Virus record (IMG/VR): IMGVR_UViG_3300013383_000248
DNA length: 13,237 nucleotides
Direction: 5' to 3' (one strand)
From: a virus
The notes under the pieces are model-generated. The model ran no database searches and was not told where the DNA came from. It saw only the letters and a list, made by a program, of their open reading frames with translations. The translations under genes were made by a program, and so were the position numbers. Shown in pieces: positions 1 to 13,237 of the stretch; the stretch's first letter is position 1, and the number at the start of each line of letters is the position of its first letter.

Positions 1-1892
1 GCATAGAAGAATGTAGTAGTCTTAATAGGTTCATCAAGTGATGGAGACCAAGAGGCAAACTCATAGTAATCAGAAGGTTCGCCGCCGACTTTCTTTTTAA
101 TATCTTCTTCATTGCCATTATAACTAGCATAATTACCGTAATAAACTCTAGTTTCATAAAGTAATTCACTATCATTGTAAAAATATACAGGATAACTTCT
201 CAGCTCTTCGGAGAATTCAGGCTCAACTGTTTTAGGAGCTGTAATTTTATCAAAGGTATCTTTCCAATCAGCATAAGTATAATCATACTATGCATCAGAT
301 GTCTTAGTAGGAATCTTGATAGTTTTATTAGCAACCGGATCAACGGCTGCGCCACCTTTGATAATCCACTATGTATTAACTACTTTATTATCGCCATCTA
401 CAAATTGAACTCTATAATATGTATCATAAAGGGCAACCATTGTAAGTGGTCCTTGAATATTGCTCTATAGATTACTTAATTCACGATAGATGTAATGAGT
501 ATCCTCAGTGCCTTCGTGAGTAGGTGTTTCAATTAATCCTGTTGCTATTGGATCTATAGCATTATCTCCTTGAGAAATTGCATATTTATAAAGTAAATCA
601 TTATTCCAGTTTACATAACGTAAGAAGAAGCGTGTTTTACCATTAACAATAACAATTAATTCCTTAAATGTTTCATTAAGTTCTTCAAGGAAATCATCAC
701 TAATTTCATTAATTTCAATATAACCAGTGACAACCGCGGTTTCAGTATTATTACCATTGGCATCTATACCGCCGCAAGATTTTAGTTTATTAAAAATAAT
801 CTTTAAAATATCTTCATTGGTGACAGACCAAGTAAGATTAACTAAACGCACACGATCAAGTTTAGGACTATTTAATAGAATATTTTCAATGGGAATGTTA
901 GGAGTATCATCAATCCATAAGGTATTGAGACTATCATAACTTTCCATAGAGAAATTCTAAATACCATGCTAATTACGAATTGTTAAGTTCGTAAATGTCC
1001 CAGGTAATTCTAGATTGGTTAAATGTCCGCCCATTGGGAATTGTAAACTCGTTAAAGAAGAACCTTTTGCTTTTACAGTTTCAAGGTTTACACAATTACT
1101 TAAATCAATTGCTTTAACTAGATTTATACAATTTTCAACATTTAAATAATCTAATAATCTATTATTACCAAGTTCTACACTTGTTAATTTATGATTAGTA
1201 TATCCATCTGCACTACTGCCAAGAATAACTTCTCTTAATTTAGTAGCCGAACTAAATTTAACAGTATCAGGTTTGAAATTACTTAAATCACCGAAGCTAG
1301 AAATTCTATCAGAAGAGCGAATAAAGATTTCAGTGTCAGATGCCGTATCAATTGGGCATTTTAATAAGTTAGGTGTATTGCGTTTACTACGCTGAGTGAC
1401 TGGATAAGAATCAGTAAAATCAACGCGGGGCCATAGATGTTGATAAGGAGTTACTGTGATATCTTCTGGAGAATATGCACGGAAACTTGCTGTCATCTTT
1501 TGGGCGTCGCCAGTGCGATACTTAGAATCGCGGTATTTAAATGTATTATATAACCACCATTCACGCTAAGTACGCTTATTACCTTGGCACATATCAAAGT
1601 ATTCTTCGCCATCAGTTAAATATACATCTAAGTATTTTAATTTAGCATCTTCATTCCAAAGAGCTTCAGGCCAGCATTTACTTTGATGTTCATTCATTTT
1701 TGTGTTAATAGCTTCATAAGAGAACTTACCTGCTATACGAAGTTTATCATACATAGCATAAATTTCAGATTTAAAAGCATCACGAATATTTAACCATAAT
1801 GTGCTTTGCTAGCCATTAAATACATCTTCATTATTTACTTTATCAGTATCTTCAAGGTCATAGTCGAAGACAAGAGCGCCTTCATTATTAAT
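1..1892 (-). CDS. Giant protein G, exon 2, partial: it continues beyond the window start. It holds the C-terminal part of the CotH-like domain, then a leucine-rich-repeat region, then further domains.
   Basis: The frame is the same as exon 1. It is open from 1892 down to position 1 through TAG codons at 1809, 1566, 969, 957, 465, 369 and 288. It joins track ORFs 1566..1754, 969..1496 and 465..947. There is no RBS or start near 1892. An LRR-like segment reads LTSVELGNNRLLDYLNVENCINLVKAIDLSNCVNLETVKAKGSSLTSLQF. Confidence 0.6.
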
Positions 1893-2939
1893 CGTTTAAT
1901 CCACTATTTCTAATGGAACAGACTATATCTTAACGGATTTTTTTAAATCCGCAAAACCCATTTCAAGCTATGTATCAATAATAGCTTTACTCTCCCGATC
2001 CGGAGATAGTCGTTACAGGTTTATAATTTAAATTATTTCAAATTTAGGAATTGCTTCAAATTTCCAACCATATAAGAAAGATCGTTTAGTAGGTATCCAA
2101 GTATCTCCAGCCTAATGTAAATTACTTCTTAAACATATATCTTTATTAAAATATAAATTAGGTTCTTTAGATGAAATAAATATCATTTCTTCGTTATTTG
2201 GAGATATTGCTTTTACAAAATAATGTGCTGTTTTTGCTTTATTTTTTCTAGCATTAGGACCATTATAATAGTTTTTCATAAAATCACCATGTCGTTTAGC
2301 TTGTTCTTGGCCTATAGGAGTTTTATAAAAATTATTCATCCATTCAGTATGCTATTCTATATGTGATTTATCAGCCCAATATTCTGTCATGCTCTAACTT
2401 AATTTTTGACGTCTTTCACCACTTCGTTCAGGATTGTTCCAATAAGCTTTAGATTGTTCTTGATGGCTATCTCCACCTGATGTTAGATTATATCCTTTGT
2501 CTAAATTATTAGAATCATAGAATTTTATATAATAACATTCTCGCTCATTTAATTTATTCTATAATTCTTGTTTATCATTAGTTTTTATTGTCTCTATGAT
2601 TTCCCAAATAAAATTATCTTTAGGATACTTTTCTAAAGTTTTATGAAAAACTGAATTGCCATAATGACGTTTTGTTGCAGTATAATGGCTAGAACGTCTA
2701 CGGTTTAAAGTATTAATAGTCTAACCTATATAAATTTTATTATTTTGTTTATTAGTTACTTTATATATTAATCCTATCATTTAACTTCCTCCTTTCTTAA
2801 AATTTTTTTTGTTGAAATAATTTAAATTAATTTCCCACGGTATTGCCTTCATCTTTACATGGTCAGGTTTCACCGTTAGCATATATTAAATATATACCCC
2901 GTTGATGAGACGGAAAAGGTTTAACAGGCATTATTACAT
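1893..2939 (-). mobile_element. Group I (IA-like) self-splicing intron, about 1047 nt, carrying a GIY-YIG homing endonuclease ORF in a peripheral loop
   Basis: The last exon bases GGU plus the first intron bases AU pair with an IGS-like AUGCC, giving a U-G wobble at the proposed 5' splice site after 2940. A P2-like hairpin CCGU...ACGG lies at about 2895-2912. P7 5' strand GACTAT at about 2003-2008 pairs with ATAGTC inside the conserved S-element AAGATATAGTC at about 1921-1931. A P9 hairpin CCATTA-GAAA-TAGTGG (GNRA tetraloop) at about 1901-1916 is followed by ACG, with candidate omega-G at 1893. There are further helices CTCCG-GAT-CGGAG and AGCTAT...ATAGCT. The flanking exons are in the same frame and together reconstitute one CotH-like domain. 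The intron length of 1047 nt, a multiple of 3, fits the frame continuity. Exact splice junctions are uncertain by a few nt. Confidence 0.6.
2028..2780 (-). CDS. GIY-YIG family homing endonuclease (I-TevI-like), 250 aa, encoded inside the intron
   Basis: ATG at 2778-2780 with SD AAGAAAGGAGGAAG. Translation reads MIGLIYKVTNKQNNKIYIG-Q-TINTLNRRRSSH...ELQNKLNERECYYIKFYDSNNLDKGYNLTSGGD. It matches the GIY-(10/11)-YIGQT, Arg/His and Glu/Asn GIY-YIG motifs. Five in-frame TAG codons, at 2721, 2559, 2394, 2352 and 2112. TAA at 2028-2030. It contains track ORF 2112..2339. Confidence 0.75.
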
Positions 2940-5900
2940 ACCATTAGCGGTATCAAAGTCATAAGGAAGTAAAAACCAATGAGTGCCGTCAAAGGTAGTG
3001 AAGAACATATTCTTTGCACGGCTATCAATCATTAAGAATACTTCAGTAAAGATATAATAGAAAATAAAATCATCTTTAATAAGATAATCATCAATTTCAT
3101 ATTTAAATTTATCAAGACGGTATTCTTCTGTATCATTATTATAAGTAGTTCCGCCATAAGTGACAGGAGCACTTAAGGCTTCACCGGTAGCCTAACGTCT
3201 ATCAGTAGAAACAATCCAATCAGCCACACGCTTAAATTGTGTATAATCACTATAAGGTTCATCTAAATCAGGATAACGGGCCTCGAAGTCAGCCATCCAA
3301 GCTGGAGTTACTGTACCTGTTTCGGCGTCTACGTATGTTTCTTCAAATTCACTCTTTTTAAATAACGTTCTATCAGAGGTATTATTTGAGAATTCCCAAC
3401 TTTCAAGGTGAGGATATAATTCACTATCAAAACCGAAAACATTTTCATTGCTCTTATCGTTATTCATATTATACATACCTTGGAATTTTACTTCGCCGGT
3501 TTCTGTATTTTCCCAGAAAACAACAATAGGAACGCCCTTAATGCCCGTTCTTATTTTATCATTTGTCTTTTGGGGCGGAGTTTTAAAAATATCACGAACA
3601 AGAGTATCATAATAATCTACAAGAACTGTATTATTTGCGTGTTCAGAAGAAGCATAGTCAGCTTTTAAGCATAATGTCGCGGCAAGTAAATCGCCGTCTT
3701 CAATTGGGAATCCTTTTGCTGTATCGCCATTAGAATAAGTAATACCTTTCTTAAAAGATACTTTAAAATTCTTAATAGGATAAACCGCTGAAGATGTACC
3801 TTGAACATTAAATTGACATCCAGTGGCTGTGAAATTACGTTCAGGATGTAAATTATCTACGAAATAAACAGATTTATTTTTCTTTTTATCGCCCTTATAC
3901 TATGGTAATTCTTCACATTGCATTACTAAGTAAGGAATAGACTTAGGTAATGAACCAATTGTAAGATTGCCGGATATATCATAAATGTGATTGCGCTCTT
4001 CAATTTCTAATCTTTCGCCATTAGTAGAACGGTCACAGATATAGTTATTTAACTATTCAGACATTGTAAGATTACGGTTATAGAAACGCATCTTATATAA
4101 GTCAAGTCCACAAGTATCAGAACCAATAGTAATAGGCTATGGAGTTGATTGTTTAAAATTATCATTTTCAGGATACTGTTCAACCGCACAAATAATGCCA
4201 TTTACATACATATAAATGAAACGATTTAAGGTTTGCGGCTCTACAACTACTGTAATTCTAACACGTTCATCTTCTTTAAACATCATAACAATTTCTTTGG
4301 ATTGCTCTGATTTAAAAATGATAGATTGGGATTTAATCACAAAACCGCGACCTTCATTAACACAAGATACAATGACTGAATCATAATCATTTACATTATG
4401 ACTACTTAATTCAAATTCCATTGTATAACCATTGGAGCGTTTGTCAGTTGCGAATGGATAGAATGGGATTACCATCTTATCTTTTGGTAAGAATCTTAAT
4501 ACTGTTTCACCAGCATCGCTCTCTACCCAGCCATCTGCGCCAGACCATACAAAACGTTCAAAAGAAGCATCTATATCATTATAGTTCCATTGTGCAGGAT
4601 TCTTTTCAGCATTACTACGTCCATTAGCTGTAAATTCTAATGCAAGATTGTCTTTAATGACTGATAAATTAAAAGTAGATTCGTGAATAGTCATATGGAA
4701 TTCTTTAATGGCGTCAGTGCCTGAATCACTACTTGCTGTAATACGGAAAATAATTTGTCCGGCGGGATAATCTTGGATAACCCAGTTTTGAGTAGTTTGA
4801 TTTACAATAATTTCTTTTGTAAAATAAATTGAATTATCAGGATTAATAATTTCTAATTTTACATTAGTAGTCTCAAGGAATGGATTATAAACCATATAAG
4901 GAATAGTAATGATTTCGCCTTGAGTTGATTCTGTCTACTGGAATGTAGAAAGAATATGTGTATCAACCATTTCGTCAGTCACATACATCATACCAAGAGT
5001 AAGAGTATTAGATTGAATAGACATATTATTAGTTTCCATTGTGGCATAGCAAGTAAATAAGTGGGCGCCGGCTGTCTACATAGGAATCTTATAACTATAA
5101 GCCAATTTATTAGTACTAGTTATTTCTTCGTTATATAATTCATTGCCATCCATTAAATAATGTAAAGTCTTAGTGCCTGAACCAATGATAACAAATGCAA
5201 AACTCGTATCACTAGTGTAAATATCCATTGATTTAAAATTAGTAGTTAATGATAAGTTAATAACACTAATTGAATAAGTCAATGTTTTTTGTTTGCCATC
5301 AGAATTTTCAACGACTAACTAAACATCATTGTCACCAAGAACTAAGTATTTAGTAATATCAAATGTTTGTAGCTTTTGTGCAACTGCAATAGTTGTTTTC
5401 TTTACATCATTGACAATGAGAGTGCCGATGCCAGGACCATCATTAAGACCATCTTGGTCTATAGACGAATAGCGGAATTTTAATTCTATTGTATCGCCTT
5501 CAAGTGTGGCAAAGATTCGGTCAATTGCAGATTGGAGAGTAATGTTATATCCTTCTTCAATAGTGCCGCCACCCGCTTGCCCTAATTTTTCATAGGCCTT
5601 GGTCAAAGTATTATAATTATATAGAGCCTAATCCGCGATGACCTTATACAGCACATCAGCTTCGCCGGTCTCAGGCAATTCATCAAATTTATTCACTACA
5701 AGAATATTACTCTTACCCTCAACGGCCTATTGAGTTTCATTAAGAATTTCATAAGCGGCTTTAGTGTCATTCCAGTAATAAAATTTTTGATTTTCTTTTA
5801 CTTTATATAATACATCTTCAACTTTTTCAGTAGGTAAATTGGCGATGGTATCTATAACTGCTATGTTCTCTTTACCTTCTACTATTGGAGTTTCACCAGT

Positions 5901-6536
5901 ATTTTCATTAATTGCCTAATAAGTTCTGGTCTATTGATTCCAAGTGTAAAGTAAATCAGTATCAGCTACCTTATAGAGCATAATTGGATTACCTTCATCC
6001 GGTAATTCTGCTTTAGTGCTAATTAATTTAATATTATTAATTTGAGATACTGTTTCTGCTTTTATTTTTTCATAATTATTATTTTGTGAGTTCCAGCTAT
6101 AAATTAACTAATCATCTAAGGATTTGTATAATTTATTATTTTCGCCGTTAGCTGGGAAGCCATCTTTTGTGTCAGCAACAATTATATTATCAATTTGAGG
6201 TTCTGGGTCTGGAATTTCTTGCTTTTCGTTGATAGCAATAAATTTATCATTATCCCAAAAATAGATTAATGATGTTGATTTAACTTTGTAGAAGAATGAA
6301 GCATCACCCTCTGGGGGTAATTTTTCTACTGTTTCAATACTTTTATTTTGAACAACTATATCATTTTCACTAGCAATATATTTCAATTCTTTCCAATTAG
6401 TTGTTCCATCACCAATTTTTAATTTATGAGTGTCTAGCTCATAACCGGCTTCTCCTATCGCTAACGTAGGATTAGCATCTAACCAATTGGTAGAAGTATC
6501 AGAACGAAGTAAAATTGTAGCATTCAATTTCCCCAT
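2940..6536 (-). CDS. Giant tail-fibre / structural protein G, exon 1 (about 1199 codons). It contains the anchor domain, 5 tandem YKV/LYxWN repeats, a ConA-like region and a CotH-like kinase-fold domain up to the P(Y/W)DxD motif.
   Basis: ATG at 6534-6536 with a strong SD (AAGGAGGTAAA). One minus-strand frame stays open across track ORFs 6108..6536, 5319..5606, 5076..5282, 4137..4895 and 3192..3476 and all gaps between them. It is interrupted only by 12 TAG codons, at 6108, 5931, 5916, 5727, 5628, 5319, 5076, 4935, 4137, 4053, 3900 and 3192. CotH-like motifs are present: NVQGTSSAVYPIKNFKVSFKKG (compare RGNSS..YPKKSYKIKF) and KNMFFTTFDGTHWFLLPYDFDTANG (compare the PWDxDxxFG region). The frame ends at TAA at 2934, which I interpret as lying within the intron, 5 nt after the 5' splice site. 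Confidence 0.65.
5585..6360 (-). repeat. Five tandem in-frame protein repeats of about 50 aa each in gene G, of the form ...LP.EG...(V/I)LYKV.....LY.W(N/D)....Y(E).(I/L)
   Basis: Translation shows FFYKVKSTSLIYFWDNDKF, KLYKSLDDQLIYSWNSQNNNYEKI, IMLYKVADTDLLYTWNQQTRTYQAI, DVLYKVKENQKFYYWNDTKAAYEIL and DVLYKVIADQAQYNYNTLTKAYEKL at roughly 150-165 nt spacing. One copy of the module also occurs after the anchor domain in X and in Y. Confidence 0.6.
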
Positions 6537-6570
6537 TATTTTACCTCCTTATATTTTAATCTCTAAATAC

Positions 6571-6610
6571 AATAAAAAAAAGGGTTATTCAGTTAACCTG
6601 AATAACCCTT
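6571..6610 (-). terminator. Rho-independent terminator downstream of gene W
   Basis: A perfect 13-bp stem AAGGGTTATTCAG / CTGAATAACCCTT (6580-6592 and 6598-6610) with a 5-nt loop. On the minus-strand transcript it is followed by a run of 8 U residues (plus-strand A-run 6574-6581). It starts 12 nt after the W stop codon. Confidence 0.7.
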
Positions 6611-6622
6611 TGGAATTAAAGA

Positions 6623-8599
6623 TTACATTACTGTATTGGCAGAACCACAATCAAAAATAACGTAAGCAGTTTGGTCTAAATCATCAATCTTGCCGGAAGC
6701 AGCAACTTTATGAAGCATTACTTCCGCACCCTTACTGATTGCACCATTGGTCTGCTTAACCTGAGTTAAAACACCAAATTTACCGTCAGTCTGGGTTTCA
6801 GTAGCAACTGCACCTTCACTAGTTAACTTAGTAATTGCGCTCGCAGCATCATCAGCACTCTTCTAAGCAGCAGCCGCAGCAGCAAAAGCACCATAAACAG
6901 TCTTATCATCGGCAGTATCTGCATCATCGCCCAAAACAGCAGCAGCAGCACCGGCGGCATCATAGGTACCAGCTTTAATGCTACCAGAGACAGACTTTAA
7001 TGTACCATTTTCCTGAACTACGGTAAGAGCTAGTTGACCATTACCTTCAGCAGCATCTTGAGAAACAGTACTAACAAGATTTACAACTTTATCGTTAATT
7101 TTCTTATCAACTGAGCCTGCAGTCTCAACAGTACCATTTAAAGTATCAATAGCGGCTTTATTGGCGTTAACTTTTTCTTCAAGAGCAGTTACATCAGCAG
7201 AAGCACCACTCTTAATGCTAGCTAAACGCTCCGTTAAGGTTTCTTTTTCGCCTTCTTCGCCGCCCTCTTTATCTAACTTGACTTGATCGCCAGAGATAGA
7301 GATTTTGCTACGAGTGGCAGTGACCATACCATTATTCTGGACAATAGTGGTAATGGTTTCATCAGCAGTACCTGTTTGAGCAGCAGCACTTAAAGATTTC
7401 TTAACAGCATCAGCAACGCCTTCATCACCGAACTGATCGAACTTGGTGCCATCAAAGATATACTCTAAAGTGCCAACGATGACAACATCACCAGTTTTAT
7501 AATCACTTACATCAGTAGGAAGAGCTTCTAACATACCTTTATAAGTTAAGGATTTAGAGAACTTTTCAACTACAGCATCGACATCTGCTTCTGTAGCAAT
7601 TTTATTGCTTTCAGAATTATAAGCAGTCTTAAACTTTAGATCACGTTTAGTAGCAGAAACAATACCATTAGCTTCGCTGATTTCACCTACGAAAGAAATG
7701 GTTTCACTATTGTCAGCAACACCAGCTTCATAACCAGTATAGTTTAATTTCTTAATTGCATTATCACGATCAGTAGCTTCTTGGGCAGCAGCAGCAGCAG
7801 CTTCTTCAGCTTTAGTCTGTGCAGCAGCGGCAGCTTTATTTGCACCGAAAACTGTACTAGCGCCAGCGGCATCAGTATCTTTACCAAGAACAGCAGCAGC
7901 AGCACCGGCGGCATCATAAGTGCCTTCTTTAATAGTAGCAGTGACAGATTTTAACGTACCATTTTCCTGAACGATGGTGACATCAAGGCCATCAGCATTG
8001 ACAGCATTTTCATCAGTGCGGTTAGAAATAGTAGCATTTAACTTTTTAATAGCCGCATCAATTTGACTAGCAATACTACCAGCACCGCCAGTTAATCCTT
8101 CAATTTCAGTCTCTAATGTAGCAATACGGCCAAAAGCATCAGTAACATCGATTAAAGAATCGGTAACATTCTGCCAATCTCCATCTAATTCTTTAGATTG
8201 AAGTTGATATTTACCAGGAATAACAGCATTTTCATCATCTTTAGCTTGAACGATTTTATATTGAGTATTGGTATCGTAGTCAGAATATTTTTCAATAGCT
8301 TCTTGTAAACCAGTGATTTCAGAAGCAGCATAAGAAGGCTTGTTAGCAGCTTTAGCCCAGCCATATATATCAGCAGCTAATCCACTTACAAAAGGAAGAA
8401 AACTATATTTACTAGCACCATCGCCAATTTTAAGGACTACATTAGGTAAATTCTGTAATTTACTAGTAGTGTTACCCTCTGGAATAGTAGCAATTGCCAT
8501 TTCGCCTTTCTTTAATACAGGATCAGCAGCAAGCCAATTATCATAACTATCATATTTTAATTGAATACGAGTTTGAAATACTTTATTAGTATCAGGCAT
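6623..8599 (-). CDS. Tail-fibre protein W, 658 aa. Anchor-like N-terminus (...VLKIGDGASKYSFLPF), poly-Ala-rich central region with two long internal direct repeats.
   Basis: ATG at 8597-8599 with SD AAAGGAGATAATAAATT. Track ORF 6863..8599 continues in frame through TAG at 6863-6865 for 80 more codons (KSADDAASAITKLTSEGAVATETQ...FDCGSANTVM). TAA at 6623-6625. An intrinsic terminator follows immediately. Confidence 0.8.
6866..7020 (-). repeat. Intragenic direct repeat in gene W, copy 2 (encodes LTVVQENGTLKSVSGSIKAGTYDAAGAAAAVLG...)
   Basis: About 85% nt identity with 7836..7990 over roughly 100-150 nt. The shared core is cagcagcagcagcaccggcggcatcata...ctttaatg/acgtaccattttcctgaac. Confidence 0.6.
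7836..7990 (-). repeat. Intragenic direct repeat in gene W, copy 1 (encodes VTIVQENGTLKSVTATIKEGTYDAAGAAAAVLG...)
   Basis: Paired with 6866..7020. Both copies are followed by Ala-rich tracts. Confidence 0.6.
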
Positions 8600-8627
8600 A
8601 ATTTATTATCTCCTTTTCAATCAATTA

Positions 8628-10304
8628 TTAATATGTAAAAGCTGCGGCGCCACCACAATTAAGTAGGACATCCTCAGTCTATACAAGTTTATTAACATTT
8701 AAGCTCTTAACCTCAAGAGCATTATTGGTATCAAGACCAATTTCAGCAGAGGTTTTAACAATACCAGCAACTTCACCAGTAGCAAATGGTAATTCAACTA
8801 CTTTATTAGTAATTGCTAAGTTTTCAGTCTAACCGGCTAACTTAATAGCTTCAATTATATTGACTTGAGCACCTTCGGCAATACCATCTAATTTGGTTTC
8901 GTCAGCAGCACTTAATAAGCCAGGAGCTGTATCACGCTTACCAGTAATCCAATCAGCAAGGCCAGTTACTTTTTCAGCAGCAACATTAGCTGAAATTTCT
9001 ACTGAGCCGTCCTCATTGATAACTAAGTTATCTAATTTAGCCTTATTGGTTGGGCTTAAGAGCGTCCAAGCTACTTGCTCGCCATTGACTTCGCTGGTAA
9101 CTTTATCAACTTTACCATCAACTTTAGTAGTTAATGCAGCAATATCATTAGTATTTTTAGTAACTTTACCAGTTAATTCAGTAACTGTAGAAGCATCAGC
9201 TTTTCCAGCAACAGTTTGAGTAAGAGTAGCTAAATCTGCTGTATGACCTTCAACAGTTGTAGTAAGAGCTGTTAAATCAGCTTGATTGGCTTTACCATTG
9301 ACAGCTTCAGTAAGAGCTGTAATATCTCCAGTATTTTTATCAACCTTGCCAGAGAGAGTTTCAACAACAGTAGCATCAGCTTTCTTACCAATTGCTGTAG
9401 TATTAGCAGCAATCTTAGTAGCAAGATCATCAGTTACTGTAGTTTTAGCATAACTCTCAAGAGTAGTATTAACATCAGCAGTTTTAGCATAATCAGTTAA
9501 ATCAACAGATGTATCACCTATTAATTCAATAGTATAGCTATCTTCTGCACCAAAGCGCATATACTCTTTATAGTTGTCTTTACCATCTTTAGAAGAAACC
9601 TTCTGCATATAAATAACATTATCAGATGCTGTAGATGGGTCAGCGATAAATGCAGCAAGTTCTTGCTCAGTGACAATCTGACGAGTTAAATGGCTAGCTC
9701 CGGCGACTGCGGCGTCAATAGCTAAATCAGCCTCATCCTTAGTATAAACATCTGCGGAATTTGCCTTTTTAGCAACTTCATCTGTTACAGTAGTAATTTT
9801 ACCATCAATATCATCTTTGGTATATACATCTTCGCTGTTGGCTTTTTTAGCAACTTCAGTTTGAAGATTTCCAACATTGGCTTCAAGAGTGGCAACCTTA
9901 GTGCTAAGCCCTTCAACAGTAGTAGTGTCAGGCTTTACCCAAGATAGCTTACCATCAGTGCCAACCGTTAATTGCGCACCAGCAGCTGCATCAGCAAATC
10001 CATAAAGACTTAATTTGCCATCAGCATCTTTAGTGAAAACATTTTCATTAATGACAATTTCTTCGCCAACCCCAGAAAGAGTTTTATCTGGCTGAATCTG
10101 ATAAATTTTTGCCTTACCATTTTCAACTACGACTACTGGATTACCATAGTAATATGCCGTATTAGTACTACCAGCAGGTTCGGCAGTAGCAGCAGCAGCA
10201 ACTGCGGCATCGTAGCTTTCAAAATAACTCTTAGGGTCAAGAGGGAACGCCGTTTGTCTATTAAGGCCAACAGCAAAATCAAGAACACCAAAATTCATAG
10301 ACAT
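8628..10304 (-). CDS. Fibre protein Z, 558 aa, with periodic Thr/Leu/Ala/Lys repeats typical of phage fibre shafts. Its N-terminus differs from the A/X/Y/W/G family.
   Basis: ATG at 10302-10304 with SD AGGAGGGGAAATAATT. Track ORF 8829..10304 continues through TAG codons at 8829 and 8679 to TAA at 8628-8630. The C-terminus reads ...NCGGAAAFTY. Confidence 0.75.
9075..9410 (-). repeat. Periodic fibre-shaft repeats in gene Z, about 11-residue units rich in T/L/A/K/V (...ITALTEAVNGKANQADLTALTTTVEGHTADLATLTQTVAGKADASTVTELTGKVTKNTNDIAALTTKVDGKVDK...)
   Basis: Seen in translation. It appears at nucleotide level as recurring ttaccag / ttagc(a/t)gcaat motifs. A second short pair EVAKKANS-DVYTKD lies at about 9763-9783 and 9841-9861. 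Confidence 0.5.
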
Positions 10305-10322
10305 AATTATTTCCCCTCCTTA

Positions 10323-11567
10323 TTAAATTTTTACAATATAACTATTTGCAGCTTCTATAGGAGCAGCAAATTCAGTTGTAAAGACTTTATAACTAATGCC
10401 AGCATCATTTTCAGCGCCAGCTACAGTAATAGTTTCTTTCCTAAATGCAGAAACAATTTCAGCATTTAAGCCATTGACATCTTTTACGGAAGTAATATCA
10501 CGTAAAGTAGCAGGATAAGCAAATACTACTCTGATTGCACCGACAGGAAGAGCAATAGTAACAGAATCGCCAGCTTTTAATGCCTTACCTGTTTTATTAA
10601 GAGCACGAATTGTAGGACTATCAAGACTATCTTTATTAGCAGTAGTGCCATAGAAAGTATTACGATAGCAGCTAATTGTGCCACTTGTCTTACTTACCTT
10701 ACCAGCCTTAATTTGACCGGCGGCATAAGCATTACCTTTATTAGTGACAGGAACTGCTGCGTCGTCATAACTGGCTTCAGCATTAATTGTATAACTATCG
10801 CTATCAGCAAGGACAATAGCTGTAAAGGTATCCTTAGCAGTTGTTTTATTCTGAACTGAAGTATTACCTTTTCTTAAATTTACATTCCAACTCTTGGCGG
10901 TTAAACCAGTAGCAGGGCCATAAGAATAAGAACCAGCACTCATTTTTGCATCATAACTTGGAGTGACAGATGTACCAACTTCAAAACTACCTGTAGTAAC
11001 TTGAGTAAAAGAAACTGCGGGTTGAGTAACAGTAGGATTTTGTTCCTTAACAAAAATCTATTCCCAAGTATCAGTTAAATTCTTGCCAGTAGAAGGAATA
11101 TGAGCAGAGCCATTTTCAAGGGTAATATAACCAATTTCCTTAGTAGTGAATAAGTCCTTATCAAAGTAAACATTATTCGCATTGTAATTGCCATTCATAG
11201 CTTGCCATTTGGAATCATTGTAAACATATGCGGTATAGGTTATTGCTTCACCGATTGCGGATTTAACAATAGCCATATCGCCTTCAAATAGAGCATTTTC
11301 ACCGACTACACGAGTGATCGCCGCGATATCATCTTCACCTTCAGCTAAGTCTGCTTGATAGACTTGAGCTTGATGAACATCAGATTCGCCGCCAAAATAA
11401 TCAAGTTGTGCCCAAGTTTTTTGGCCGTCGCCTAATTTCATTTTGGTTTCACCGGCGTCAGTAAATTCGACACCCATTTCGCCTTTCATAAGGACTACAT
11501 CAGAATTAGCTTCCCAATTAGCTGTTGAGTCATTACGTAAAGCAATACGAGTTTTAATCTAAGCCAT
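10323..11567 (-). CDS. Tail-fibre paralog Y, 414 aa. Anchor domain plus a distinct C-terminal, putatively receptor-binding, domain.
   Basis: ATG at 11565-11567 with SD GGAGGTAACGCAT. It overlaps the end of gene X by 14 nt in a different frame. N-terminus reads MA-Q-IKTRIALRNDSTANWEANSDVVLMKGEMGVEFTDAGETKMKLGDGQKTWAQLDY. In-frame TAG codons at 11559 and 11058 join track ORFs 11058..11489 and 10323..10943. TAA at 10323-10325. Confidence 0.7.
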
Positions 11568-11928
11568 ATGCGTTACCTCCATTTATAATATCTATATCTT
11601 CAATAGGAATACCTCCGCCACCGCTACCAGCCATAAGAGACTCATAGCCATTTGTTTCAGTATTCCATTGGTATAGTTTCGCAGTAGAAGAAACTTTATA
11701 AATAACATTTGCCTTACCTATACTTGGTAATTCAGCAAATACTCTAGCATTAACAACATTCTCGTTGTTCTAGTCTTGGTACGGTAAATCATTCCAAGCG
11801 GTTTTACCATCGCCAATTTTTAAACGCAAGGTATCAATTTCAAAACCAGGTTCACCATCTAAAAGTAGGAGGTTTTTGGTTCGCCAAGTTGTTGATTTAC
11901 CACGTTTAAATTTAATTATATCAGCCAT
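11554..11928 (-). CDS. Short tail-fibre paralog X, 124 aa. It consists of the anchor domain and one YKV/LYQWN repeat, then a GSGGGG tail.
   Basis: ATG at 11926-11928 with SD AAGGAGGAAAAATAAT embedded in the 3' end of gene A. Protein begins MADIIKFKRGKSTTWRTKNLLLLDGEPGFEIDTLRLKIGDGKTAWNDLPYQD. One in-frame TAG at 11770-11772. TAA at 11554-11556. It is absent from the ORF track because the TAG splits it into pieces under 60 aa. Confidence 0.6.
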
Positions 11929-11929
11929 A

Positions 11930-13009
11930 TTATTTTTCCTCCTTCTTTACTACATAGAAGCCATTTTCTAAGACCTATGTGTATCCAGAAGCAAGATAAG
12001 CCGGATTTAACATACGATTAAAGCGTCCGCCGCTAATTTCAATATGCGGTTCACCTTCAATCTTAAAATTACTATCCTATTGTGCGGTAATAAATGTGCC
12101 GCCACTAATATAAGTATTTTGGACATTTAAATCTTCATTTAGTTTACGAATATATAAATTATATTCGCCTTGATTTTGTTTACTATTTTCAAAATAACCA
12201 TCAGTAATAGTCATTGATTTACCAGTGGCAAGAATAATATTGTAGAATGTGCCGCCATTAATATTTAAAACAGCATTGTCATCATTCTTTACGGCATATA
12301 AACCACCTGCAAATGTACCATCATTAATAGTTAATTCAGGCGATTCGGCATTTTGACCTTGGACATAACCATTTGTAGCATCACCGGCTTTATAATTATA
12401 ATAACCATTTTCAATCATGCTAGAAAATTCGCCGCCACTCATAAATATACCGCCATTAATTGTCATAGTGCCATGATTAACTATAGTGTAAAATCCATTA
12501 CCAGATACATCTATTGTGCGCTACAACTTACCATTATTAATAATCGTATTACCATTATTAAAAACTGCAGGCTTACCATTTTTATTACATTCAATAGTAC
12601 CTTGACCTTTAATAGTTAAATCGCCGCCTACTTTGATGTCTATTGGAGTTGTTTCATTATTGATAATATTATTACCATTTAATTCAACAGTTAATTTTTT
12701 ATCAATAGAAACACTATTATCAAAGTCTTTATTAAGACGAATGGTGCTTCCTGCTGGAGCCTTCATAAATGCTACGTCAATAGATTGATAAGGCACACCA
12801 TCTACGACCGCGGGATTGCTAGTGTAGTCTTGGACGTTAACGACTTTAGTGCCACCGATATAAGGTAGTTCGTTCCAAGCTGTTGAACCATCACCAACTT
12901 TAATCTAATGAGTATTAAGTTCTACGCCAATTTCACCAGCTGCAAGAATAATATTTTTTTTAGACCAACTAGATGATTTGCCGCGTCTTAATTGAATAGT
13001 TTCAGCCAT
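11930..13009 (-). CDS. Tail fibre / tailspike paralog A, 359 aa. It has the HylP-like N-terminal anchor domain followed by a beta-helix-like C-terminal region with repeated NGGTF / INNG motifs.
   Basis: ATG at 13007-13009 with SD GAAAGGAGAACACAAG upstream. N-terminus reads MAETIQLRRGKSSSWSKKNIILAAGEIGVELNTH-Q-IKVGDGSTAWNELPY. The same frame stays open through TAG codons at 12905, 12521, 12077 and 11975, joining track ORFs 12521..12796 and 12077..12466. It ends with TAA at 11930-11932. Confidence 0.75.
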
Positions 13010-13026
13010 CTTGTGTTCTCCTTTCT

Positions 13027-13140
13027 TTAATCATCATCTATAGAGCCGCCGTCCCAGCCGCCAGTTGATTTAGAAGTATCTTCTTTATCAATATCGCCGC
13101 CATCTTTGCCGCCCTTATATGAAAGAATAAACATCTTCAT
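13027..13140 (-). CDS. Small Gly/Asp-rich hypothetical protein, 37 aa (MKMFILSYKGGKDGGDIDKEDTSKSTGGWDGGSIDDD)
   Basis: ATG at 13138-13140 is preceded by the SD sequence AAAGGAGAAGG at 7 nt spacing. TAA at 13027-13029. It sits directly upstream of tail-fibre gene A. It falls below the ORF-track length cutoff, so it is my own call. Confidence 0.4.
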   Translation of the reverse strand: MKMFILSYKGGKDGGDIDKEDTSKSTGGWDGGSIDDD

Positions 13141-13162
13141 ATTGTCCTTCTCCTTTCATATT

Positions 13163-13200
13163 TAAAAATTATATTTTATTACTTTATACCTATTGGGCCG
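13163..13200 (-). promoter_or_regulatory. Tentative sigma70-like promoter upstream of the small ORF and the fibre gene cluster
   Basis: A TATAAT hexamer on the minus strand (plus 13170-13175) in an AT-rich leader about 20 nt upstream of the RBS. I could not identify a convincing -35 element. Weak. Confidence 0.15.
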
Positions 13201-13237
13201 AAAAATTCTAAACCTTAATTTTAATTTAAACTTTCGG

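Follow-up and report, generated by a model that had tools for sequence, protein, structure and literature searches.

Surveys of gut phages have described TAG-to-Gln recoding (genetic code 15), which proteomics has confirmed (bioRxiv 10.1101/2021.08.26.457843; PMC9523058; PMC6784885; PMC10607447), the proteomic validation of TAG as Gln having been obtained in crAss-like phages only (PMC9523058). TAG suppressors were detected in only 40% of TAG-recoded genomes (Borges et al.). The described code-15 gut phages, which include crAss-like phages, Lak phages, the "gemstone" clades of Borges et al. and Phassvirus phAss-1, have in-frame TAG codons in conserved structural genes, TAG aligned with Gln, low GC content, a gut origin and TAA/TGA still in use as stops. 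The DNA analysed here, a stretch of 13,237 nucleotides from an IMG/VR virus record (hereafter the window), has the same features. As in the code-15 gut phages, TAG in the window lineage appears to be dense in structural genes and is missing from some neighbours, and the flanks in the window's relatives hold a large phage tRNA set. We conclude that the window is very probably the tail-fibre module of a large (~185-195 kb), low-GC tailed phage of the human gut, in which UAG is read as Gln (code 15) and UAA, and in relatives UGA, terminates translation. The amber recoding is real but a well-documented phage trait (code 15), and the lineage is without a GenBank relative: no nucleotide or close protein relative was found among 50,697 GenBank phage records.

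The minus strand carries all coding sequence of the window. When only TAA and TGA are treated as stops, this strand yields eight long ORF segments with 4, 1, 2, 2, 1, 12, 5 and 7 in-frame TAG codons. The recount gives exactly the 34 TAG codons of the original prediction, which had assigned them to eight genes; the number of genes is seven, because the ORFs at 2940-6536 and 3-1892 are predicted to be two exons of one gene. Among the 4,198 codons in coding frame, the 34 TAG codons occur without a frameshift and with no internal TAA. TAA was observed 6 times, each time at a terminus, against 158 expected, and TGA, as had been stated, was not observed at all, against 121 expected under frame-indifference, so that the stop-codon pattern is far from chance. 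TAA closes all seven coding sequences that end in the window, in agreement with the earlier reading of the gene ends, and also a 37-aa ORF. Likewise, a Shine-Dalgarno site had been described for each gene, and every complete gene indeed has its ATG start 5-10 nt downstream of an AGGAGG-like site.

Prediction with TAG as a sense codon raised the coverage of the window by stop-to-stop ORFs of at least 150 aa from 0.53 under code 11 to 0.93, and the control with TGA as sense left it at 0.53. For minus-strand ORFs of at least 100 aa, the totals were 2,868 aa (code 11), 4,222 aa (TAG-sense) and 2,994 aa (TGA-sense). The coverage jump with TAG as sense was also seen in relatives L006, L007, L008, L010, L011, L013, L016, L017 and L024. 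The continuity of frame across the breaks was confirmed by homologue alignments, which cross every TAG with no gene ending at one, and the database gene caller obtained the relatives' proteins only with TAG read through ("translates_to_query: no"). The outcomes listed in advance as refuting the prediction were each tried, and none was seen. Genes in the relatives end with TAA (22) or TGA (8) in one count and with TAA (17) or TGA (1) in another. Since TAG supplies 24% of the Gln codons in the window (CAA 91, TAG 34, CAG 18), CAG is largely displaced by TAG. The tail genes contain 0.15-1.1 TAG per 100 codons, and the endonuclease described below contains 2.0. The recoding had been called genome-wide, which is supported in part: TAG occurs in 11 of 30 further genes of related contigs, but the window itself covers only tail genes, over 13 kb. 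Many of the upstream genes in L091 and L211 are TAG-free, a radical-SAM gene has 9 TAG codons and a DNA methylase gene has 1.

All genes of the module are on the minus strand. The tail-fibre genes are preceded by the SD-led 37-aa ORF (13027..13140), which has no TAG and ends with TAA; L091, L092 and L008 share this conserved ORF, and in them it is annotated as a gene of 37 aa. It is followed by g1 (11930..13009), which encodes a tail-fibre-like protein of 359 aa with an N-terminal Mtd_N domain (Pfam, E=5e-11) and matches to PHROGs tail-fibre families; its four TAG codons (plus-strand CTA) are at 12905, 12521, 12077 and 11975, it ends with TAA, and a 99% identical homologue, P0083, sits on contigs of 98-152 kb. 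The 124-aa Mtd_N protein encoded by g2 (11554..11928, TAA end) has one TAG (11770-11772), and the aligned codon is not TAG in either L007 or L008. Overlapping the end of g2, g3 (10323..11567) encodes a 414-aa Mtd_N tail protein with two TAG codons (11559 and 11058) and ends with TAA TAA; its product starts MA-TAG-IKT, with TAG as the third codon, matches PHROG 35541 (E=7e-40) and corresponds to a 414-aa gene called in L007, L008 and L091. The product of g4 (8628..10304; TAG at 8829 and 8679; TAA TAA end) is a fibrous protein of 558 aa with Ala/Thr-rich coiled repeats and has syntenic counterparts in L007, L008 and L091, and that of g5 (6623..8599; one TAG at 6863-6865; TAA end) is a fibrous protein of 658 aa with a weak Mtd_N match. 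For Mtd_N (PF18454), g1, g2 and the large tail-fibre gene, g6, exceed the Pfam curated cut-off of 26.3 bits (E 5e-11 to 2e-10), and g3 (24.6 bits) and g5 (18.4 bits) fall under it.

The large tail-fibre gene has 19 TAG codons within the window. Exon 1 (2940..6536, minus strand; 1,199 codons, 12 TAG) encodes the Mtd_N N-terminus, YKV..W repeats and a CotH-like centre, and exon 2 (1..1892, minus strand, as ORF 3-1892; 630 codons within the window, 7 TAG) continues past the left end, the remainder being ~290 codons in relatives. The two exons are predicted to be one tail-fibre gene of ~2,100 aa: relatives P0001 and P0003 are single uninterrupted genes of 2,119 or 2,067 aa, and the tblastn match to standard-code phages spans the exon junction in one piece. 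The putative product is a receptor-binding protein of this length.

As read from the sequence, the gene is split by a mobile group I intron of 1,047 nt (1893..2939, minus strand), an exact insertion when compared with the intron-less L007 and L008. These two relatives read through ...GAT ACA GCx xTT GGx ATC AAT AAT GAA..., and the window adds 1,047 nt between GGT and ATT. L016, L017 and L024 also have an insertion at this site, and L010, L011 and L013 have none there. The 5' exon ends with ...AAUGGU (U) and the intron with ...AAACG (G); P1 is formed by GGU|AU paired with AUGCC, and P7 by the R/S-like elements AACGACUAUC and AAGAUAUAGUCU, where the splice-site rule and the R/S elements of P7 follow the group I consensus. 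Compensatory changes between the window and the L017/L024 copies (two lineages, read by eye) were found in at least four hairpins, including CAU/AUG to CGC/GCG, AAGCUAU/AUAGCUU to GGGGUGC/GCACUUC, and GCGGAUUU/AAAUCCGU to GUAGAUUU/AAAUCUAU. The 3' end of the intron has a 36-nt match to Enterococcus phages EF1 and EF5. A search of the window and of L010 with the Rfam group I model RF00028 gave no match at E<=1; the 753-nt ORF within the intron may defeat the covariance model.

This ORF (2028..2780, minus strand) encodes a GIY-YIG homing endonuclease of 250 aa (Pfam GIY-YIG, E=7e-7; PHROG 314 homing endonuclease, E=6e-25) and ends with TAA. Its five in-frame TAG codons (2721, 2559, 2394, 2352 and 2112) give it the highest TAG density in the window. 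Opposite the TAG in its YIG-x-T motif, both Bacillus phage Izhevsk and Listeria phage VAfA18 have Q. A family consensus of Q had been claimed for this position and is borne out in part, with Q in two of four standard-code homologues but K and I in the others. An HNH-like ORF in a tRNA intron of the relatives is, like the GIY-YIG ORF, among the densest in TAG. The top TAG density of these mobile elements suggests that their expression is tied to the recoded state.

Non-circular tests, by codon-level comparison with homologues and by the TAG-specific gain in ORF length, support reading the window as that of a code-15-like recoded phage in which TAG is Gln, as originally proposed. In a pooled test with 71 non-identical standard-code relatives, checked at the DNA level and giving counts that are not phylogenetically independent, Gln occupied 349 of 896 cells (39%) at window TAG columns and 887 of 2314 cells (38%) at window CAA/CAG columns, against 0.4-3.7% at E, K, L, S, Y and W columns and a background of 3.2%. 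The equal Gln occupancy at TAG columns and at true Gln columns provides an internal control for the amino-acid call. At five of the TAG columns, 50-67 of the 66-71 aligned relatives have Gln. Close relatives swap TAG with CAA/CAG: at the window TAG positions, L007 (~88% nucleotide identity) has TAG 20 and CAA 7 with no other codon, L008 has TAG 11, CAA 12, CAG 1 and other codons 5, and L009, a standard-code reference for which code 11 yields the database protein from the gene, has CAG 7 and CAA 2 (n=14). In the reverse comparison, the window residue at the homologues' TAG codons is most often Q. A supporting detail of the original prediction, that one TAG position in the repeats aligns with Glu in four paralogous repeats, was not reproduced: the window's own repeats show S, D and Q, and the repeat consensus of the homologues at that position is Q (YKVxxxQLLYxW).

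TAG could instead be a sense codon whose decoder is charged with another residue (Glu, Lys, Tyr, Trp, Leu, Ser or pyrrolysine). Some TAG columns in distant homologues hold K/R (406), V (800), T (1511) or E, and ARAGORN labels the CUA tRNAs of distant relatives "Pyl" by default. The minority of non-Gln columns, however, is as expected for variable positions; Gln is 10-100 times as frequent at TAG columns as at E, K, L, S, Y and W columns, and the only frequent alternatives to TAG in close relatives are CAA and CAG. In the distant relatives L140, L145 and L209, a tRNA(CUA) lies immediately 5' of tRNA-Met, and that of L209 has U1-A72 and G73, which are Gln-like features. A residue other than Gln is therefore very unlikely.

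It is also highly improbable that the host itself uses a TAG-sense code which the phage merely matches, so that machinery of its own would be needless. Such a host would fit the lack of a phage suppressor in the DNA searched, and a 9-kb contig that carries an 88%-identical copy of the tail gene was assigned to the bin of an "uncultured Mollicutes" MAG; code changes are known in this group. Such a bin assignment carries little weight for a low-GC contig of 9 kb, however, and the known Mollicutes recoding is TGA to Trp, whereas TGA is never in frame in the window and is a stop in the relatives. For TAG-recoded phages, the published survey (Borges et al.) predicts hosts among standard-code Firmicutes or Bacteroidetes, and the TAG density, which varies among genes from 0 to 5.5 per 100 codons, is better explained by suppression timed by the phage than by a constitutive host code. 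The strong Shine-Dalgarno sites, together with the presence of standard-code relatives in Clostridia MAGs, point to a host that is probably one of the Bacillota.

Low-level amber readthrough occurs naturally in bacteria and phages, and with no dedicated suppressor found, TAG might be mainly a stop, the full-length proteins being scarce regulatory by-products of rare readthrough. This is extremely unlikely, since even 50% readthrough per site would leave ~2 full-length chains in a million across the 19 TAG codons of the large tail-fibre gene; moreover, conserved domains lie downstream of many TAG codons, and in g3 the third codon is already TAG. A decaying prophage or defective element, in which amber nonsense mutations would turn the ORF fragments into pseudogenes, might give the string of fragments seen under code 11 and go without a nearby suppressor tRNA, but this has next to no probability and is effectively refuted by the stop-codon asymmetry, since decay predicts all three stops as well as frameshifts, the TAG positions are common to the diverged L007 (20) and L008 (11) and otherwise mostly swap with Gln codons, and independent assemblies contain copies of the sequence at 99.4-99.9% identity, on contigs of 98, 152 and 194 kb, with one relative of the lineage assembled at ~1,200x coverage, as fits a replicating phage.

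In the code-15 reading, and by extension from published recoded phages, a phage-supplied, Gln-charged decoder would outcompete the host release factor 1 at UAG, probably late in infection. Genes of the tail module would then be translated at full length late in infection, and their products would be truncated in an uninfected or early-infected cell. The expected decoder would be a tRNA with a CUA anticodon, possibly aided by interference with RF1 or by a phage RF2. The original prediction presumed such machinery elsewhere on the contig. Neither the window nor ~40 kb of 92-99.9%-identical relatives (about one fifth of the genome), in which the entire tRNA array between a 103-aa gene and g1 is included, yielded a tRNA with a CUA anticodon, and no release factor or Gln-charging enzyme was seen in the same DNA. 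The suppressor is absent from the slot predicted by synteny, which echoes the published finding that most recoded phages are without a detectable one. If the ~190 kb genome has no CUA tRNA elsewhere, decoding would proceed via an unconventional tRNA or release-factor manipulation; we consider it unlikely that the lineage decodes UAG as Gln without a canonical tRNA(CUA). Terminase, major capsid and portal genes were not found in the window or in the flanks of the relatives obtained.

The tRNA array of the 99.4%-identical relatives has several unusual elements. A Y-RNA-like tRNA mimic lies just 5' of tRNA-Met, the slot of tRNA(CUA) in the distant relatives; several tRNAs are split by tRNA-like insertions; and an odd tRNA has a 6-nt anticodon loop containing UUAA. 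In the 84-92%-identical relatives, a non-canonical tRNA with the anticodon UUA is conserved without any change.

Annotated under code 11, the window would appear as about two dozen fragments or pseudogenes; under code 15, it becomes five fibre genes, a putative ~2,100-aa receptor-binding protein and an intron endonuclease. A large human-gut lineage, probably infecting Bacillota, thereby joins the known amber-recoded phages.

Among the code-15 phages, the window lineage (~185-195 kb) is inside the size range of the large recoded clades (Borges et al.), and, as in Lak phages (PMC6784885), some tRNAs of its members carry tRNA-like insertions. Its contigs of 185-194 kb compare with GenBank records of ~100 kb for crAss-like phages (cr6_1, 97,422 bp) and ~540 kb for Lak phages; it is filed here under neither Crassvirales nor Lak, as these contigs fit neither clade's size. 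Its features point to a Bacillota host, whereas crAss and Lak hosts are Bacteroidota, and a CUA suppressor is reported for Lak and phAss-1, unlike in its fully read tRNA array. The CotH-like/DUF6273 tail proteins of Hankyphage (p00), "Ca. Heliusvirales" phage NatCom_3357 and Bacillus phage G (gp353) are homologous to the large tail-fibre protein over ~1,300 residues (26-39% identity) and form an uninterrupted, standard-code outgroup with Gln at TAG columns. They differ in having no intron at the window's site and another N-terminal Mtd_N and repeat region; the genomes, phage G excepted, are 41-48 kb.

The window intron, for its part, resembles the phage group I introns of T4 td/I-TevI, of SPO1-like phages and of Enterococcus/Staphylococcus phages in breaking a conserved codon block. 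It shares with phage group I introns (T4 td, SPO1-like) an in-frame stop two codons past the 5' splice site, U before and G at the end of the intron, an R/S-like P7, a looped-out, free-standing GIY-YIG ORF with its own SD, and sporadic presence and absence in close relatives. It differs from them in lacking an Rfam group I match, its splicing being predicted from sequence, and in its host gene, a tail fibre rather than a nucleotide-metabolism or polymerase gene. Its endonuclease ORF is also unlike theirs in having five TAG sense codons, so that the product would be made only where UAG is decoded.

All of the long reading frames in the window are carried by the minus strand, in agreement with a GC skew that is negative along its whole length. 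Under the standard bacterial code (code 11), a dozen minus-strand ORFs reached 100 aa or more, with a sum of 2,868 aa. Reading TAG as sense produced 8 long ORF segments with a sum of 4,222 aa and a longest segment of 1,204 aa, and reading TGA as sense gave a sum of only 2,994 aa, almost no change from code 11. In line with the TAG reassignment originally claimed, the ORF coverage, at a minimum length of 150 aa, rose from 0.53 under code 11 to 0.93 with TAG as sense and stayed at 0.53 in the TGA-sense control; the TAG-specific jump was also seen in related contigs from other samples. The 8 segments had 4, 1, 2, 2, 1, 12, 5 and 7 in-frame TAGs, a recount that reproduced exactly the 34 of the original prediction. 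In the coding frame (4,198 codons), these 34 TAGs were accompanied by no TGA, as had been claimed, and by 6 TAA, all terminal; the other two frames of the same DNA had 363 TGA, 468 TAA and 165 TAG. This stop-codon pattern is more than chance. As also predicted, every coding sequence that ends inside the window terminates with TAA, and in every complete gene an AGGAGG-like Shine-Dalgarno site precedes the ATG start.

To assign an amino acid to TAG, we made the comparison at the DNA level, since the protein database translates such contigs with TAG as Q and a Q in its proteins is therefore circular evidence. Opposite the window TAGs, the close recoded relative L007 had TAG 20 times, CAA 7 times and no other codon, and the relative L008 had TAG 11, CAA 12, CAG 1 and other codons 5 times. 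In L009, a relative whose gene translates under code 11, 7 of 14 positions were CAG and 2 were CAA. Across 71 non-identical relatives without in-frame TAG, Gln occupied 349 of the 896 cells (39%) at window TAG columns and 38% of the cells at window CAA/CAG columns, against 0.4-3.7% at E, K, L, S, Y and W columns and a background of 3.2%. Five TAG columns (487, 879, 1227, 1308 and 1507) were Gln in 50-67 of 66-71 aligned relatives. Because TAG columns match true Gln columns in Gln frequency, TAG behaves exactly as a Gln codon, as the original prediction had considered probable; Gln in the window is encoded by 91 CAA, 34 TAG and 18 CAG. The prediction had also cited the YIG-TAG-T motif of the endonuclease, where the family was said to have Q. 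This was borne out in part: two of the four standard-code homologues compared have Q at this position and the other two do not. Another endonuclease TAG is opposite a Gln codon in the copy of the more distant relative L017.

The 34 TAGs had been assigned to 8 genes, a count that has to be reduced, since two of the ORFs are exons of one tail-fibre gene that is uninterrupted in standard-code homologues and in relatives. The exon 1 ORF (minus strand) ends at 2940 with LLPYDFDTANG, and exon 2 (minus strand) begins from 1892 with INNEGALVFDYDLED without a start codon. The predicted spliced form joins GCTAATGGT to ATTAATAATGAAGG. A query with the fused exons matched standard-code phages in one piece through the junction (NatCom_3357, Hankyphage p00 and Bacillus phage G gp353), and close relatives encode one protein of 2,119 or 2,067 aa. 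DNA comparison placed an insert of 1,047 nt on the minus strand at 1893-2939, exactly between GGT and ATT. The last base of the 5' exon is U, the insert ends with G at its 3' end, and GGU/AU at the boundary could pair with AUGCC, which lies a few bases inside the insert. Within the insert, AACGACUAUC and AAGAUAUAGUCU match the R and S core elements of the group I consensus and would form P7. A lineage of 60% identity (L016, L017 and L024) has an insert at the site, which is empty in L007, L008, L010, L011 and L013; this patchy occupancy looks like the distribution of a mobile intron. Compensatory changes were found in at least four hairpins between the two intron lineages. Based on the allele comparison, the core motifs and the compensatory changes, the insert is predicted to be a group I intron within the tail-fibre gene. 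It had no match to the Rfam group I model, possibly due to the 753-nt ORF inside it. This ORF, a GIY-YIG homing endonuclease by Pfam and PHROGs (2028-2780, minus strand), has its own Shine-Dalgarno site, is looped out, and is the densest in TAG within the window (5 in 250 codons). Sequence similar to the final 36 nt of the intron occurs, unannotated, in Enterococcus phages EF1 and EF5. An IMG/VR search with the intron hairpin motif returned 112 stretches, most in unrelated phages, and many of them adjoin homologues of the ORF found in a tRNA intron of the flank.

Mtd_N, a domain typical of receptor-binding and tail-fibre proteins, was above the Pfam cut-off in the fibre genes g1 and g2 and in the large split gene (g6), with a weaker match in g3 and g5, and the PHROGs search of the window proteins led to tail-fibre families. 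Searches for tRNA and Rfam families gave none within the window. Just upstream of g1 lies a conserved 37-aa ORF (MKMFILSYKGGKDGGDIDKEDTSKSTGGWDGGSIDDD; 13027-13140, minus strand) with a strong Shine-Dalgarno site; in relatives it separates the tRNA array from the tail-fibre genes.

The window matches the beginning of a 194,445-bp contig (ena:ERZ26858192 NODE_10_length_194445) at 99.9% identity and, over 11.3 kb, contigs of 98 kb (ERZ808245 NODE_34) and 152 kb (ERZ27300191 k119_53938) at 99.4%. Relatives of 84-92% identity are on contigs of 185-190 kb, several labelled human gut metagenome; contigs of the lineage include ERZ28616865 scaffold_48 (187 kb), ERZ1035037 NODE-1 (185 kb) and OJAW01000005.1 (190 kb). 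The assembly of one relative had a coverage of about 1,200x. GenBank phage records had no nucleotide match to the window, and at the protein level the big fibre, g1 and the endonuclease had matches in GenBank phages, all of them distant. Exact 41-mer and single-protein searches of IMG/VR were without match, and a profile search of IMG/VR found 80 loci. Standard-code homologues of the big fibre were found in Clostridia MAGs (Lachnospiraceae, Oscillospiraceae and Acutalibacteraceae). On a 9-kb contig (CAMELE010000067.1, from the GTDB genome collection) binned in an "uncultured Mollicutes" MAG, the large tail-fibre gene has a copy of 88% identity; this is either a host hint or a low-GC binning artefact. 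The Clostridia homologues and the strong Shine-Dalgarno sites suggest a host in Bacillota.

The original description of the reassignment as genome-wide is only partly supported, by genes of related contigs. In the 10 kb upstream of g1 in L091, a 99.4%-identical relative, the peptidase M28 and NeuB-like genes have no TAG, a 481-aa protein has 2, a DNA methylase has 1, and a tRNA intron contains a 146-aa HNH-like ORF with 8. In L211, a 92% relative, 32 TAGs occur in 11 of 30 genes (5,689 codons), with 22 genes ending in TAA and 8 in TGA. With TAG-bearing and TAG-free genes mixed in both relatives, recoding therefore reaches past the tail module yet is uneven, and is densest in the mobile endonucleases.

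One gene with at least 19 TAGs and the TAG at codon 3 of g3 show that UAG must be decoded efficiently. In the recoded-phage literature, the usual decoder is a phage-supplied tRNA(CUA) charged with Gln, sometimes together with a phage RF2, and recoded codons cluster in late and lysis genes, where they may serve to time expression; from this literature, a decoder of this kind would be expected here. Neither the window nor ~40 kb of close relatives, about one fifth of the genome, yielded a CUA tRNA; the sequence covered included the complete tRNA array from a conserved 103-aa gene to g1. In the close relatives, no credible suppressor tRNA came from ARAGORN (run both with and without introns), from the Rfam tRNA model or from a custom 5-bp-stem scan for a YU-CUA-RN loop. 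Given that about one fifth of the genome was covered, and that among TAG-recoded genomes only 40% had a detected suppressor (Borges et al., bioRxiv 10.1101/2021.08.26.457843), this result does not speak against the standard model. A tRNA(CUA) is located directly 5' of tRNA-Met in the distant relatives L140 and L209, which share the 103-aa gene, and in L145, which has an array laid out alike.

Among other candidates, a non-canonical tRNA(UUA) lies one gene before this CUA slot (L211 20401-20471, and L213-L220). It scored 48.5 bits with the Rfam tRNA model, was missed by ARAGORN, and has the T loop UGCGAUU; its anticodon loop, A-U-UUA-A-U, is of the ochre type and would read both UAA and UAG. 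The gene is 100% identical in these nine assemblies (84-92% relatives) but cleanly deleted in the 99.4% relatives, the window's nearest, which keep all TAGs, and hence it is not the essential decoder here. The CUA slot itself, directly 5' of tRNA-Met, holds a Y-RNA-like (YrlA-type) tRNA mimic in L091 (8565-8680) and L211 (20518-20588), with a T arm, a closed acceptor hairpin and a D arm in permuted order; its best score with the YrlA model was 43.8 bits (E 3e-7; Rfam cut-off 69), and having no anticodon loop it was rejected as a suppressor. A weaker Y-RNA-like match lies between tRNA-Val and tRNA-Gln in L017 (3211-3276). The hairpin GGGUU-UUCUAGA-AGCCU, conserved between tRNA-Ala and tRNA-Asn in L213-L220, folds as a palindromic hairpin without a T arm or acceptor partner and was likewise rejected. 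The ARAGORN "SeC(tca)" call in L091 stems from ambiguous intron boundaries, and its intron-less orthologue is Glu(ttc).

The tRNA array has further peculiarities. In the flank upstream of g1, outside the window, tRNA genes are interrupted in L091 (3381-3520, 5448-5583, 6339-7149 and 8293-8428) and L211 (16178-16326); in 92-99% relatives, an insert separates anticodon-loop positions 36 and 37 of several phage tRNAs (Gly, His, Gln, Glu and Ile). Some of these inserts resemble a tRNA in turn: they have a 7-bp acceptor-like stem, a T arm and a discriminator base, their CCA is encoded, and they include a 58-nt mini-helix and a full 73-nt tRNA-like unit. The Gln tRNA insert is 735 nt and contains the HNH-like ORF with 8 TAGs. 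L091 also has an odd tRNA with the 6-nt loop GUUAAU (3219-3290). In L017, a 185-kb IMG/VR relative, two copies of the promoter-like repeat TTGATTTTTTTTAAAAAAAATGATATAATATATTTACAAAGTTAA precede the tRNA array (2796-2930), the first followed by a perfect hairpin.

Recoding of TAG to Gln has been described in crAss-like gut phages with proteomic proof (PMC9523058), in Lak megaphages (PMC6784885), in Phassvirus (PMC10607447) and in eight clades of the survey by Borges et al. (bioRxiv 10.1101/2021.08.26.457843). Apart from the suppressor tRNA, which was not found within about one fifth of the genome, the window shares every tested defining feature of TAG-to-Gln phages. It is well supported that the original prediction correctly detected a known phenomenon in an undescribed lineage. 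Two features are less ordinary: the intron endonuclease, which is adapted to the code, and the flank's peculiar tRNA array. For the array, the only published parallel is in Lak phages, whose similar "enigmatic" tRNA introns, which may encode a tRNA (PMC6784885), are comparable with the tRNA inserts of the window's relatives.

Follow-up and report, generated by a model that had tools for sequence, protein, structure and literature searches.

Evidence for a mobile IA-type group I intron in a long, tail-fibre-like late gene of a large gut phage with TAG recoded to glutamine

The stretch of DNA analysed here (the window, 13,237 nt of the IMG/VR virus record IMGVR_UViG_3300013383_000248) very probably carries a mobile IA-type group I intron, 1,047 nt long, at positions 2939..1893 of the minus strand, in a long late gene of a large gut phage in which TAG is recoded to glutamine. 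The signal is far beyond chance, with an E-value of 4.3e-8 for the Rfam family RF00028, a covariation higher than in 500 out of 500 shuffles, and a conserved protein motif that is restored by the excision. The core of the original prediction, a group I intron that carries a GIY-YIG endonuclease and splits a CotH-like domain in a gene of a TAG-recoded phage, holds; P1, P7, P9 and the junction had been assigned correctly, and every element it named is present at its position on the minus strand. The intron is real and well supported, and mobile elements of its kind are familiar.

When TAG is read through, frame 2 of the minus strand contains an ORF from the ATG at 6536 to 2940, a 250-aa ORF at 2780..2028 and an ORF that starts at 1892 and runs off the window. 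Two ORF blocks in the same frame are accordingly separated by a spacer of about 1 kb, as predicted, and this spacer is the 1,047 nt at 2939..1893. The four TAA codons expected in it are all in frame (2936-2934, 2030-2028, 2015-2013 and 1898-1896, minus strand). Exon 1 (2940..6536, minus strand) has 1,199 codons, matches the Pfam family Mtd_N (PF18454) at its N-terminus with an E-value of 1.7e-10, and ends with ...PYDFDTANG, i.e. inside the CotH-like domain and just past its motif, where the break had been placed. Exon 2 (3..1892, minus strand) starts with INNEG... and contains what remains of the CotH-like domain, together with LRR-like repeats, before it leaves the window. The earlier observation that this block has neither a start codon nor a ribosome binding site was confirmed, there is none until 47 codons into the exon. 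On every contig examined, the public gene calls break the locus into three separate "genes" of 1,200, 250 and 821 aa, where the last is the C-terminal piece as called in the relatives. The host gene is termed tail-fibre-like only on the basis of the N-terminal Mtd_N domain and the gene neighbourhood. Splicing would yield one protein of about 2,066 aa, in which leucine-rich repeats come after a complete CotH-kinase-like domain.

The in-frame TAG codons number 24, with 12 in exon 1, five in the endonuclease gene and seven in exon 2. Within the aligned segment, three out of four TAG positions coincide with columns in which a glutamine is found in 11 of 16 homologues, and the database's own translation of the endonuclease has Q at the TAG positions. 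The phage reads TAG as glutamine. A tRNA scan of the 13-kb window, which comes from a genome of about 190 kb, found no tRNA, and so no suppressor tRNA(CUA).

Excision of the intron joins ...PYDFDTANG to INNEG... in frame and matches the conserved PYDxDTAxG|INNEG, a motif that is uninterrupted (PYDxDTAxG-INNEG) in the intron-less homologues. Across the junction 59 of 120 homologues can be read without a break, and the PHROG profiles 24896 and 9391 also align over it. The nucleotide join proposed earlier, GATACCGCTAATGGT/ATTAATAATGAAGGC, is exactly the one favoured by the comparative data. At the 5' splice site the U-G pair expected in P1 was recovered, as the last exon base, T2940, faces G2929 of GCC, and the U·G is found in all 16 family members of the alignment described below (A2). 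The last base of the intron is G1893, and a terminal G is present in all four sequence variants at the site. P10 consists of 4-7 bp and covaries with the sequence of exon 2 (AUUA/UAAU, AUAAAU/AUUUAU, AUUAAUA/UAUUAAU), which can be seen in the relatives L001 and L012. The exon part of P1 is 3 bp only. We give next to no weight to a group I intron whose splice sites lie a few bases off 2940|2939 and 1893|1892. The A/T-rich sequence around both ends and a second insertion family in relatives (L046-L048), located 2 nt downstream, could speak for such a shift, but the proposed sites are the only ones at which the U preceding the 5' site pairs with G, the intron ends in G, the exons join in frame and G-I-N-N-E-G is restored exactly, and the same rule applies to the four sequence variants. 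For the second insertion family itself Rfam gave no match, even in a 361-nt scan.

In a scan of 1.4 kb, RF00028 aligned to the intron with 39.0 bits, where the gathering score is 50 bits; nothing was obtained in gathering mode or in the E-value scan of the whole window. The Rfam match that the original prediction called for is there only below the threshold (39 versus 50 bits), and its refuting condition, read literally, applies by half. The shortfall is due to the ORF insertion and to the atypical P1-P4 region. Across the intron family the scores are 31-39 bits, with 32.6 and 34.2 bits for the ORF-less relatives. It is the covariation and the intron-less alleles that settle the matter. The RF00028 alignment includes P7, P3', P8, AAGAUAUAGUC and P9, and AAGAUAUAGUC, the J8/7-P7 consensus, is invariant across the family copies.

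To measure covariation we used an alignment (A2) of 16 distinct copies of the intron family and a P1-P9 model with 13 helices and 65 pairs. In this model 96.8% of the cells are paired, compared with 34-44% when the partners are slid. Compensatory changes, i.e. changes on both sides, are found in 32 of the 65 pairs, a number reached by none of 500 shuffles. The minimum free energy fold of a natural ORF-less copy gives the same helices (z=-2.7). The group I features present are the U·G at the 5' site, the terminal G, P10, a P3-P9 core with the P3/P7 pseudoknot, and P7.1/P7.2. Among the features of subgroup IA2, P7.1 and P7.2 between P7 and P3' are present, while P2 and a J3/4 directly after P3 are absent.

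The structure can be followed along the minus strand from the 5' end. P1 (2927..2942) is formed by the exon bases GGU (2942..2940) and the intron bases AU, paired with AUGCC (2931..2927), with U2940·G at the splice site. P10 pairs UAAU (2933..2930) in the P1 loop with AUUA of exon 2. A longer P1 that continues past a bulged U to take in more of the exon (AAUGGU/GCC-U-GUU) was considered and has no support in L001. There is no canonical P2 in this family, the 5' strand of P3 (AAACCU, 2917..2922) comes 4 nt after P1. It pairs with GGGUUU, the 3' strand of P3 (1954..1959), and this helix is supported by covariation, being 100% paired with one pair that is CG in 13 copies and UA in three. An extension of P3 by 4 bp (UUUC/GAAA with a bulge) gives no verdict, as both sides are invariant. 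Two covarying hairpins come next, at a position (P3 to J3/4) that is unusual for such elements. One of them, H1 (CCGU-CUCAUCA-ACGG, 2899..2913), has a loop with AUCA (2906..2903) that pairs with the UGAU of the P7.2 loop. The other, H2 (2879..2897), is variable in sequence among the copies and its pairing covaries strongly, with five of seven pairs changed on both sides. Scanning the region for promoters gave no more than expected by chance, and the sole "terminator" reported by the scan is the hairpin H1.

P4 (ACGGU/ACCGU) encloses P5 and P5a (2837..2876), based on covariation and the minimum free energy fold. The 5' strands of P6 and P6a (2812..2835) pair with their 3' strands (2018..2041), and here an 18-bp P6a stem closes the ORF loop. 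The stem duplex has an energy of -16.8 kcal/mol, and the same arrangement is found in all copies that bear the endonuclease gene. After J6/7 (2017..2012) follows the 5' strand of P7, GACUAU (2011..2006), which pairs with AUAGUC (1926..1921). This is the P7 pairing that was anticipated, GACTAT with ATAGTC, and it is located inside AAGATATAGTC. P7.1 (2005..1992) and P7.2 (1986..1966) are both 100% paired, with three of four and four of six pairs, respectively, changed on both sides. The P7.2 loop, UAUUGAUAC, contains the UGAU (1977..1974) that is the partner of the H1 loop, and this loop-loop pairing is found in 63 of 67 copies. P8 (1952..1933), J8/7 (UAAGAU, 1932..1927) and the 3' strand of P7 (1926..1921) are supported by both the RF00028 alignment and covariation. 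P9 (1917..1900) does have the GNRA cap expected of it, a GAAA loop, and is followed by the 3' tail UUAAACG, ending in G1893. Literature searches gave nothing relevant on "P3.1" or on kissing contacts of P7.2 in group I introns, although such contacts may still be described.

The gene looped out of the core is a GIY-YIG homing endonuclease gene (2028..2780, minus strand, 250 aa). That the nuclease has its own ribosome binding site was verified (AAGGAGG, 2794..2788), and the place of the ORF, foreseen as looped out of the core, is more exactly the terminal loop of the long P6a stem, with its stop codon (TAA, 2030..2028) inside the 3' strand of P6a. The ORF matches Pfam GIY-YIG (PF01541) with 30.5 bits (cut-off 22.6) and PHROG 314, "homing endonuclease", with an E-value of 6e-25. 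Its best match in the PDB is the catalytic domain of I-TevI (1MK0); the match is weak (E=0.4) and the alignment spans IY..N..NK.Y.G, ER and GYN. Pfam recognised no NUMOD, helix-turn-helix or other DNA-binding module in it. Due to the five in-frame TAG codons the product can be synthesised only while TAG is translated as glutamine, which would presumably be late in infection.

Free-standing GIY-YIG genes are common in phages and public gene callers give three separate genes, which would fit two separate host genes with a free-standing endonuclease gene in between, where nothing is spliced and the two halves work apart or associate after translation. We consider this very improbable, as exon 2 has no start for its first 47 codons, the break lies inside an invariant motif of a single folded domain, the sequences on either side of the ORF fold into a ribozyme core that covaries, and the closest relative (L001) has at the same site a 241-nt version without the ORF and with the same structured RNA.

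The distribution among relatives supports the mobile intron. At this site the intron together with the endonuclease gene is found in the window, L003, L004, L012 and L038-L045, the ORF-less intron in L001, and intron-less alleles in L005-L007 and 41 GenBank phage records. Three such states at one site is the classic homing pattern. A protein identical to the endonuclease (P0121) is encoded on 24 contigs, which come from different samples and have an identical arrangement. In other phage contigs the same intron family occurs at three sites in NrdD and in the gene of the topoisomerase II A-subunit. The contigs are 150-193 kb long, TAG-recoded and rich in introns. A megablast of the window against GenBank phages gave no match, and the link of the phage to the "Sapphire" or the crAss-like Zeta groups is circumstantial.

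It is improbable, if slightly less so than a pair of separate genes, that the intron is a decayed relic that no longer splices, which would make the fibre gene a pseudogene or leave a truncated N-terminal product only. The sub-threshold Rfam score and the short exon part of P1 are compatible with a relic, and splicing is predicted here from sequence. However, all core helices are intact in the copy of the window and the changes within the family are compensatory and not disruptive. Further, both exons keep long open frames (1,199 and >630 codons) with conserved catalytic-type residues, and the identical arrangement on the 24 contigs is more readily expected of a gene that works.

If the intron works as characterised group I introns do, its pre-mRNA would fold into the P1-P9 ribozyme. 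An external guanosine would attack after U2940, held in the U·G pair of P1, exon 2 would be aligned by P10, and the freed end of exon 1 would then attack after the terminal G1893, giving the ligated exons ...GATACCGCTAATGGT-ATTAATAATGAAGGC... Ribosomes that enter the unspliced RNA would be halted by a TAA just two codons past the 5' splice site. When intron-bearing and intron-less phages infect together, the endonuclease may cut the intron-less allele near ...GGN|ATH AAY AAY GAR GG, and repair from the intron-bearing copy would spread the intron. The analysis shows the boundaries, the RNA secondary structure, one tertiary contact, the identity of the ORF, the polymorphism among relatives and the reading of TAG as glutamine; catalysis, the timing of endonuclease expression and the cleavage specificity are inferred.

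The intron site is in the most conserved, and probably catalytic, motif of a CotH-kinase-like domain. It had been suggested that the spliced protein could be checked against Pfam CotH (PF08757). Here the window's own protein gave no match, even at E<=10, whether the full spliced length or the domain segment of 565 aa was used, and the CotH-like identity stands instead through homologues and a fold match. Of 17 homologues with 36-69% identity, 12 match PF08757 (best 1.7e-13). The AlphaFold model of the 69% identical homologue, P0001 (pLDDT 85.5), used as a proxy for the window protein, has its best PDB matches in 5JD9 and 5JDA (E=4e-9, target TM 0.73), a match to the B. cereus CotH kinase fold. 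The term CotH-like is supported by these two results. A search of the domain profile against PDB sequences found no CotH, and a weak LRR match was the only one.

The closest known systems include the T4 td and nrdB introns, group IA2 introns encoding the GIY-YIG enzymes I-TevI and I-TevII, and the intron of T4 nrdD/sunY. The window intron resembles td and nrdB in being a group I intron in a phage protein gene with P7.1/P7.2, an ORF looped out from P6a with its own ribosome binding site, a GIY-YIG enzyme, an in-frame stop soon after the 5' splice site and a homing lifestyle. As in T4, the intron family is also present in NrdD. Unlike in T4, where the host genes belong to nucleotide metabolism, the host gene here is structural and fibre-like, the intron lacks P2 and carries H1 and H2 after P3 and before J3/4, where a loop-loop contact with L7.2 is made, and the ORF requires TAG to be read as glutamine and has no NUMOD or helix-turn-helix detected by Pfam.

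The crystal structure of the group IA2 intron orf142 from the Staphylococcus phage Twort was reportedly solved by Golden et al. in 2005. Its 3' half has the same order and a very similar sequence, AACGACUAU (P7), P7.1, P7.2, GAAAUGGG (P3'), P8, GAUAUAGUC (P7') and a GAAA-capped P9, which we take as a lead. Unlike in the window intron, P1 and P3 of Twort are separated by a P2, and J3/4 comes directly after P3. P7.2 of Twort is reported to make a minor-groove contact to P7 and not a kissing loop (bioRxiv 10.1101/2021.08.11.455951).

The original prediction overstated how unusual it is to find an intron in a structural gene and in a recoded phage, as both are already published (PMC7886860; bioRxiv 10.1101/2021.08.26.457843). 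According to passages of Yutin et al. 2021 (PMC7886860), crAss-like Delta/Zeta gut phages of 145-192 kb have TAG or TGA reassigned in late genes, up to 14 group I introns per genome, among them introns in a structural gene, MCP, and intron ORFs that contain reassigned stop codons. The contigs studied here are similarly large, recoded and intron-rich. In those passages the introns were found via endonuclease domains and no RNA structures or junctions were analysed, unlike here, and the intron hosts they name do not include a fibre gene of the CotH-like type. For TGA-recoded "Agate" phages, Borges et al. (bioRxiv 10.1101/2021.08.26.457843) describe a homing endonuclease of a self-splicing intron with in-frame reassigned stops, and propose that these delay the endonuclease until the late code switch. 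In "Agate" the recoded codon is TGA (Trp) and the host gene early, whereas in the window it is TAG (Gln) and the host gene is a recoded late gene. The window intron adds another natural case of a homing endonuclease translatable only after TAG has switched to glutamine, and a TAG-gated endonuclease is in line with the published proposal that these phages use recoding to time their late functions. It also indicates that mobile introns in these phages reach genes for host recognition besides those of DNA metabolism.

Tentatively, and with less than even confidence, we suggest that the intron belongs to an abundant, unrecognised IA-type variant in large gut and rumen phages, with no P2, with H1 and H2, a 4-bp kissing contact between H1 and L7.2, a score below the Rfam threshold and, in recoded phages, a TAG-gated endonuclease gene. 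If so, standard annotation would miss the variant, as it lies below the curated threshold of Rfam, and would split its host genes. A family-specific model would mend many fragmented genes in large recoded phages, among them NrdD, topoisomerase and the fibre gene. The covarying loop-loop contact between H1 and L7.2 is a structural feature that can be tested.

Every long reading frame in the window is encoded on the minus strand and includes in-frame TAG codons; TAA and TGA act as stops. If TAG is treated as a sense codon, three ORFs appear in frame 2: exon 1, from the ATG at 6536 to 2940 (1,199 codons, 12 TAG), a middle ORF at 2780..2028 (250 codons, 5 TAG), and exon 2, which starts at 1892 and runs off the window edge (more than 630 codons, 7 TAG). 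The spacer between the two exons (2939..1893) is 1,047 nt long, and the in-frame TAA codons reported for it are present at 2936-2934, 2030-2028, 2015-2013 and 1898-1896.

We fused the halves at the proposed junction, and the 565 residues surrounding it served as the query in a homologue search. Among the best 120 homologues, 59 cross the junction unbroken, P0001 being 69% identical over 100% of the query, and a further 53 stop within about one residue of it. The unbroken proteins read PYDxDTAxG-INNEG and splicing of the window gives PYDFDTANG-INNEG, in frame; in this block Y, D, D, G, N and G are invariant throughout the family. Exon 2 has no start codon in its first 47 codons, and all of this agrees with the original prediction that the flanking ORFs are one split gene. 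The insertion is polymorphic, i.e. the domain is encoded unbroken in three IMG/VR contigs (L005-L007) and in 41 GenBank phage records. Many truncated database proteins end in ...DTAIGM and a stop, at the GGN/ATG TAA also seen in the window; relatives therefore commonly have this insertion. On 24 contigs of relatives, with lengths of up to 193 kb, annotation divides the gene into three, coding for 1,200, 250 and 821 aa, so the spliced product would be about 2,066 aa long.

From its N-terminal Mtd_N domain (PF18454, 1.7e-10) and the gene neighbourhood, the host protein appears to be tail-fibre-like; its tail-fibre PHROG matches are confined to roughly the first 50-100 residues. Between 13009 and 2940 (minus strand), five of six consecutive genes, starting near 13009, 11928, 11582, 8599 and 6536, open with the same Mtd_N-like motif (...GDG.T.W..L.Y), which suggests that they form an array of paralogues, fibre or receptor-binding proteins with a common attachment domain. 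The junction had been placed inside a CotH-like domain. Pfam CotH does not match the window protein itself, but it matches 12 of 17 homologues (best 1.7e-13), and the AlphaFold model of P0001 (mean pLDDT 85.5) has the Bacillus cereus CotH kinase structures 5JD9 and 5JDA as top PDB matches (E=4e-9, probability 1.00, target TM 0.73), followed by LRR proteins for the C-terminal part. The invariant DxRxKN, with YDxD about 22 residues on, resembles the catalytic loop and metal-binding Asp of a kinase; if that reading holds, the intron would lie four codons past this Asp.

Comparative evidence is decisive for the spacer being a group I intron. The closest relative, the 191-kb contig L001 (exon 2 92% identical), has an ORF-less intron of 241 nt at exactly the same site, and three other contigs (L003, L004, L012) have the intron with a GIY-YIG ORF of 250/251 aa. 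Searching with the intron's 5' signature matched 30 viral contigs. Sixteen distinct intron copies, with the ORF loop trimmed, align well, and a model consisting of P1, P3, two additional hairpins (H1, H2), P4, P5, P6, P6a, P7, P7.1, P7.2, P8 and P9 pairs 96.8% of their cells, compared with 34-44% when the partners are slid by 1-3 columns. Both sides change in 32 of the 65 pairs, and neither the pairing nor the covariation is reached in any of 500 shuffles. Independently of the alignment, folding the natural ORF-less L001 intron to minimum energy yields the same helices (z=-2.7).

The Rfam check supported the prediction only partly. At the gathering threshold (50 bits) Rfam has no match to the spacer, but a 1.4-kb scan (1700..3100) with RF00028 gives 39.0 bits (E=4.3e-8) at 1900..2084. 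This alignment is correct for the 5' strand of P7 (GACUA), P3', P8, AAGAUAUAGUC and the GAAA-capped P9, and the 5' part of the model is misplaced onto the end of the ORF. Over the whole 13-kb window nothing is found at E<=0.1, as the 39-bit match is filtered out. Detection depends on the searched span, and routine annotation will therefore miss the intron.

The spacer could alternatively be a dead intron or pseudogene, or the gene could be split, with the nuclease free-standing. Both are unlikely, as the core is intact and covarying, a structured version without the ORF exists, the break falls inside an invariant motif of a single folded domain, and the arrangement is stable over many samples. 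The boundaries of the group I intron are well defined. A U·G pair is found at the last exon base in 16/16 copies, and the terminal intron base is G in all four sequence variants at the window's site. The start of exon 2 pairs with the P1 loop immediately 5' of the guide sequence, and this P10 covaries (AUUA/UAAU in the window, AUAAAU/AUUUAU in L001, AUUAAUA/UAUUAAU in L012). That the true splice sites are shifted from these is extremely improbable, being ruled out by the U·G pair, the terminal G, the frame and the motif combined.

The spacer also contains a GIY-YIG nuclease gene with its own RBS, as predicted. AAGGAGG is found at 2794..2788 (minus strand), and the middle ORF matches Pfam GIY-YIG (30.5 bits, cut-off 22.6) and several PHROG homing-endonuclease families (best 6e-25). 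Its top PDB sequence match, although weak, is the I-TevI catalytic domain, with the GIY-YIG signature positions aligned. All copies with the ORF have a long stem closing the loop that holds it, which places the ORF in the terminal loop of P6a, as in the T4 td intron. In the window this stem has 18 bp (2829..2812 with 2041..2024, -16.8 kcal/mol), and its 3' strand contains the ORF stop codon.

TAG is read as Gln. In the aligned segment three of four TAG positions fall on columns with Q in 11 of 16 homologues, while ordinary Q columns have 43% Q, and in the database the endonuclease is translated with Q at its TAG codons. Read with the standard code, it would end after 19 residues, at YIG-TAG, so its synthesis requires TAG suppression. 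A tRNA scan of the 13-kb window found none. The first TAG of the endonuclease (2780..2028) lies within the catalytic YIG-Q motif, and the L003 orthologue (9105..9857, 57% identity class) has a TAG at this position too, i.e. a recoded codon is conserved inside a mobile element. Recoded stops that delay endonuclease production were proposed for a TGA-recoded Agate phage (bioRxiv 10.1101/2021.08.26.457843).

Following established group I chemistry, splicing would proceed in two steps initiated by guanosine, and the early in-frame stop may shield the ribozyme from ribosomes. The endonuclease would drive homing into intron-less alleles during co-infection, as expected from GIY-YIG homing (reviewed in PMC3984707).

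With its P7.1/P7.2 and a GIY-YIG ORF located in P6a, the intron belongs to the IA type, and it probably functions as the T4 td and nrdB introns do. Its departures from the group I/IA2 criteria are the Rfam score, below gathering, and the layout: canonical IA2 introns have P2, whereas this family lacks it and has two covarying hairpins between the 5' strand of P3 and J3/4. A search for the 3'-core pattern finds the family in at least 119 viral contigs. In the window (2913..2879 with 1986..1966; columns 38-86 and 196-216 of A2, the 16-copy alignment), the H1 loop AUCA (2906..2903) is complementary to the P7.2 loop UGAU (1977..1974). The relation was tested on the 16 sequences and, among the matches listed, on the 67 unique copies with both loops parsable. 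In 63 of the 67 the last four H1 loop bases are complementary to P7.2 loop bases 4-7, against at most 49 with shuffled partners. Eight complementary combinations occur, including AUCA/UGAU, ACCA/UGGU, GUCA/UGAC, GCAA/UUGC, AUUA/UAAU and ACUA/UAGU. This covariation supports a tertiary loop-loop contact between H1 and P7.2, of which we found no description in the limited literature that could be searched.

The rarity originally claimed for an intron in a structural gene of a recoded phage is weakened by Yutin et al. (PMC7886860). According to these authors, crAss-like Zeta phages (145-192 kb) use alternative coding, and a single genome can have as many as 14 group I introns; introns in the capsid gene and intron ORFs with reassigned stops are among them. 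Megablast of the window against GenBank phages gave no match; recoding and intron density are circumstantial pointers to the Zeta group or the 'Sapphire' clade.

In other phage contigs the same intron family is found, always after ...TGGT, at three sites in NrdD (class III ribonucleotide reductase), and also in a type II topoisomerase A-subunit gene. These insertions are at site B (L009, L011, L024, L025, L026, L031, L036), site C (L010, L019, L035), site D (L008, L021) and site E (L029), and ORF-bearing and ORF-less forms both occur, e.g. L008 and L021 at one site. The NrdD gene of L024 (3396..4857) contains three group I introns in a span of 1.5 kb, the window's family at 34 bits, a second at 31 bits and a third, of another family, at 68.9 bits, above the Rfam threshold.

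In more distant relatives of the fibre gene another structured element is inserted, 2 nt downstream from the site used in the window (L046 6846..7131, L048 3734..3998, L047 6830..7668). Splicing at GGA AU/...G/U AAC AAY GAR GG recreates G-I-N-N-E-G. Of the copies, two have no ORF, and the one in L047 encodes a 175-aa NUMOD4/I-HmuI-like endonuclease. RF00028 does not match this family; from the three copies 78 consensus pairs are obtained, with compensatory changes in 22, and the element has a U·G-terminated P1 and a P7-like GACUG/CAGUC. It probably represents another intron family, the second aimed at the same conserved motif.

Downstream of the fibre block, at about 17.4-20.4 kb in locus coordinates of L038-L045, one gene matches the glycine-rich Pfam domain ALK_LTK_GRD; its called length varies from 571 to 1,026 aa among otherwise collinear contigs, and it may be hypervariable or repeat-containing.

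Follow-up and report, generated by a model that had tools for sequence, protein, structure and literature searches.

A group I intron in a tail-fibre-like gene of a gut phage carries a predicted GIY-YIG homing endonuclease with in-frame TAG codons, one of them at a family-invariant glutamine

A split tail-fibre-like gene, its intron and the intron ORF

The DNA analysed here is a stretch of 13,237 nucleotides from a virus (IMG/VR record IMGVR_UViG_3300013383_000248), referred to below as the window, and all positions are counted from its first letter. Tail-fibre-like genes, each with 1-12 in-frame TAGs, follow one another along the window, and one of them is split into two exons by a group I intron that carries a GIY-YIG homing endonuclease ORF. 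Exon 1 (2940..6536, minus strand) has 1199 codons, includes 12 in-frame TAGs and ends with GCT AAT GGT (A N G); its tblastn alignment to standard-code homologues stops at residue 1200. Exon 2 (3..1892, minus strand) begins with ATT AAT AAT GAA (I N N E), contains seven in-frame TAGs and runs off the window as an open frame. The interrupted gene is longer than 1829 codons, and Pfam DUF6273 is assigned to exon 2 in the public gene call. In tblastn searches of GenBank phages the nearest host-gene proteins were those of phage NatCom_3357 (46% identity) and Bacteroides Hankyphage (31%), and the N-terminal domain of the endonuclease reached 30-40% identity at best. The sequence at the intron site (DSRAKNMF...PYDFDTANG) was considered as a CotH-kinase motif and rejected, there being no Pfam CotH match at E<=1.

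A contig from run SRR1747033 matches the window at 100% identity, and contigs of 98-174 kb from further samples match it at 99.5-99.8%; the longest contig in the protein index is 193 kb, and an identical (100%) endonuclease protein is found in 24 contigs. When the whole window was compared with 50,697 GenBank phages by megablast, no match appeared. As judged from these contig comparisons, the window belongs to a widespread, large, uncultivated gut phage.

The intron (1893..2939, minus strand) is 1047 nt in length and of IA type, with P1, P3, P4, P5, P6 (containing the ORF), P7, P7.1, P7.2, P8 and P9 assigned from Rfam RF00028, RNAalifold and intron-less loci. The 5' splice site was placed after U2940, and G1893 is the omega-G. 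P1 (2927..2942, minus strand) is formed by exon GGU and intron AU paired with AUGCC, with a U.G wobble at the splice site; its GC, GC, UG and AU pairs are kept in 9/9 related introns and the fifth pair covaries between UA and GC. The 3' half of the core (1893..2046, minus strand) was assembled from Rfam, the sequence itself and RNAalifold. It comprises the 3' strand of P6, whose sequence is partly shared with the final codons and the TAA of the endonuclease, followed by J6/7, P7 (GACUAU), P7.1, P7.2, P3' (GGGUUU), P8, J8/7-P7' (AAGAUAUAGUC), the P9 GAAA hairpin and the omega-G.

An Rfam search of the window at the gathering threshold gave no match. In a permissive local search, RF00028 (Intron_gpI) detected the 3' core at 2084..1900 with 39 bits (gathering score 50) and E=3.9e-8; a score below gathering is to be expected with an ORF of 753 nt in P6, which disrupts the model. 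The RNAalifold consensus was computed from nine related introns with their ORFs removed. It contains 76 pairs, 35 of which show compensatory changes, and recovers P4, P5, the long P6 stem enclosing the ORF, P7.1, P7.2, P8 and P9; P3 covaries between AAACC/GGUUU and AGACC/GGUCU. P7 (GACUAU...AAGAUAUAGUC) is invariant and hence uninformative for covariation. Its assignment comes from the Rfam alignment alone; the P3/P7 pseudoknot is beyond RNAalifold, which paired the P7' strand with exon 2. Two more covarying hairpins were seen between P3 and P4.

The predicted junction is confirmed to the codon by intron-less IMG/VR relatives (L011-L013), which read PYDFDTAIGINNEGDLVFEYD uninterrupted and encode PYDFDTA(I/N)G|INNEG across the junction. 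In DNA the L011-type site is ...GATACTGCCATTGGT|ATTAACAATGAAGG..., also given as TTCCCAATTCCTTATGACTTTGATACTGCCATTGGT|ATTAACAATGAAGGTGACTTAGTC. The predicted spliced product reads ...PYDFDTANG|INNEGALVFDYD, which restores an uninterrupted conserved frame. Covariation, the Rfam match and the intron-less loci support the prediction that 2939..1893 is a self-splicing group I intron carrying the endonuclease in P6.

The endonuclease ORF (2028..2780, minus strand) starts with ATG at 2780, has 250 sense codons and ends with TAA at 2030..2028. A Shine-Dalgarno AAGGAGG (2788..2794, minus strand) can be read in the sequence 7 nt ahead of the ATG, and GGAGG is kept upstream of the ORF in all relatives. 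The translation of 2780..2028 starts MIGLIYKVTNKQNNKIYIG*TINTLNRRR. The frame contains five in-frame TAGs and no TAA or TGA. At the base composition of the region, the chance of zero TAA/TGA in 250 codons is ~2.6e-9, and the other five frames of this stretch hold 6-41 TAA plus TGA codons, so chance does not account for the endonuclease frame. When TAG is translated as Gln, the product matches Pfam GIY-YIG (PF01541) over residues 3-90 (30.5 bits, cut-off 22.6, E=4.7e-7) and PHROG homing-endonuclease families including phrog_314 (best E=6e-25).

An AlphaFold model made from 17 family members (pLDDT 83.8) divides the protein into an N-terminal catalytic domain (aa 1-98, 2780..2487, minus strand), a linker of low confidence or disorder (aa 101-110) and a helical/beta C-terminal domain (aa 111-250) that is presumed to bind DNA. 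Foldseek aligned the N-terminal domain with the I-TevI catalytic domain 1mk0 (target TM 0.81, rmsd 2.6 A, E=1.2e-4), and searches of Pfam and of solved structures with Foldseek found no family and no significant match, respectively, for the C-terminal domain. The catalytic residues of I-TevI are Y6, Y17, R27, H31, E75 and N90. The window endonuclease carries LIY at 4-6 and YIG at 17-19, and a phmmer alignment to 1mk0/1ln0 places its Y6, Y17, R28, H32, E81 and N98 opposite these I-TevI residues in the same order; all are invariant across the 17 family members. The Pfam match, the Rfam core, the compensatory pairs and the intron-less homologues bear out the proposal of the first-pass annotation that ORF 2028-2780 is an intron-borne GIY-YIG endonuclease, and we consider its identity as an I-TevI-like homing endonuclease inside the intron confirmed at the level of sequence and modelled fold. 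The same annotation had counted five in-frame TAGs in the ORF, and both the coordinates and the count are right: codons 20 (2721..2723), 74 (2559..2561), 129 (2394..2396), 143 (2352..2354) and 223 (2112..2114), all on the minus strand.

Between endonuclease pairs dN/dS is 0.07-0.25, and by this measure the ORF is shown to be under purifying selection. No frameshift, TAA or TGA was found in the six recoded endonuclease copies compared below. It is hardly credible that the ORF is a decaying endonuclease pseudogene, its TAGs being ordinary nonsense mutations in an intron whose nuclease no longer works. Homing endonuclease genes often degenerate during the homing cycle, and a standard-code reading does break this ORF at codon 20, but the frame is broken by TAG only and never by TAA or TGA, as is the case in every other gene of the window, the recoded relatives are free of frameshifts, one of the TAGs sits at an invariant Gln, and the dN/dS values rule out decay.

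The reading of TAG in the endonuclease and its host gene

If TAG is taken as sense, 12,687 of the 13,237 nt of the window fall within minus-strand ORFs of 100 aa or more; with the standard code the figure is 8,640 nt. The eight coding segments together hold 34 in-frame TAGs. All six genes that end within the window stop at TAA, and TAG is never a stop. Outside the endonuclease, the Gln codons of the window are 84 CAA, 29 TAG and 18 CAG; five of the 12 Gln codons in the endonuclease are TAG and none is CAG.

A database search with the endonuclease found 16 full-length relatives with 48-92% identity. Gene callers had already translated TAG as Gln in the 100% protein match, which makes alignments of recoded proteins circular, and the comparison was therefore carried out on DNA. 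Six recoded copies (window/L001, L015, L016, L017, L005, and L098), whose flanking genes need TAG as a sense codon, were compared with five standard-code copies (L007, L097, L009, L099, and L100), whose flanking genes show no interruption in the standard code. In all eleven loci the host gene has this intron, with the endonuclease, at one and the same site. TAG is absent from the five standard-code endonucleases.

Codon 20 lies directly after YIG and reads KIYIG-TAG-TINT, so that the first-pass annotation was correct in placing one TAG at the Q of YIGQT. The YIG-x-T position is Gln in 17/17 family members, and at the DNA level the codon is TAG in 6/6 recoded relatives and CAA in 5/5 standard-code relatives. 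Even where relatives share only 57% identity this codon has stayed TAG; other Gln sites have flipped. TAG and CAA are exchanged among close relatives at alignment columns 125, 143, and 223: window codon 143 is CAA in the 88%-identical L015 and in the standard-code L007, and codon 223 is CAA in L016. In L005, TAGs stand opposite standard-code Gln (CAA/CAG) at columns 111, 145, and 153. The endonuclease columns in which Gln partners TAG are thus 20, 111, 125, 143, 145, 153, and 223.

The host gene offers a second comparison. Its 19 TAGs were aligned with standard-code homologues, and Gln was found in 19 of 40 aligned cells, the next residue being Val with six. At the CAA/CAG sites of the same gene, 47 of 115 cells are Gln (41%), and the overall identity background is 51%. 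The TAG cells behave like the CAA/CAG cells and like the background identity, which argues for TAG = Gln. We concluded that these alignments give good support to TAG = Gln (genetic code 15) in the window phage.

The endonuclease ORF had been put forward as a clean internal calibration of TAG as Gln. This view is upheld by codon 20, by the TAG/CAA swaps and by the host gene, but not by the other four TAGs of the window, which lie in variable polar columns (Q/R/D/K at codon 74 and Q/S/N/G/E at codon 129, together with codons 143 and 223) and which, in this alignment, calibrate nothing by themselves; only codon 20 is in a conserved column. The expectation of Gln at YIG-x-T likewise holds for the orthologous family and not beyond it. 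I-TevI has Ser at the position of the invariant Gln, and a second endonuclease in L005 has Lys after YIG. Among more distant matches Gln follows YIG in 94 of 101 (93%) and Lys in 7 of 101, a Gln share that is inflated because the searches were seeded by shared YIGQ-containing words. A pattern scan of IMG/VR for the motif, which was seeded in the same way, gave further matches. Judged from the orthologous family and from I-TevI, Gln after YIG is a subfamily trait and is not GIY-YIG-wide.

A residue other than Gln at TAG, such as Tyr, Trp, Leu, Lys or pyrrolysine, is very improbable. It could draw on one TAG of L005 that stands opposite Tyr/Phe (TAT/TTT) at alignment column 239, and a tRNA scan of the window and 13 related loci, which covers ~20 kb of the phage genome of at least 174 kb, found no suppressor tRNA or other tRNA in which identity elements could be read. 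In the endonuclease and in the host gene alike, however, Gln stands opposite TAG far more often than any other residue, and metaproteomics shows TAG = Gln in other gut phages (PMC9523058).

Origin of the TAGs and dependence of the nuclease on suppression

Neighbour-joining groups the recoded endonucleases into a single clade. A host tree, built from the last 300 codons of exon 1, contains the same sister pairs as the endonuclease tree, with the intron-less alleles nested in the recoded clade. Agreement between the two trees indicates that the endonuclease acquired its TAGs in situ while its lineage was being recoded, and the earlier suggestion that the element evolved within a recoded translation system agrees with both. 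The simplest reading of the trees is that this gene family has long carried the intron, which co-diverged with the phages, and that the ORF gained its TAGs in place after UAG suppression had appeared. CAG is absent from the recoded endonuclease copies and present in the GC-richer standard-code copies; the TAGs were probably gained via CAG.

The endonuclease is written in the recoded dialect of the phage and provided with its own Shine-Dalgarno, in P6 of an intron that splits a tail-fibre-like gene. Without a Gln tRNA that reads UAG, translation would end after 19 residues, ahead of the active-site Arg, His, Glu and Asn. Since a peptide of 19 residues lacks R28, H32, E81 and N98, synthesis of the nuclease would need suppression. 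Nuclease production and homing would then require the suppression machinery of the phage and be limited to the infection phase, or to the genomes, in which that machinery is functional. We regard as highly probable this overall explanation of a code 15 gut phage with an intron-borne, recoded endonuclease that depends on suppression, the dependence being the step that we infer. What speaks against it is that the tRNA scan of the window and of ~20 kb of the same phage found no suppressor tRNA, and that the Rfam score of the intron lies below gathering. From the same dependence we infer that the nuclease might be confined to the late phase of infection; the host gene is itself late-type and bears TAGs, so that beyond transcriptional timing the contribution of recoding may be small.

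One alternative agrees with the above on the identity of the element and disputes only that the TAGs act as a gate. It holds that they have no regulatory meaning and result from passive drift of CAG to TAG throughout a genome that already has a suppressor tRNA, the timing being set by the late tail-fibre transcript. We give it a little less than an even chance. The near absence of CAG throughout the window, in the codon counts given above, is what such drift would leave behind. By TAG share of Gln codons the endonuclease ranks first in the window (5/12, or 0.42), but exon 2 is equal to it (0.41), and the test of the endonuclease against all other genes of the window was not significant (Fisher p of 0.16). 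A scan for sigma-70 promoters, with Bacteroidota-type promoters outside its scope, found no excess of promoter-like sites over shuffled sequence and, on the strand of the ORF, none ahead of it. Since the recoded endonucleases are monophyletic, a single ancestral change suffices to account for TAG at codon 20 in every recoded member.

Three observations do not fit passive drift as easily. First, in each of five recoded lineages the TAG share of the endonuclease is above that of its flanking genes (23 TAGs observed vs 11.9 expected); the pooled excess has a Mantel-Haenszel (MH) odds ratio of 3.0 with a CMH p of 2.7e-4, a p-value that is overstated because the five lineages share ancestry. The excess over neighbouring genes across recoded lineages is only suggestive. 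Second, codon 20 has kept TAG over the range of divergence in which other Gln sites flipped. Third, an analogous enrichment of TGA was reported in an intron endonuclease (Borges et al., bioRxiv 10.1101/2021.08.26.457843). A stronger version of the gate would make the TAG at Gln-20 a selected "code lock", with intron endonucleases preferentially recoded near the ORF start, produced only where the phage suppressor tRNA is active, and the element silent in standard-code phages. We think this version unlikely. If it were true, the lock would protect replicating genomes early in infection, and the genetic code would be a barrier to selfish DNA, holding it within a community of one code.

Under the explanation that we prefer, in which the recoded endonuclease depends on suppression with or without a selected lock, the locus demonstrates code 15 in compact form: an invariant residue beside an active-site motif is encoded by TAG in recoded relatives and by CAA in standard-code relatives at the same intron site. 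It shows that mobile introns track the code of the resident genome, with a nuclease that comes to depend on the suppression machinery of the phage. Annotation by standard-code gene calling will overlook the endonuclease as well as the split tail-fibre gene. The locus also provides a predicted tryptic peptide across codon 20, IYIGQTINTLNR, and the intron-less allele offers a natural target for studies of code-gated homing.

Comparison with known intron endonucleases and recoded phages

The closest well-known counterpart is I-TevI of the T4 td intron. Both enzymes have the GIY-YIG fold (target TM 0.81) with aligned catalytic Tyr, Tyr, Arg, His, Glu and Asn, and both are laid out as a catalytic domain, a flexible linker and a C-terminal domain. 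The introns are also alike: IA-type with P7.1/P7.2, the ORF looped out from P6, and insertion at a conserved site in a phage gene. The two proteins are ~24% identical, and I-TevI has Ser where the window family has its invariant Gln. Unlike I-TevI, the window endonuclease contains five recoded stops and a C-terminal domain without a family or structure match. The host genes differ as well, being a tail-fibre-like structural gene in the window and a nucleotide-metabolism gene in T4 td.

Recoded stops in an intron endonuclease have been described for the Agate phages, in which the group I intron endonuclease is among three gene families that prefer TGA (p=1.3e-3), and it was proposed that the in-frame stops delay the nuclease until late infection (Borges et al., bioRxiv 10.1101/2021.08.26.457843). 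The Agate and window enzymes are both intron homing endonucleases of recoded gut phages with in-frame recoded stops; the former prefers the recoded codon, and the latter has the highest TAG share among its neighbours. In Agate, TGA is read as Trp, the endonuclease is in an early gene and the phages are ~127 kb in size (bioRxiv 10.1101/2021.08.26.457843), whereas in the window TAG is read as Gln, the host gene is a late-type tail-fibre gene and the phage is at least 174 kb. In contrast to the Agate case, the recoded codon of the window falls on a family-invariant residue beside the catalytic motif.

Delta and Zeta crAss-like phages carry intron ORFs with multiple TGAs in PolB and inteins with multiple TAGs in TerL (Yutin et al., 2021, PMC7886860). 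As in the window phage, these mobile ORFs are written in the code of the resident phage and come from gut metagenomes; the genomes of those phages are 145-192 kb (PMC7886860). The TAG-recoded GIY-YIG intron ORF of the window is not the specific case described there (PMC7886860), and the host gene of the window reaches at most 46% identity to GenBank phages. For the reading of TAG itself, metaproteomics has proven TAG = Gln in other, crAss-like gut phages (Peters et al., 2022, PMC9523058). Like the window phage, these code 15 phages have in-frame TAGs in structural genes opposite Gln of standard-code homologues; the data of Peters et al. are metaproteomic and from crAss-like phages (PMC9523058), whereas TAG = Gln in the window phage is deduced from sequence comparison.

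The principle of a recoded mobile element and the timing hypothesis were already published in 2021-2022, and the locus opens no new question. What is specific to the window is a TAG = Gln case of a GIY-YIG intron endonuclease in a tail-fibre gene, with an invariant residue recoded and with standard-code orthologues available side by side.

Tail-fibre-like genes and other genes of the phage

Six consecutive tail-fibre-like genes (window 13009..2940, minus strand) open with the same N-terminal module of about 55 residues, whose pattern is K.G....W...N..L..GE.G.E.DT...KIGDG.T.W..L.Y and which carries the label Mtd_N (Pfam) in public gene calls. Together, the six form a striking tandem family of proteins of the receptor-binding type. 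The fibre gene of 659 codons (8599..6623) contains a direct repeat of ∼95 nt with 86% identity between its copies (6931..7024 and 7884..7978), which corresponds to a duplicated protein segment, 'QENGTLKSV..IK.GTYDAAGAAAAVLG'.

Beyond the window, the identical contig L001 of the same phage encodes a 250-residue protein (19894..20646) with a repeat extremely rich in Cys, Gly, Ser and Thr (..CTGLCLSCTGSCTSGCSNTCRANCANDCTGVCGDGC..) as its C-terminal half, and Pfam gave no match for this protein. The sample run of this contig, SRR1747033, has a number near that of SRR1747018, the source of the TAG-recoded representative of the 'Sapphire' clade (Borges et al., bioRxiv 10.1101/2021.08.26.457843). Judged from the nearby run numbers, the window's phage may belong to this clade.

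Interruptions of related host genes

The TAG-recoded pig-gut relative L005, which shares the intron and endonuclease of the window, carries a second insertion (4322..5447, a sequence that includes a run of N) in the same host gene, with the shared intron lying about 1.1 kb further downstream. This insertion contains another GIY-YIG ORF (MVNTWTIYMYTFPNNKRYIGKTKRT...), in which TAG occurs twice in frame and YIG is followed by Lys, not Gln. There are thus two recoded endonucleases within one gene. At the related locus L014 (IMG/VR 3300032030_002597), the host-gene homologue is broken and changes frame at about 2330..2480. The break reads ...SRAKNMF, then ∼130 nt, then LPYDFDTANGTNNEG, and precedes the position of the window's intron by about 10 codons. 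Either a small intron that lacks an ORF and sits at a nearby site or a frameshift from the assembly could account for it.

Structural elements of the group I intron

Many compensatory changes across relatives occur in P6, the stem closing the loop that holds the ORF (minus strand of the window, 2046..2028 and 2826..2808). The 3' strand of this stem consists of the last five endonuclease codons and the TAA stop. Since the 3' end of the endonuclease doubles as a P6 strand, the protein end and the intron structure constrain each other.

The sole terminator-like hairpin of the region (CCGUC..ACGGGG with a U-rich tail, 2897..2915, minus strand) lies inside the intron and covaries across relatives (CCGC/GCGG, CCACUG/CAGUGG, and CCUA/UAGG). 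These features mark it as a structural hairpin of the intron, located between P3 and P4, and the terminator reading was rejected. The position of this hairpin and the next one is unusual for a group I intron.
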